Source of the DNA: Flavobacteriales bacterium
Lineage (GTDB): Bacteria > Bacteroidota > Bacteroidia > Flavobacteriales_F > PHOS-HE28
DNA: 58,277 nt
Reading direction: 5' to 3'
Assembly: GCA_036405935.1 (NCBI GenBank)
Contig: DASWWQ010000030.1
Location: 1-58,277 of the forward strand
Every line of letters begins with the position of its first letter. The first letter of the stretch is position 1. This document shows positions 1 through 58,277 of this stretch, in pieces. Both the position numbers and the translations under genes were made by a program. The notes beneath the pieces are model-generated. The model saw only the letters and a list, made by a program, of their open reading frames with translations. It made no database searches and was not told the DNA's origin.

Positions 1-1317
1 CACCATGATCGTGGGCGTCGTCTCTCCAGTGCTCCAGTTGAACCGGTAGTCCCCGATGCCACCGCTCACCGTGGGCGACAAGATGTGCGTCTGACCGCAC
101 GATCCGTTGATGTCCGTGGTGACCACCTCCAAGGGGTCGGGCTGGGCGATGTAGAAGGTGTAGTCGCTCTGCAGCACCATACCGCTGCAGGTCATGCTCT
201 GCTGCACGGAGATGAGCATGGTCTCCAAGCCATCGGCATCAAGGGGCACCGTCAAGGGCCATTCCACGATGGTGTCACCGGGCTCGAACACGAGCTCGGA
301 CGGAAAGGCGGGGTAGTAATCCACTCCGGCCGTGGCGGTTCCGGACACCACCAGCTGGATCACGTCGGTGACACTGGTATCACCCGAGCGGATGAAGAAG
401 AAAGGGATGGGACCGCAGCCCTCGAACATGGTGCTATCGTTCACGTTCATGCCAGCACCCAACAAGGGCTGCACGGTCACGGAGCTCTGGAAACTGCCCG
501 CCTCGAGGAACACGCCGGAATCCAAGGCGGTATCACCGCCGTCGGCCACGGCGATCTTGATGTGGTAGGTCTGTCCGCAGATCACTTCGGCCGCAGCCAC
601 CAGCACTACGGTGAAACCGTCATACTGCACGGTGGTGCCTCCGGCATTGTCGAAGTAGTAGATGCTGTTGGCGGTCCAGTTGGGGTCGGCCGCATCGCAG
701 GTCTCCGCCATGCCGTTGGAACCGGCGGTACCATTGTTCACTGTGTTGATGGTGATGGGCACGTTGGTGCCGGGCACCAAGGCCAGGTTCACGGCATTGT
801 TGGTGAAAGGACCATTGATGCCGGGTCCACTGAGGAAGAAGCCGAACACGTCGTTCACCCCGCTGCAGACCCATTCGTTGTATTCCTCGGAACCGAATAC
901 GAAACGGAAGGAGAGCGAATCGCCCGAGGGCACGAAATCGAACTCCAGCACGGAACGGTCGTTGGTGGAGAACCCTGCCAAGGCGGTGAGATCCACATCC
1001 TCCGCTCCGAAGTTGCCGCCGCCCTGGGTATCGCCCCCGGAATCATTGGGACCTTCGGCCAAGGTGACATCGCCGGTGCCCAGCAGGAGGCCGGCCTGCA
1101 AACCCAGGTTGGAATTCCCGCTGAACGCTCCGGCCTGCTCGCTGAGCACGCTCGCCGAGCCCTCGTTGAACGTGACATTGCTCACAGTGACCCCACCCCC
1201 CAGCAGCACATTCTGCACCAGTTCGGCCGGGGTCTGGGTAACATCCACCTGCAGCTGGGCATTGGCGACAAGGGGCAGCAAGGATGGCAGAAGCATCCGG
1301 AACAGACGGGAGCGCAT
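1..1317 (-). CDS. choice-of-anchor L domain secreted/surface protein, N-terminal 439 codons (3' end runs off the window)
   Basis: Absent from the ORF track because there is no stop inside the window. Reverse-strand translation starts at ATG (plus-strand cat at 1315-1317) and gives the signal peptide MRSRLFRMLLPSLLPLVANAQ. It continues with SLSFRFVFGSEEYNEWVCSGVNDVFGFFLSGPGINGPF, VNLALVPGTNVPITINTVNNG, YDGFTVVL and YHIKIAVADGGDTALDSGVFLEAGSFQS. That pattern is what I recognise as the choice-of-anchor L domain of Bacteroidota surface proteins. The frame stays open to position 1. Confidence 0.8.
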   Translation of the reverse strand, partial: MRSRLFRMLLPSLLPLVANAQLQVDVTQTPAELVQNVLLGGGVTVSNVTFNEGSASVLSEQAGAFSGNSNLGLQAGLLLGTGDVTLAEGPNDSGGDTQGGGNFGAEDVDLTALAGFSTNDRSVLEFDFVPSGDSLSFRFVFGSEEYNEWVCSGVNDVFGFFLSGPGINGPFTNNAVNLALVPGTNVPITINTVNNGTAGSNGMAETCDAADPNWTANSIYYFDNAGGTTVQYDGFTVVLVAAAEVICGQTYHIKIAVADGGDTALDSGVFLEAGSFQSSVTVQPLLGAGMNVNDSTMFEGCGPIPFFFIRSGDTSVTDVIQLVVSGTATAGVDYYPAFPSELVFEPGDTIVEWPLTVPLDADGLETMLISVQQSMTCSGMVLQSDYTFYIAQPDPLEVVTTDINGSCGQTHILSPTVSGGIGDYRFNWSTGETTPTIMV

Positions 1318-1422
1318 AGGGATAAGTACGAGGGTTCGGTGGGTGGTGCCTAACGGCGGCGCAAGGTAGACCGCACCAAGGCCGCGGGGGTTGCCTCGCC
1401 CCCTGAAGAGGGGACCCCCGGC

Positions 1423-1430
1423 TATCTTTG
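1423..1430 (+). promoter_or_regulatory. candidate Bacteroidota sigma-A -7 box (TATCTTTG)
   Basis: Exact match to TAnnTTTG, 25 nt upstream of the ATG at 1456. No convincing -33 TTTG at the expected spacing. Confidence 0.35.
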
Positions 1431-1455
1431 GCCGCGAACCTCGGAAACCAGCCCC

Positions 1456-2835
1456 ATGTCCAAGATCGACCCGTACATCGAAAGCAACAAGGACCGCTTC
1501 CTCAACGAACTGTTGGACCTCCTGCGGATCCCCAGCGTGAGTGCCGACCCGAAGTACAAGGCCGATGTGGCCCGGTGCGCCGAGGCGGTGAAGGCGCGCC
1601 TTGTGGAGGCCGGGATGGACAAGGTGGAGGTCTGCCCCACCAAGGGCCACCCCATCGTGTACGGCGAGAAGATCGTGGACCCGGCCAAGCCCACCGTGCT
1701 GGTCTACGGCCACTACGATGTGCAGCCCCCCGACCCCTTGGACCTCTGGCACAGCGGCCCCTTCGACCCGGTGATCAAGGACGGCATGATCTATGCCCGC
1801 GGCAGCGCCGATGACAAGGGCCAGTTCTACATGCACGTGAAGGCCATCGAGGCCATGCTGAAGACCGACAGCCTGCCCTGCAACGTGAAGGTGATGATCG
1901 AGGGCGAGGAGGAAGTGGGCAGCGACAACCTCGGGGTGTTCGTGAAGGCCAACAAGGAACGCCTCAAGGCCGACGTGGTGCTGATCAGCGACACGGCCAT
2001 GATCGCCAACGATGTGCCCAGCATCAACACCGGATTGCGCGGCCTGAGCTATGTGGAAGTGGAGGTGACCGGCCCGAACCGCGACCTGCACAGCGGCGTA
2101 TACGGCGGCGCGGTGGCCAACCCCATCAATGCCCTGTGCGAGATGATCGCCAGCCTGCACGACCAGGACCGGCGCATCACCATCCCCGGCTTCTATGAAG
2201 CGGTGAAGGAACTGAGCAAGGTGGAGCGCGATGCCCTGGCCGAGGCCCCCTTCGACCTGGAAGCGTACAAGAAGGACCTCGCCGTGAACGACGTGCGCGG
2301 CGAGAAGGGCTACACCAGCGAGGAGCGCAGCAGCATCCGCCCCACGTTGGACGTGAACGGGATCTGGGGCGGCTACATCGGTGAAGGTGCCAAGACCGTG
2401 CTGCCCAGCAAGGCCTATGCGAAACTGAGCATGCGCCTGGTTCCCGACCAGAAGAGCGAGGCCATCACCAAGCTGTTCAAGGACCACTTCGAAAGGATCG
2501 CGCCCCCCGGCATCCAAGTGGTGGTGAAGCCCCACCATGGTGGCGAGGCGGCCGTGACGCCCATCGACAGCCCCGCCTACCAGGCCGCCAGCAAGGCCAT
2601 GGAGGAGACCTTCGGCAAGAAACCCATCCCCACCCGCGGCGGTGGTAGCATCCCCATCGTGGCGCTCTTCGAAGCCGAACTGGGGTTGAAGACGGTGCTC
2701 TTCGGATTCGGTCTGGACAGCGACAACATCCACAGCCCGAACGAGAAGTACGGCGTGTTCAACTACTTCCAGGGGATCAGGACCATCCCCCGCTTCTTCC
2801 AGCACTATGCTGCGCTGAGCAACGGACATGCCTGA
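1456..2835 (+). CDS. M20 family dipeptidase (CNDP/DUG1-like metallopeptidase)
   Basis: 459-aa ORF. Contains LVYGHYDVQPPDPLDLWHSGPFDPVIKDGMIYARGSADDKGQ and the downstream EGEEEVGS motif typical of M20/M25/M40 dipeptidases. Confidence 0.9.
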   Translation: MSKIDPYIESNKDRFLNELLDLLRIPSVSADPKYKADVARCAEAVKARLVEAGMDKVEVCPTKGHPIVYGEKIVDPAKPTVLVYGHYDVQPPDPLDLWHSGPFDPVIKDGMIYARGSADDKGQFYMHVKAIEAMLKTDSLPCNVKVMIEGEEEVGSDNLGVFVKANKERLKADVVLISDTAMIANDVPSINTGLRGLSYVEVEVTGPNRDLHSGVYGGAVANPINALCEMIASLHDQDRRITIPGFYEAVKELSKVERDALAEAPFDLEAYKKDLAVNDVRGEKGYTSEERSSIRPTLDVNGIWGGYIGEGAKTVLPSKAYAKLSMRLVPDQKSEAITKLFKDHFERIAPPGIQVVVKPHHGGEAAVTPIDSPAYQAASKAMEETFGKKPIPTRGGGSIPIVALFEAELGLKTVLFGFGLDSDNIHSPNEKYGVFNYFQGIRTIPRFFQHYAALSNGHA

Positions 2836-3295
2836 GCACCCCCCTTCGCGCCTCGTCCTGATACTGCTCGTGGTGCTGCTTGCCACCGGCTGCACGTACC
2901 AGGAAGTGGTGTTCAAGGGCGTGAACGGGGCTTCGGTGAGCCGCCTGGACCAACGGGGCGTGGCCCTCAATCTGGACGTTACGCTGGAGAACCCCAACGG
3001 CTTCCGCATCAAGGTGCAGGACCCCGATGTGGACGTCTACCTCAACGAGCTCTACATCGGCAAGGCCCGCCTGGATGAACGCATCGTGCTTCCGCCCCGC
3101 AGCACGGGGATCTATCACATACCCCTGCACGCGAGCTTCGATGGGGATGGCAGCAACGCCATGGGCGCCCTTCTCGTCGCCACGCTCAGCGGCCGGGGCG
3201 ATCTGCGCGTGAAAGGCACGGTACGCGCCGGCACTTGGTTGTTCCGCCGGAAGTTCCCCTTCGAGGAGCGGCACACCATCGACCTTCGCCGATGA
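2828..3295 (+). CDS. LEA type 2 (NDR1/HIN1-like) family lipoprotein
   Basis: 155 aa. Lipoprotein signal LLVVLLATGC. The pattern LNLDVTLENPNGFRIKVQDPDVDVYLNELYIGKARL resembles LEA_2 domains. Overlaps the upstream stop by 8 nt. Confidence 0.6.
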   Translation: MPEHPPSRLVLILLVVLLATGCTYQEVVFKGVNGASVSRLDQRGVALNLDVTLENPNGFRIKVQDPDVDVYLNELYIGKARLDERIVLPPRSTGIYHIPLHASFDGDGSNAMGALLVATLSGRGDLRVKGTVRAGTWLFRRKFPFEERHTIDLRR

Positions 3296-3862
3296 TCAGG
3301 GCTGCACGTAGTGGCGCTCGGTGATCGTCCAGTAGCCCAGACAGCCCTTCGCTACGCACAGGGTATAGGCGGTCGCTCCTTTCTCCTCCCCTCCCATGGG
3401 GATCCATCCCTCGCTGCGGGGAACGGTGATCACCTGCTCCCCTCCGTTGTCATCGGGGATCCGGACCACCGCATCCGAGGCGATGTGGTGTTCCGTACAG
3501 CGCTCGGGACCGTGCGCGATGAAGTTGGTCCACAACAGGAGGCTCATGAGGATGGGGCCCACGGCAAGCAGGTTGAAGAAGACCCATTCCAACCGCTCCA
3601 TACCGATGCGAAGACCGCTGATGGCATAGGGCAACACGGCACCGACGCAACTGAACAGGGCCAAGCCACGCAGCAGGACATCGATGCCCACCATGGTCCG
3701 GTGCCCCACATAGAGCATGCTGAACAACCCGATGAAGATGCCCAACGCCATCCAGGTGCCCGGCCACTTCTGTTCCTTCACCGTGCGCTCCACGGTGCGT
3801 TGTTGACGAGCATTCCGTGGGGCATCCTGCGCGCGGCGGGCGAGCTTGTTCCTTTGGTCCAT
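3296..3862 (-). CDS. hypothetical integral membrane protein
   Basis: The ORF 3296-3877 begins with TTG; the first ATG is at 3862 ([10 protein letters not shown]). Basic N-terminus followed by hydrophobic helices [35 protein letters not shown] and [18 protein letters not shown]. No family recognised. Confidence 0.5.
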
Positions 3863-3882
3863 TCGTTGCACGGCCAAAGTAC

Positions 3883-5898
3883 ATGTCCCGACCCACCAAC
3901 CGCCTCGCGCAGGAAAGCAGTCCCTACCTGCTGCAGCACGCGCATAACCCGGTGGACTGGTATCCCTGGGGTGAAGAGGCCTTCGCGAAGGCCCGCTCCG
4001 ACAACAAGCTGGTACTGATCAGCATCGGTTACAGCAGTTGCCATTGGTGCCATGTGATGGAGCGGGAGTGCTTCGAGAACGAAGCGCTGGCCCAGGAGAT
4101 GAACGCGCGCTACGTCTGCATCAAGGTGGATCGCGAGGAACGGCCGGATGTGGACCACATCTACATGAACGCCGTCCAGCTGATGACCCGGCGGGGCGGT
4201 TGGCCCTTGAACTGCTTCACCCTGCCCGATGGCCGGCCGATCTACGGGGGTACCTACTTCCCGCCCGATCAATGGAGACAGGTACTGCAGGACCTCGACG
4301 CCACTTGGAAGGGCGATCCGGGCAAGGTGGCCGGATATGCAGCGCGGCTGCATGAAGGCGTACAGGCCAGCGACCTGGTGCATCCTCCGGACGAACCCGT
4401 CGACTTCGATCGCAACCTGGCCCGCCACATCTCGGAGGCCTTGGAGCACGACTTCGACCGGGTGTTCGGCGGCGCCGACCGCACACCGAAGTTCCCGCTG
4501 CCCAACACGTATGAGTACCTGCTGCATCATGCCGTGCATACCAAGGACGCTACGGTGGAACAGCACGTGCGCCTCACGCTGGACAAGATGGAGCAGGGCG
4601 GCCTCCACGATCAGGTGGGCGGAGGCTTCGCACGTTACAGCGTGGACGCCCGTTGGAAGGTGCCGCACTTCGAGAAGATGCTGTACGACAATGCGCAACT
4701 GGTCCAACTCTACGCCAAAGGATACCAGGTATTCAGCGACGAAGCCTACCGCCGCGTGGTGGAACGCACCATCGGTTTCCTGCAGCGCGAGCTGATGGGT
4801 TCCGACGGGCTTTTCCAAAGTGCGTTGGATGCCGACAGCGAAGGCGTGGAAGGCCTCTTCTACGTCTGGACCCGGGCGGAAGTGGACCATCTGCTCGACG
4901 AGGAGGCAGCCTTGGCACGCTCCTACTTCTGCATGGATGACCGGGGGCTGTGGGAGCACGACCGGTACATCCTGCTGCGCGATGGGGGTGATGGAGCTTT
5001 CGCATCCCGCATGGGCATCAGCGTGGAGGAACTCCGCCAACTCATCGATGGCATCACGGACAAGCTGCTCCACGCGCGCGCCGATCGGGTCCGCCCGGGC
5101 CTGGACCACAAGGCGCTCACCTCCTGGAACGCGATGATGATCACCGCGCTCTGCCACGCGGCGGATGCATTGGAGGTGCCCCACCACCTGCAACTCGCGC
5201 AGCGCACGATGGGTGCATTGCTGCAACACTGCCGGAGACCCGACGGCGGGTTGTGGCGCACCTGCGTCAACGGCAGGGCCGGCATCAACGGCTTCCTGGA
5301 GGACCATGCCTTCACCATCGAGGCGTTGCTAACGCTGTACCAAGCGGACTTCGATCCGCGTTGGATCGAGGAGGCCAGGATCTTGGCCGAATACACGGTG
5401 ACGCATTTCCATGATGAACGGACAGGACTGTTCTGGAGCACCAGCGACCTGGATCCGGCGTTGATCTCGCGCCCCATGGAAGTGCACGACAACGTGATCC
5501 CCGCATCCAACTCCACCTTGGCCAAAGCGCTCCACACCCTGGGCCATCTCATCGAAGAACAGCGATGGATCGATCTGGCCGAGGGCCAGCTCCGCGCCGT
5601 GCTTCCGCAAGTGATGGAGCATCCGGCCAGCCACACCAACTGGGGCCTGCTGTTGTTGGACCTCGTCTTCCCGTATCCGGCCATCGCCATCGTCGGGGCC
5701 GAAGCGAACACCCTGCGCCGCACCTTCGGCAGGACCTTCATTCCCTCGCGGCTCTTCCTGGGCACGACGGGCACGAGCACATTGCCGCTGTTGGCCGAAC
5801 GCCCCGCCACCGATCGTACGATGATCCATGTCTGTGAACACCGCAGCTGCCGCATGCCCGTGGCCACGGTGGAGGAAGCCCTGCAGGAGCTGTCATGA
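3883..5898 (+). CDS. thioredoxin domain-containing protein (DUF255 / YyaL-SPATA20-like, with alpha-toroid C-terminal part)
   Basis: [63 protein letters not shown]...[12 protein letters not shown] is the classic DUF255 N-terminus. The start is placed at ATG 3883 ([10 protein letters not shown]) rather than the upstream GTG at 3817. Confidence 0.9.
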
Positions 5899-6788
5899 GG
5901 AGCACGCTGATGGCGCTAGGCTTGTCGCCGGTGATGCTCTGCGCCCAGATGGTGCAGGTCGAAGCCGGTCCGGGCGACCCCACGGTGCTGCACTTCTCCC
6001 CGGTGTTCATCGCACGCAACCACATCACCAGCGTCAGCGGGCTTGCGCACGTGAAGCGCGACAACGAGCCGATGCGACAGCGGAACGAGCGCGTGTTCTA
6101 CCGCTTCGGGAACAGTGGTGCCTTGAGCTACGGCAACAACAGCCACGGCCGCCCCGGCACCGGTCTGGACACGGCCTCCGTGGCCTACACCTACGACGGC
6201 CGCGGCTACTTGGTGGAGCAGTTGCGCAACGACCTCAACGGCCACTACGTCCTGCGCAACGAGCTCGATCAGCAGGGCCGACCCGTACGCGAGACCTACC
6301 TCCGCGTGGAGAACCTCGGCAGCGATCGGTACAACCTGGTCGCCGGGGAAGCCACGATCGTCAGCGATGAGCGCTTCACCTACACCGTGGTGAACGACAC
6401 GGCCTGGCGGAAGACCTACGTCAACGACCGGGGACTGCCCTACCGCGAACAGACCTGGAGCAGCGACAAGCTCGGCTACCTGCGCGCGATCCGCGACCAT
6501 TACCTGATCACCCAGCGCCGGGGCCTCATCACCTTCGACTACGACGAACGCGGACGGCTCAAGGAACGCGTCGAACGCTCGGACCTGTCGAACGACCGCT
6601 CCATCAAACACACGTGGACCTACGACAAGGCCGGGGATCCGCTCACCTGCGACACTTGGCACGATGGCAAGGCCGTCCGCCACACCGAGTTCCTGTACGA
6701 GGAAGGCACCTTGTTCCTGAAGGCCACCCTGACGAAGGAACTGGACACGGGCCTGATCCATGTGATGAAGTACACCACGCAGCGCTGA
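5895..6788 (+). CDS. secreted hypothetical protein with YD-repeat-like motifs
   Basis: 297 aa. Signal peptide [20 protein letters not shown]-like motifs [25 protein letters not shown] and [10 protein letters not shown]. Its ATG overlaps the upstream stop (ATGA at 5895-5898). Confidence 0.55.
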
Positions 6789-6818
6789 GAACGGGCCGAG
6801 GTTGCTGAACTTCGTGGC

Positions 6819-7319
6819 ATGCGCGGCCTCTTCCTCCTGTTCTTCCTCTCCACCATCACCTTCGCCAGCGCCCAACGCGCGGTGGTCTCCTGGGCCTATG
6901 GCGCCTTCGGCACCCGTGGCGATGCGGCCTTCCTGGTGGAGGACGGACGCATCTTCCAAGCCTGTGGGCCCTATGGTTCACGCGGGCCCTGTCTATACGT
7001 CTTCGACAGGGAACAGGTGTTCCACAGCGCTGATGCCTTCGGACAACGCGGCATGGCGGCGTACACGTTGAACGGCAACAACTTCTCGCGCTGCCACGGT
7101 GCGTTCTGCACGAAGGGGAACTGCACGTTGCTGGTGGAGGCGAACCGGATCTTCCATGCCGATGGTGCGTTCTGCACCAAGCAGGAGGGCGCGTTCGTGC
7201 TCGACGGCGAGATCGTGCACCTGGCCGAAGGTGCGTTCGCGCAGAAGAGCGACGCGATCCTGCACCTCAACGGCGAAGTGCCGCTGATCGCGCTCCTCAC
7301 CATCCTTGCCGGTCTCTGA
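6819..7319 (+). CDS. secreted tandem-repeat protein (about six 22-aa GAF-x-x-K/R-G repeats), hypothetical
   Basis: 166 aa. Signal peptide MRGLFLLFFLSTITFASAQ. Repeats include GAFGTRGDAAFLVEDGRIFQA, HGAFCTKGNCTLLVEANRIFHA, DGAFCTKQEGAFVLDGEIVHLA and EGAFAQKSDAILHLNGEV. Hydrophobic C-terminal tail PLIALLTILAGL. The DNA-level 66-nt period has ggtgcgttc at 7098, 7164 and 7230. Confidence 0.6.
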   Translation: MRGLFLLFFLSTITFASAQRAVVSWAYGAFGTRGDAAFLVEDGRIFQACGPYGSRGPCLYVFDREQVFHSADAFGQRGMAAYTLNGNNFSRCHGAFCTKGNCTLLVEANRIFHADGAFCTKQEGAFVLDGEIVHLAEGAFAQKSDAILHLNGEVPLIALLTILAGL

Positions 7320-7323
7320 CGGT

Positions 7324-8019
7324 TCAGGTCTTCGGCAGGGTCACATTCGCGGCCTTGCCGTATTCCGGCACGAGGTACGCGATGTCGCTGGTCCTTCCCT
7401 GTGCATGGAAGAACTCCGCCAAGCGCGCAAGTCCTTCCAGTGAGGGAGCGATCGCCGGCACATGCACGATCGACCCCTCAACGGAGGACCAGAGCGACGC
7501 GGCCTTGTCGGCCCCATCACCGAAGACCACATGGCGCACTCCGTTCCCGCAAGAGGCACACCACGGCTCGTCCAGGATCACGGGGGCGGTGCCCGAAAGC
7601 GATCGTCCTTCGGCATCGAACTCGGCCGTGAAGACCTCCATCCTTCGGGCATCGATCATGGGCCGAAGACGGTCGGTCGGCTGCGACACGAAACCGGAGG
7701 CGAGCAACTGATGCACCATGACCTCCAAGGTGGGCAGGCCGATCAATGCCGCGCGGAGCGGGAAGCACAGGCCCTTCGCAGCGGAGACACCGATGCGTAA
7801 TCCGGTGTATGAACCGGGACCGGTTCCCACGGCCACGGCATCGAGATCGCGCAATGTCACGCCGGCTTCATCGACCACCTCCTGGATGAGCACGTTCAGG
7901 ACGGCCGCATGGGAGGTACGGTCGCCGGACCCGATGCGGCCCGCCAGCAGCGCACCGTCCCGGGAAAGCGCAATGGCCAGGTGCGGTGTTGCGGTATCGA
8001 AAGCGAGGATCAGGGCCAT
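7324..8019 (-). CDS. tsaB: tRNA N6-threonylcarbamoyladenosine biosynthesis protein TsaB
   Basis: MALILAFDTATPHLAIALSRDG...DLDAVAVGTGPGSYTGLRIGVSAAKGL is the TsaB/YeaZ signature. ATG at 8019. Confidence 0.9.
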   Translation of the reverse strand: MALILAFDTATPHLAIALSRDGALLAGRIGSGDRTSHAAVLNVLIQEVVDEAGVTLRDLDAVAVGTGPGSYTGLRIGVSAAKGLCFPLRAALIGLPTLEVMVHQLLASGFVSQPTDRLRPMIDARRMEVFTAEFDAEGRSLSGTAPVILDEPWCASCGNGVRHVVFGDGADKAASLWSSVEGSIVHVPAIAPSLEGLARLAEFFHAQGRTSDIAYLVPEYGKAANVTLPKT

Positions 8020-8062
8020 GACCGGGCGGAACGGAACGCAAAGGTGGCCAAGTCCACGGGCA

Positions 8063-9478
8063 TCACAACGTCACCGGCAGTCCTTGCAGGATGTCCAGGG
8101 ATTTGGCGGACATCAGGTAGGTGTACTTCGCGTTTATCAGGTCGGCGGTGGCCTTCTGCAGGCGGGCCTTCATGGTGCTGAGCTCCACGGCGGTGATGGC
8201 GTTCTGCAGGAACCGTTCGTCGGCGTAGCGCATGGACTCCTCCGAGGCGGCCACCGAACGGCGTGCGCTCTCGTATTGGCGGTAGGCGCCTCGCTGCGCG
8301 GTGATGGCGTTCTGCACGTCCACCTGCAGCGCGTTGCGTTGGGTCTCCATCGTGTTCTTCGCCTTTTCCAGTTGGATCCGGGCCTGGTCCACACCGTAGC
8401 GGGTACGCATGTTGTTGAAGATCGGCACGCTCAGGGTGAAGCCCACGGATTCATTGAGGTTGTCGTCCAACTGCGCACCGAAGGCCCGCACCCGGGAATC
8501 CTGCGAGAACGAGGGGGCATAGACCGGAACACCTTCTTCGGTGGCACCGATAAGGATATTGCCATCGGGGACCGGCTCCCCGATGTACTCGAGGTTGCGG
8601 CCGGAGTAACCCGTACCAAGCGAAGCGTTGAACGAGATCGAGGGCAGCACCTGGGTCTTCGCGATGGAAACACCGCGCTCCGCGCTCGCCGACTGCAGTT
8701 CGGCCTGTTTGTAGGCGGGGTTGTTGGCCAATACGTTGCGCAGGACCTCTTCCTCGGAAACGGTGGGTTCGGCGATGGCCAGTTCCCCGATGGCCGGTTT
8801 CACGATATCGAAGCCCTTCATCTCCTCCGGCGTCAGCTGCATCAGCTGGGCCAGGCCGAGCATGGCCAGTGCCGATTGGTTGCGGAGGTCGGTAGCGGTG
8901 TATTCCTCCTGCGCCAACTGCGCCTCATTGTCCAACAGCTCGGAGCGGGCCACACGGCCGGCATCGAGCAGGGCCTGGGTGCGGGCCACCTGATCGCGCG
9001 TCACGGACATCTGCTGTTCGGCGGCACTGAGCCTTTCGCGCAGGCCGAGCACGTTCAGGTAGGCGCGCACCACCTCGGTGCGGATATCGTTGCGGGCCGC
9101 CTCCAGACCTTTGATCGCCGCTTCCTCGTTCAGTTCGGCCTGTTTCAGCTCGTGATGACGCCGTCCGCTCTCGAAGAGGGTGTAGTTGCTGCTGAGGTAG
9201 AGGTTGTTCGTCCGCACGCGGTCCGTGGCGAAGGTGTTGGTGAACCGGTCGATGGCCTTCCCCCAGTTGTAGCCATGGGTGGCGGCGGCGTTCAGGTCGG
9301 GCAGGAAGGACCAGTAGGCCTGGTCGTGGGCCCGATCGGCCAACTGGGCGTCGAGGGCGGCATTGCGCACGGCCAGGTTCTTCTCCTCTGCCCGGCGGAG
9401 GCATTGGTCCAAGGTCCACGATTGGGCCTGAAGACCTATGGCGAAGGACGGAACGAACAGGAGCGATAGATGGCGCAT
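8063..9478 (-). CDS. TolC family outer-membrane efflux protein
   Basis: Signal peptide MRHLSLLFVPSFAIGLQAQ, then SWTLDQCLRRAEEKNLAVRNAALD. Two repeated alpha/beta halves typical of TolC/OprM-type factors. Start is taken at ATG 9478; the ORF extends to 9505. Confidence 0.85.
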   Translation of the reverse strand: MRHLSLLFVPSFAIGLQAQSWTLDQCLRRAEEKNLAVRNAALDAQLADRAHDQAYWSFLPDLNAAATHGYNWGKAIDRFTNTFATDRVRTNNLYLSSNYTLFESGRRHHELKQAELNEEAAIKGLEAARNDIRTEVVRAYLNVLGLRERLSAAEQQMSVTRDQVARTQALLDAGRVARSELLDNEAQLAQEEYTATDLRNQSALAMLGLAQLMQLTPEEMKGFDIVKPAIGELAIAEPTVSEEEVLRNVLANNPAYKQAELQSASAERGVSIAKTQVLPSISFNASLGTGYSGRNLEYIGEPVPDGNILIGATEEGVPVYAPSFSQDSRVRAFGAQLDDNLNESVGFTLSVPIFNNMRTRYGVDQARIQLEKAKNTMETQRNALQVDVQNAITAQRGAYRQYESARRSVAASEESMRYADERFLQNAITAVELSTMKARLQKATADLINAKYTYLMSAKSLDILQGLPVTL

Positions 9479-9587
9479 CGGAGGCGGATAAGGCGGCATG
9501 AACAAAAGTATCCGGCCCTTCCCGCGTGTCCCGTGCGTTGGGATGAACGGCGGTTCCCGTGGGCGAAAGGTGAAGGACGACCGGGCG

Positions 9588-10820
9588 TCAGTTGCTCAGC
9601 ACCTTGATCTCCACCCGGCGATTGGCCTCGCTCTCCGCGTTGTTCTTCGGTTCGGGATAGAGCATCTTCGAGTTGCCCATTCCCACGTACCCGATGCGGG
9701 AGGTGGGCACCTCGTTCACGAGCAGGAAGTTGTAGACCGTCATGGCCCTTGCCTCGCTGAGGGCGATGAACTCCTTGTTGTTCTTGTAGGTGGGTCCGTT
9801 CACATGGCCCTCCACCTGGATCTTCACCGTTGGATTCTCCTGCATGAAGAGCAGCAAAAGCAGCAGGCTCGGCTCGGAACTGCGCAGCACCTTCTGGTCA
9901 TTGCCCACGAAGCGGATATCCTCCAGCACCACGTTCTCGCCGGCCTTGATCGGAGACAGGTCCAGCCGCACGCGCAACGTGTCCTCCATGCTGCCTTTCA
10001 CCTCCTTGTTATGGAACATGTAGCCTTTGCGCACGCAGCCGAACTTCAGGTTGCGATAGGGCTCCATTTCGAAGTAATAGCGGCTGTTGCCCTTCTGCTC
10101 CACCGTTTTGTCGAAGACCAGGCCCTGCACCGTGAGCAGTGCTTCCACGGGTTGGCCGGTGGCTCCGTCCACGATGTCCACGACCAGGATCTGCTTGCGT
10201 TTCTTCTTGTCCTCGGGCGGTGGGGGTGGTGGAGGCGGGTCATAATGGAAGTGGATGGTGTATCCGTCCAATGGGCGATCCTGGTAGTCCACGAGCAGAT
10301 AGAGCAGTTCACCGGCCTGCACCTCCACCGGTCTGCTGAAGGAGGAACCCACACCCGATCGCACGAACTCCTCCTCCGCCCCCTTCCGGAGGCCGCAGAC
10401 GGAACCGTTGCTCTTGTCGTTGCGCGAGATGTTGGTACGCACCGGGGCCACCTGTTTGGTCACCACCTTTTCACAGAACCCCGGCACTGCGCCTTGGAAG
10501 AGCAGGAAGTCGATGTCGTCCTCGATGTTCTTCGGGATGATGTCGAAGGTGAGGGTCGTCTTCACCGGTGCCCGGAAGCGGTACCAGGTGGAATGGTGCT
10601 CCCGTTCCAACCATTGTTTATCCTCCGCGGGATTCTCCTTCACCTCCAGCACGTTGCCGAAACCGCGCACCGCGCTCTCCTGCACATAGATGCTGTCCCG
10701 GATGAAAAGTGCGCCCATACAATCGCCGTTCGCCTGCGCCGGCCTTTGCGGGGCTTGGGCGAGCAGGAGAAGGCCATGGCCACAAAAGGCCAACAGCAGG
10801 GGTATGCGTGGAGGTCGCAC
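9588..10820 (-). CDS. OmpA family protein (N-terminal beta-rich domain, poly-Pro linker, C-terminal OmpA peptidoglycan-binding domain)
   Basis: The C-terminus VEGHVNGPTYKNNKEFIALSEARAMTVYNFLLVNEVPTSRIGYVGMGNSKMLYPEPKNNAESEANRRVEIKVLSN is OmpA_C-like. The internal linker is DPPPPPPPPEDKKKRK. GTG start with a signal peptide. Confidence 0.85.
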   Translation of the reverse strand: MRPPRIPLLLAFCGHGLLLLAQAPQRPAQANGDCMGALFIRDSIYVQESAVRGFGNVLEVKENPAEDKQWLEREHHSTWYRFRAPVKTTLTFDIIPKNIEDDIDFLLFQGAVPGFCEKVVTKQVAPVRTNISRNDKSNGSVCGLRKGAEEEFVRSGVGSSFSRPVEVQAGELLYLLVDYQDRPLDGYTIHFHYDPPPPPPPPEDKKKRKQILVVDIVDGATGQPVEALLTVQGLVFDKTVEQKGNSRYYFEMEPYRNLKFGCVRKGYMFHNKEVKGSMEDTLRVRLDLSPIKAGENVVLEDIRFVGNDQKVLRSSEPSLLLLLLFMQENPTVKIQVEGHVNGPTYKNNKEFIALSEARAMTVYNFLLVNEVPTSRIGYVGMGNSKMLYPEPKNNAESEANRRVEIKVLSN

Positions 10821-10852
10821 GCCCGCTCATACGGGGAAGGCCCGATCGGGGT

Positions 10853-13534
10853 TCAGTACCCCAGGTTGCTGCCCAACCAGCGCTCCATCCACTCCACGCT
10901 CTCGCCCTTGCGCAGCGCGAGGTCCTCGATCTGGTCCCGGGCCACCCGGCCGATCCCGAAGTACTTGCTCCACGGGTGGGCGAAGTAGAAGCCGCTGACC
11001 GCCGCCGCCGGGCTCATGGCCAAGCCTTCGGTGAGGGTGATGCCCGTGTGCTTGGTGGCGTCCAACAGGCGGAAGAGCTCGGGCTTCTCGGTATGGTCCG
11101 GGCAGGCGGGATAGCCCGGCGCCGGGCGGATGCCCTGGTACTCCTCCTTGATCAGCTGGTCGTTGCTGAGTCGGACGGTCTCATAGCCCCAGAGTTCCTG
11201 GCGCACCACCTCGTGCAGCTTCTCGGCGAAGGCCTCGGCCAGGCGATCGGCCAAGGCCTTGAGCAGGATGGCACTGTAATCGTCGTGTGCGGCCTCGAAG
11301 CGCTTCACGCGTTCATCCACCCCATGGCCGGCGCTCACCGCAAAACCACCGAGGTGGTCGGCGGTGCCTTTCGCAGCGATGAAGTCCGATAAGGCGATGT
11401 AGGGAACGCCGGGCGCCTTCTTGCTCTGCTGGCGCATGGTATGGACACGACCGATGACCTTGGTGCGGGCCACGTCGCCGTAGAGTTCGATGTCGTCGTC
11501 GTTCACCGTGTTCGCGGGCCAGATGCCCGCCACTCCGTGCGCCTGGATCCATTGCTCCTTCACGATGCGGTCCAGCATCTTCTGCGCATCGTTGAAGAGG
11601 CGCGTGGCTTCGGCACCCACCACGGCATCCTCCAGGATACGCGGGTACTTGCCGGCCAGTTCCCAGGCCATGAAGAAGGGCGTCCAGTCGATGTAGGGCA
11701 CCAGCTCGGCCAGCGGGTAATTGCGGTAGCTGAAGATGCCCGTGCTCTTGGGCACCACCGGCGGCTCGGCGGCGAAGTCGATCACGAACTTCTTCGCCCG
11801 CGCTTCGGTCAGGGGCACGTATTCCTTCTCGCGCTGATTGCCCTCGTACTGGGTGCGCACCTTGGCGTATTCCTCCTTGATGTCCACCTCGAAGCGTGCG
11901 CGCTCGTTGTCGCTGAGCAGATTGCTCACCACGGGCACGCTGCGCGAAGCATCGATGACGTGCACCACAGGATTGCTATAGTGCGGCGCGATCTTCACGG
12001 CGGTGTGCACGCGACTCGTCGTTGCACCGCCGATCAGCAGCGGGGTCTCGAAGCCTTCGCGTTCCATCTCCTTGGCCACGTGCACCATCTCATCGAGCGA
12101 GGGGGTGATCAGTCCGCTGAGGCCGATGATGTCCACCTTCATCTCGCGTGCGGTCTTCAGGATGGTGGCGCTCTGCACCATCACGCCCAGATCGATCACC
12201 TGCCAGCCATTGCAGGCGAGGATCACGCCCACGATGTTCTTGCCGATGTCGTGTACATCCCCTTTCACCGTGGCGAGCAGCACCTTCTTCGCGCCTTCCT
12301 TCTGTGTGCCGAGCACCTGTGCGGCCTTCTTCTCCGCGAGGAAAGGTTCGAGGTAGGCCACGGCGCGTTTCATCACGCGGGCGCTCTTCACCACTTGGGG
12401 CAGGAACATTTTGCCGCTCCCGAAGAGGTCGCCCACCACGTTCATACCGGCCATCAGCGGTCCTTCGATCACCAGCACAGGGTCCACGTACCGCACGCGG
12501 GCCTCTTCGGTATCCGCTTCGATGAACTCGGTGACGCCATGCACCAAGGCATGCTTCAGGCGTTCCTCCACGGAGCCTTCGCGCCAGGCGGCTTGCGCTG
12601 CGACAACTTCCGCGCTTGGCGCGCCTTTGAACTGTTCGGCGAACGCGACCATACGCTCTGTTGCATCGGGGCGACGCGCCAGCAGCACATCCTCCACGTG
12701 CTCCAGCAGGTCCTTCGGGATGTCGTCGTACACCCCGATCTGCCCGGCGTTCACGATGCCCATGTCGAGCCCCGCTTTGATGGCGTGGTAGAGGAAGGCC
12801 GTGTGGATGGCCTCGCGCACGGGTTCGTTGCCCCGGAAGCTGAAGCTCACGTTGCTCACGCCGCCGCTGGTGAGCGCACCGGGCAGGTTCTGCTTGATCC
12901 ACCGCACCCCTTCGATGAAGTCGATGGCGTAACGGTCGTGCTCGGCCATGCCGGTGGCCACGGTGAGGATGTTCGCGTCGATGATGATGTCGTGCGGCGC
13001 GAAGCCGGCCTTCTGCGTGAGCAGGTCGTAGCTGCGCTGCGCGATCTGGATGCGGCGCTCGAAGTTGTCGGCCTGGCCCTGCTCGTCGAAGCACATCACC
13101 ACGGTGGCGGCACCGAGGCGACGGATGATCTTCGCTTGTCGCAGGAACTCCGCTTCCCCTTCCTTCAGGCTGATGCTGTTGGCGATGCCCTTGCCTTGCA
13201 GGCATTTCAGGCCGGCTTCCACCACGGCGAACTTGCTGCTGTCCACCATCACGGGCACGCGCGCGATGTCGGGTTCGGCGGCGATGAGGTTGAGGAACTT
13301 GGTCATGGCCTCCACGCCATCGATCATGCCCTCATCGAGGTTCACATCGATCACCTGCGCGCCGTTCTCCACCTGCTGGCGGGCCACGCTCACGGCCTCA
13401 TCGTAGTTGCCGTTCTTGATCAGCTTACGGAAGGCCGCGCTGCCCGTGACGTTCGTGCGCTCGCCGATGTTGACGAAGTTGGCGCCCTTGAAGATGCGGA
13501 GCGGCTCGAGGCCGGAGTAGGTGGGGATGGACAT
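10853..13534 (-). CDS. metH: methionine synthase, pterin-binding + B12-binding + AdoMet-activation modules (C-terminal part of split MetH)
   Basis: 893 aa. Starts directly in the pterin-binding module ([29 protein letters not shown]...[12 protein letters not shown]). Has the B12 motif [13 protein letters not shown] and a C-terminal activation domain. It lacks the Hcy-binding module, which is encoded separately at 14287-15321. Confidence 0.95.
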
Positions 13535-13535
13535 G

Positions 13536-14027
13536 TCAGGAAGACTTCAACGGAGAAGCTGATGCATTGTCGACCAATGCGGGTTTTGGGCTGAACCACT
13601 TCACGAGAAAGCCGGATAGAATAGAGGCGGGAACGGTTACCCAACCATACATCAAGAGGCTGTAAAGGGTAGTCGCGAATGAACCAGCAATGACCATAAG
13701 GAGATTGGGTGGCGGGTTGCCCAGTGAGTCACCCTCATAAGCTCCGATCAAATAGAGAATGTTGATCCCCAAACCGAGCAACACGAAGGTGACATAGTGC
13801 GAAGCCGTCCCAGAGATCAAGCCAATGACAAATAGATATGGCGTTTCAATCGGTTCTGAATCGGATTGGAAACACCTCCAGCAAATACCAGCTGTAAGAA
13901 ATGCGGCGATGGGCGCTGCAACAATAAAAGCCCAATAACCATTGCCAGTTGCCGTAACAGTGAGATGCAGCCCGACGATCACTCCTACGAGAGCATTGAA
14001 CAATCCGAACTTGTACCAACGTTTCAT
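13536..14027 (-). CDS. hypothetical 5-TM membrane protein, compositionally foreign (about 50% GC)
   Basis: 163 aa with ATG at 14027. Its stop lies 1 nt before the metH ATG (TGAcATG). Hydrophobic helices [71 protein letters not shown] and [22 protein letters not shown]. Hand count over 13621-13980 gives about 50% G+C, against about 62% in an adjacent metH line. Confidence 0.6.
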
Positions 14028-14091
14028 TGGTTGCTGAGGTCAATGGGAATTGCACGTTGCGTGAGCGATTGAAGCGGCACCCCGCAGTGAG

Positions 14092-14175
14092 CCCCGGCTT
14101 CAAGCCGGGGAAGCGAGGAGTACAGGCCCGGGTCCGAGCCCGGGCTAAACTCCAAGCCCCGGCCTTTAGCCGGGG
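14092..14175. repeat. array of three GC-rich 7-bp-stem hairpins (REP-like)
   Basis: CCCCGGC-ttcaa-GCCGGGG (14092-14110), GCCCGGG-tccgag-CCCGGGC (14126-14145) and CCCCGGC-cttta-GCCGGGG (14157-14175). They lie inside the intergenic gap of the metH operon. Confidence 0.6.
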
Positions 14176-14229
14176 GAGGGGGCACGCCCACACCTCGACT
14201 CTGCTCGGTGTTACAGGCGCGCATTAGCA

Positions 14230-14283
14230 TTCCTCTGTGCCCTCTGTGCCGGAGCCTGTCCCGACGAAGGAGGGATGGTGAAG
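14230..14283. repeat. solo/disrupted arm of the CTCTGTGCC...TGGTGAAGG inverted-repeat family
   Basis: ttcctctgtgccctctgtgcc ... tggtgaag matches the right arm of the element at 26770-26798 (tttctctgtgccctccgtgcctctgtggtgaagg), with about 25 nt of extra internal sequence. Confidence 0.45.
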
Positions 14284-14286
14284 TAT

Positions 14287-15321
14287 TCATGCCAACACAG
14301 GCTGCACCCGCGGTGCATGCTTCGTAGCCTCCTTGGCCAGCGCTGCGATATGCTCCGGCGTGGTGCCACAACACCCGCCCACCACGTTCACCCAGCCGTT
14401 GGCCATGAACTCGCCCACGAGGCGGGCGGTGACCTCGGGTGTTTCGCGGTACTCGCCCATCTGGTCGGGCAGGCCGGCGTTGGGGTAGATGCTCACGCGG
14501 CAGGTGCTCTGCTCGGCGATCACCTCGAGGTACGGGCGCATCTGCGCCGCGCCCAGCGCGCAGTTGAGACCCATACTGAAGAGCGGCACGTGCTGCATGC
14601 TGATCAGGAAGGCCTCGATGGTCTGGCCGCTGAGGGTGCGCCCGCTGGCATCGGTGATGGTGACGCTGCACATCAACGGCACGCGTGTGCCTCGTGCTTC
14701 AAAGACCTCATCGACGGCGAAGAAGGCGGCCTTGGCGTTGAGCGTGTCGAAGATGGTCTCCACCAGCAGGATGTCGGCACCGGCATCGAGCAGGGCTTCC
14801 ACTTGTTCCTTGTAGGCAGTAACGAGTTGATCGAAGGTGACGGCGCGGAAACCGGGGTCGTTCACGTCGGGACTGAGCGAGGCGGTCTTGTTCATGGGCC
14901 CGATGGCACCGGCCACGAAACGCGGTTTGCTCGGATCCATGGCGCTGTACTTCGCGCACGCCTCCTTGGCCAAGCGCACCGAGGCCAGGTTCATCTCGCG
15001 CGCCAGGTGACTGCATTCGTGCTCGGCCTGCGCGATGCTGGTAGCACTGAAGGTGTTCGTCTCCACGATGTCGGCGCCGGCCGCGAGGTATTGCTCGTGG
15101 ATGGTGCGGATGGCATCGGGCCGCGAGAGCGAAAGCAGTTCGTTGTTGCCCTTCAACAGGATCGGGTGGTTCTCCATGCCCTTGGGATGGAAGTCCTCCT
15201 CGGTGAGGCCGAGCTTCTGGATCATGGTGCCCATGGCCCCGTCGAGGACGAGGATGCGCTTGTTCGCCGCAGCCTCCAAGGTGGAGGCGGGCTCTTGGGC
15301 GACTTGTTCGAATGTCTTCAT
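14287..15321 (-). CDS. homocysteine S-methyltransferase domain protein (N-terminal module of split MetH)
   Basis: 344 aa. ILVLDGAMGTMIQKLGLTEEDF...SRPDAIRTIHEQYLAAGADIVETNTF...NAGLP...VGGCCGTTPEHI is the Hcy-binding (S-methyl_trans) barrel with its Zn-ligand Cys residues. Confidence 0.9.
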   Translation of the reverse strand: MKTFEQVAQEPASTLEAAANKRILVLDGAMGTMIQKLGLTEEDFHPKGMENHPILLKGNNELLSLSRPDAIRTIHEQYLAAGADIVETNTFSATSIAQAEHECSHLAREMNLASVRLAKEACAKYSAMDPSKPRFVAGAIGPMNKTASLSPDVNDPGFRAVTFDQLVTAYKEQVEALLDAGADILLVETIFDTLNAKAAFFAVDEVFEARGTRVPLMCSVTITDASGRTLSGQTIEAFLISMQHVPLFSMGLNCALGAAQMRPYLEVIAEQSTCRVSIYPNAGLPDQMGEYRETPEVTARLVGEFMANGWVNVVGGCCGTTPEHIAALAKEATKHAPRVQPVLA

Positions 15322-15353
15322 ATCGTTCCGTTCTTCCGTGCCACCAGAAATGA

Positions 15354-15384
15354 AAAAGCCCCACCCGATGGACCGGATGAGGCG
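15354..15384 (-). terminator. intrinsic terminator forming the expression platform of the SAM-I riboswitch
   Basis: The minus strand reads GCCUCAUCC-gguccauc-GGGUGGGGC followed by UUUUUCAUUU. It sits between the aptamer and the ATG at 15321. Confidence 0.6.
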
Positions 15385-15420
15385 TCAATGCTCCCTTGCG
15401 GGACTTGCTTCCTGATCACG

Positions 15421-15560
15421 GCTCATCTTCATCATTCCTGTCCGGTTCGGCGGGCTCACCGTGACATTCATGATCTGGATTTAGCACCTACCCGATGGAT
15501 CACCACCGGACGGTTGCCAAGGCTTCGCAGGGCCAGTCCCTCCGCCTTTCTGGATAAGCG
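15421..15560 (-). promoter_or_regulatory. SAM-I (S-box) riboswitch aptamer upstream of the split metH operon
   Basis: The minus strand reads cgCUUAUCCAGAAAGGCGGAGGGACUGGCCCUGCGAAGCCUUGGCAACCguccgg...GGUGCUAAAUCCAG...GAAGAUGAGcc. It carries the conserved P1 (UUAUC/GAUGAG), GGAGGGA-CUGGCCC, GGCAACC and GGUGCUAAAUCC cores of the SAM-I consensus. Confidence 0.85.
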
Positions 15561-15650
15561 TCCCGGTACGAGGACCGGGATTTCTGAAAGAACGCGGCGC
15601 GAAGATAGGGGGATGCCGGGGCCGCGCCATGCCGGGATACGGGTCCCCTC

Positions 15651-15658
15651 TACTTTTG
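15651..15658 (+). promoter_or_regulatory. candidate -7 box (TACTTTTG) only 4 nt before the ATG at 15663
   Basis: Exact TAnnTTTG match. Its position implies a leaderless or near-leaderless transcript if it is functional. Confidence 0.3.
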
Positions 15659-15662
15659 GCGC

Positions 15663-16568
15663 ATGCTCCAACGCATCAAAGCCGTTTTCCGTCCTTGGGT
15701 ACCAGCGGTGGTCCGCCAAGCCGCAGCGCGTAGACGTGCCCGTCAGGAGCGCGAGCGCCATGCGGCCACCGAGCGCCTGTTGTTCCAGCCGGCCGTCGGT
15801 CCGGCGTGGCTCGGCCGGACCGAACTGGAGGAGCTGTGCCGGACCTACGCGGCACCTCCCAGCTACGGCTATGGCGCGGATGCCTTGGAGGAGCGCGGCC
15901 GCCAGCGGGCGAAGGAGCTGATGGCCGCACATCCGGAGGCCCGGCGCTTCCTGGACCTCGGCTGCCTGGACGGTATGACGGCCGCGGCACTGCAACAGGC
16001 CGGCAAGGATGGACACGGCATCGACCTCGTGGAGCAGCTCGACCCGCGCGCGGCCGCGGCCGGGGTTCGTTTCCGGCGCATGGATGCCATGGCCTTGGAA
16101 TATCCCGGCGATCATTTCGACGTGGTCCACTCCTTCAATGCCTTCGAACATTTCGGTGATCCGGCGCAGGTGCTCCGCGAAGCGTTGCGCGTAACACGGC
16201 CCGGTGGACGGGTGCATCTGCATTTCGGTCCCTTGTACGGCTCCGCGAAAGGGCTGCACGCCTACTACAAGATCCCCGTGCCATACTGCCAGTTCCTGTT
16301 CCCCCTGGAGCTGATGAACACGTACCTCACCGAACGCGGCGTGGAGCCCTTGGACCCCGGTCATTGCAACGGATGGACGGTCCAGCAGTTCCGCGATCTG
16401 TGGTCCAGCATGCGCGACCGAGCCGATATCCTGGAGCAGGCGGAGTACTACCACACCGCCGACCTGGATATCGTACGCCGCTTCCCTTCCTGCTTCCAAG
16501 GAAAGGTGCAGCAGTTCGATGACCTCATCGTGAACAACCTACGGGTGGTGCTGCGCAAACGCGGCTGA
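15663..16568 (+). CDS. class I SAM-dependent methyltransferase
   Basis: FLDLGCLDGMTAAALQQAGKDGHGIDL (motif I), DAMALEYPGDHFDVVHSFNAFEHFGDP and LRVTRPGGRVHLHFGP. Confidence 0.8.
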   Translation: MLQRIKAVFRPWVPAVVRQAAARRRARQERERHAATERLLFQPAVGPAWLGRTELEELCRTYAAPPSYGYGADALEERGRQRAKELMAAHPEARRFLDLGCLDGMTAAALQQAGKDGHGIDLVEQLDPRAAAAGVRFRRMDAMALEYPGDHFDVVHSFNAFEHFGDPAQVLREALRVTRPGGRVHLHFGPLYGSAKGLHAYYKIPVPYCQFLFPLELMNTYLTERGVEPLDPGHCNGWTVQQFRDLWSSMRDRADILEQAEYYHTADLDIVRRFPSCFQGKVQQFDDLIVNNLRVVLRKRG

Positions 16569-16585
16569 CGCACCACGCTTCGGCG

Positions 16586-18655
16586 TCACTTGCCCCCGAT
16601 GTGGGTATCGAGCCAGTTGAACACGGTGCGGTGCCACAGGCGGGAGTTCTGCGGCTTCAACACCCAGTGGTTCTCGTCGGGGAAACGCAGCAGCTGCGAA
16701 TCGATGCCCCTCGTCTGCAACGCCGTGAAGACACCCAGTCCTTGCGACAGCGGGATGCGGTAGTCCTTGTCGGAGTGGATCACCAGCATCGGCACGGTCC
16801 AATCCTTCGCATGCAGCAACGGGTTGAAGACGTCGTACAACTCGGGCTTGGTGAACACATCCGGACCGTTCTCCCAGTCGGTGAACCACAGCTCTTCCGT
16901 GGAGTAGCCCATGGCACGGGCATCGAACACGCCGTTGTGCGACACCAGGCACTTGAAGGCACCGGGCCATTTGCCGGCGATCCAGTTCACCATGAAGCCG
17001 CCATAGGAAGCCCCGAGCGCCGCGGCCCGATCACCATCGAGGAAGGGATACTTGCCCAAGGCGAAGGCCCAGCCTTTCTGCAGGTCCTCCAATGGACGAT
17101 CGCCCCAGTGCTGGCTGATGGCATCGGTGAAGGCCTGGCCGTAGCCCGTGCTGCCATGGAAGTCGATCATCACCACGGCGTATCCGGCACCGGCATAGGT
17201 CTGCGGGTTCCAGCGGAAGCTCCAGCCATCACCGAAGCTGCCCTGCGGTCCACCGTGGATCAGGAAGGCCACGGGATACTTCCTGCCTTCCACGTAGTTC
17301 GCGGGCTTGATCACATAGCCGTGCACGGTCTCGTCGTTCCACCCCTTGAAGCTGAACTGCTCGTACGCACCGAAGACCTTGTTCTTCAGGGAGGCGTTCA
17401 CCGCGGTGAGGTTCGTGGCGCCTTCGTCGATCATCGCGCTCTTGGGTTTCGAGGCGAAAAGCTGGCTGGGGCTGTTGAGGTTGCTCTTCAGGAACACGAA
17501 GCCGTTGGCTGTCTCGTGGAAGACGTCGATGTGCCCGCTCTTGGACAGCGGCGTCACCTTACCCGTGGCCACTTCGATGCGGAAGAGCCGGCCGATGCCC
17601 ACATCACCGGCGGTGACGTACAGGCTCTTCCCGTCCTTGGACCATTTCATATCGTCCACGCTGCGGTCCCAGTCGGGCGCCAGTTCGGTCACTTTGCCCG
17701 AAGCATCGCGCAATTTGATCCAGAACCGATCGGCCTCGAAGCCCGGGCGCTTCATCGCCTTGTAGGCCAAGGTCTTCCCATCGGGTGAAGGGCACGGCAG
17801 GGCATCCCAAGCCGGGTTGTCGGCCGTGAGGTTCGTGGGGGCACCACCGGAAATGGGTACGCTGTACAGATCGAAGTTGGTGCTCCACGGCTCACGCTTG
17901 CCGGCGATGCGCACAGCGTAGTAGACCGTCCGCGAATCGGGGGCGATCGCGAAATCCTCGGAACCACCGAAGGGCTTGGAGGGCACATCGCCATCGAGCT
18001 GGGGCGTCAAGGCCACCATCCGGCCGCTGGCGCTGAGCGGCACGTAGTAGAGGTGGTTGCGCGTACCATCGGCCCACGTATCCCAGTGGCGCACGAAAAG
18101 CTTGTCGTAGACCATGCCGGTGGACTTGTCGGCCGCGCGCTCGGCGAGCTTCTTCGTGGTGCAATCAATGGCATCGCCGGTGCATTCCGGGAAGACGGCC
18201 ATCGACACCACGAGTCCTTTGCCATCGGGGGCGATGCGGTAGGCGTTCACGTCCAAGGGCAACTGGGTGATCTGCACCGCCTTGGTGCCGAGCGGATCGC
18301 TCTTCCAGACCTGGCTGCTTTCGCCCTTCCGTGTGGAGAGGAAGTAGAAGCCCGAGCCGTCGGGGCTCCATTGGGCATCGCTGGCACCGCCTTCGGACAC
18401 GGCCAGCTTCACCTCCGGGGTGGCGGGACTGCTGAGGTCCTTCATCCAGAGCGTGCTCACGCCCTTGTTCTTCTCCATGTCGGTGGCGCGTACGTTGAAG
18501 AGCGCATAACGCCCCGAGGGATCCACCTGCAGGTTGCCGATGCGGTCCAGCAGGAGCATGTCGTCGTACGTGAAGGGTGTGCCTTGGGCGTGCGCCGCGT
18601 GGACGGTCGACATAAGCGCAAGGCCGGTGAGGATGCGAAGGCTGGGTGTCTTCAT
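16586..18655 (-). CDS. S9 family serine peptidase (prolyl oligopeptidase / dipeptidyl aminopeptidase-like)
   Basis: Signal peptide MKTPSLRILTGLALMSTVHAAHAQ, a beta-propeller region, then FLIHGGPQGSF...AALGASYGGFMVNWIAG (GxSxGG nucleophile elbow) and a C-terminal catalytic D/H region. Start at ATG 18655. Confidence 0.9.
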   Translation of the reverse strand: MKTPSLRILTGLALMSTVHAAHAQGTPFTYDDMLLLDRIGNLQVDPSGRYALFNVRATDMEKNKGVSTLWMKDLSSPATPEVKLAVSEGGASDAQWSPDGSGFYFLSTRKGESSQVWKSDPLGTKAVQITQLPLDVNAYRIAPDGKGLVVSMAVFPECTGDAIDCTTKKLAERAADKSTGMVYDKLFVRHWDTWADGTRNHLYYVPLSASGRMVALTPQLDGDVPSKPFGGSEDFAIAPDSRTVYYAVRIAGKREPWSTNFDLYSVPISGGAPTNLTADNPAWDALPCPSPDGKTLAYKAMKRPGFEADRFWIKLRDASGKVTELAPDWDRSVDDMKWSKDGKSLYVTAGDVGIGRLFRIEVATGKVTPLSKSGHIDVFHETANGFVFLKSNLNSPSQLFASKPKSAMIDEGATNLTAVNASLKNKVFGAYEQFSFKGWNDETVHGYVIKPANYVEGRKYPVAFLIHGGPQGSFGDGWSFRWNPQTYAGAGYAVVMIDFHGSTGYGQAFTDAISQHWGDRPLEDLQKGWAFALGKYPFLDGDRAAALGASYGGFMVNWIAGKWPGAFKCLVSHNGVFDARAMGYSTEELWFTDWENGPDVFTKPELYDVFNPLLHAKDWTVPMLVIHSDKDYRIPLSQGLGVFTALQTRGIDSQLLRFPDENHWVLKPQNSRLWHRTVFNWLDTHIGGK

Positions 18656-18783
18656 CGGTATGGGGTCGATGCGAAGATCGGTGTCCATACGGACCGGCAA
18701 GCGTGAAAGTGATGGCACGGACGGAGCCGTTCAACTGCGGACCGTCCTCGGCCGGGCCTATATCTTGTCCCACGATCGAACCC

Positions 18784-19530
18784 ATGAAGCCATCCCGTCT
18801 CGTTCGTCGCGCCATCGAACGCCTCACCGGTGTTCATCTGCTGCGCTACCTTCCGCATGGGTTGGACGTTTTCCGCGACATCCGCACCTCGCTTCCGGGC
18901 CATCGCATGCACACCTTCCTGGATGTCGGGGCCAACAACGGACAGTCCGCCTTGCTCTACGCGGAAACCCATCCAAAAGCGGAGATCCATTCCTTCGAGC
19001 CCGTGGCCGCCACCTTCGACCTGCTGGTGCGCAACACGCGTGCGGAGGAGCGCATCCATTGCCACCGCTACGCACTCGGCTCCTCCACGGGGCAGGCACG
19101 CATGTCCAGCATGGGCACGGACCGGATGAACCGGATCCTCGGTGCCGAAGCCGCGGCCGAACAGGTGGAGGTGATGCCGATGATCACCTTGGACGATTTC
19201 CTCGCACAACGGAGGATCGAGCGGGTGAGCTACCTGAAGATCGATACGGAAGGACATGATCTGGAAGTGCTGGAAGGGGCTTCCGGAGCACTGCGTGACC
19301 AACGCATCGACCTGGTGGAACTGGAGGCGGGCATGAACCCCCACAACACCTTCCATGTGCCGTTCCACGAACTCGCCGTACGCATGGCGCAGGACGGCTA
19401 TGCGCTGTTCGGCATCTACCATCAGACGCACGAGTGGAAGACCCGCTCACCCCAGATGCGCCGGTGCGATCCGGTCTTCCTTTCGAAGCGGATGATGAAG
19501 CAGTATGAAGGCACGATGGCGCCGATCTGA
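18784..19530 (+). CDS. FkbM family methyltransferase
   Basis: FLDVGANNGQSALLYAETHPKAEIHSFEPVAATFDLL...ITLDDFL...VSYLKIDTEGHDLEVLEGA is the FkbM (Methyltransf_21) pattern. ATG at 18784. Confidence 0.85.
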   Translation: MKPSRLVRRAIERLTGVHLLRYLPHGLDVFRDIRTSLPGHRMHTFLDVGANNGQSALLYAETHPKAEIHSFEPVAATFDLLVRNTRAEERIHCHRYALGSSTGQARMSSMGTDRMNRILGAEAAAEQVEVMPMITLDDFLAQRRIERVSYLKIDTEGHDLEVLEGASGALRDQRIDLVELEAGMNPHNTFHVPFHELAVRMAQDGYALFGIYHQTHEWKTRSPQMRRCDPVFLSKRMMKQYEGTMAPI

Positions 19531-19576
19531 GGCACAGGAGACGTTCGGTGCGCGCACCGCGTCGAGTTCGGGGAAC

Positions 19577-20533
19577 ATGTCCACCAACACCACGCTCACC
19601 TGCCGGATCTGCGGACGAACCGAGGGCCACCGCACCTTCACGGCCCGGGAAAGGATGCTGGGTCTTGGCCACACCTTCACCTACCTGGAGTGCGCCGCCT
19701 GCCGCAGCCTGCAGCTCCTCGACCCACCCGACGACCTTTCGCCCTATTACCCCGCAGGTTACTACTCCTACTCCACCGTCGCCGCAGGCGTTCGTTCCTC
19801 TTGGAAGGATCGGCTGCGGGATCGGGCGATGCGCGCACTGTTGCGCCACCGCTCCGGGCGCTTCGATGCTGCGGGATGGGCCATTGCCCAGCTTTCCGAT
19901 GCCTTCTCCTGGGTGCGGCCGGGCCTGCTGCATGATCGCTCGCGCATCCTCGACGTGGGCTGCGGAAACGGTGCCCTTCTGCTATTGCTGCAACGCTGCG
20001 GCTGCACCGACCTCACCGGCGTGGACCCCTTCATCGCAACGGACATCGTGCACCCCGGTGGTATCCGGATCCACAAGCAGGAGCTGGCGCAGCACGAAGG
20101 CGCGTACGACCTGATCATCCTCAGCCATGCCTTCGAACACATGCCGGATCCCTTGTCGATGATGGTACGGATCCGCGAACACCTGAAGCCGGGAGGACGG
20201 GCGGTGATCCGCATCCCCGTGGCGGACTGCTTCGCTTGGAAGCACTACGGCACGCATTGGGTCCAGCTGGATGCACCGCGCCACTTCTTCCTGCATACAC
20301 CGGCAAGCATGCGCCTGCTCGCCGAACGCAGCGGGTTGGTGCTCGAGCATCAGCGGTACGATTCCACCGCCTTCCAGTTCATCGGCAGCGAGAAGTACCT
20401 CAAAGGACTCCCCTTGGATGCGCCCGACCCCACGATTACGCCGGCCCGCATAAAGGCTTTCGCGAAGCAGGCGAAGGAATTGAACCGGACCGGGGCAGGC
20501 GATACGATGAGCTTCTATCTGGCCCGTGCTTGA
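19577..20533 (+). CDS. class I SAM-dependent methyltransferase with N-terminal 4-Cys zinc ribbon
   Basis: CRICG...ECAACRS zinc-ribbon pattern, then ILDVGCGNGALLLLLQRCG (motif I), YDLIILSHAFEHMPDP and LKPGGRAVIRIPV. Confidence 0.8.
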   Translation: MSTNTTLTCRICGRTEGHRTFTARERMLGLGHTFTYLECAACRSLQLLDPPDDLSPYYPAGYYSYSTVAAGVRSSWKDRLRDRAMRALLRHRSGRFDAAGWAIAQLSDAFSWVRPGLLHDRSRILDVGCGNGALLLLLQRCGCTDLTGVDPFIATDIVHPGGIRIHKQELAQHEGAYDLIILSHAFEHMPDPLSMMVRIREHLKPGGRAVIRIPVADCFAWKHYGTHWVQLDAPRHFFLHTPASMRLLAERSGLVLEHQRYDSTAFQFIGSEKYLKGLPLDAPDPTITPARIKAFAKQAKELNRTGAGDTMSFYLARA

Positions 20534-20566
20534 AGCACGATCGGGTTTTCCGCCTAGATTCACGGT

Positions 20567-22165
20567 ATGAGCACCACCATGCACACCCTCCTCCGCGGGA
20601 CCTTGGTCACCGCCACGCTCGCCCTGCTCCAGCAATGCGATGGACAGGACCTCGTCCAGCGTTCCGTTGAAGGTCTGGGCACGATCTCCAAGCTGGTGAG
20701 CCTGAGCGATGGATCGATCGCGTTCCGTGATGAGACCGTTCCCAACCAGTGGGTCATCCGCCACTACGATCCCGACCTCCAGGCCGATTGGGCATTCGTT
20801 GCTCCTACGCCCTCCCTCTATTTGTCCCGTGGCCTGAACGGCAGCCTCCACCTCTGCGAGGACACCATCGGCCTCACGACCTTCCCGCCCACCCCCTTGG
20901 TACACTCGATCATCCGGACGTTGGACGCCAGCGGTACGATCACGAGCTCGCGGGTATACACGGTCGACGTCTTTCCCCTTGACCCGTTCGGTTCCCAGCT
21001 GACGGGGCCATTGAAGGTCGATGCCCAAGGAAATTCCTTCTGGTCATGGAACACCGGTAGCTCCGGTCGGCGCCTGATCGCGAAGATCAACAGTGCCGGC
21101 ATCCCGCAATGGGCCGTCTCCTTTGAGTACTTCTATGCGAACTTGCTGGTACCGGACGGACTCGGCGGTTGCTATCTCGCTGAGAGCAATCCAACGCTGT
21201 CGACCGAAACCCGGATAGCGCACCTCGATGCGGATGGCGGGCTTTCCTTCTTCAAGAAATACGCCTATTCCACGGGCCATTCATTGTATGCGCAGACCAT
21301 TCAGCTCGTGGATGGGGAACTGTGGGTCTTTCTTGCACATGAGGGACCGGTCTCCGTGCTGCGTTTGGGAGTGGAGGGGCAACCGCTGGGCAGCCACTTG
21401 TACACGCTAGGGCCTTCCACCCACCTTTTCCTCGATCAGGCCGGCCGCACATCCGAAGGTCGCACGCTGCTGGTGGGTGCGGTGAGCGGGTCCAGGAGCC
21501 TCTTGATCGAACTGAACGACGATGGAACGGTTTCGACCGCGGCCGGCTGGCCGACCACAACGACCAATGGATACCAGACCAGCACCTCCTTGGCCGCATC
21601 CGAGGTGGCCCCTGAAGCGGCCTATTGCATTGGACAACATCGGTCGGAGAACCTGGCTTTCGAGATCACGGAAACCACCCCTTTCCTCTGGAGGATCCCA
21701 TCGACCCCGCAAAGCGGCTGTGGTGCCACGCCGATGGAGGTGAGCACGATGGAGCTTGAGGCTTCGCAGATCTCGAGCGAGGATCTTCCGCTGCCCCTCA
21801 CCACGCACTACATCACCATGTCGGACCATATCGATCCCTTGGTCGCAGCCACGACGTTTCCCTCCGCCGACTACTGCTCCTTGGTCACCGGTGTGGAGGA
21901 CGTATCCTCCACACTCCCCGAAAGCCTGATCACGCTGAACGGCAATGCGCTCCGCTCCGGCGATGCACTCACCTTGCGGACCCATGCGGCAGGTAGCTTC
22001 TTCGTGACGGACGCCACCGGCCGGATGGTGGTGGGCACACGACCCTCCGCGGCATCCGCCGCGCATCAGGTGACGACGGAAGGGTTGGCCGCCGGGCTCT
22101 TCCACGTGACCTTCATCACGCAGGACGGTCGCAGGCAGAGTCTTCCTTTCGTGGTAGCGGAATAA
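20567..22165 (+). CDS. secreted hypothetical protein with T9SS type A C-terminal sorting domain
   Basis: 532 aa with an N-terminal signal-like segment. The last ~80 aa (LRSGDALTLRTHAAGSFFVTDATGRMVV...TTEGLAAGLFHVTFITQDGRRQSLPFVVAE) fit the Por secretion tail pattern. Confidence 0.65.
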   Translation: MSTTMHTLLRGTLVTATLALLQQCDGQDLVQRSVEGLGTISKLVSLSDGSIAFRDETVPNQWVIRHYDPDLQADWAFVAPTPSLYLSRGLNGSLHLCEDTIGLTTFPPTPLVHSIIRTLDASGTITSSRVYTVDVFPLDPFGSQLTGPLKVDAQGNSFWSWNTGSSGRRLIAKINSAGIPQWAVSFEYFYANLLVPDGLGGCYLAESNPTLSTETRIAHLDADGGLSFFKKYAYSTGHSLYAQTIQLVDGELWVFLAHEGPVSVLRLGVEGQPLGSHLYTLGPSTHLFLDQAGRTSEGRTLLVGAVSGSRSLLIELNDDGTVSTAAGWPTTTTNGYQTSTSLAASEVAPEAAYCIGQHRSENLAFEITETTPFLWRIPSTPQSGCGATPMEVSTMELEASQISSEDLPLPLTTHYITMSDHIDPLVAATTFPSADYCSLVTGVEDVSSTLPESLITLNGNALRSGDALTLRTHAAGSFFVTDATGRMVVGTRPSAASAAHQVTTEGLAAGLFHVTFITQDGRRQSLPFVVAE

Positions 22166-22172
22166 GTGGCGA

Positions 22173-22442
22173 TCAGCCCTGGGCCGAGGAGAACTCCTTC
22201 CAGAAGCCGACGAGCTTCTTGCGGAAGAAGAGGAAGAGCAGCACGTACGGCACGATCATCATGATGATGATGCCCGAGTTCAGGCCGGAACCGATGGCCT
22301 GTTCACCGCCGAAGACATGACCATTGTTCGCCTCGCCCTCGCTCACCACGGCCTTGCACATGCTGCAGCCTTGGGCCAGCAGGTCGGCTGCTCCGCTCGC
22401 GGTCAGCACAAGCAACAGAACAATGGTGCGGAGCGCTTTCAC
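22173..22442 (-). CDS. small (89 aa) CxxC membrane/secreted protein, last gene of the cytochrome oxidase assembly operon
   Basis: The 3' part of track ORF 22173-22826. The GTG at 22442 overlaps the DUF420 stop (GTGA). Sequence is VKALRTIVLLLVLTASGAADLLAQGCSMCKAVVSEGEANNGHVFGGEQAIGSGLNSGIIIMMIVPYVLLFLFFRKKLVGFWKEFSSAQG. The upstream two thirds of the track ORF overlaps DUF420 in another frame. Confidence 0.5.
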   Translation of the reverse strand: MKALRTIVLLLVLTASGAADLLAQGCSMCKAVVSEGEANNGHVFGGEQAIGSGLNSGIIIMMIVPYVLLFLFFRKKLVGFWKEFSSAQG

Positions 22443-23017
22443 GGGACCGAAGTTACCTCCTGCGCCGGGGGTGCGGAGGTCGCATCCGGATAGTACGGGG
22501 CGCACATCAGGTACACCACCACGCCCGTGATGCTCACATAGAGCCAGAGCGGCAAGGTCCAGCGGGCGATGCGACGGTGCTTGTCGAAACGGGCGCTCAG
22601 GGCGCGGGTCAGCGTGATGAGGACCAAGGGCACGATCACCGCCGCCAGCACGATGTGGCTCAGCAGCAGCGGATAGTACAGCCAGGTCAGGGTGCCGCCG
22701 TACTTCACGGAGGGGAAGGTGGCGTGCTGCAGGATGTAGCTGACCAGGAAGAGTGCACTGAGCGCCACGGCGGCCAGCATCAGTCGGCGGTGGCGCACGA
22801 TGTTCTTCCGCAGGATGGCCCCCCACGCCGCGATCAGCACCAAGGAACAGCTGGCGTTGAGCAGGGCGTTCACCTTGGGCAAGGTGCTCGGGGAGAGATC
22901 ACCCAGATCCAGGATGTTGGGACCGAGGTAGAGAAAGGCCACCGCGCCGATCAGGAAGGCGCTGAGGCCCCACACCAATGCGTTGGCCTTCTTCGGGGAA
23001 AGGGCGGTCGAGCTCAT
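22439..23017 (-). CDS. DUF420 domain-containing membrane protein (cytochrome oxidase-associated)
   Basis: 192 aa with multiple TM helices. LPKVNALLNASCSLVLIAAWGAILRKNIVRHRRLM...HIVLAAVIVPLVL...RIARWTLPLWLYVSITGVVVYLM fits DUF420. ATGA overlap with the SCO gene. Confidence 0.85.
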   Translation of the reverse strand: MSSTALSPKKANALVWGLSAFLIGAVAFLYLGPNILDLGDLSPSTLPKVNALLNASCSLVLIAAWGAILRKNIVRHRRLMLAAVALSALFLVSYILQHATFPSVKYGGTLTWLYYPLLLSHIVLAAVIVPLVLITLTRALSARFDKHRRIARWTLPLWLYVSITGVVVYLMCAPYYPDATSAPPAQEVTSVP

Positions 23018-23724
23018 GATCCTTGTGCGGCCTTCTTCTCGGCCTTTTCACGCAAGTGCTCCTCCTTCAGCAGCAGCTTCAGGTCGGACACCAGGCTGTC
23101 CACGCTGGCCGTCACCGTGCCATCGTACATGCCCCGGATGTGGCGTTGTTTGTCCACCAGTACGAAGTGCGGCGAGTGCACGAAATCCTCGGCGGCCGTG
23201 CTGTCCGCGTTCGCGCTGAGCAGGTAGCCCAAGTTGCCTTGCCGGTAGATATCAGGGGCGTTGCCGGTGAGGAAGAACCAGCGGGTGGTATCCGCCTCCC
23301 ACTTGCGGGCATAGCTGCGGAGCACCTCGGGCGTATCGTTCTCGGGGTCCACGGTATGGCTGAGGAAGACCACATCATGGAAGGAATCCTTGTTCAGCTT
23401 GAACTGCAGCTGCTGCATCTGGGCGGTCATCCGCGGGCAGATGCTGGTACAGCGGGTGAAGAAGAAATCCGCGATGATCACCTTGCCGGCCACGGTGCGA
23501 TCGGTGACGGTGCGGCCGTTCTGGTCCGTGAAGGAGAAGGGCGGAACGGTGAAGAAGGTGGTATCGCCGGGGGCGTTCACCTCACGCTCACCGATGTAGG
23601 GCAGCTTCGTGAAGGTGTGCTTGCCCGTCCGCATGAACAGGAAGCCGATGGGCACGATGCCCAACAGGGCGAAAAGGAGCAGAACCTTCTTGCGCTTAGG
23701 GGCCGGTGCGTGCGATGCGCTCAC
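23014..23724 (-). CDS. SCO family copper chaperone (Sco1/SenC)
   Basis: GKVIIADFFFTRCTSICPRMTAQMQQL (CxxxC copper site) and the downstream HSPHFVLVD region. GTGA overlap with coxIV. Confidence 0.9.
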   Translation of the reverse strand: MSASHAPAPKRKKVLLLFALLGIVPIGFLFMRTGKHTFTKLPYIGEREVNAPGDTTFFTVPPFSFTDQNGRTVTDRTVAGKVIIADFFFTRCTSICPRMTAQMQQLQFKLNKDSFHDVVFLSHTVDPENDTPEVLRSYARKWEADTTRWFFLTGNAPDIYRQGNLGYLLSANADSTAAEDFVHSPHFVLVDKQRHIRGMYDGTVTASVDSLVSDLKLLLKEEHLREKAEKKAAQGS

Positions 23725-24092
23725 TGCCAGATCTCCAGGGCCCGATCCACGTAGTTCGCCTCCCAGATCGCAATGAAGATGAGGTAGACGATGAAGAGCG
23801 TATACGGCAGCAGGATGATGCTGCGGATGTTGCGGCGCTCATCACCCAAGTGCATGAACACCACCACGATGTAACCGGCCTTCACCAGCGTGAGGGCGAT
23901 GAAGGCCATCTTCACGAAGTGCCAAGCATGCTCGCCGAACCACATCTTCCAAACGATGCCCAGGCCCACCTCCAAGCAGGTGATCACGGTCAACAGGAGG
24001 GTGACACCCCAGATCTTCTTGCGGATCTTCCGGCCGGCCTCCTCGCTGTGATGGGCGTCGAGGCTGTATTCGATGACGTCGTCGCGTTCCAT
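23721..24092 (-). CDS. cytochrome c oxidase subunit IV family protein
   Basis: 123 aa, three TM helices, IWGVTLLLTVITCLEVGLG...FIALTLVKAGYIVVVFMHL pattern. Confidence 0.8.
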   Translation of the reverse strand: MERDDVIEYSLDAHHSEEAGRKIRKKIWGVTLLLTVITCLEVGLGIVWKMWFGEHAWHFVKMAFIALTLVKAGYIVVVFMHLGDERRNIRSIILLPYTLFIVYLIFIAIWEANYVDRALEIWQ

Positions 24093-24131
24093 TTCAAACC
24101 GCCGTAGCCTTGGCGGAGGCGTTTGTTCGTA

Positions 24132-24989
24132 TCAGACGAGGTAGAAGAAGGTGAAGACAAAGACCCAGACCAGGTCCACGAAGTGCCAGTAAAGACCGGC
24201 CTTCTCCACCATTTCATAGTGGCCGCGGCGGTGGAACACCCCTCGTACCACCATCAGCAGCACGATGAGGTTGATGATCACGCCGCTGAACACGTGGAAA
24301 CCGTGGAACCCGGTGATGAAGAAGAAGAAATTGGCGTACTGGGGCGGACCGTATTCGTTCTCGGTCATGTTGGCGCCGTGCACGTAGTTCACCCGGCTGC
24401 TCCAGATGGCCTGTGCCTCGGCACCTTCCACTTCGTGCTGGACCACCCCGTCCCGGCTCACCACCTCCAACTTGAAGGTCGGGTCCAGGTTGGGATCCAC
24501 CGTCACATGATCGTGGGTGTGCACATGGTACTTCTCGCCGGTGGCCGTGGTGATATAGCCTCCACCGCCATGGATGAAGTGGCTCCACTCCCACGCCTGG
24601 CTTCCCACGAAGAAGGCCCCACCGAGCACGGTGAGGAACAGCCATTTGATCACGCCCTTCTTATCCATCCGATGGCCCGCCTCCACGGCCAGTACCATGG
24701 TCACCGAACTGATGATCAGGATGAAGGTCATCAAGGCCACATAGATCAAGGGGTAGCTTCCGTCCAGACCGGGAAGGGCGCGGAACACCACCTCACCGAT
24801 CGGCCAATCGAGGCCGGGTGCCAGGGCATGGCGGGCGAACCCGTAGGCCACCAGCAATCCGCTGAAGGTCAGGGCATCGGACACCAGGAAGAACCACATC
24901 ATCATCTTCCCGTAGCTGATGCTGAACGGGGAGCGTCCACCGCCCCAAAGGACGTCGTTGCTCATCACTTTACTCGCTTCGCCTGACAT
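24132..24989 (-). CDS. heme-copper oxidase subunit III
   Basis: GKMMMWFFLVSDALTFSGLLVAYGF...FFITGFHGFHVFSGVIINLIVLL...GLYWHFVDLVWVFVFTFFYLV. Start taken at ATG 24989. Confidence 0.85.
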   Translation of the reverse strand: MSGEASKVMSNDVLWGGGRSPFSISYGKMMMWFFLVSDALTFSGLLVAYGFARHALAPGLDWPIGEVVFRALPGLDGSYPLIYVALMTFILIISSVTMVLAVEAGHRMDKKGVIKWLFLTVLGGAFFVGSQAWEWSHFIHGGGGYITTATGEKYHVHTHDHVTVDPNLDPTFKLEVVSRDGVVQHEVEGAEAQAIWSSRVNYVHGANMTENEYGPPQYANFFFFITGFHGFHVFSGVIINLIVLLMVVRGVFHRRGHYEMVEKAGLYWHFVDLVWVFVFTFFYLV

Positions 24990-25012
24990 GGGGGGAATTT
25001 GCGCTGGCAATG

Positions 25013-25738
25013 TTAGTGAACGAACGCCAAGAACAAAAGGATGATCACCCAGAGCGCGGCCAGGAAGTGCCAGTAGAGCACACCGGACCAAAGCCCCACG
25101 TGATCGGCCGGGGAATACCGTTGCAGGAAGGCCATCACGGTCATCACCAACAGGGCGATGAGGCCACCGACGAGGTGGAGCCAGTGGCTGGCCGTGAGCA
25201 CGTAGAAGTAGGAACTGGCCGTGTTCTTGAACTCGTCCATCTCGGCGTTCAACGGTCGGGTGCGACCGGCGTCGCTCGGCAGGAAGTACTCGCCGTCCAC
25301 CTTGTCCAAGGTCACACCTTGGCGCGTGATGGTGTAGTCGGTGCCGTATTCCCCTTGGATGGTCTTGAGGCGCTCCACCAGGGCATAGCCGCTGCGGTAC
25401 AGTTCACCCCAGCCCTTGAACTGGGTGTAGGTGAAGGCCAGGCCCAGGCCCAACGTGACCAGCAGCCAGGTGGCGATCTGCGACGAACGCCCCTTGCGCG
25501 CGGCCCCCAAGGCCAATTGTGCCGTAAGGCTACCCAGAAGGATGATCGCGGTGCTGACCCAGAAGATGGTCGGGATGCGGAAGGTGACCCAATAGTCGAT
25601 GCTGCCCTTGCTCACCACGTAGGCGCTGAAGAACGCCGCGAAGAACATCGCGATGGCGAAGAGCAGGAAAAGGGTGACGTTCCGGCGGGCGCGCATCCGT
25701 GCCAAGCCCTCCTCGGATCGCATCACCGGCTCGCTCAT
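25013..25738 (-). CDS. heme-copper oxidase subunit III family protein (second copy)
   Basis: YFYVLTASHWLHLVGGLIALLVMTV...LYWHFLAALWVIILLFLAFVH. ATGA overlap with cyoE. Confidence 0.8.
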   Translation of the reverse strand: MSEPVMRSEEGLARMRARRNVTLFLLFAIAMFFAAFFSAYVVSKGSIDYWVTFRIPTIFWVSTAIILLGSLTAQLALGAARKGRSSQIATWLLVTLGLGLAFTYTQFKGWGELYRSGYALVERLKTIQGEYGTDYTITRQGVTLDKVDGEYFLPSDAGRTRPLNAEMDEFKNTASSYFYVLTASHWLHLVGGLIALLVMTVMAFLQRYSPADHVGLWSGVLYWHFLAALWVIILLFLAFVH

Positions 25739-26637
25739 GGCAGCTGTTTATCCAGCACGTAGGCCAACTGGGTCAACGGGAGGTAGAGGAAGCTCGAGAA
25801 CATCAGGCGGCGGGCGTCCTTCACGTCCAAGGTGATCATCAGGCGCACGGCCTGCAACAGCATCCACAGACCGAGCACCACGGCCGTGCCCATGCCCCAG
25901 GTACCCACCAGTCCGAACACCCACGGCAGCATACCCACGGGGATCAGGAACAGGGTGTAGAGCAGGGTGAGGAAGGCGCTGTAGCGATCACGACCGCCAC
26001 GCGAAGGCAGCAGGTGGTAGCCGGCCTTGGCGTAATCGTCGTTCAGCACCCAGGCAATGCTCCAGAAGTGGGGGAACTGCCACATGAACTGCATGGCGAA
26101 GAGCAGTCCGGGGCCCAGGCCGAAGGTGCCCGTGGCGGCCACATAACCCATCATCGGCGGGAAAGCTCCGGGGAAAGCCCCAACGAACACCGCCCAAGGG
26201 GTTGATCTCTTCATCGGCGTGTAGAGCGCCACGTACATGAAGAGCGAAAGCAGACCGAGTATGGCGGTGAGGCGGCCGAACACCGACCAGAGCAGCACCA
26301 CCCCCAGTACACCCGCCACCGAGGCGATCACCGTGGCCTCCTTCCCCTGCAAGGAACCCCGCACCAACGGACGGGTGGCGGTGCGGTCCATCAGACTGTC
26401 CGCCTGCACTTCCAGCACTTGGTTGAGGGCATTGGAGGCGCCGGTGACCAACATGCCGGCGAGCGCGAGCAGCAGGGCGTGCACACCGCTGAACTGTCCG
26501 GCGGGGACACCCATCCAATAGCCGAGCACTGCGCTCACCACCACCAAGGAGGTCAGCCGGAGCTTGAACAGGGCCATCACCTCCTTCAGCCAAGCGGCGG
26601 TGCCGATGCGGACGGCGTATGTACCCGGGCGTTCCAA
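25735..26637 (-). CDS. cyoE: protoheme IX farnesyltransferase (heme O synthase)
   Basis: UbiA-family pattern: FKLRLTSLVVVSAVLGYWMG...NALNQVLEVQADSLMDRTATRPLVRG...YTPMKRSTP. The start codon is uncertain (TTG at 26637). Confidence 0.9.
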   Translation of the reverse strand: MERPGTYAVRIGTAAWLKEVMALFKLRLTSLVVVSAVLGYWMGVPAGQFSGVHALLLALAGMLVTGASNALNQVLEVQADSLMDRTATRPLVRGSLQGKEATVIASVAGVLGVVLLWSVFGRLTAILGLLSLFMYVALYTPMKRSTPWAVFVGAFPGAFPPMMGYVAATGTFGLGPGLLFAMQFMWQFPHFWSIAWVLNDDYAKAGYHLLPSRGGRDRYSAFLTLLYTLFLIPVGMLPWVFGLVGTWGMGTAVVLGLWMLLQAVRLMITLDVKDARRLMFSSFLYLPLTQLAYVLDKQLP

Positions 26638-26699
26638 ATCGGCCGCGAAAGTACCATCCGGACGGCAAAGGCAAAAGGCCTCATCGTATGGATGATAGG

Positions 26700-26798
26700 T
26701 TCACCACAGAGGCACAGAGTGCACAGAGCCCCCTACCCCAAAAAAACAGGGACTTGCTCAGTGGAATTTCTCTGTGCCCTCCGTGCCTCTGTGGTGAA
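26700..26798. repeat. MITE-like element: 29-nt imperfect terminal inverted repeats around a 41-nt core
   Basis: The left arm is ttcaccacagaggcacagagtgcacagag (26700-26728). The right arm is ctctgtgccctccgtgcctctgtggtgaa (26770-26798), whose reverse complement matches the left arm at 27 of 29 positions. It is intergenic between the Wzi-like gene stop and the cyoE start. Confidence 0.6.
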
Positions 26799-26809
26799 GG
26801 AAAACCGGT

Positions 26810-28402
26810 TCACTCCAGCACGTACCTCCGGGTCTGGAAGGCATGCCGATCGCGCAGGTTGGTGCTGATGCCGGCGCGGAAGTAGTTGGTCAGGAAGGCA
26901 TCGCCCTGCTCCGGCGCTTCCGAACGGAAGGTGTAGGCGAATTCCAGCAGGATGCCCGCCCGCGGCTCGATCACCCGGGCCACGCGCAGTTCGTTCTGCA
27001 CCACCAGCACCTCACTGGGCCGACCGATGTAGTAGCCGTAGTCCTGCCCGCGCACACCATCCCTGCGGATGCGATCACGGTCCGAACGGAAGATGTTGTT
27101 GCCGTAGCTGCCGTAGCCGGTCAACGCCGTATCCGCACCCATCACGGCGAAGCTGGCCGTATGGGTCAGCAGCCATCGGTCCTTGCGCCATTCGCCGTGC
27201 GCGATGGCCTCCCAGAACCCGCTTCCGTAGGGATGCGCGAGCGGTTGGCCATAGTGGCTGTAGTTCTGGCGCGTATCGCTGTGCGTGTACATGAAGGGCC
27301 GCACGTAGTTCCACTCGCCCCGCAGGGTAAGCCCGTCCACCTTGAAGGCATCGTGCATCACCACCCCCAGCTGCAGCCCTTGTTTGTTGCCGTACCAGCC
27401 TTCGCCCGAGCGCACGTTGCCCAGCAGGAACTCATCGAACATCAGTTGGCTGTAGACCAGGCCCTTCCGCCCCACCTTCACGTTGACGGCGAAACCCAGC
27501 AGCGCATTGTCCGGGGAGCCCAGCCCGAATTCCACGGGGCGGTAGAAGATCACGGGGTTCACGTAGCTGATGTCGAAACCCCGCGGGTACTTCGGATCGT
27601 TGTCCTGCCAGATGATGCTCTCGAACACCCCGATGTTCAGGCGCTTGGTGGCGTTCCAGCTCAGGTAGTGCATGCTGGTGAACTTCGTCCGGTAGCGGGT
27701 GGGGTCTCCACCCGCGCCACGGATGTCGTTCATCATCGCGAAGAGGTTCACGTACTTGATGCGCCACGCCGTGGTGGTGATCCGGAAATACGGATAGCTG
27801 GTCGCCTCATCGCTCAGGAAGAGCGAGCGGATGCCTTCGCCGAAGAAGTTCTTGCCGCGGCCCAACGTCAGGTGGAAGTATTCACCGGCCCTGTAATCGG
27901 CCCAAGCATTCCAGTCGAGGTGCGTGACCGTCGCGTCCGTGCGGTCCGCGTAGCCTTCACCGGCCGTGACCTGCGTGGCGCGCGCGGTGCTGTCCAGGTA
28001 GTTGGGCAGCGCCTCGGACCAACCCATCCCATCGGCGTGGAAGGTCCACCGCGCACCCGGGCTCCATTCCAGCCATCCACCGGCCCCCGCGCGGTACTTC
28101 AGCATGGAGCTGTCGCCCACGGACGGTCCGGCCAGCAGATCGAGCAATGGGCCGCCGCGCAGGGTCCTGGAAGGGTCCGTGGCCCGCTGGAGCAGGAACG
28201 GCCGCGTGCCGGTGATCAACGTATCGCTCCCGGGGATATCCTCCCGCAGGTAGGGCCTCACCGCGCTGTGGCCGCTGTTGCCGAAGCCGTGCATCCATGC
28301 GCCGCCGTTGGCGTCGATGGTGCGGCTCAACGGCAACCAACCTTGTTGTGCGCGAAGCCCACCGGCCAGACCGAGGGCGGCCATCAAGGGGAGCCACTTC
28401 AT
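26810..28402 (-). CDS. outer-membrane protein, capsule-assembly Wzi / gliding RemB-like family
   Basis: 530 aa with signal peptide MKWLPLMAALGLAGGLRAQ. Motifs are RSLFLSDEATSYPYFRITT, YVRPFMYTHSD and HYGQPLAHPYGSGFWE. Paralogue of 29522-31105. Confidence 0.7.
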   Translation of the reverse strand: MKWLPLMAALGLAGGLRAQQGWLPLSRTIDANGGAWMHGFGNSGHSAVRPYLREDIPGSDTLITGTRPFLLQRATDPSRTLRGGPLLDLLAGPSVGDSSMLKYRAGAGGWLEWSPGARWTFHADGMGWSEALPNYLDSTARATQVTAGEGYADRTDATVTHLDWNAWADYRAGEYFHLTLGRGKNFFGEGIRSLFLSDEATSYPYFRITTTAWRIKYVNLFAMMNDIRGAGGDPTRYRTKFTSMHYLSWNATKRLNIGVFESIIWQDNDPKYPRGFDISYVNPVIFYRPVEFGLGSPDNALLGFAVNVKVGRKGLVYSQLMFDEFLLGNVRSGEGWYGNKQGLQLGVVMHDAFKVDGLTLRGEWNYVRPFMYTHSDTRQNYSHYGQPLAHPYGSGFWEAIAHGEWRKDRWLLTHTASFAVMGADTALTGYGSYGNNIFRSDRDRIRRDGVRGQDYGYYIGRPSEVLVVQNELRVARVIEPRAGILLEFAYTFRSEAPEQGDAFLTNYFRAGISTNLRDRHAFQTRRYVLE

Positions 28403-29514
28403 TTGGGGCGGTTGTAGCTGAGCGCGAAAGGAAGGAGGGAGAGTACCAAGGCCGTGCTGCCCAGGATGAAGAGACCCTTGTTGGGCAGGATATCCCGGGT
28501 CAGCAGGCTGAGGGCGATCAACGTGAGGGCGTAGGCCGCCAGGGCCAGCACGGTACCCTTGTGCCCGAGACCCATGGCCATCAGGCGATGGTGGATGTGA
28601 TTGCGGTCGGCGGAGAAGGGTGACACGCCGCGGGCGGCGCGAACGAAGAAGATGCGGAAGGTGTCCACCAGCGGATAAGCGATGGCCGCCATGGCGAAGA
28701 GGGGTGCAGGCACCGTGCGCAGCCAGACCGGGAGGCGCGAGACATCATGGTCCACGATACGCATGGCCAGCACACTGATCACCGCACCGATGATCAGCGA
28801 CCCGCTATCGCCCATGAAGATCCGGGCGGGGTTCCAGTTGAACACGAGGAAGCCCACGAGCGCACCGGCCAGGGTGAAGGCCAGCAGCGAAAGGGCCACA
28901 TCACCGGCCCAATAGAGCCAGAGTCCGTACGACGCGGCGCTGATCAGCCCGATGGTGGCGGCCAGTCCGTCCACGCCGTCGATCAGGTTGAAGGCGTTCA
29001 CCAGCACCAGGTAGGTGAAGAACGAGAAGCCCACGCTGACCCAATAGGGCAATTCGTACACGCTGAGGATGCCGTGCATGTCGCGGATGCGCACATCGCC
29101 CATCACCACCAGGATGTAGCCCACGATCAGGTGCCCGATCAGCTTCTTCATGGGCGAGAAGCCGATGATATCGTCCTTCACCCCGATGAAGAAGAGGAGC
29201 ACCATGGTGGCGATGACGAACTTGAAATCCTTGTAGGCCAGCCCCATCTCCTTGTACAAGGGCAGGTAGCTCTCGGGCCCCACATCGGCCAAACGGGCTT
29301 GGGGGAACCACAGGCTGTAGCTGAAGAGGATGGAGGCGAAGATCAGGATGCCCCCGATGGTGGGAATGCTGCGCTGGTGCAGCTTGCGGTCCTCCTTGGG
29401 CTCGTCCACCAGATGCTTCCTGCGCGCCACCTTGATGAGGCTGGGCATGGTGAAGAGCACCACCACGAACGCCGTGAAGAAGCCCAGCAGCAGGATGTAG
29501 TTGTGTTCCCTCAC
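28399..29514 (-). CDS. MraY/WecA family glycosyltransferase (undecaprenyl-phosphate HexNAc-1-phosphate transferase)
   Basis: KHLVDEPKEDRKLHQRSIPTIGGILIF...NAFNLIDGVDGLA...NWNPARIFMGDSGSL. Start placed at GTG 29514, just after the upstream stop; an alternative start at 29565 would overlap that gene by 44 nt. Confidence 0.85.
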   Translation of the reverse strand: MREHNYILLLGFFTAFVVVLFTMPSLIKVARRKHLVDEPKEDRKLHQRSIPTIGGILIFASILFSYSLWFPQARLADVGPESYLPLYKEMGLAYKDFKFVIATMVLLFFIGVKDDIIGFSPMKKLIGHLIVGYILVVMGDVRIRDMHGILSVYELPYWVSVGFSFFTYLVLVNAFNLIDGVDGLAATIGLISAASYGLWLYWAGDVALSLLAFTLAGALVGFLVFNWNPARIFMGDSGSLIIGAVISVLAMRIVDHDVSRLPVWLRTVPAPLFAMAAIAYPLVDTFRIFFVRAARGVSPFSADRNHIHHRLMAMGLGHKGTVLALAAYALTLIALSLLTRDILPNKGLFILGSTALVLSLLPFALSYNRPK

Positions 29515-29521
29515 GCCGCGG

Positions 29522-31105
29522 TCAGATATCGTAATAGCGGTTGAAGAGTCCCGTCCGCAGGGCAAAATAGAGGTAACCGCTGTTCACCTGTTGCATGGCG
29601 GGGGTCAGGTCCCGGGTCCACCAGCCGGCCGTGAAATGCAGGTTGGTGGAGGGATTCATGCGGTAGGTGAAGCTCAGGTCGAGCCAGAAGCGCTGGCGAA
29701 GCTCCATGGCGTCCACGGTCCATGCGGTGTTGTCGGTCACGAAGATGTCCCCGCCACTGATGGAGTTCTCCTGCAGGTCCACCCGGATATCGGCCAGGTT
29801 GGCCATTGCCCGGAACCAGTACCGCTGGCGGATGCCGTAGTCCACCTGCACCAACGCTTCGTTGAAACCCGCTCCCAAGGGGTTGGCCAAGGCCTGACCG
29901 GCATGCCCGTAGTTGATGCGGGGATCACCCTTGGTGTATGCGAAGGGCGTGGCGCTGTTGTACTCCACCAGCACATGCAGGTCCTTCCGGCCCAGGTCGA
30001 AGCATTGAAGCCCCGCCTGCCAAGCGTAGCGCTGGCGCGAGGGGTCGTCCAACGCGAACTGCCCGTACACGAAGAGCTTGTTGCGCAGGCGGACCTTGGT
30101 GTCGATGCCCACCAGTTGCTTGCTGGGCCCGTCGAAACCGTTGACGATCGTGTTCAGCCCGATCACGGGATTCAGCTCCAAGGGATCGTAGGGCAGCACG
30201 CCGGTGCTGTCGATGTTCTTCCAGATGGTGGCCTCGAACAGACCGACCTGAACCGGTCCGAGGGTGATGCCGGCGTGGCGGAACGACGCCCGCTTCCAAT
30301 AGAACAGCGACTCTCCGCCCTCGCCCGTGGGTAAGCGGTTGTCCGCACCGAACATGGTCAGCTTGGCATTGATCGCGGAGTATTGGAAGCGCTTGTTGGT
30401 GGTGATCGCGCTGAGCTTGATGTACGGATAGGGCGAGGTGTTGTCGCTCAGCAACATCGAGCGGTAGCCGTTGCCCACGAAATGCCGGCCTTGGCCGATC
30501 TGCACGTTCAGCCACGTCCGGGGCGTCCAGCTCACGTTGCCCATGGCCCAAGCGAAGTCCAGTCCACGCTCGTTGAAGTCCTTGATGCGACCTTGGCCGG
30601 GCACCGAGCCACCGCGCTGCGCCTGGAAGTAGAGGAAGGCCGGCAGGGCGGCCTGGTTCTCATAGAACGAGGTCTGGAAAGAGACGGTGGGCCCCAGATC
30701 GGCGGTGACCCAGAAACCCCGTCCGTTGTGGTTCATGTTGGCGTTCTCCGAGAAGTCGGTCGCCTCGTTGAACTCCCGCCCGTACTCCAGGTTGAACACC
30801 GGATCGATGGTGAGTCGGAAGCCCCCTTCGCGTACCTCCAACAGATGATCGGCGAAAAGCTTCTTGCTGATCCAGTAGTAGTGCCGTGCGCTATCGGGCG
30901 TGTAGCCCATCACGTTGCGCAGGTCGGCCCGGCTGGCGATGATGGGCCGCAGCCCGGTGTACATGGTGCTGCCACTGTCCGAACCGTTACGATCGATGTC
31001 GTAGTAGATGTCACGGTTCAGCGGGATGTCGTTCTGCTGGGCGATCGACAACGACCACAAGCCCAGTGCGGCCACCGACAGGGAGGTGCGGATCGGGAAC
31101 GACAT
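29522..31105 (-). CDS. outer-membrane protein, Wzi/RemB-like family (paralogue)
   Basis: Signal peptide MSFPIRTSLSVAALGLWSLSIAQ. Motifs are RSMLLSDNTSPYPYIKLSA, ATPFAYTKGD and NYGHAGQALANPLGAGFNE. Start taken at ATG 31105; the ORF extends to 31264. Confidence 0.7.
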   Translation of the reverse strand: MSFPIRTSLSVAALGLWSLSIAQQNDIPLNRDIYYDIDRNGSDSGSTMYTGLRPIIASRADLRNVMGYTPDSARHYYWISKKLFADHLLEVREGGFRLTIDPVFNLEYGREFNEATDFSENANMNHNGRGFWVTADLGPTVSFQTSFYENQAALPAFLYFQAQRGGSVPGQGRIKDFNERGLDFAWAMGNVSWTPRTWLNVQIGQGRHFVGNGYRSMLLSDNTSPYPYIKLSAITTNKRFQYSAINAKLTMFGADNRLPTGEGGESLFYWKRASFRHAGITLGPVQVGLFEATIWKNIDSTGVLPYDPLELNPVIGLNTIVNGFDGPSKQLVGIDTKVRLRNKLFVYGQFALDDPSRQRYAWQAGLQCFDLGRKDLHVLVEYNSATPFAYTKGDPRINYGHAGQALANPLGAGFNEALVQVDYGIRQRYWFRAMANLADIRVDLQENSISGGDIFVTDNTAWTVDAMELRQRFWLDLSFTYRMNPSTNLHFTAGWWTRDLTPAMQQVNSGYLYFALRTGLFNRYYDI

Positions 31106-31159
31106 GCGAAAGGCGGAGCGGGCCGAAGGTAGACGAAGCGGGGTTGCCCCAACAAGAGC

Positions 31160-31185
31160 GCGGCCCGGCAGTGATGCCGGGCCGC
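31160..31185 (-). terminator. 11-bp perfect GC hairpin downstream of fcl
   Basis: GCGGCCCGGCA-nnnn-TGCCGGGCCGC lies 20 nt after the fcl stop. The tail on the minus strand (gctcttgttgg) is only weakly U-rich. Confidence 0.5.
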
Positions 31186-31205
31186 GAACGATGAAGGCTT
31201 CCGCC

Positions 31206-32144
31206 TCAGGCCTTCGCCAACTCGCTCTTCGCGAAATCGGCATATACGCTGGTGATCCCTTCACGCAAGCCGATGCGGTGTTTCCAACCCATGTTGTGCA
31301 GGCGGGAAACGTCCATCAGTTTACGCGGGGTGCCATCGGGTTTCTCGGTGTTCCATTTCAGTTCACCGTTGTAGCCCACGATCTCCTTGATCATCTCGGC
31401 CAGCGCCTTGATGGTGAGGTCCTCGCCGGTGCCGATGTTCACGAACATCTCCTCGTCGTAGTTCCTCAGCAGGAAGAAGCAGGCGTCGGCGAGATCGTCC
31501 ACGTGCAGGAACTCCCGCATGGGCGAGCCGGTTCCCCAGACCTCCACGCTGGGCGCGTTGGTCACCTTGGCCGTGTGGAACTTCCGGATCAGCGCGGGCA
31601 GCACGTGGCTGTTGTTGAGGTCGTAGTTGTCGTTGGGGCCGTAGAGGTTGGTGGGCATGGCGCTGATGTAGTTGCGCCCGTACTGGCGGCGATAGCTCTC
31701 GGCCAGCTTGATGCCCGCGATCTTAGCGATGGCGTACGGCTCATTGGTCTGCTCCAGCAATCCGGTCAGCAGGCTTTCCTCCTTCAAGGGCTGGGGCGCC
31801 ATCTTGGGATAGATGCAGCTGGAGCCGAGGAACAGCAGCTTCTGCACCTCGTTCTCATGCGCCGAGTGGATCACGTTGCTCTCGATCATCAGGTTCTCGT
31901 AGAGGAACTGCGCCCGGTACACGTTGTTGGCGTGGATACCTCCCACCTTGGCCGCGGCCAGCACCACCACATCGGGTCTCTCCTTCGCGAAGAAGTCGCG
32001 CACGGCGCCCTGCTCCTTCAGGTCGAGCTCCTTGCTGCCGCGGGTCACGATGTTGGTGAAGCCTTCCTTCTGCAGCTTCCGCACGATGGCGCTACCCACC
32101 ATGCCCCGGTGGCCTGCGACGTAGATCTTGTCGGTCTTTTCCAT
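31206..32144 (-). CDS. fcl: GDP-L-fucose synthase
   Basis: [24 protein letters not shown]...SSCIYPK...YAIAKIAG... is the typical Fcl/WcaG short-chain dehydrogenase pattern. Confidence 0.92.
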
Positions 32145-32149
32145 GGAAT

Positions 32150-32230
32150 GCGTTGCGTGTTGGTTGGTTACGTGCTACGCGTTGGGAGCGCGTTCAACAC
32201 GCAACACGCCAACACGTCGACACGCAACGA
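32150..32230. repeat. GTTGCGTGT direct/inverted repeat cluster forming a long imperfect hairpin between gmd and fcl
   Basis: The minus strand reads cGTTGCGTGTcgacGTGTTGGcGTGTTGCGTGTTGaACGCGctcccaaCGCGTagcacgtaaccaaCCAACACGCAACGc. The outer stem is GTTGCGTGTTG/CAACACGCAAC and the inner stem is ACGCG/CGCGT. Confidence 0.4.
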
Positions 32231-32231
32231 T

Positions 32232-33431
32232 CTACTCCTGCTCGTGCAGGATCTTGTGTCCGCCCTTCTTGAGGTACACATCGCGCTTGAAGAGCTCCAG
32301 ATCGCTCTGGACCATCTCGTTCACGAGGGCCTTCAGGTCGTACTTATGTTTCCAGCCCAGCACGCGCTTGGCCTTCGAGGGATCGCCCTCCAGGTGGTCC
32401 ACCTCGGCGGGACGGTAGTAGCGGGGATCGATGGCCACGAGCACCTTGCCCGTCTTCTTGTCGATGCCCTTCTCCTTCTCGCCCTTGCCCTTCCATTCGA
32501 GCTTGATGCCCACCTCGGCGAAGGCCAGGTCGATGAAATGGCGCACGGTGTAGGTCTTGCCGGTGGCCAGCACGAAGTCATCGGGTTTGTCCGCCTGCAG
32601 CATCAGCCACATGCCTTCCACGTAGTCCTTGGCATGGCCCCAGTCGCGCTTGGCGTCGAGGTTGCCGAGGTACAGGGTCTTCTGCAGGCCCAATTTGATC
32701 TTCGCCACGGCGCGGGTGATCTTGCGCGTCACGAAGGTCTCGCCGCGCAGGGGGCTCTCGTGGTTGAAGAGGATGCCGTTGCAGGCGAAGATGTTGTAGC
32801 TCTCGCGGTAGTTCTTGGTGATCCAGAAGCCGTAGAGCTTGGCCACGCCATAGGGGCTCTTCGGGTAGAAGGGCGTCTCCTCGTTCTGTGCCCGGGGCAG
32901 CACACCACCGTACAGTTCGGAGGTGGAGGCCTGGTAGAAGCGGGTCTTCTTCTCCATGCCCAGGATACGGATGGCCTCCAGGAAGCGGAGCGTACCGATG
33001 CCGTCGGCGTTGGCCGTGTACTCGGGCATCTCGAAGCTCACCGCCACGTGGCTCATCGCGGCCAGGTTGTAGATCTCGTCGGGTTGGATCTCCTTCACCA
33101 GACGCAGGCAGTTGACGCTGTCGGTGAGGTCGCCGTAGTGCAGGAAGAAGGGACGGCCCTGCTCGTGCATGTCGTGGTACAGGTGGTCGATCCGGTCGGT
33201 GTTGAAGAGCGAACTGCGCCGCTTCACCCCGTGCACCTCATACCCCTTGTTCAACAGCAGTTCACTGAGGTACGCGCCGTCCTGTCCGGTGACGCCGGTG
33301 ATGAGGGCCACCTTGCGCCTGCCCTTCTTCGCGGGTGCGGCCTTGGGCTTCTTGGCGGCCGCCGTGAGGGAACGCTTCTTCACCGGTGCCTTGCGGGTGC
33401 TGGTCGTCGCGGATGCGATCTTCTTTGCCAT
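32232..33431 (-). CDS. gmd: GDP-mannose 4,6-dehydratase with a 38-40 aa Lys/Ala-rich N-terminal extension
   Basis: The core [35 protein letters not shown]...SPYGVAKLY... is canonical Gmd. The ATG at 33431 adds [39 protein letters not shown]. An in-frame GTG at 33311 would give a canonical-length protein. Confidence 0.92.
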
Positions 33432-33449
33432 ATCGTGGGTTGGTGCTGC

Positions 33450-34280
33450 TTATTCAACGATGAACCACTGGTTCACCAATTCGTGCTTGTTGTAACGCAT
33501 GCGTGCGCCGGTGGTCACATCCTTCAGGTCCTTTCCGGCCTCCAGGGCGATGGCCTGACCGGCGGCGGTGTCCCATTCCATCGTGGGCGCATAGCGGGGG
33601 TAGACGTCCGCGCTGCCCTCGGCCACCAGGCAGATCTTCAGGGCGCTGCCCATGTTGGTGAGGGTGATGCGTCCGTGCTCCTGTTCCATGCGGCGGATGA
33701 AGGCCTCCGTTTCAGGCGACGCATGGGAGCGGCTGGCCACGATGGTGAAGGCTTCTCGGCGAACGGACATGGGCAATCGCGCGGCTTGCGCGGCGAGTTC
33801 ATACGCGCTGCCCCCGGCGAAGGTTCGTGCCCGTTCCAAGCGGTAGGCACCTCCCCCTTCCCAGGCGAAGTACAGCAGGTCGCGGGCCGGCACGTACAGC
33901 ACCCCGCCGATGGTGCGCGCGGCGCCCAACGTGGACAAAGGCTCATCGTCCCGTTCCATCAGGGCGATGTTCACGGTGAACTCCCCGTTGCGCTTCACGA
34001 ACTCCTTGGTGCCATCGAGGGGATCCACCAGCCAGTACCGCTCCCACGCTTGGCGCTCCGCCGTTCCCACCATGCGCCCTTCCTCGCTCAGCACGGGCAG
34101 GTCCGTACCGGCCAAGGCTTCCACGATGGCCCGGTGGGCGCGGCGATCGGCTTCGGTCAAGGGTGATCGGTCGTCCTTCAGCTCCACATCGAAGGAGGTG
34201 GCATAGACCTCCATGATCGCGCTGCCTGCCGCGAAGGCCGCCGCAATGGCCCGACCGATCAGGTGAGGGGTGCCGTTCAC
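33450..34280 (-). CDS. cysQ: 3'(2'),5'-bisphosphate nucleotidase
   Basis: VLSEEG...YWLVDPLDGTKEFVKRNGEFTVNIAL...WDTAAGQAI is the inositol monophosphatase/CysQ pattern. GTG start at 34280. Confidence 0.85.
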   Translation of the reverse strand: MNGTPHLIGRAIAAAFAAGSAIMEVYATSFDVELKDDRSPLTEADRRAHRAIVEALAGTDLPVLSEEGRMVGTAERQAWERYWLVDPLDGTKEFVKRNGEFTVNIALMERDDEPLSTLGAARTIGGVLYVPARDLLYFAWEGGGAYRLERARTFAGGSAYELAAQAARLPMSVRREAFTIVASRSHASPETEAFIRRMEQEHGRITLTNMGSALKICLVAEGSADVYPRYAPTMEWDTAAGQAIALEAGKDLKDVTTGARMRYNKHELVNQWFIVE

Positions 34281-34417
34281 GGGGGACGAAGGTATCCTTG
34301 ACTGGTTCCTGCCGAAGCCGGGGAAAGGGAAATTGAAGGTGGTGCGTTGTCAATTACCGGTTGTCAGGATCGGCACTCCCGCTCCGACAACGGACGATCC
34401 AGGTCCCACCAAAGGCC

Positions 34418-35767
34418 CTAGGGCTTCGCGTAGCGCTCCCGGTACTGGCGGTAGAGCTGCTTCTGCGTGTCGTCCAACGACAACTTGCGGCCATCGATGA
34501 AAGCGTGCTCCACGTTGTTGGTGCGCATGTCCAGCGCATCGCCCGTGCTGATGAAGAGCGTGGCGCTCTTACCGGCCTCCAGGCTTCCATAGCGCTGGTC
34601 GATCCCCAGTATCGCCGCGGCATCGAGGGTGATGGAGCGCAGCGCTTCCTCACGTCCGAGGCCGTAGGTGCTGGCGGTGCCGGCCACGAAAGCCAGGTTG
34701 CGGCTGCCCATGCGTTCCATGTCGCCGGTGTAGCTCAGGCAGAAGCGCACACCGCGCTCCTTCAGCAGGGCCGGCAGGCGGTACGGCAGGTCCACGGGAT
34801 CATCCGTCCGCAGGGGAAGGCTGTGCGACCGGAGCAGGATCACGTCCACCTTCCGGTCGCGCAACAGATCGGCCACGCGCCAAGCGTCGTAGCCTCCTAC
34901 GATCACGGTGCGTTGTACCCCCATCTCCTTGGCGAAGAGCACGGCCTCCTGGATCTCGCGGCCCCGATCGGCATGCACGAAGAGCGTTCGGCTTCCATCG
35001 AAGAGGGGCTTCAAGGCCTCGAGACGCAGGTCCACCTCCGTGACCTTCTCCGGTGAAGCATAGGCCTTGGCGCGGAGGAACAAGCGGCGCAGGGTCTCGA
35101 TGCGAAGACCGCGTTGATCCTCCTCGCGTTTGGCCGTGGCATCGGGTTCGGCCCACCAGCCGCGCCGATCGAAGGAAGGGGGCCAGTTCATATGGGTACC
35201 GTCATCGCGGCGCACCACGGCCTCTTCCGGCTCCCAGGCATCGAGCTGCACCACGCTGCTGGTACCGCTCAACGCTCCTCCACGCGGGACGATCTGGGCG
35301 AGCAGCACCCCGTTGTTGCGCACTGTGGGGATCACCTTCGAGTCCGTGTTGTAGGCCGTGATGGTCCGCACCTCGGGCTCCAGGTCACCGACCTCACGTT
35401 CGTCGGAACTCGCACGTACCGCATCGAGTTCCACCAGACCCAAGGTGATGTCGGGCAGGATGAAGCCTGGATAGATGTGCTTACCGGTGGCGTCGATCAC
35501 GGTGTCGTAGGCGGCCGTCACCCCGTACGAATAGCCCACGAAGTCGATCACGCCCTTACGGAAGCCGACGGCGCCGTCCACGATGCTGCGGCCATCGCCG
35601 ACGTGCACCGTACCCCCTTTCACCAGGATCGACCGGGCCTGCGCCGGAGCCGGCGTCGGCCGTTGCGCGGGGGCGACCAGGGCCAAGCCCACGCCGAGCA
35701 GGAGCACAGCGAGCCGCACCGGCAATTGCCCGTTGCGCCCACCGTTGCCGCTCTTCCCGTTGTTCAT
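34418..35767 (-). CDS. amidohydrolase family protein (HxH motif not conserved)
   Basis: Signal peptide, then ILVKGGTVHVGDGRSIVDGAVGFRKGVIDFVG...VIDATGKHIYPGFILPDITLGLVE. ATG 35767 overlaps the upstream stop (ATGA). Confidence 0.8.
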   Translation of the reverse strand: MNNGKSGNGGRNGQLPVRLAVLLLGVGLALVAPAQRPTPAPAQARSILVKGGTVHVGDGRSIVDGAVGFRKGVIDFVGYSYGVTAAYDTVIDATGKHIYPGFILPDITLGLVELDAVRASSDEREVGDLEPEVRTITAYNTDSKVIPTVRNNGVLLAQIVPRGGALSGTSSVVQLDAWEPEEAVVRRDDGTHMNWPPSFDRRGWWAEPDATAKREEDQRGLRIETLRRLFLRAKAYASPEKVTEVDLRLEALKPLFDGSRTLFVHADRGREIQEAVLFAKEMGVQRTVIVGGYDAWRVADLLRDRKVDVILLRSHSLPLRTDDPVDLPYRLPALLKERGVRFCLSYTGDMERMGSRNLAFVAGTASTYGLGREEALRSITLDAAAILGIDQRYGSLEAGKSATLFISTGDALDMRTNNVEHAFIDGRKLSLDDTQKQLYRQYRERYAKP

Positions 35768-38700
35768 GGCTCCTCTCCGATGGTCTCGCATTCCCATTGT
35801 CTGCGTTGGCGGGCCTGGGGCTTCCGTGTGGCCGCTCCGTTGCGTTTGGCCACCAGCATCTTGGCGATGATCCGGGCCCTTTCCGCCCGCACGAGCGCTT
35901 CCTGTTGCGCGGTCTCCGCGGCATCGTAGTAGCGCACACCGTCCACGAAGGTCATCTCCACCTTGGCGTCGATGCTCAGCGGATCGGCGCTCCAGAGCAC
36001 CAGGTCCGCATCCTTGCCCTTCTCCAGGCTGCCCATGCGCGCATCGAGGTGCAGGGCCTTGGCCGGGTTCAGGGTCACCATCTTCCAGGCTTCCTCGGCA
36101 GGCACCCCACCGTACTTGATGGTCTTCGCGGCCTCCTGGTTGAGGCGGCGCCCCATCTCCGCATCATCACTGTTGATGCAGGTGTTCACGCCTTGGGCGT
36201 GCAGCAGGGCTGCGTTGTAGGGGATGGCATCGGCCACCTCGAACTTGTAGGCCCACCAATCGCTGAAGGTGCTGGCGTTGGTGCCGTGCGCCTGGATCGG
36301 TCCGGCCACCTTGTAGCCTTCGAGCACATGGGTGAAGGTGTTCACCCGGAAGCCGAGGCTATCGGCCACGCGCAGCAGCATCAGGATCTCGCTGCGCACG
36401 TAGCTGTGGCAGGTGATGTGGCGTTTGCCCTCGAGGATCTCCACCAACGCATCCAGCTGCAGGTCGCGGCGCGGTGCGGCGGTGGCGGCCTTCTCCTTCG
36501 GTTTCAACCCATCGTAGGTGGACCATTCCCGCGCATACTCCTTGGCCCTGCGGAAAGCATCCTGGAAGACCTGTTCCACCCCCATACGCGTCTGCGGGAA
36601 CCGGCTGCCGGCAATGCCCCAGTTGCTCTGTTTCACGTTCTCTCCCAAGGCGAACTTGATGGTACCCTCCGCACCGGCGATGCGCAGGCCTTCCGCATCG
36701 CGACCATGGCGCAACTTGATCAACGAGCTCTGCCCGCCGATGCTGTTGGCCGAACCGTGCAACTGCTGCACCGCCGTAACGCCCCCCGCCAGCGAACGGT
36801 GGATGTCCACCGCATCGGGGTCGATCACATCGCTCACGCGTACCTCGCTGGTCACCGAGTGTGAACCCTCGTTCACCCCCCGGCTGATCGCGATGTGCGA
36901 GTGCTCATCGATGATGCCGCTGGTGAGGTGCTTGCCCGTGGCATCCACCTCCAGCACGTCCACATGGCCCTTGGGGAAGAGCTGTTCCTTGCGCAGGTCC
37001 TTGCCCACGGCGAACACGCGACCCTCGTGGATGCAGACATCGGTCTGGCGCAGGATGCCTTCCGGACCGTTGGTCCACACCGTGGCGCGGCGGAAGATCA
37101 CCGTCTGCGTATCCGGAAGCGTGGTGCGCCCGAAGGCGCTCATCGGATACCACACCACCCCGCTGGGTGCGGACCAGAGGCTGTCCAATGCATCGGGCTT
37201 GTTACGCTCGCGATCCCCACCCTTGCTCCGTTCACGCACGGCGTTCCAAGGCACCCATTGTTCGCCGGGGAGCAGGCCTTGGCCATCCCAGATGCCACCG
37301 CGTTCGTGCACCACCCCGTTCAGACGCACCGGGCCGGGATACCCGAAACGTTGCCCCTCGAACCAGAGCGTCACCACCGGTGCGGTCGACCGCAGGTCCA
37401 CCTTCACCGAAGTGGTATCGCCCGAGACCGTTCGCAGTTCGGCCGAAGGCTTGTCCCCACCTTTCACGGTCAGCTTCAGTACCACCCCGCCGATGTTCAG
37501 GTCATAACGACCGGCCAGGACCTGGGCCTCACGCTGGCGGTGCACGGTGCGCTGTCCATCGGCCCAGGTCTCCTGGATCACATTACGCGGATCGAGGAGG
37601 TGCGCCGAGCTGATGATCAGGTCGGCGCGCATCCCCGGCTTCAGGCGGCCCACCTGTTCCTCCAATCGGAAGAGCTTTGCGGGCACGGTGGTCAATGCGG
37701 CGATGGCATCGGCGGTATCCAGTCCCGCCCGCACCATACGACGCAGGTTGGGCCACACTTCGGGCAGCTCCTTCAGTCCGTGCGTCGTGAAAGTGAAGAC
37801 GCCATCGGCTTCCGCGATGCGGGCCGCATTGCTGGCTGCAAGCTCCCAATGCTTCAGGTCGGACAACGGCACCTCCAAGGCCTCGAAAGGGTCTTCCACA
37901 TCGAAGGCTTCGGGCAAGGACAACGGCACGATGAGGGGTTGGCGTGTGGCGAGGATGTCGGCGAGGCGGCCGTACTCATCACCCGCGCCCTTCACGATGA
38001 ACGACAGCCCGAACTCCTGGGCGATGCGTGCCGCACGGAGGATGTTGTCGCGGCCCTCGGCCTCGAACACCAAGGGCAGGTCGAGCTGGTCGTTCAGCGC
38101 CTGCAGCTCGGTATCGCTTTGTTCACGGTGACCGGAAGCGGAGTACCATCGGGCATCGTACATCACTTGGCGCAGCAGCGCGATGCTGCCCATGAGCGAG
38201 CTGGGATAGGCATCGGGCGAGCTGCCTTTCCGGAAGGAGAAATGGGCGGAGGCCCGTGGCAGGCGCACGTCCTGTGCCGGGCCACGACCGGCGAGGGAGA
38301 GGGCACATCCGGTACCGCGAGCGATACCGTCCATGCGATGGGTCACCACGGTGGTGAAGCCTTCGGCCCGTAGGGCCTTGGTGCGATCGGCATCCGGCGT
38401 GAAGAGCCGGACGGCATCCGAAGTGGCGTCGATGGCCCGGTTCCAATAGCGGGCCCCGGTCCTGGCGGTCTTCTCCTCCCCGGCCTTCCCGGTCAGCCCC
38501 AGGTCACTGTACGGCTCGATCAATCCGGGCCAGACATGCGCACCCTTCAGGTCGTACACGATGGCGTTGCGGGGCGCATCCACACGCGGACCCACGGCCA
38601 CGATCCGGTCATCGCTGATCACCAAGGTCGCATCGCGCATCACCTCACCGGGCGCGGGATGCAGGGTGGCATGGGTGAAGGCCACCACCACGGCGGCACG

Positions 38701-38793
38701 GTCGTGCGGACCATTGATGGGGGTGGTCACCTGGGCGTGCAGGGTACCGACCAACAGGCCCGGCAGCAGGATGGAGCAAAAGCGATGTTCCAC
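35764..38793 (-). CDS. large two-module amidohydrolase family protein
   Basis: The N-terminal module has YDLKGAHVWPGLIEPYSDLGL. The second module has VDATGKHLTSGIIDEHSHIAISRG (HxH present) and a C-terminal GSLEKGKDADLVLW. Start placed at GTG 38793, giving MEHRFCSILLPGLLVGTLHAQ as signal peptide; the ORF extends to GTG 38874. Confidence 0.8.
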   Translation of the reverse strand: MEHRFCSILLPGLLVGTLHAQVTTPINGPHDRAAVVVAFTHATLHPAPGEVMRDATLVISDDRIVAVGPRVDAPRNAIVYDLKGAHVWPGLIEPYSDLGLTGKAGEEKTARTGARYWNRAIDATSDAVRLFTPDADRTKALRAEGFTTVVTHRMDGIARGTGCALSLAGRGPAQDVRLPRASAHFSFRKGSSPDAYPSSLMGSIALLRQVMYDARWYSASGHREQSDTELQALNDQLDLPLVFEAEGRDNILRAARIAQEFGLSFIVKGAGDEYGRLADILATRQPLIVPLSLPEAFDVEDPFEALEVPLSDLKHWELAASNAARIAEADGVFTFTTHGLKELPEVWPNLRRMVRAGLDTADAIAALTTVPAKLFRLEEQVGRLKPGMRADLIISSAHLLDPRNVIQETWADGQRTVHRQREAQVLAGRYDLNIGGVVLKLTVKGGDKPSAELRTVSGDTTSVKVDLRSTAPVVTLWFEGQRFGYPGPVRLNGVVHERGGIWDGQGLLPGEQWVPWNAVRERSKGGDRERNKPDALDSLWSAPSGVVWYPMSAFGRTTLPDTQTVIFRRATVWTNGPEGILRQTDVCIHEGRVFAVGKDLRKEQLFPKGHVDVLEVDATGKHLTSGIIDEHSHIAISRGVNEGSHSVTSEVRVSDVIDPDAVDIHRSLAGGVTAVQQLHGSANSIGGQSSLIKLRHGRDAEGLRIAGAEGTIKFALGENVKQSNWGIAGSRFPQTRMGVEQVFQDAFRRAKEYAREWSTYDGLKPKEKAATAAPRRDLQLDALVEILEGKRHITCHSYVRSEILMLLRVADSLGFRVNTFTHVLEGYKVAGPIQAHGTNASTFSDWWAYKFEVADAIPYNAALLHAQGVNTCINSDDAEMGRRLNQEAAKTIKYGGVPAEEAWKMVTLNPAKALHLDARMGSLEKGKDADLVLWSADPLSIDAKVEMTFVDGVRYYDAAETAQQEALVRAERARIIAKMLVAKRNGAATRKPQARQRRQWECETIGEEP

Positions 38794-38891
38794 GGGGTGG
38801 GCGAATGTAGGCCCGGGGCCGGTGAAGGCCGGGATGCGGTGCCGGGAGCTTGTCCACAGCGATGCGGGGTGCACCGCAACACAGGCTCCGC

Positions 38892-38899
38892 TACTTTAG
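38892..38899 (+). promoter_or_regulatory. near-consensus -7 box (TACTTTAG)
   Basis: One mismatch to TAnnTTTG. It lies 24 nt upstream of ATG 38924. Confidence 0.3.
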
Positions 38900-38923
38900 C
38901 GCACCGCCACAGCCCCGAACGCC

Positions 38924-39373
38924 ATGAACGCCGGACTTTTCTCCATCGCGGAGTTCTTCCACAGCCTGCTCCGGTGGGGCGTGTTAATCACCGTGGCCAT
39001 GGCGGGTCTATTCGCCCTCCGCGGCTATCTCCGGCGCGAACCCATCATCGGTTGGCATCGCGCGGTGGCCATGGTGGCCATGGTGTTCTGCCACCTGCAG
39101 CTGGTGGTCGGTGCGCTGCTCTACGGACTCCGCTTCAAGACGTTCCAGTTCATGCCGCCGGACCAGGCGCGGTTCTGGAAGATGGAACACCTCGGCATGA
39201 TGATCATCGCCATCGTGCTGGTCACCATCGGCCACAGCACCAGCAAACGGGCGCACGACGAGCAGAAGAAACAGCTGCGCATCGCCGTGTACTACCTGAT
39301 CGCGCTGCTGATCTTCGTGGTCATGATCCCATGGCCCTTCACCGCCAACGGCGCCGGACGCGGATGGTTGTGA
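38924..39373 (+). CDS. integral membrane protein, 4 TM helices with conserved His (possible cytochrome b-like)
   Basis: 149 aa. FHSLLRWGVLITVAMAGLF, WHRAVAMVAMVFCHLQLVVGALLYG, MEHLGMMIIAIVLVTIGHS and IAVYYLIALLIFVVMIPWPF. No confident family call. Confidence 0.55.
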   Translation: MNAGLFSIAEFFHSLLRWGVLITVAMAGLFALRGYLRREPIIGWHRAVAMVAMVFCHLQLVVGALLYGLRFKTFQFMPPDQARFWKMEHLGMMIIAIVLVTIGHSTSKRAHDEQKKQLRIAVYYLIALLIFVVMIPWPFTANGAGRGWL

Positions 39374-39705
39374 GCCGGATCCTCACCGTGTTGTGCATCG
39401 GCGTGGCGCTGGCCGCGTCCTGTGGGAGCAGCGACGCCCCTGCCGTGGAAGCAACGGCCGCCACCTCCATGGCCATCGATGGCGCGCGGATCTTCAACAC
39501 CCAATGCTCCATGTGCCATGGGCGCAAGGGCGATCAAAGCCTCAGCGGCGCCAAGCTCTTGAACAAGAGCATCCTGACCAAGGAGCAGATGAACGCCATC
39601 GTCACCTACGGCAAAGCCGGCATGATGGCCTACAAGGACCGCCTGACCGCTGCGGAGATCCAGGCCGTGGTGGACCATGCCTACACGTTGCGCGACCCGA
39701 AATGA
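39364..39705 (+). CDS. class I c-type cytochrome lipoprotein
   Basis: The 3' part of track ORF 38536-39705. MVVSRILTVLCIGVALAASC (lipobox), the CSMCH heme-binding motif and a distal Met (GMMAY). Overlaps the upstream gene by 10 nt and hflX by ATGA. Confidence 0.75.
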   Translation: MVVSRILTVLCIGVALAASCGSSDAPAVEATAATSMAIDGARIFNTQCSMCHGRKGDQSLSGAKLLNKSILTKEQMNAIVTYGKAGMMAYKDRLTAAEIQAVVDHAYTLRDPK

Positions 39706-40958
39706 TCGACGACCTCTCGACCCGTATCCAAGCGGAGACCGCCGTGCTCATCGGTCTGGGAACGGACCAACAGACGATGGACCAGGTGAAGGAATACCTG
39801 GAGGAACTGGAGTTCCTGGCCTCCACGGCGGAGATCACCACGCTGAAGACCTTCACCCAGCGGCTGCACCGCCCCGACGGCCGCACGTACATCGGCTCCG
39901 GCAAGATGCAGGAGGTGAAGGACTGGATGGAACAGAACGCGCCCGGCGCCTGCGTGATCTTCGACGATGAACTGACCCCCGCGCAACAACGCAACATCGA
40001 GAAGGACCTCGGCCGCGCGGTGCTCGACCGTCCCCGGCTGATCCTGGACATCTTCGCCCGCCGTGCCCGCACCGCGCACGCCAAGACCCAAGTGGAGCTG
40101 GCGCAGTACGAATACATGCTGCCCCGGCTCACCAAGCTCTGGACCCACTTGGAGCGCCAGCGCGGGGGCACCGGCACACGCGGTGGTTCCGGCGAGCAGG
40201 AGATCGAGACCGACCGCCGTTTGGTACGCGACCGGATCGCCCTCCTGAAAGGGCAGCTCAAGGACATCGACCGGCAGAAGGCCATCCAGCGCGGCAACCG
40301 CGGCAAGCTGACCCGCGTGGCCCTGGTGGGCTACACCAACGTGGGCAAGAGCACGCTGATGAACCTGCTGAGCAAGAGCGAGGTCTTCGCGGAGAACAAG
40401 CTCTTCGCCACGCTGGACACCACGGTGCGCAAGGTGGTGCTGGGCAACCTGCCCTTCCTGCTGAGCGACACGGTGGGTTTCATCCGCAAGCTGCCCCACC
40501 AGCTGGTGGAGAGCTTCAAGAGCACCCTCGACGAGACCCGCGAGGCCGATCTGCTGCTGCATGTGGTGGACATCAGCCATCCCAACTTCGAAGGCCAGTA
40601 CGATACGGTGAAGAGCACCTTGCAGGAGATCGGTGCCGGGGGCAAGCCCACCATCGTGGTCTTCAACAAGATCGACGCCTACCGTCCGGCACCGCACGAC
40701 CCGCACGACCTGGCTCCCAAGCGTGAGGACCAGTACACCCTCCAGGAACTGCAGCAAACGTGGATGGCCCGCATGAACGGCGAGGAGTGCATCTTCATCA
40801 GCGCCGTGGCCAAGGACAACATCGATGGGCTCCGCAGGCTGGTCTACGAGCGGGTGAAGGACATCCACCTCAGCCGCTACCCCTACGAGAAGGACCTCCT
40901 CTACCAGGAATGGATGCTCGGCCCGGACGACGAAGCCACCGAGGACCATCCCGAATAA
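39702..40958 (+). CDS. hflX: GTPase HflX
   Basis: An N-terminal HflX domain, then ALVGYTNVGKSTLMN (G1), DTVGF (G3) and NKID (G4). Start at ATG 39702 (MIDDLSTRIQAE), in frame with the longer track ORF. Confidence 0.92.
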   Translation: MIDDLSTRIQAETAVLIGLGTDQQTMDQVKEYLEELEFLASTAEITTLKTFTQRLHRPDGRTYIGSGKMQEVKDWMEQNAPGACVIFDDELTPAQQRNIEKDLGRAVLDRPRLILDIFARRARTAHAKTQVELAQYEYMLPRLTKLWTHLERQRGGTGTRGGSGEQEIETDRRLVRDRIALLKGQLKDIDRQKAIQRGNRGKLTRVALVGYTNVGKSTLMNLLSKSEVFAENKLFATLDTTVRKVVLGNLPFLLSDTVGFIRKLPHQLVESFKSTLDETREADLLLHVVDISHPNFEGQYDTVKSTLQEIGAGGKPTIVVFNKIDAYRPAPHDPHDLAPKREDQYTLQELQQTWMARMNGEECIFISAVAKDNIDGLRRLVYERVKDIHLSRYPYEKDLLYQEWMLGPDDEATEDHPE

Positions 40959-41147
40959 GCAGCGGTGCACGGCCACCCATCGACCCGATAGGACCAGCGG
41001 TGACCTCTATATACGGGGTTGAATGGGGGCCGGTATACGCCAGTGGTCCCCACCTACGTTGTGCGTGAGTAACAATGCCTTGTGGACGATCGGCCGGTGG
41101 GCGGGGCCCAAGGCTTGACCCGCACCGGACCTTTGCATCCCTTACCC

Positions 41148-43802
41148 ATGTTCCGCCTTCTCCTCCGCATCGGCCTGATCGGCCTTGCCTGTGCAGCCCT
41201 CCTGCTGGGCACGCTGGTGGTGATCGCCCATGTGTACGAAGAGGAGGTGAAGGCGAAGCTGGTGGAGGAGCTCAATGCGCACCTGAAGGCACCGCTCCAC
41301 CAGAACGGCATCGAACTCACGCTCATCAAACGCTTTCCCCAGGCCAGCCTGCGCATCCGGGATGTGCTGATGTACGAGGTGCGCACCGACGACCAAGTGG
41401 CCGACACCTTGGTCCATGCCGAGGATCTCTACTTGGAATTCGGCCTGCTTTCCTTGTTGACCGGGAACTACACCATCAGCGAGGTGCACGGGAAGAACGT
41501 GCGGCTGAACGCCGGTTTCGATACGAACGGCGCCGAGAACTGGCTGGTGTGGAAGACCGACAGCACCTCCACCGGTGGTGCCGACCTCGACCTCAAGCAG
41601 GTGACCTTCGACGGGCTGCGCCCGAGCTACCACGACGACCGAAGCGGCACGTGGATCCATGGGCGCAGTGCCTCCATGAAGCTGCAGGCACGGTTCCGCG
41701 ATGGGGGCTCCACACTGAAGACCAACGGCGATCTGAACCTGCTCACCTGGTCCGACGCCAAAGGGAACATTCTGACCGACCGCACTGCGGAACTGCGGCT
41801 CACCTTGGAATTCGGTGGTGCGGACGGCGCCTTCCGCATCACCAAGGGCGAAGTGCTCACGGGCAACACCCCGATCAATGTGACCCTGGCCGTGGAGAAC
41901 GGCGCCAAGGGCCGCACCCTGGACCTGCACGCCAACGGTTTCGGACTGGGCCTGGCCGATATCGTAGCGCTGCTACCCGAAGGCATCAACCGTCCGCTGC
42001 GCCACTACGGCCTGAAGGGCAAGGCGGACCTGGCCCTGCGCTACAGCGGTCCCCTCGATGCGCTGGTGCTCACCGCCGGCATGGGCCTGAAGGAAGGTGA
42101 ACTGAGGGAAACGGCCACCGGCACCACCTTCCGGGATGTGCGTGGGGAATTCGCCCTCGAGCTCGACCCCAGCGGGTCGCCCCGTAAGATCACGGTGAAG
42201 GACCTGCATGCCCGCTCGTCCAGCGGCAACCTGAGCGGCAACCTGCAGTTGAACGGCCTGACGAAGGCCAAGGTGAAGGCCGACATCAAGGGTGATCTCG
42301 CGTTGGCCGACCTCTTGCGTTTCGCGCGGGTGGACACGCTGGAGCAGGTGGAAGGCCGTCTGCATGCCGACGTGCATGTGAACGGTACCGTGCGCGATGC
42401 CGGTAACATCCGCGCCGCCGATCTGCGCGCCCTGGCCATCACCGGCACCGCCCAGCTGCGCGATGCTTCGCTGAAGCTGAAGGGGGTCCGCCACCGCATC
42501 ACGGGACTCAACGCGGAACTGGCCTTGGCCGGCAACGATGCCCATGTGCACGGCCTGCGCTGCAACCTGCAGGGCAATTCCATCGAGCTCACCGGCACGC
42601 TGCGCAACCTGATGCCCTATGCCTTCTTCCCCGGTGAAAGCCTGGCGATCGAGGCCAAGGGCCGTTCGCCCCGCTTGGACCTGGCCACCCTGCTGGTGGA
42701 GGAAGGCACCTCCACCCCCCGCAAGGGCGACTACACGTTCCGGCTTCCCGCCTTGATCGCACTCGACCTGAAGGCCGACATCGGCACCTTGGTGATGGAA
42801 CATTTCACGGCGGAACGGATCCAAGGGACCGTTCGGTTGCAGGATCGCGTGCTGAGCGTGTCACCGCTCTCCTTCTCCACCGCACAGGGCAGCGTGCGCG
42901 GCAGTCTCCGGCTCGACGGTCGGGGCGAGGGTGCGTATCCGCTGACGGTGGAGGCCGATCTCAAGGGCATCGATGTGCCGGCGTTGTTCGCCGAGTTCCA
43001 GGATTTCGGCCAGACCTTCCTCACCCACAAGCACCTCAACGGCACCGGCGACGCCAAGCTCACGCTCAGCGCCACTTTGCGGTCGGACTTCACGCTGGAC
43101 CAGGACCGGCTCCATTGCATCGCGGATGTCACCGTGACGAACGGGCAACTGAAGGAGCACGCCTCCTTGCTGGCCGTTGCCGATCACCTGCGCCAGAACA
43201 AACTGGTATCCCCGTTCGTGGACACCGAACAGCTGCGGTCCAAGCTGCGCAACGTCACCTTCGCCAAGCTGGAGAACCGCATCGAGATCAAGGACCGCCA
43301 GGTGCACCTGCCGCTGATGACCGTGAGCAGCAGTGTGATGGACCTCGAGGTCAGCGGCGCGCACGGCTTCGATGGGCAGGTCGACGACCACCTGAACTTC
43401 CGGCTCGGCGATCTCTTCCGCACGGCCGACAGCGGTCATGATGAGTTCGGCCCGATCATCGACGACGGAACCGGGCTGCGCATCTTCCTGCACATGTACG
43501 GCACCACCAGCGACCTGAAGTTCGGCAACGACGGGGCCATGGCCGCCGCGAAGCGCAAGGAGAAGATGAAGCAGGAAACGGCCGAACTGAAAGGCATCCT
43601 CAAGGGCATCCTCACCGGGGAAAAGGCCGCGGTGCCGCCTCCACAGCAAGGGCGTATCACGGTGGATTGGAACGGACCGGGCGGGGAACAGCAGACCACG
43701 TCCGCGGTGCCCGCTCCCGCACCCAAGGCGCGCAAAGGCCTGGGCCGCCTGCTCGATCCCAAGGACGACGAGGAGGAGAAGGTGATCATCGACCTGGAGT
43801 AG
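41148..43802 (+). CDS. AsmA family / AsmA-like C-terminal region protein
   Basis: 885 aa. Single N-terminal TM (MFRLLLRIGLIGLACAALLLGTLVVIA), then a long beta-rich periplasmic region of repetitive strands. Start at ATG 41148. Confidence 0.7.
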   Translation: MFRLLLRIGLIGLACAALLLGTLVVIAHVYEEEVKAKLVEELNAHLKAPLHQNGIELTLIKRFPQASLRIRDVLMYEVRTDDQVADTLVHAEDLYLEFGLLSLLTGNYTISEVHGKNVRLNAGFDTNGAENWLVWKTDSTSTGGADLDLKQVTFDGLRPSYHDDRSGTWIHGRSASMKLQARFRDGGSTLKTNGDLNLLTWSDAKGNILTDRTAELRLTLEFGGADGAFRITKGEVLTGNTPINVTLAVENGAKGRTLDLHANGFGLGLADIVALLPEGINRPLRHYGLKGKADLALRYSGPLDALVLTAGMGLKEGELRETATGTTFRDVRGEFALELDPSGSPRKITVKDLHARSSSGNLSGNLQLNGLTKAKVKADIKGDLALADLLRFARVDTLEQVEGRLHADVHVNGTVRDAGNIRAADLRALAITGTAQLRDASLKLKGVRHRITGLNAELALAGNDAHVHGLRCNLQGNSIELTGTLRNLMPYAFFPGESLAIEAKGRSPRLDLATLLVEEGTSTPRKGDYTFRLPALIALDLKADIGTLVMEHFTAERIQGTVRLQDRVLSVSPLSFSTAQGSVRGSLRLDGRGEGAYPLTVEADLKGIDVPALFAEFQDFGQTFLTHKHLNGTGDAKLTLSATLRSDFTLDQDRLHCIADVTVTNGQLKEHASLLAVADHLRQNKLVSPFVDTEQLRSKLRNVTFAKLENRIEIKDRQVHLPLMTVSSSVMDLEVSGAHGFDGQVDDHLNFRLGDLFRTADSGHDEFGPIIDDGTGLRIFLHMYGTTSDLKFGNDGAMAAAKRKEKMKQETAELKGILKGILTGEKAAVPPPQQGRITVDWNGPGGEQQTTSAVPAPAPKARKGLGRLLDPKDDEEEKVIIDLE

Positions 43803-43813
43803 ACTGAGCGGGT

Positions 43814-44010
43814 CCCACACGGAGGCACGGAGCCATTCGTTGTTTACCGGTTGCGCTGCTGCACCGAGTGCGCGGATGAATTCTTCCCGCATGGAGACAC
43901 GGGCCCTCTCCTCGGGTGGAGTTGAGGGGAAGGTCTCTCCACGGTCGTTGCACCGTTCGGGTGGATCATCTCCGCGCTCTCTGGGTCCCAGCGCCTCAGC
44001 GGTGAAGGAA
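43814..44010. repeat. degenerate composite copy of the CACAGAGGCACAGAG / GGTGAAGGAA repeat family, also carrying a CCCTCTCCTCGGG hairpin-like motif
   Basis: The left end is cccacacggaggcacggag. The right end gcctcagcggtgaaggaa compares with gcctctgtggtgaaggaa at 26786-26803. Internal ccctctcctcgggtggag (43904-43921) resembles the hairpin at 54347-54364. Confidence 0.4.
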
Positions 44011-44049
44011 CCTAGCGTCCGATCCCCGAACTTCACCCCCTTACCGTCC

Positions 44050-45585
44050 GTGCGCAAGATCGACCTCTATTCCCGGAAGCAGAACTGGAAGCTGGTGCTG
44101 GCCATGGTGGCGCTGTGCATCGTTGGTGCATCGCTCTACTACAGCGGGCGCATCGTGGAGAAGGTGCGGCAGGAGGAGCGCCGCAAGGTGGAGCTCTGGG
44201 CGCAGGCCGTGCGCAGCCGTGCGCAACTGGTGAACTACACCGACTCGCTCTTCCACAGCCTGCGCGAAGAGGAGCGCAAACGCGTCGAGCTGTGGGCCGA
44301 GGCCACCGGCCGCCTGCTGAGCAACGATCCCGGGGACCTCAGCTTCTACCTGAAGGTGATCAGTGAGAACACCACCATCCCGGTGATGATCACCGACGCG
44401 AAGGGCGATATCCTCAGCAACCGGAACCTCGATCCTTCGATCATGCAGGATACCGCTTCGCTCAAGGCCGAGATGGAGGCCATGGCGAAGTTCCATCCCC
44501 CCATCCAGATCGTGCTCTCGGCCAACCAGAAGCAGTTCCTCTACTACAAGGATTCGCGCGTGGTACGCGAGCTGGAGCAGGTGATGGACACCATCATCGG
44601 GCGCTTCATCAGCGAGACCGTGATGAGCAGCGCCGCCCTGCCGGTGATCTTCACGGACAGCAGCCGCACCCGCCTGATCGAGTTCAGCAACATCGACAGC
44701 AGCGCGGTGAACACACCCGAGCGCCTCGCCGCCCGGATCGCCGAGATGGCCGCCATCAACCCACCGATAGAGATCGTGCTGGCGGGCCGTGGCACCAACC
44801 ACATCTTCTACGAGGAAAGCCTCATCATCACGCAGCTGCGCTACTTCCCCTACGTGCAGCTGGTGATCATCGGCCTCTTCCTCCTGGTGAGCTACGCGCT
44901 CTTCAGCCTGTTCCGCAACGCCGAGCAGAACCAGGTGTGGGTGGGCATGGCGAAGGAGACGGCCCACCAATTGGGCACGCCGTTGAGTTCGTTGATGGCC
45001 TGGATGGAACTGCTGAAGGACAGCGGCACCGATCCCGCGGCCGTGAACGAGATGCGCAAGGATGTGGACCGCCTGGAGGTGATCACGGAGCGTTTCAGCA
45101 AGATCGGGTCAGCGCCGGAGCTCACCATGGAAAAGCTCTACCACACGCTGCGCGCCACGGTGCTCTATCTCCGCCCGCGCCTGCCGGGCCGCGTGCGCAT
45201 CGAAGTGGAGCAGCCGGCCGACATCGAGCTGGAAGTGCCGCTGAACCGCGCGCTCTTCAGCTGGGTGCTGGAGAACCTGATCCGCAACGCCGTGGACGCC
45301 ATGGAGGGCGAAGGCTCGATCACCATCACCATCGAACGCGATGGCGATGCGGTGCACATCGATGTCACCGACACCGGCAAGGGCATGCCGCCTTCGCAGT
45401 TCAAGAAGGTGTTCCAGCCGGGCTTCACGACGAAGAAACGCGGTTGGGGACTGGGCCTGTCGTTGAGCAAGCGCATCATCGACACCTACCACGATGGCCG
45501 CATCCTCGTGAAGCGCAGCGCACCCGGCAAGGGAACCACGTTCCGCATCACGCTGAACGCGAAGCGGGCGCTACCTGCGGAATAG
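44050..45585 (+). CDS. sensor histidine kinase (orphan; no adjacent response regulator)
   Basis: H-box AHQLGTPLSSLMAWMELL. ATPase motifs NLIRNAVDAM, DTGKGM and GFTTKKRGWGLGLSLSKRII. Start placed at GTG 44050 (VRKIDLYSRKQNWKLVLAMVALCIVGASLYY); the track ORF start at 43840 runs through the repeat element. Confidence 0.85.
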   Translation: MRKIDLYSRKQNWKLVLAMVALCIVGASLYYSGRIVEKVRQEERRKVELWAQAVRSRAQLVNYTDSLFHSLREEERKRVELWAEATGRLLSNDPGDLSFYLKVISENTTIPVMITDAKGDILSNRNLDPSIMQDTASLKAEMEAMAKFHPPIQIVLSANQKQFLYYKDSRVVRELEQVMDTIIGRFISETVMSSAALPVIFTDSSRTRLIEFSNIDSSAVNTPERLAARIAEMAAINPPIEIVLAGRGTNHIFYEESLIITQLRYFPYVQLVIIGLFLLVSYALFSLFRNAEQNQVWVGMAKETAHQLGTPLSSLMAWMELLKDSGTDPAAVNEMRKDVDRLEVITERFSKIGSAPELTMEKLYHTLRATVLYLRPRLPGRVRIEVEQPADIELEVPLNRALFSWVLENLIRNAVDAMEGEGSITITIERDGDAVHIDVTDTGKGMPPSQFKKVFQPGFTTKKRGWGLGLSLSKRIIDTYHDGRILVKRSAPGKGTTFRITLNAKRALPAE

Positions 45586-45588
45586 GCC

Positions 45589-46710
45589 ATGGCCGGCCTC
45601 TACTTCCATATCCCCTTCTGCCGGCGTGCCTGTGTGTATTGCGACTTCCACTTCAGCACCGCGTTGGACGGCCGCGAGCGGGTGCTGGCCGCGATGCGCA
45701 CCGAACTCGAACGGCGCAAGGCCGAATGGGACACAAGCCCCGTGGACAACCTCTACTTCGGCGGAGGCACACCGAGCCTGCTCGCACCCGAGGAGATCAA
45801 GGGCTTGTTGGATGAAGTGCACCGCCACGGTGAAGTGGCGGCCACGGCCGAGATCACGCTCGAAGCCAATCCGGATGATGTGACACCCGCTGCCTTGGAG
45901 GCTTGGCTTGCGCTCGGTATCACGCGCATCAGCTTGGGCACGCAAAGCTTCCGCGATGAGCGGCTCCGATGGATGGGCCGCGCGCATGATGCCGCGCAGG
46001 CCTTGAGGAGCATCGACCTGATCGCCAAGGCCGGATTCACCTCCTGGACCATCGACCTCATCTACGGGCTTCCCGGAATGACCCTCGCCGAGTGGGACGA
46101 GCAGCTTACCATCGCGTTGGAACATGGCATGCCCCACCTCTCCGCCTACTGCCTCACCGTGGAACCCCGCACGGCCTTGCATCATCAGGTGCAGAAAGGA
46201 CGGGTGCTTCCCGCCGACGATGCCCAACAAGCGGAACAGTTCGAACACCTCGTGCGCCGGATGGGTGGAGCCGGGCTGGTGCAATACGAGATCAGCAACT
46301 TCGGCCGCCCGGGCCACTTCGCGCAGCACAACACCAGCTACTGGAAAGGCGCACCGTACATGGGCATCGGCCCCTCGGCCCATTCCTTCGATGGGAAGGT
46401 CCGCCGCTGGAACGTGGCCAACAACCTTCGGTACGCCCAAGGTGTTGAGCACAACGGAACCCATTGGGAACACGAAGTGCTGACCACCGCCCAACGCGCC
46501 AACGAGATGCTGCTCACCGGTCTGCGCACGATGTGGGGCGTGGACACGGCCCTGCTCGGCCTGGAACTGCCGGCCGAAAGCCGTGCGGAGGCCGAACGCT
46601 ACGTGGCCGAAGGCCTCCTGCAATGGCGCGACACGCATTTGGTATTGACGGCGCGCGGAAAAAACTTCGCGGACCGCATCGCCTCGGACCTCTTCATCCT
46701 TGAACCATGA
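45589..46710 (+). CDS. hemW: radical SAM family heme chaperone HemW (coproporphyrinogen III oxidase-like)
   Basis: MAGLYFHIPFCRRACVYCDFHF (CxxxCxxC) ...YFGGGTPSLL.... Confidence 0.9.
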   Translation: MAGLYFHIPFCRRACVYCDFHFSTALDGRERVLAAMRTELERRKAEWDTSPVDNLYFGGGTPSLLAPEEIKGLLDEVHRHGEVAATAEITLEANPDDVTPAALEAWLALGITRISLGTQSFRDERLRWMGRAHDAAQALRSIDLIAKAGFTSWTIDLIYGLPGMTLAEWDEQLTIALEHGMPHLSAYCLTVEPRTALHHQVQKGRVLPADDAQQAEQFEHLVRRMGGAGLVQYEISNFGRPGHFAQHNTSYWKGAPYMGIGPSAHSFDGKVRRWNVANNLRYAQGVEHNGTHWEHEVLTTAQRANEMLLTGLRTMWGVDTALLGLELPAESRAEAERYVAEGLLQWRDTHLVLTARGKNFADRIASDLFILEP

Positions 46711-47468
46711 TCGCCGAGATCACGCACCAGAACCGCTGTTACCGGATCGCCCTGAACGATCCCATCGATCTCTCCCTGCCCCTGGACCCGGCGAGCGAAG
46801 GACCCCGCGCGTGGTACGTGGGTCCACCGCGCATGGAACCGGTACGCGATGGGGACAAGGTGTACGCCGTGAAGGACGGCGCCTCGGTGAACTTCCGGGA
46901 CGTGTCCTTCAATCCGCACGGCAACGGCACCCATACCGAATCCGTGGGGCATATCGCCACGGAGATCCTGCCCATCGGCCCGTTGCTTCAGCGCTATTTC
47001 TTCACCGCGCGACTGGTGACGGTGCGGCCAGAACAACGCCGCATGGGCGATGGCGTCACCGATCACATCATCACCCTGGGCCTGCTGCGCGATGCCTTCG
47101 AGACCAGCGTGCCGGAAGCCCTGGTGCTGCGCACCCTGCCCAACGGGCTGGAGAAGCGCACGCGGCAATGGAGCAACACCAACCCACCGTACATCGAAGC
47201 GGCCGCATGCACCTGGTTGCGCAGCATCGGCGTGCGGCATCTCCTGATCGACCTGCCGAGCGTGGACCGCGAGAACGACGCCGGCAAGCTGGCCGCACAC
47301 CACGCCTTCTGGGATTTCCCGGCCACGGTGGACATCAAACGCAGCATCACCGAGATGATCCACGTTCCCGACGAGGTGTACGACGGCGACTACATCCTGG
47401 AGCTGCAGGTGCCCAACTTCATCAACGACGCCGCTCCGAGCCGTCCCATCCTCTACGCCCTGCTCTGA
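46707..47468 (+). CDS. cyclase family protein (kynurenine formamidase-like)
   Basis: HGNGTHTESVGHI (HxGTHx[DE]xxxH-type motif) and LLIDLPSVDRE. ATGA overlap with hemW. Confidence 0.75.
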   Translation: MIAEITHQNRCYRIALNDPIDLSLPLDPASEGPRAWYVGPPRMEPVRDGDKVYAVKDGASVNFRDVSFNPHGNGTHTESVGHIATEILPIGPLLQRYFFTARLVTVRPEQRRMGDGVTDHIITLGLLRDAFETSVPEALVLRTLPNGLEKRTRQWSNTNPPYIEAAACTWLRSIGVRHLLIDLPSVDRENDAGKLAAHHAFWDFPATVDIKRSITEMIHVPDEVYDGDYILELQVPNFINDAAPSRPILYALL

Positions 47469-47818
47469 TGGACCTTGAGGGTTTCCGTCGCTACTGCCTG
47501 GCCAAGCCGGGCGTCACCGAGGAGACACCGTTCGGTCCGGACACCGTGGTATACAAGGTGATGGGCAAGGTGTTCGCACTCGCAGGCCTCGACCATTTCA
47601 CGGCGGTGAACCTCAAGTGCGATCCCGAACGGGCCGTGGAACTGCGGGAGCGGTACCAAGCCGTACGCCCCGGTTACCACATGAACAAGAAGCACTGGAA
47701 CACGGTGGCGGTGAACGAGGACGTGGACGACCGACTGCTGCGCACGTTCATCGACGACAGCTACGGGCTGGTGGCGGCATCCTTGCCGAAAAAGCTGCGC
47801 GATACCCTGCCCGGCTAA
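47468..47818 (+). CDS. MmcQ/YjbR family DNA-binding protein
   Basis: The 3' part of track ORF 46700-47818. MDLEGFRRYCLAKPGVTEETPFGPDTVVYKVMGKVFALAG...PGYHMNKKHWNTV is the YjbR pattern. Confidence 0.8.
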   Translation: MDLEGFRRYCLAKPGVTEETPFGPDTVVYKVMGKVFALAGLDHFTAVNLKCDPERAVELRERYQAVRPGYHMNKKHWNTVAVNEDVDDRLLRTFIDDSYGLVAASLPKKLRDTLPG

Positions 47819-47827
47819 TTTCGCGGC

Positions 47828-48400
47828 ATGGGACAACGGAGGCTCTGGCGCATTCTTCTGGGCTACTTCTTCCGGGGACTGCTCCTGGTGGTACCCATCG
47901 CGGTGATGGGGGCCATCGGTTATGAAGCCCTGCGCTGGCTGGACCAGATCATCAAGGTGGACATTCCCGGGTTGGGATTGTTGATCCTGCTGGCCGGCAT
48001 CACGGTGATCGGCTGGATGGGTTCCACCTTCCTCTACCAGCGCCTGGCCGACATCGGTGACGACCTGCTGCGGCGCGTGCCCTTCCTCAAGACCATCTAC
48101 GACACCCTGAAGGACCTGATGGAAGGTCTGGTGGGCAGCAAGAAGAAGTTCGACGTGCCCGTGCTCATCCGGCCTTTGGACGGCTCGGGCATGGACCAGT
48201 TGGGCTTCATGACGCAGAGCGACCTGATCCACTTGGGGCTGGGGCCGAACCGGGTGGCCGTCTACATCCCGCACAGCTTCGCGTGGAGCGGCCGCCTGTT
48301 CATCGTACCGGCGGAGGCCGTGACGGTGCTCGACGCCAAGGCCGCCGAGGTGATGAAGTTCATCCTGAGCGGTGGCGTGGCCGAGGTGGACGAAGAGTGA
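47828..48400 (+). CDS. DUF502 domain-containing membrane protein
   Basis: LLVVPIAVMGAIGYEALRWLD...GLGLLILLAGITVIGWMGS...PFLKTIYDTLKDL... Confidence 0.8.
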   Translation: MGQRRLWRILLGYFFRGLLLVVPIAVMGAIGYEALRWLDQIIKVDIPGLGLLILLAGITVIGWMGSTFLYQRLADIGDDLLRRVPFLKTIYDTLKDLMEGLVGSKKKFDVPVLIRPLDGSGMDQLGFMTQSDLIHLGLGPNRVAVYIPHSFAWSGRLFIVPAEAVTVLDAKAAEVMKFILSGGVAEVDEE

Positions 48401-48455
48401 CCTTCCCCGTTCTGGCACGTCCATTGAACTCACCGCGACCCATTCCGCCACAACG

Positions 48456-49316
48456 ATGCGCTTCCTGACCGCCCTCCTGTCCACCCTGCCTCTCCTGCTT
48501 TCCGCCCAGACGCAAGCGGACGTGAGCAGCTTCATGTTCAGCGACGGTGTGCATCCCACGTTGGCCGTCGGCTTTGTCAACACCGATGCCCGCACCGTCA
48601 CCGATTTCTGGAAGAGCGAACTGAAGGGCATCAGCATGAAGGTGTCCGACAAGAAGGAAGTGCTGGGGATCGCCGCACGCATCCCGACCATTTCCGGCGA
48701 TACCCTCCGCGTGTACCTGAAGGCCGACCAGCCCAAGAACGTGGCGATGGTCACCGCTCACCTCGCCTTCCTCACCACCTCGGGTTTCGTGGGGCCCGAT
48801 TCACCGGAGCGGGAGATCACCGCGGCCAAGGCTTACGTGGAACAACGTTCGGTGATGCTGAAGCGGCAGATCGCCAACACCACCTTGGAGAACGGGCGCA
48901 AGCAGCTCTCGGCCCTGCAGTCCGACCTCAACGGTCTGCAACGCGAAAGGACGCGCATGGAGGAGAACATCGCCCGGACCAAGCAGAAGGATGCGGAGGC
49001 GCTGGCCGAACAGCAGCGCGGTGAAGCGGAGCTGCCCATCCTGGCCGCCAAGGTGGACCACCTGCGCAACCAGCTCCAGCAGGTGCCTTCGGAGGAATCG
49101 GAGAAGCAGTTGCGCAGTGCGGAGCGCGAACATGCGAAACTGCAGGACCGCATCCGGCGCAACGGCGACAGCTCGGTATCCGCCAAGAAGAAGATCGCCG
49201 ACCTGGAATGGGAGGTGAAGAAGAACATCAAGGACCAGGAGGCCAAACAGACGGCCATCACCAAGCAGGAGGAGCTGGTGAAGGAGTTCGAGCGCGCCCT
49301 GTCCGCCGTGAACTGA
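48456..49316 (+). CDS. secreted coiled-coil protein, hypothetical
   Basis: Signal peptide MRFLTALLSTLPLLLSAQ. The C-terminal ~170 aa are heptad-like and rich in E/K/Q/R/L (LQSDLNGLQRERTRMEENIARTKQKDAEALAEQQR...). Confidence 0.55.
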   Translation: MRFLTALLSTLPLLLSAQTQADVSSFMFSDGVHPTLAVGFVNTDARTVTDFWKSELKGISMKVSDKKEVLGIAARIPTISGDTLRVYLKADQPKNVAMVTAHLAFLTTSGFVGPDSPEREITAAKAYVEQRSVMLKRQIANTTLENGRKQLSALQSDLNGLQRERTRMEENIARTKQKDAEALAEQQRGEAELPILAAKVDHLRNQLQQVPSEESEKQLRSAEREHAKLQDRIRRNGDSSVSAKKKIADLEWEVKKNIKDQEAKQTAITKQEELVKEFERALSAVN

Positions 49317-49353
49317 GCGCGACGACATCGGCGGCCGGATACCTTCGTGGCCG

Positions 49354-50271
49354 ATGCCGCACGCTCGCCGCCAAGCGTTGATGCTCCTGCACCTCACGGT
49401 GTTCATCTGGGGTTGGACGGGCATCCTGGGCAAGCTGATCGACCAACAGGCGTTGCCGCTGGTCTACACCCGCACCTGGATCGCCGCCGCAGGCATGTTG
49501 ATCGCGGCGCTGTTCCTGCGCCGTTCACTGGATCCGCGGGTGCCCGACCTGAAACAATACCTGCTCACCAGCCTGCTGATCGCCGCGCATTGGTATACGT
49601 TCTACGAGGCGATCAAGATCAGCACGGCCTCCATCGCGGCGGCCTGCCTGGCCACCTCCACCGTGTTCACCGCCGTGCTCGAACCGTTCTGGTTCAAGCG
49701 ACGGATCCGGGGCTATGAGGTGGTGCTGGGCATCATCGTGGTGGCGGCGCTGCTGTTGATCTTCGGCCTCGAGACGGAGCACCGCTGGGGCATCGTGGTC
49801 GGAACCTTGAGCGCGCTGCTCTCCGCTTGGTTCAACGTGGTGAACGGGGTGCTCGTGAAGCGGGGCGATGCCTTCCGCATCGGCTTCTACGAGATGGTGG
49901 GCGCGGGTATCGCGGTAGGCATTGCGCTGGTGTTCGTGGATGGACTTCCGCCTCCGCTCTGGACGTTGCCTTCCTCCGACATCATCGCGCATCTGGCCTT
50001 GGGCTTCATCTGCACGAGCTTCGCGTTCATTGCCGGCATCGCGGTGATGCGCCAACTCTCCCCGTTCACCGTGGTGCTTGCCGTGAACCTGGAGCCGGTC
50101 TACACGATCATCATCGCCCTGTTGATCTGGAAGAGCGAGGAGCGGCTGGACACCGGTTCGTACATCGGCATCGCGCTGATCCTCGCCTGCCTTTTCGGGA
50201 ATGCGTGGTGGCAGAAGCGGCTCAGTGCGAAGCAGGCGGTGACGGAGCCCGATCCGCTGGCGCAAGGCTGA
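49354..50271 (+). CDS. DMT superfamily (EamA-like) transporter
   Basis: 305 aa, about 10 TM helices in two repeated halves, HLTVFIWGWTGILGKL start. Confidence 0.85.
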   Translation: MPHARRQALMLLHLTVFIWGWTGILGKLIDQQALPLVYTRTWIAAAGMLIAALFLRRSLDPRVPDLKQYLLTSLLIAAHWYTFYEAIKISTASIAAACLATSTVFTAVLEPFWFKRRIRGYEVVLGIIVVAALLLIFGLETEHRWGIVVGTLSALLSAWFNVVNGVLVKRGDAFRIGFYEMVGAGIAVGIALVFVDGLPPPLWTLPSSDIIAHLALGFICTSFAFIAGIAVMRQLSPFTVVLAVNLEPVYTIIIALLIWKSEERLDTGSYIGIALILACLFGNAWWQKRLSAKQAVTEPDPLAQG

Positions 50272-51640
50272 TGTGCTCGTCGCCCGGGCGGTGGTCCACG
50301 TAGTTCACGAAGAACTGGAACATCTCGTCCGTGGTGCGCATGTGACCGCTCTTCGGTGCACGGGCTTCCCGCGGTGGAGAGAACGGATTGCTCTTGTTGT
50401 CGGCCGTGTTGTCGAAGGTGCCGAACACATGGATCACCGAACCCTGTGGCAGAGTCAACAGGTGTTCGAAGGTGTACACATACTGCCAGCGGAAATCCCA
50501 ATCGTTGATCCGCACCAATGGCACGGTGTCGTTGGTGGGCGTTACGGCATAGGCGACGAAGTGTTTCCCCAGCAGATGCATATGCGGGTTGAGCGAGACC
50601 ACGCTGATCGCCGCCGGTAACGTGTAGCTGCTGTGGAAGGTCTTGATGGAATCCGCGGGGATCACCAGTTCCGGCACCACCGGGGTGAGCCCGAGCGTGC
50701 CGATCTGGATCTCGCGCATCGGGCGTTCCGGAGCGCGCGGAGCGAACCACAGGTTGAAGCGTGAGCGATCCGTGGTATCGCGCAACGATGGACCGTAGTG
50801 GATCGTGTTCATCAGGAACGCTCCCTGGCGCTTGATGCGGTACCCGCCGATGCCATCGGGCAGGATCGGCGGAAGCAGGCCCGGCAGGTAGTTGGTGGCG
50901 TTGGGCGTGAGCGCCGGATAGGTGCCGTCGTCGTTGGCAAGGGCCAGGCGCTCGAAGGCATCCCGGCTGGCGGTGCGATCGGCATCCACGTACCGTTCAC
51001 CGGCGAACACGTCGCGTTTGGCCCCTTCGGCATACTGGATGATGGCGCCGTTCATATGGTGCACGGCGCGGCGGTTACCGGGAACGAACTCGATGGCGCG
51101 CAGGAAGGTGTCGCGTTCGAACGTGAAGGGGGCCTTGCTCACCATGAACCGATCCGTGTTGTCGCCGGGGATCGCAAAAGCCTCGGGCAGCCAGACCACC
51201 GCATCCGGCTCACCCAGCAACGAGCCCTCCGCGAAATGGGGTGGTGAAGGCATCGCACCGGTATCACCGGCCAAGGTCCCCTGCTCCACCCACTTGGCGA
51301 TCAGGGCGATCTCGCGGGCCGTCAAGGTGCGTTCACCGAGGAAGCGGCTGTAGCTGGTATCCGCAGGCCACGGCGGCATATAACCTTTGCTTGTCACCAA
51401 CTGGATGGTGCGCGCCTTCTTCCGCACATCGCGATAACCCACCAACGGGAACGGCCCGGCCTGTCCCGGCCGGTGGCAGGGCGTGCAATTGGCCCAGACC
51501 AACGGAGCGATATGGTCCGCGAACGTCACCGTATCCGGAAGGCCCATCACCTGCTGGGTGGGCGGATCGGGAACGGTCGGGGAACCGCAGGAACACCACA
51601 GCAACGGAAGGAACAGGATCGGACCGCCCAAGCCCCTCAT
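50222..51640 (-). CDS. lipoprotein with N-terminal heme-c (CxxCH) domain fused to a PHM/DBH-like copper type II monooxygenase domain
   Basis: Lipobox LLWCSCG. FADHIAPLVWANCTPCHRPGQAGPFPL (CxxCH). Then AVHHMNG, MNTIHYG, NPHMHLLGK, INDWDFRWQ and TTDEMFQFFVNYV, matching the HH...H / HxH...M copper-ligand layout. ATG 51640 overlaps the upstream stop (ATGA). Confidence 0.7.
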   Translation of the reverse strand: MRGLGGPILFLPLLWCSCGSPTVPDPPTQQVMGLPDTVTFADHIAPLVWANCTPCHRPGQAGPFPLVGYRDVRKKARTIQLVTSKGYMPPWPADTSYSRFLGERTLTAREIALIAKWVEQGTLAGDTGAMPSPPHFAEGSLLGEPDAVVWLPEAFAIPGDNTDRFMVSKAPFTFERDTFLRAIEFVPGNRRAVHHMNGAIIQYAEGAKRDVFAGERYVDADRTASRDAFERLALANDDGTYPALTPNATNYLPGLLPPILPDGIGGYRIKRQGAFLMNTIHYGPSLRDTTDRSRFNLWFAPRAPERPMREIQIGTLGLTPVVPELVIPADSIKTFHSSYTLPAAISVVSLNPHMHLLGKHFVAYAVTPTNDTVPLVRINDWDFRWQYVYTFEHLLTLPQGSVIHVFGTFDNTADNKSNPFSPPREARAPKSGHMRTTDEMFQFFVNYVDHRPGDEHISLAPADRAPSPPASH

Positions 51641-52221
51641 GGCGTTCCGCATTCAACGATGCAACCCACCGCTTTCATTTCGAGCGTGCTTCTTCCTTGA
51701 TCGATCAACGCGTGCAGGGCCTCGGCAAGGTGGTGTTGCGCAGGACCGGGCTTCTTCCGGCCCGGGCGAACAGCGGTATCATCGATGGCACCGCGATAGC
51801 GCAGCAGCCCGTCCGCATCCAGCACGAAGGCCTCGGGCGTCACCCGCGCTTGCAAAGCCCCGGCCACGGCGCAGTCCGCATCCATCACCTGGGCGAAATC
51901 CAGATGCCCTTCCGCTGCGAAACGGGCCGCAGCATCCGCTTCGATGAAGGTGGTGGGGTAGAGTCCGATGAAGGCGACACCTTCGGGCGAGAATGCACGG
52001 GAGAGACTATCCAGCACATTCGTGTACGCCTGGCTGAACGGGCATTCCGGATCCAACGTGATGATGACCGTGGCCCTTGCACCGAGCAGGCTGCGCAATA
52101 CCGCTGTACCTCCGGAAGCCTCGTGCACCGCCCTATCCTGCAGATCGGCCAAGGGAGGCCGCCCCTGGCCGCAGGCCAGCAGACCCGTCAACGGAAGCAG
52201 CAGGAACGATCGGCGGAGCAC
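51637..52221 (-). CDS. redoxin / TlpA-like thioredoxin-fold lipoprotein with CxxS active site
   Basis: Start placed at GTG 52221 (VLRRSFLLLPLTGLLACGQ lipobox). VIITLDPECPFSQAY occupies the position of the WCxxC motif. The longer track ORF to 52338 would overlap the divergent DUF4230 gene. Confidence 0.7.
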   Translation of the reverse strand: MLRRSFLLLPLTGLLACGQGRPPLADLQDRAVHEASGGTAVLRSLLGARATVIITLDPECPFSQAYTNVLDSLSRAFSPEGVAFIGLYPTTFIEADAAARFAAEGHLDFAQVMDADCAVAGALQARVTPEAFVLDADGLLRYRGAIDDTAVRPGRKKPGPAQHHLAEALHALIDQGRSTLEMKAVGCIVECGTP

Positions 52222-52276
52222 GCCGCGAAAGTAGCGCCCTGAAAACGGCGGATCTTTGTACCCCCAAAGGCCCGAA

Positions 52277-52906
52277 ATGAACCGCATCCTGCGCCTGCTG
52301 ATCGCGCTGGCCCTGTGCCTGCTCGTGTTCTTCATCACCCGTGAGGTCTACCGTCCGGAGGCTTCCTCCGAGCAGGTGTCCTCCACCGTGCTGCTCGAAC
52401 GCATCCGGCCGGTGATGAAACTGATCACGGTGGAAGGGGACTTCAGCGAACTGTACACCTACCGCAATGCCGAAGCACCGATGGACTGGATGAAGCAGTT
52501 CAGCCCGTTCCAGAAGCGCGCGATCCTGCGGGTGAAAGGGCGTGCCAGTGTCGGCTATGACCTGGAGGACATGGGGCTCCGTTTCGATGACGCCACGCAC
52601 ACCGTCAGCCTGGAAGGCATGGAGAAGCCCCAACTGCTTTCGCTGGAGCACGATGTGGACTACTTCGACCTGGAAGCAGGCACCTTCACCGACTTCACCG
52701 CGGCCGACCACAGCCGCATCAACGCGCAGGCCAAGGAGCTGATCCGCAAGCAGGTGGCGGCCAGCGGGCTGTACGGGGCGGCCGAGGCCCGGCGCAGCGA
52801 ACTGATCACGGTGGTGAAGGCCATGGTGGAGAATGCCGGCTGGACCTTCGTGGACGGTGCATCGCCCCGGGATGGTCGTGCCCGCTTGGCCCCCCTTCCC
52901 GCCTGA
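52277..52906 (+). CDS. DUF4230 domain-containing protein
   Basis: N-terminal TM, then LLERIRPVMKLITVEGDFSELYTY...AILRVKGRASVGYDLEDM. Start at ATG 52277. Confidence 0.75.
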   Translation: MNRILRLLIALALCLLVFFITREVYRPEASSEQVSSTVLLERIRPVMKLITVEGDFSELYTYRNAEAPMDWMKQFSPFQKRAILRVKGRASVGYDLEDMGLRFDDATHTVSLEGMEKPQLLSLEHDVDYFDLEAGTFTDFTAADHSRINAQAKELIRKQVAASGLYGAAEARRSELITVVKAMVENAGWTFVDGASPRDGRARLAPLPA

Positions 52907-52945
52907 ACACCGGCACCGATAACTTCGCCCCGCATTCCCCGAACC

Positions 52946-55393
52946 GTGTCCTTTCCCCCGCTCAAGTACTGTCCCTCGCTGACGCACTACGAGCGTTGGC
53001 GCACGCGCGAGGTGCGTATCGGGAACATCGGCATCGGTGGCGCCAACCCCATCCGGGTGCAGAGCATGACCACCACGGACACGATGGACACCGCGGCCAC
53101 CGTGGCGCAGAGCATCCGCATGATCGAGGCGGGTTGCGAGCTGGTGCGCATCACGGCGCCCAGCAAGAAGGACGCGGAGAACCTGGCACCGATCAAGCAG
53201 CAACTGCGTGCCGCCGGTTTCACGGCACCCTTGGTGGCCGACATCCACTTCACGCCCAACGCGGCGGAAGTGGCGGCGCGCATCGTGGAGAAGGTGCGCG
53301 TGAACCCCGGCAACTACGCCGACAAGAAGAAGTTCGATGTGCGCGAGTACACGGACGACCAGTACGAGGCCGAGCTGGAACGCATCCGTGAGCGTTTCAC
53401 GCCGTTGGTGCGCATCTGCAAGGAGCACGGCACGGCCATGCGCATCGGCACCAACCACGGCAGTCTCAGCGACCGCATCCTGAACCGCTACGGCGACACG
53501 CCGCAGGGCATGGTGGAGAGCGCCTTCGAGTTCCTGCGAATCTGCCGCGACGAACAGTACCACGACATCGTGCTGAGCATGAAGGCCAGCAACGTGCAGG
53601 TGATGGTGCAGGCCTATCGCCTGCTGGTGCACCGCATGATGGAGCTGGGCTGGGACTATCCGTTGCACCTCGGTGTCACGGAGGCCGGCGATGGTGAGGA
53701 CGGGCGCGTGAAGAGCGCCGCCGGTATCGGTGCTTTGCTGGAGGACGGCATCGGCGACACGGTGCGTGTATCGCTCACGGAGGAACCCGAAGCCGAGATC
53801 CCGGTGGCCCGTGCGCTGGTGGATCGGTACGGCACCCGCGCCGGGCACGATCCGATCCCTGACCTCACCCCCGGCCCCTCTTCCGGGGAGAGGGGTGCCA
53901 GTGCTCCGGACGACCGGTTCCGCGAAACGACGAACTCGTTCCTGTGGTCGAAGTTGATCGAACGCGCGAAGGCCATGCGCAGCAACCCCACTGGAGCGGA
54001 GCAGCTGATGTGGGAGACGATCCGGGGAAAGACTACCGGCAGCAGGATCCGTCGGCAGCATATCATCGACAAGTACATCGTGGATTTCGTGTCCATGCCG
54101 AAGCAGCTTGTGATCGAGATCGATGGTGACCATCACGATCTGCAGCAGGAAGAAGATGCGGCAAGGACCGAGCACCTCGAAGCGCGAGGGTTCAAGGTGA
54201 TCCGATTCCGCAACGATGAGGTTCTTCGTGATCCGCAAGCCGTGCTCGACAGCATTGTCCATGCATTGGACCAACGTCCCGACTTCGCCAGGGAGGATGA
54301 AGGTCCGGATGGAACACCAACGGATGTGGGTGGAGAGCATTCCTCCCCCTCTCCTCGGGAGAGGGGGCTGGGGTGTGAGGTGCTGGATCCGTTCACGCAC
54401 GCACGTCGCCACACCCGCGAAGTGCTCAACATCGGTGCGCGCCATGTGCCGGTGGTGATAGCCGATCTCAGCGGCAAGGAGCGCATCACGCCCGCCACGC
54501 TCTTCGCTTGGGGTTACCGGTACAGTGTGCCGCTGGACAAGTGGAACATCACCGACCAGGCCTGCGACTACGCCTTCATCGGAAAACACACGATCGACTT
54601 CGGGATCCCCGGCACGCTGGGGATCGTGCAGGAACATGCGACCTGGCTCCGCAACACGGAAAAGGAACGCCACTATCCGCAACTGACGAAGGCGCAATAC
54701 CTCGGTGGTTCGCAGCGGCATGCGAAGCTGAACATCGTGTATGCCTTGTTGAAGGACCTCGACGAGGAGTTCATCGCACGGCTCAAGGACGACCCCACCG
54801 CCGTGCTGCTGATCGATACCTACAATGCGCACGGCATGGCCGAGCAGCGCCGCTTGATGATGGAACTGATGCGCAACGGCTGCGAGGTGCCGGTGATCGT
54901 CGGGCGTGCTTACGGCAACATCACGAACGATGAGCTTGTCCTGCACAGCAGCACCGACATGGGTCCGCTCTTCCTCGATGGCCTGGGGGATGGCATCTTC
55001 ATCGCCGATGAGCAGGGTGGTCGGGAGGACCTGGTGTGCCGCACCGCCTTCGGCATCCTGCAGGCCACACGGACGCGCACCAGCAAGACCGAGTACATCA
55101 GCTGTCCGAGCTGCGGCCGCACGCTCTTCGACCTGCAGGAGACCACGGCCCGTATCCGGGCCCGCACGAGCCACTTGAAAGGGATCAAGATCGGCATCAT
55201 GGGCTGCATCGTGAACGGTCCGGGCGAGATGGCCGATGCCGACTACGGCTACGTGGGCACCGGTCCCGGCGTGATCACCCTCTACAAGGAGAAGGAAGTG
55301 GTGAAACGCAACGTGCCCAGCGCCCAGGCCGTGGACGAGCTGATCGAGCTGATCCGTTCACACGGGGACTGGGTGGAGGCCGTGGAGCCTTGA
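52946..55393 (+). CDS. ispG: 4-hydroxy-3-methylbut-2-en-1-yl diphosphate synthase (flavodoxin), long form, carrying an extra ~172-aa insertion
   Basis: Contains REVRIGNIGIGGANPIRVQSMTTTDT, HLGVTEAGDGEDGRVKSA, and the 4Fe-4S module YISCPSCGRTLFDL...GIMGCIVNGPGEMADADYGYVG. The ORF is uninterrupted for 815 codons, with GTG at 52946. Confidence 0.92.
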   Translation: MSFPPLKYCPSLTHYERWRTREVRIGNIGIGGANPIRVQSMTTTDTMDTAATVAQSIRMIEAGCELVRITAPSKKDAENLAPIKQQLRAAGFTAPLVADIHFTPNAAEVAARIVEKVRVNPGNYADKKKFDVREYTDDQYEAELERIRERFTPLVRICKEHGTAMRIGTNHGSLSDRILNRYGDTPQGMVESAFEFLRICRDEQYHDIVLSMKASNVQVMVQAYRLLVHRMMELGWDYPLHLGVTEAGDGEDGRVKSAAGIGALLEDGIGDTVRVSLTEEPEAEIPVARALVDRYGTRAGHDPIPDLTPGPSSGERGASAPDDRFRETTNSFLWSKLIERAKAMRSNPTGAEQLMWETIRGKTTGSRIRRQHIIDKYIVDFVSMPKQLVIEIDGDHHDLQQEEDAARTEHLEARGFKVIRFRNDEVLRDPQAVLDSIVHALDQRPDFAREDEGPDGTPTDVGGEHSSPSPRERGLGCEVLDPFTHARRHTREVLNIGARHVPVVIADLSGKERITPATLFAWGYRYSVPLDKWNITDQACDYAFIGKHTIDFGIPGTLGIVQEHATWLRNTEKERHYPQLTKAQYLGGSQRHAKLNIVYALLKDLDEEFIARLKDDPTAVLLIDTYNAHGMAEQRRLMMELMRNGCEVPVIVGRAYGNITNDELVLHSSTDMGPLFLDGLGDGIFIADEQGGREDLVCRTAFGILQATRTRTSKTEYISCPSCGRTLFDLQETTARIRARTSHLKGIKIGIMGCIVNGPGEMADADYGYVGTGPGVITLYKEKEVVKRNVPSAQAVDELIELIRSHGDWVEAVEP
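53861..54378 (+). mobile_element. in-frame DUF559 (Vsr-like / PD-(D/E)xK-type endonuclease) cassette bounded by two GC hairpins, nested in ispG
   Basis: IspG residues ~306-478 read ...LWSKLIERAKAMRSNPTGAEQLMWETIRGKTTGSRIRRQHIIDKYIVDFVSMPKQLVIEIDGDHHDLQQEEDAARTEHLEARGFKVIRFRNDEVLRDPQAVLDSIV..., which is the DUF559 pattern. The flanks are CCCCTCT-tccgggg-AGAGGGG (53875-53895) and CCCCCTCT-cctcggg-AGAGGGGG (54345-54367). The boundaries are approximate. Confidence 0.55.
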
Positions 55394-55397
55394 TCGC

Positions 55398-55892
55398 TCA
55401 CGCATCCACGCGGTTGGGCATCGCGGTCCACCGCTTGGTCAATCGGCCCTGTAGGAAGAAGCCCAGGAAGATCGTTGCAGCCGTGGCCGCACCCACCGAC
55501 CATGCGAACGTGGCGCCCAAAGGCAGTCGCACCATCAGCTCCGAGAAGAAGGCGGCGTAGAGACCGATCACCGACCAGTACATGTACGTGAGGTGCTGCA
55601 CCAGCCAGTCCTTGCGGCGGGGTTTGCGCAGTACGGCACGCATTCCGGCGAGCAACGTGGCGAGGCTGACCAATGCCGCCACGTGAAAGGGTCCGAAGAA
55701 GCCCATCAACCGATGAAGACCGAAGGCCGTACCGTTCAGCACGAGCATGCAGGACACGTAGGCGTATCCCAGACGGATGTGGAACCGATCACCCTTGCGC
55801 CGCAGCAGCACCCACACCCCGAGCACCATGGCCAACAGGGCCGAGGTGAGATGGGTCCAGCCGACCCAGGTATAGGTGTGCAGTTCGTTCAT
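55398..55892 (-). CDS. hypothetical integral membrane protein (5 TM; possibly DUF2306-like)
   Basis: 164 aa. HLTSALLAMVLGVWVLL, YAYVSCMLVLNGTAFGL, FGPFHVAALVSLATLLAG, YMYWSVIGLYAAFFSEL and VGAATAATIFLGFFL. The family call is tentative. Confidence 0.55.
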   Translation of the reverse strand: MNELHTYTWVGWTHLTSALLAMVLGVWVLLRRKGDRFHIRLGYAYVSCMLVLNGTAFGLHRLMGFFGPFHVAALVSLATLLAGMRAVLRKPRRKDWLVQHLTYMYWSVIGLYAAFFSELMVRLPLGATFAWSVGAATAATIFLGFFLQGRLTKRWTAMPNRVDA

Positions 55893-55896
55893 GGCG

Positions 55897-56307
55897 TCAG
55901 TAGCGTTTCACGTTGATCACCTGCACCCCTTCGAAGGGCACATCGAACAGCATGTCCTTCACCTTGGGAGCCGACATGAAACCGGTGGCGTCCCGGGAGG
56001 CACCCACACCTTCCTTCGGAATGCCGAACATGCCGAGGTCGAGCTTGCGGTTGGCGTTCTCGTCCTGGAAAAAGCGCACGGCGTATCGGCCCGCGGGCAC
56101 GGGATCGAGGGTGAACTGCACCAATTGATCGGTCACGGGCACAAGCCGTTCATGCACCACACGTTCATCCGGATCCAGGAGCTGCACGAACAGCACACTG
56201 CCGGCCGTGGCACCCCGGACGAGCACGGGAACCGGATGATGGGACTGCGCACAAAGCAGCATGGGGAGCGCCAGTGTGCTCAGGAACAAGGCAATGCGTG
56301 GTATCAT
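55897..56307 (-). CDS. DUF2141 domain-containing secreted protein
   Basis: Signal peptide MIPRIALFLSTLALPMLLCAQ. GRYAVRFFQDENANRKLDLGMFGIPKEGVGASRD is the DUF2141 pattern. ATGA overlap with the upstream regulator. Confidence 0.75.
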   Translation of the reverse strand: MIPRIALFLSTLALPMLLCAQSHHPVPVLVRGATAGSVLFVQLLDPDERVVHERLVPVTDQLVQFTLDPVPAGRYAVRFFQDENANRKLDLGMFGIPKEGVGASRDATGFMSAPKVKDMLFDVPFEGVQVINVKRY

Positions 56308-56588
56308 CCCAGGTATTGTTTGATGGCGGCCACGTATTCCTCGAAGGCTTTCAGTCCTTTCGGTGCGAGGCTGCACATGGTATTGGGGTAGTTGTCCTTG
56401 AACGTCTTCTTCACCTCCACATATCCGGCCTCCTTGAGCTTGGTGATCTGCACGCTGAGGTTGCCACGCGTGGCACCGGTGTGTTCGAGCAGGAAGTTGA
56501 AATCCCCCTCGTCCACGCCCACCAGCAGGCTCACGATGGCGAGGCGCAGCTGATTGTGGAGCACCGGGTCAAGCGGTGCGAACCCCAT
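56304..56588 (-). CDS. winged-helix transcriptional regulator
   Basis: 94 aa. LDPVLHNQLRLAIVSLLVGVDEGDFNFLLEHTGATRGNLSVQITKLKEAGYVEVKK.... Confidence 0.8.
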   Translation of the reverse strand: MGFAPLDPVLHNQLRLAIVSLLVGVDEGDFNFLLEHTGATRGNLSVQITKLKEAGYVEVKKTFKDNYPNTMCSLAPKGLKAFEEYVAAIKQYLG

Positions 56589-57156
56589 CCTCCTGCCGTT
56601 TCAGCATCAACCCCGGGATGATGTAGCCCAGCAGCATCCCGCTGCAATAGACCAAGGTGCTCAGCAAGGGATCCTTCGCCCACCACAGCACCAAGGCGCA
56701 GAGCCAGAACACCAGTCCGCCGAGCACCAACGGCCGGAACCGCAGGACCTGCCCCGTGATGAAGGTGGCGAATCCGGTCAACAGGAGGATCATGGGGCCG
56801 GGATCCACACCCTTGGAGGCCAGGATGAGGATGGTGGTGAGCAGCACCACCACGAAAGCCGACCAGACCCAGCCGATGACAGCATCCATGGGCGTGGATG
56901 CTCCCATGCGCTTCCCTTGCCGCGCGCCATGCACCCAACTGACGATACCGCCGATCATGCCGGCCACACCCCAAGGCGCGCCTTGCCCCCAACCATCGGT
57001 GCGGCCGCGCAGCAGGTACACGGCGATCATCGCCGCGATCAGCAGCCCGCCCCAAAGCAGGAAGTAGAAGCTGAGGCGCGAGAAGTTCCTCTTGGCCTGG
57101 GCGATCATGCCTTCGATCAGCCGCAGGCTCTCTTGAGCGGAAAGATCCTGTTCCAT
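56569..57156 (-). CDS. hypothetical membrane protein co-transcribed with the winged-helix regulator
   Basis: MEQDLSAQESLRLIEGMIAQAKRNF, then about 5 TM helices. Start at ATG 57156; a GTG lies at 57168. Overlaps the regulator start by 20 nt. Confidence 0.6.
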   Translation of the reverse strand: MEQDLSAQESLRLIEGMIAQAKRNFSRLSFYFLLWGGLLIAAMIAVYLLRGRTDGWGQGAPWGVAGMIGGIVSWVHGARQGKRMGASTPMDAVIGWVWSAFVVVLLTTILILASKGVDPGPMILLLTGFATFITGQVLRFRPLVLGGLVFWLCALVLWWAKDPLLSTLVYCSGMLLGYIIPGLMLKRQEDGVRTA

Positions 57157-57193
57157 GGATGGGACCACCGCACATTGATGTCCGATGGCGGGA

Positions 57194-57225
57194 CAAACAT
57201 AGAATAGACTTGTTTACAGAACAAA
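57194..57225 (-). promoter_or_regulatory. Bacteroidota-type promoter: -33 TTTG, 20-nt spacer, -7 TATGTTTG
   Basis: The minus strand reads agTTTGttctgtaaacaagtctattcTATGTTTGtcccgcc. The -7 box lies 37 nt upstream of ATG 57156, in the only AT-rich patch of this intergenic region. Confidence 0.45.
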
Positions 57226-57235
57226 CTAAATGATC

Positions 57236-57260
57236 CAATAAGAGAGCGGCTTACCCGCTC
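57236..57260 (-). terminator. candidate intrinsic terminator after the M23 peptidase gene
   Basis: The minus strand reads GAGCGG-gtaag-CCGCUC followed by UCUUAUUGG. The stem is short (6 bp), so support is moderate. Confidence 0.4.
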
Positions 57261-57298
57261 CTCCCTCGACACTGGTCACATGAACGTGGGGCCCTGCC

Positions 57299-58277
57299 TC
57301 AGAACACGGCCGTGCTGACGCGTTTGGCCTCCTTCTCGGCATCGTCCAAACGCATCAACAGGTCGGAGCGTAGCGCCTCGAAGGCCGGACGGTCCGCCGC
57401 TGCAATGGGCTCCGCGCTGGGGAACTCCTCCCGACGATGGTCCACCTGCTCCCCGTTCTTCCAGAAGCGGAAGCACACATGGGGGCCGGTGGCCAGACCC
57501 GTGCTGCCCACTTCGCCGATCACCTGGCCCTGTTGCACCAACTGGCCGGTACGCACGAGGGTCTTGCGCATATGCAGGTACTGGGTGGTGTACACACCGT
57601 TGTGCCGCACCTTCACGAAGTTGCCGTTCGCTGCGCTGTAGCCCGACTTCTCCACCACTCCATCGCCCACGGACAGGATCGGTGTGCCGTAGGGAGCCGC
57701 GTAGTCCGTGCCCAAGTGGGCCTTGTAGCGCTTCTGCACCGGGTGGAAACGGCGCATGGTGAAGCCCGAGGAGACCCGGCTGTACTTGAGCGGTGCCTTC
57801 AGGAACGCCTTGCGGAGGCTGTTGCCGTCGGTGTCGAAATAGGCGGTGGAGGTGCTGTCGCGTCCGAAGAGGAAAGCCTCCTTGGTCACCGCCCCTTCGT
57901 AGCGTACGGCCAGGATGTCCGGAGAGCCGTAGGGCTCGCCGTCCACGGTGCGTTCGCGATAGACCACGGTGAAGCGGTCGTTCTTCCGGATGCGGTAGAA
58001 ATCGAGGGTCCAGGCGAACACCTCGCTGAGCTTCATGGTGAGCGAGGGATCCACACCCGCCTTCTGCAGGTCGTTCCAAAGCGCACCGGTCACGGCCACG
58101 CTCACGCTCTTCTCCTCGGTATGTACGGGCCGCTGCCCCACTTCCACCGAGAGGGGTGCGCGCAGGTTGAAGATCACATGGTCCACCGCATCGGCCTCGT
58201 ACACGAAGTAGCTGGGCACGCGGGCCTGGTCATCGGTGAAGATCAACGCATACGGGTGACCGGCGCGCAGGCGACGG
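57299..58277 (-). CDS. M23 family metallopeptidase (5' end beyond the window)
   Basis: HLGTDYAAPYGTPILSVGDGVV...GNFVKVRHNGVYTTQYLHM...GEVGSTGLATGPHVCF is the LytM/M23 pattern. The track start at 58246 is a TTG, and the frame remains open upstream (..RRLRAGHPYA) to the window edge. Confidence 0.85.
   Translation of the reverse strand, partial: RRLRAGHPYALIFTDDQARVPSYFVYEADAVDHVIFNLRAPLSVEVGQRPVHTEEKSVSVAVTGALWNDLQKAGVDPSLTMKLSEVFAWTLDFYRIRKNDRFTVVYRERTVDGEPYGSPDILAVRYEGAVTKEAFLFGRDSTSTAYFDTDGNSLRKAFLKAPLKYSRVSSGFTMRRFHPVQKRYKAHLGTDYAAPYGTPILSVGDGVVEKSGYSAANGNFVKVRHNGVYTTQYLHMRKTLVRTGQLVQQGQVIGEVGSTGLATGPHVCFRFWKNGEQVDHRREEFPSAEPIAAADRPAFEALRSDLLMRLDDAEKEAKRVSTAVF

Follow-up and report, generated by a model that had tools for sequence, protein, structure and literature searches.

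The ispG gene in the analysed stretch of DNA (58,277 nucleotides, referred to as the window) is interrupted by a cassette of 522 nt (53861-54382), which adds 174 codons (residues 306-479) in frame and encodes a DUF559 nuclease domain between two inverted terminal units. Such an insert is most probably a selfish nuclease cassette with structured inverted ends, tolerated as an in-frame domain insertion in a linker of IspG. The earlier note on this DNA had proposed a selfish, hairpin-bounded nuclease cassette within an essential gene, and this proposal is supported by the nuclease domain, the ends, the sporadic presence of the insert and its relatives in other genes. The note had placed the insert at 53861-54378; the left limit stands, and comparison with the DNA of related alleles moves the right one to 54382. 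The features are collected in Table 1.

Table 1. Features of the chimeric ispG gene and of the cassette within it, in coordinates of the window
Feature	Position	Strand	Description and basis
Chimeric ispG ORF	52946..55393	+	815 aa plus stop; long-form IspG with the cassette in frame; ORF list
IspG TIM-barrel (A) module and final host residues ...HDPIP	53003..53860	+	first Pfam GcpE stretch, residues 20-299
Left terminal unit, inverted orientation	53861..53895	+	tip GACCTCACCCC, CGG, hairpin CCCCTCTTCC-G-GGGAGAGGGG; encodes DLTPGPSSGERG; repeat finder
Cassette lead segment (..ASAPDDRFRETTNSF..), start of the N-terminal helix of the nuclease module	53896..53953	+	motif conserved in LeuRS-borne copies
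DUF559 (PF04480) nuclease domain, residues 337-441	53954..54268	+	Pfam, 3hrl_A match, AlphaFold, Foldseek
Acidic low-complexity tail DQRPDFAREDEGPDGTPTDVGGE	54269..54337	+	'RPDF' and acidic tail common to LeuRS and mutase copies
Right terminal unit, TMECO/BoxC-like	54338..54382	+	CATTCCT, hairpin CCCCCTCTCC-TCG-GGAGAGGGGG, CTG, GGGGTGTGAGG-TG; encodes HSSPSPRERGLGCEV
IspG resumption LDPFTHARRH..., A* module and C-terminal 4Fe-4S module	54383..55390	+	alignments with IspG relatives

The host protein is recognized as IspG from end to end, and its reading frame contains no internal stop, as the earlier note had stated on both points. The Pfam GcpE model matches the 815-aa product at 2.4e-129, split into two stretches, and the NCBIfam model TIGR00612 reaches 476.9 bits (cut-off 280). 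The model of the long form, PRK02048, scores 766.6, under its cut-off of 886, because the insert splits the match. All columns that are invariant across 92 IspG homologues are kept in the chimera, including C720, C723, C754 and E761, and the product is predicted to be a long-form, three-module enzyme composed of the TIM barrel, the A* module and a 4Fe-4S module that has three Cys and a Glu as ligands. The NCBI record of the contig lists the chimeric protein (P0018, MAG TPA Flavobacteriales bacterium) with Pfam GcpE and GcpE_C. The dN/dS of the host part, compared with a second filled allele (L001, assembly GCA_035910415.1, protein P0019), is 0.04-0.12. For this genome the view is that of the 58-kb stretch, and a second, uninterrupted ispG may lie outside it.

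The insertion site is the linker that joins the TIM barrel to the A* module and that has a length of only 9 residues in about 65 of 94 IspG relatives; the inter-domain position had been recognized from the sequence before. The left junction falls after P305 in the alignment with empty alleles. The residues at the junctions are D-L-T on the left and C-E-V, followed by L, on the right. The cassette has neither a start codon nor a stop codon of its own, and its G+C content drops to 0.565-0.60, while the flanks have 0.62-0.71. The lead motif RF(R/H)ETT(N/D)..W is kept in the LeuRS-borne copies described below.

The nuclease domain matches the Pfam DUF559 model with E = 8.6e-33 and 112.9 bits (cut-off 20.6), over positions 3-108 of the 109 in the profile. 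The NCBIfam model of YcjD-type DUF559 proteins, PRK09767, is matched at E = 6e-19, under its equivalog cut-off, and the sequence of PDB entry 3hrl_A at E = 1.5e-15. In an alignment of 19 sequences, every invariant DUF559 column is retained in the insert (E352, W356, R370, Q371, D380, E391, D393, G394, H397, D404, R407, R420 and N423), including the acidic and histidine D/E/D/H set. The earlier claims of a full-length domain and of preserved acidic core residues therefore stand, and the term 'Vsr-like' is to be narrowed: by Foldseek, the domain is nearer to the DUF559 structure 3HRL (TM 0.86, rmsd 2.4 Å) and to the catalytic domain of I-Bth0305I (3r3p_B, TM 0.74, E = 1.6e-4, 23% identity) than to Vsr itself (TM 0.43). 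AlphaFold gives a pLDDT of 87-96 over the nuclease domain and places a helix (16-41) at the N-terminal side of the module. The acidic tail has a pLDDT below 50, and the peptides encoded by the terminal units, composed of Gly, Pro, Ser, Glu and Arg, are predicted to be disordered in both models. The whole-chimera model was built from IspG rows only and holds the insert at low confidence, because just two sequences cover it. In the Pfam search of the insert only DUF559 and MTES_1575 were matched, with no NUMOD/HTH or other DNA-binding domain detected. For a role in a defence system, PADLOC gave no more than a weak match to a methyl-directed restriction enzyme (E = 1e-4), and PHROG weak matches to families of unknown function. 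Between the window and L001, the nuclease core has a dN/dS of 0.095. Judged by its sequence, the nuclease is complete and evolves under purifying selection; the low dN/dS could mean that selection keeps the insert well folded and harmless instead of catalytically active.

The ends of the cassette are inverted units of about 35-45 nt, each formed by a hairpin with a C-rich and a G-rich arm and by a GGGGTGAGG tail. The repeat finder detects 41-nt imperfect inverted repeats at 53866-53906 and 54335-54375 (78% complementary) and a perfect 10-bp stem in the hairpin of the right unit. The end formula, G(A/C)CCTCACCCC...hairpin on one side and hairpin...GGGGTGAGG(T/G)C on the other, is shared by the cassettes in LeuRS, in a MeaB-mutase fusion and in IspG, where the host flanks are unrelated. 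The left-end unit also stands at the left end of the cassettes in LeuRS, in the mutase fusion and in the IspG of L001. These repeats and shared ends confirm that the cassette is bounded by hairpins. The tips co-vary between the two ends (GAC/GTC versus GCC/GGC), and the orientation of the units relative to DUF559 is strict, at 40 to 1 upstream (left-oriented) and 25 to 1 downstream. The DNA fold z-scores of the end units range from -0.7 to -2.3 against shuffles of the same composition, with -2.3 for the right unit; such values are modest in comparison with GC-rich shuffles, and thermodynamic stability by itself is no evidence. The window contains no further copy of the hairpin motif (chance expectation 0.07 matches), and the 22-kb L001 locus contains no further units. 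No target-site duplication was found at the cassette junctions. The left unit of the window has one mismatch in the stem, and its right tail differs from that of L001 by a 2-nt irregularity. With its ends slightly degenerate, this copy may no longer be mobile.

The right unit, CCCCCTCTCC-TCG-GGAGAGGGGG-CTG-GGGGTGTGAGG, fits the three-block design of BoxC/TMECO, the G/C-rich intrastrand-triplex repeats known from Escherichia coli and other bacteria. Compared with E. coli TMECO units, 26-31 of 37 aligned positions are the same, which for most units is above shuffles; with type-B TMECO the identity is 29-31 of 37, and shuffles reach at most 24-26. The C-rich arm, the G-rich arm and the second G-rich block GGGGTGAGG are common to both, as are the occurrence as solo units and inverted pairs and the tie to local genome variability. 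The first loop differs, with 3-6 nt in the published pattern and 1-3 nt at the 80 loci considered here. The strict TMECO pattern, CCCTCNCCC-N3-6-GGGNGAGGG-N3-GGGNGAGGG, matches the E. coli unit adjoining ycjD but neither the window nor any of the 80 related loci, and the units are therefore termed TMECO-like rather than members of TMECO. In E. coli, 23 TMECO/BoxC units are known, among them 5 inverted pairs; they were described as intergenic, with no function or partner gene assigned (Holder et al. 2015, PMC4666352). One of them, TMECO no. 9, is located 170 nt 3′ of ycjD, the one DUF559 gene of E. coli, and in the orientation of a right end. Strain polymorphism in the E. coli fabI-ycjD region yields no clear-cut empty site with units at its borders, and the alternative strains have a different gene set there.

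The insert is present in 2 of 120 close long-form IspG proteins, those of the window and of one other genome, and is absent from 118. The segment is thus not native to all long-form IspG, a possibility that the earlier note had raised against itself. The empty allele L002 is the sister of the filled allele L001 (dS 0.20-0.25, versus about 0.6 to the window). This empty allele has retained the ancestral linker of 9 aa, which P0022-24 have as well. The filled alleles do not merely split this empty site, as 7 linker codons are replaced. The alleles L001 and L002 are 93-100% identical except beside the insertion, where L001 resembles other insert-bearing alleles; this signal of co-conversion is a short one of about 12-25 nt, which the unalignable linker confounds in part. 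Solo units occupy the IspG linker site in about 25 of 94 relatives. Such MITE-like derivatives, solo units and doublets, are carried by L003, L004 and L005. At this IspG site, L003 derives from the cassette by deletion, and the right junction is common to the window, L001, L003 and the solo unit of L004. Synonymous divergence (pS) is 0.64 in the insert (CI 0.52-0.79) versus 0.43 in the host gene (0.38-0.48), and 1 of 5,000 host subsamples reaches the insert value. The GC3 is 0.72/0.67 for the insert versus 0.87/0.86 for the host gene. According to these substitution and codon patterns, the insert is older than, or foreign to, its host gene.

The IspG case is one member of a large cassette family in other housekeeping genes. 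The earlier note had dealt with the case in ispG; the arrangement holds, and the cassette is widespread rather than a one-off. A genome scan with an alignment of 6 close nuclease sequences as the query yielded 80 related genomic copies, 72 of which share one open frame with 150 aa or more of a host protein. The hosts comprise LeuRS (43), the mutase fusion (6), acetyl-CoA synthetase (ACS, 5), HisD (4), TGT (4), HsdM (2) and RecJ (2), together with a CoA-transferase and iPGM. Further hosts came from an exhaustive search of representative proteins, and overall at least 15 functionally unrelated enzymes carry the cassette; a word-indexed protein search with the insert returned 17 short proteins and missed the embedded copies that the exhaustive search recovered. 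The same LeuRS site is filled in both Bacteroidota and Patescibacteria. Other places in LeuRS and in the mutase gene contain scattered doublets and solo units, likewise in frame. The nuclease tree groups by host site and places the IspG pair beside the Flavobacteriales LeuRS copies, and the IspG copy is probably an off-site jump within the family.

In the mechanism proposed here, the cassette would be expressed through read-through translation of ispG, and the cell would make a still-working IspG that bears the nuclease domain on two flexible tethers. The nuclease would cut alleles that lack the cassette, or DNA to which the end units give structure, and repair templated by a filled copy would spread the cassette in a homing-like manner. 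Jumps to other sites would be rare; the one into ispG would have started from the dominant lineage, which resides in LeuRS. Internal deletions at a later stage would leave end-unit doublets or solo units, which may persist in frame in the linker of many relatives. The embedded position shields the cassette from the usual decay, as a frameshift or stop anywhere in it would abolish an essential enzyme. Terminal repeats are not required for classical homing, but here the ends stay conserved from one host gene to the next, which points to an end-directed mechanism.

Such a mechanism could also be transposition of the REPIN/RAYT or IS200/IS605 kind, in which the DUF559 protein moves or copies anything bounded by structured units (hairpin or intrastrand triplex), whether cassettes, doublets or solo units, and the site preference reflects selection for tolerated in-frame positions instead of a homing cut at a specific sequence. 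This explanation is rather unlikely, although several observations agree with it: ends that are conserved whatever the host gene and co-vary at their tips, the strict orientation of the units, the in-frame doublets and solo units in LeuRS, the mutase gene and the IspG linker of about 25% of relatives, the E. coli units with their inverted pairs, some at the 3′ end of ycjD, and the missing target-site duplication, as in single-strand hairpin transposons. The enrichment of DUF559 genes near inverted repeats (PMC9881135) points in the same direction. Against it, the nuclease lineages are strongly specific to host sites, and the LeuRS site common to Bacteroidota and Patescibacteria fits homing better. 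Neither the window nor the L001 locus contains other units, and no protein of the PD-(D/E)XK/Vsr fold is known to act as a stand-alone transposase.

It is unlikely that the insert is an immobile relic, an ancient insertion fixed in the lineage, with an inactive or irrelevant nuclease and a reading frame kept open only since a stop or frameshift kills IspG. The degenerate terminal units and the lack of a start codon agree with such a relic, and embedding in an essential gene alone selects against nonsense and frameshift mutations. However, the dN/dS of 0.095 indicates that missense changes are selected against as well, as strongly as in IspG, every invariant DUF559 column is intact, and the empty sister allele and the excess synonymous divergence argue for recent gain or loss. 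The recruitment of DUF559 as a functional domain for a new regulatory or moonlighting role of IspG is very improbable: purifying selection and retention in two diverged genomes would agree with it, but the domain is absent from nearly all close relatives, a sister allele among them, the same cassette with its inverted ends sits in unrelated enzymes, its codon composition is foreign to the host gene, and decay products occupy the same site. Least credible of all is an insert that is spliced out as protein or RNA, or is not really there: it lies in frame in a conserved essential gene as inteins do and its complementary ends could pair in RNA, but the junctions, as the earlier note had observed, do not resemble those of an intein (no Cys/Ser/Thr nucleophile after them, no terminal His-Asn, no Hint or intein match in Pfam, and likewise no splice residues at the junctions in other host genes), RNA splicing would not need the frame that most copies keep, cmscan of 53400-54900 on both strands gave no Rfam match at E <= 1, and an assembly chimera, which the earlier note had considered, is very unlikely, because the independent assembly GCA_035910415.1 has the same arrangement with the same junctions at the nucleotide level, next to dozens of independent MAGs with the same design.

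The in-frame cassette shares traits with several known systems. The homing endonuclease I-Bth0305I is an EDxHD, Vsr-like enzyme (Dassa et al. 2009, PMC2677866; Taylor et al. 2011, PMC3239194), and enzymes of its type have been grouped with DUF559 (PMC3424549). The cassette resembles these endonucleases in nuclease superfamily and fold, with a Vsr-like catalytic domain, in the selfish use of conserved positions within essential genes, in varying between presence and absence, and in having lineages that follow the host site. The EDxHD enzymes reside in group I introns, between split-intein halves or as free-standing genes and carry N-terminal NUMOD/HTH modules, whereas the cassette has no intron or intein, is presumably translated within the protein of its host and ends in conserved inverted units. 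Inteins possess a Hint splicing domain, a Cys or Ser as the first residue and a His-Asn end followed by Cys, Ser or Thr. Those with homing endonucleases are, like the cassette, in-frame nuclease-encoding occupants of essential conserved genes, dependent on host transcription and translation and sporadic in distribution. The cassette differs in lacking the Hint domain and the splice residues, and it apparently stays in the mature protein, where it seems to be tolerated because it sits in linkers or loops between disordered tethers.

MITEs are small elements with terminal inverted repeats that code for no enzyme and often show a target-site duplication. The full cassette encodes an enzyme and is therefore not a MITE, though terminal inverted repeats are present. 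In the REPIN-RAYT systems, short palindromic units, single or in inverted doublets, reportedly flank one associated nuclease-type gene. The cassette has the same organization, but RAYTs are homologous to Y1 (HUH) transposases and REPINs lie outside genes, whereas the enzyme here has a Vsr/PD-(D/E)XK fold and both units and gene lie inside coding sequences. Rickettsia palindromic elements (RPEs) and intragenic MITEs are likewise palindromic selfish DNA, in frame in unrelated metabolic genes and translated (PMC10969869), and the solo units and doublets of L003, L004 and L005 behave like RPEs. The RPEs are about 150 bp long, non-autonomous and without a known associated enzyme (PMC10969869), unlike the full cassette with its nuclease gene between the repeats.

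The hairpin- or triplex-bounded DUF559 cassettes may form a distinct, unrecognised class of bacterial mobile elements that live in essential genes without splicing, as an additional tethered domain of the host protein, whose ends are the source of the BoxC/TMECO-type repeats found across bacteria, in-frame solo units and doublets among them, and whose YcjD-like nucleases are the enzyme behind those repeats; this wider view is offered tentatively, at a little less than even confidence. No earlier description was found in the literature on DUF559, I-Bth0305I, in-frame selfish or palindromic elements, LeuRS insertions, BoxC/ycjD and in-frame homing endonucleases that do not splice, in line with the earlier note, to which the arrangement was new; most subscription journals lay outside this coverage, and the absence is not proof.

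Selfish nuclease genes are thought to persist in essential genes only by means of self-splicing introns or of inteins. The IspG case and roughly 70 parallel cases suggest a third, non-splicing route, in which the nuclease is placed between flexible, repeat-encoded tethers in a surface linker. If true, this would give a biological role to DUF559, a large uncharacterised bacterial family, and an origin to the BoxC/TMECO triplex repeats and the genome instability near them. It would also account for numerous unusual inserts in housekeeping proteins of Bacteroidota and Patescibacteria, which have consequences for annotation, for phylogenetic markers and for the prediction of structures. For protein engineering, such cassettes would then map out naturally where a domain insertion is tolerated and supply the linkers ready-made.

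The open reading frame at 52946-55393 (plus strand) encodes 815 amino acids without interruption. In Pfam, GcpE/IspG is matched in two stretches of this frame (E = 2.4e-129), and DUF559 (PF04480) lies between them at residues 337-441 (E = 8.6e-33, profile positions 3-108 of 109), which bears out the earlier note that a DUF559 cassette sits in frame inside ispG. The NCBIfam models matched are those of long-form IspG together with the YcjD-type DUF559 model PRK09767. The G+C content of the insert is 0.565-0.60, compared with about 0.62-0.71 outside, and its edges are GC-rich hairpins, which jointly form 41-nt imperfect inverted repeats. Neither this hairpin motif (0.07 chance matches expected in 58 kb) nor a second DUF559 was found elsewhere in the window. 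The protein recorded for the contig (P0018, "Flavobacteriales bacterium" MAG) contains the insert, and the independent assembly GCA_035910415.1 (protein P0019, locus L001) is arranged identically, with its junctions at the same nucleotides; therefore, the cassette is real and an assembly chimera is very unlikely. Two weak hairpin look-alikes, CCCCACTTCCACCGAGAGGGG (58136-58156, 3 mismatches) and CCCTTCCTGCTTCCAAGGAAAGG (16484-16506), both without the GGGGTGAGG tail, are probably chance matches. The 1013-aa frame antisense to ispG (minus strand, 52133-55174), which nothing supports as a gene, is a stop-poor frame typical of high-GC DNA.

Extent and terminal sequences of the cassette
Feature	Position	Strand	Description
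Cassette	53861-54382	+	522 nt = 174 codons, from DNA-level comparison
Cassette left end	window	+	GACCTCACCCC-CGG-CCCCTCTTCC-G-GGGAGAGGGG
Cassette right end	window	+	CATTCCT-CCCCCTCTCC-TCG-GGAGAGGGGG-CTG-GGGGTGTGAGG-TG

For comparison of the insertion site, close IspG proteins (77-92% identical) were aligned, first 16 and later 120; 94 sequences could be anchored at the insertion point. About 65 of the 94 carry a linker of nine residues there, e.g., PAIDAPPYD or PEVAQVPVD, and in about 25 it is enlarged by an additional stretch of some 10-23 residues with a peculiar Gly/Pro/Ser/Arg/Glu composition, for example SPLLGRGAGGE; P0021 contains 55 residues of this type. The nuclease is present in only P0018 and P0019 among the 120 proteins, so the insert is not a native part of long-form IspG. 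The cassette is present or absent among close alleles, and a decay series is seen at this one site. L001 has the same junctions as the window, with both ends cleaner, while the locus of P0021 (L003) keeps these junctions around an interior of just ~40 nt, has one additional right unit, and looks from its sequence like an internal-deletion derivative. Right-type units, solo or double, occupy the same right junction in L004 and L005. In the empty allele L002 the linker is 21 nt long and unrelated, and no target-site duplication was seen when the filled alleles were compared with it. The tips of the L003 remnant (3925-4090) read GCC...GGC, as opposed to GAC...GT(G/C) in the window and L001; this co-variation within the IspG site hints at independent invasion or paired evolution of both ends.

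L002 is the sister of the filled L001 (dS 0.20-0.25, each being ~0.55-0.65 from the window), and its linker is that of P0022-24. Therefore, the cassette was gained at least two times, or it passed from one allele to another, or a replacement removed it. Synonymous divergence of the nuclease core (pS 0.64, 95% CI 0.52-0.79) exceeds that of the host gene (0.43, 0.38-0.48), and only 1 in 5,000 host subsamples reached the insert value; the GC3 of the core (0.72/0.67) is well under that of the host (0.87/0.86). Outside the segments that cross the insertion, L001 and L002 are 93-100% identical throughout the gene; in those segments, L001 is nearer to L003 and the window's allele. Within the first 30 nt downstream, L001 agrees with L003 at 27 positions and with L002 at 23, a short signal that is only suggestive of co-conversion near the insertion in L001.

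The host gene looks functional, as judged from its conservation: all columns invariant among 92 homologues are kept, including the cluster ligands C720, C723, C754, and E761, and the dN/dS of the host part against L001 is 0.04-0.12. The nuclease is intact and constrained. In the alignment with 17 free DUF559 proteins all invariant columns are retained (insert numbering E47, W51, R65, Q66, D75, E86, D88, G89, H92, D99, R102, R115, and N118), and a comparison of the two filled alleles gives a dN/dS of 0.095 over the 105 codons of the core. The insert matches the solved DUF559 protein 3HRL in sequence (E = 1.5e-15). Its AlphaFold model reaches a pLDDT of 87-96 in the core. The best Foldseek match is 3HRL (TM 0.86), followed by the catalytic domain of the homing endonuclease I-Bth0305I (TM 0.74), with Vsr far lower (TM 0.43). 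The description of the domain as Vsr-like DUF559 thus holds for the full DUF559 and its conserved core, but the closer relatives are 3HRL and I-Bth0305I rather than Vsr. Sequence and model together make the nuclease look functional. The peptides encoded by the ends (insert residues 1-14 and 146-173) have a pLDDT below 50, and the same tethers are disordered in the model of the whole chimera (residues 308-333 and 445-485).

Several known kinds of element were considered for the insert. The insert does not belong to a known defence system, as only weak matches turned up in PADLOC and PHROG, and no Rfam match around it indicates a known intron or ribozyme. An RNA-spliced element is unlikely, because the frame is kept consistently, which RNA splicing does not need. 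The insert is not an intein, in line with the earlier note: Pfam finds no Hint domain, and the junctions have neither the nucleophile nor the His-Asn, in IspG and in the other hosts alike.

Such residence inside a host protein extends far beyond ispG. Searched exhaustively and without a profile, 1.84 billion representative proteins yielded 20,557 relatives, and among the best 150 many are long proteins with an internal match. According to Pfam, the hosts include LeuRS, queuine tRNA-ribosyltransferase (TGT), RecJ (with the DHH domain split), TPR-SpoIIE phosphatases, Type ISP and Eco57I restriction enzymes, SpoIID, glycosyltransferases, trehalase, the CCA-adding enzyme, and a polysaccharide-synthesis protein. 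The sequences of these proteins share one anatomy: host, hairpin-type peptide, the conserved lead Y/F-H/R-T-T-D...W, DUF559, hairpin-type peptide, and host again. In the Eco57I-type/Type ISP enzymes P0143 (1214 aa), P0151, P0152, P0164, and P0260, one or two DUF559 domains lie between the methylase and specificity modules, either as a cassette insertion or as a native nuclease domain.

In the GTDB scan of one genome per species, 377 relatives were found. Among the best 80 loci, 72 continue in frame into 150 aa or more of host protein (~65 internal, the remainder at or near the host C terminus) and 8 are free-standing. The host clusters in this set are LeuRS (43), a MeaB-methylmalonyl-CoA-mutase fusion (6, at two sites), acetyl-CoA synthetase (5), histidinol dehydrogenase (4), TGT (4), HsdM (2), and RecJ (2), and the remaining hosts include family III CoA-transferase and iPGM. 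In-frame residence in many essential genes is accompanied by site-specific lineages. By record titles, the loci belong mainly to Bacteroidota and Patescibacteria, whereas Chloroflexota, Fibrobacterota, Victivallales, and Neomarinimicrobiota contribute single loci; the LeuRS site (...RSEGAxxxF|...|VFTTRPDT) is identical in Bacteroidota and Patescibacteria. The clusters of the neighbour-joining tree of nuclease cores correspond to host sites. The two IspG cores are sisters (79% identical) and branch beside Flavobacteriales LeuRS copies, which are 66-77% identical to the window's core; the mutase copies group together in one clade that lies within the LeuRS copies. The simplest reading of these sequences would be a lineage at home in LeuRS that has, on rare occasions, jumped to new sites, ispG among them. 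The Flavobacteriales MAG JADKJM01 holds three diverged copies of the cassette, one of them in LeuRS, another in the mutase fusion, and a third free-standing (L009, L012, L061), and the IspG P0112 (649 aa), inferred to belong to this MAG, is probably cassette-free; occupancy here looks site-by-site, not genome-wide.

The ends are alike in LeuRS, mutase, and IspG, and the host flanks are unrelated. The three tip bases vary by lineage yet stay reverse-complementary: GAC...GTC in LeuRS and IspG, GCC...GGC in the mutase and the L003 remnant. In the 80 loci, the density of pyrimidine/purine hairpin units within 150 nt of DUF559 is ~30 times that of the remaining sequence, with 40 left-oriented units against 1 right-oriented upstream and 25 right-oriented against 1 left-oriented downstream. 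Matching ends in strict orientation support the claim that the cassette is hairpin-bounded, and on this comparison of sequences the ends belong to the element, not to the host genes. Comparison with an empty LeuRS (L004: ...GNDF|IEVFTTRPDT) reveals no target-site duplication.

Such units also occur apart from the cassette ends. A second, solo right-oriented TMECO-like unit lies in frame in the LeuRS of L009, L010, L011, L015, L019, L034, L040, and L066, at a recurrent position ~+760 to +820 nt 3′ of the DUF559 match, which suggests another permissive site or hot spot. The MeaB-mutase frame of L012 and L013 has, upstream of DUF559 (~-916 and -880 nt from the match), an inverted doublet (left and right unit, no nuclease), which looks like a MITE/REPIN-type derivative. 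The trehalase P0256 (786 aa) contains at least five tandem NLNPGPSPAERGENL-type peptides around its DUF559 (residues ~430-560 and 690-720); these are translated end units, and tandem multiplication of end units within coding sequence is evidently possible.

A full-text literature search with the end motifs led to the BoxC/TMECO repeats. Holder et al. 2015 (PMC4666352) described TMECO, there equated with BoxC, as a G/C-rich intrastrand-triplex motif (example CCCTCTCCCTGTGGGAGAGGGCCGGGGTGAGGGC), with 23 copies in E. coli MG1655, five as inverted pairs, and 3,610 occurrences across 262 genomes of Proteobacteria; the triplex is stable in vitro, and the motif is tied to local genome variability. 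The cassette units share the three-block design of TMECO and agree with type-B TMECO in 29-31 of the 37 positions aligned (shuffles, at most 24-26), but they fail the published strict pattern because their first loop is shorter. In MG1655, TMECO no. 9 lies ~170 nt 3′ of ycjD, a DUF559 gene between fabI and sapF, on its coding strand and in right-end orientation. The ycjD frame ends (...RRSPSP*) inside a degenerate hairpin unit of this type, followed by a ~45-nt duplicate of the ycjD 3′ end and then the full TMECO no. 9 (L086, NC_000913.3, 1349500-1352500; locus positions 1700-1930). By rough arithmetic, the chance of 23 random units falling that close to one 354-nt gene is ~0.004. Close to inverted repeats that were scored as putative programmed inversions, DUF559 genes are also overrepresented (odds ratio 14; PMC9881135). 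No link of BoxC/TMECO with ycjD or DUF559 was found in the literature searched.

Other features of the ycjD region were observed as well. A perfect 16-bp hairpin upstream of ycjD has tips (CACCTCA/TGAGGTG) that resemble the cassette tips. At the fabI-ycjD junction in the E. coli collection (hits H1-H30; L087, UPEC 536), the fabI-TM-ycjD-sapF segment is whole in 3,346 of 5,426 complete genomes; in ~2,000 others homology ends 40 nt before the TM unit, followed by TetR regulator and RND efflux genes, and strain ETEC6 has IS1 in the ycjD region.

The cassette would be expressed via read-through of the host gene; a start codon is present in free copies such as P0004 and absent in embedded ones. The fusion presumably still works as an IspG, since the insertion falls into an inter-domain linker that varies naturally and the flexible repeat-encoded tethers would act as a buffer. 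The nuclease may then drive homing-like copying of the cassette into cassette-free alleles, with ectopic jumps being rare and deletions leaving unit doublets and solo units. Classical homing does not explain the conserved ends, which suggest the action of the nuclease, or of host handling of structured DNA, on them. For this reason, end-directed mobilisation of the REPIN/RAYT-like kind retains a substantial probability; it is compatible with the homing-like model, and both could hold.

The components are already known, i.e., the nuclease fold, homing endonucleases in essential genes, and triplex repeats, as are in-frame palindromic elements such as RPEs (PMC10969869). No earlier description of such cassettes was found in the literature searched, with subscription journals mostly outside it and absence thus unproven. 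The combination is new: an autonomous repeat-bounded nuclease cassette, unspliced in housekeeping proteins and tied to BoxC/TMECO-type repeats. The cassettes count among the selfish nuclease elements, with a substantial chance that they deserve recognition as a separate class.
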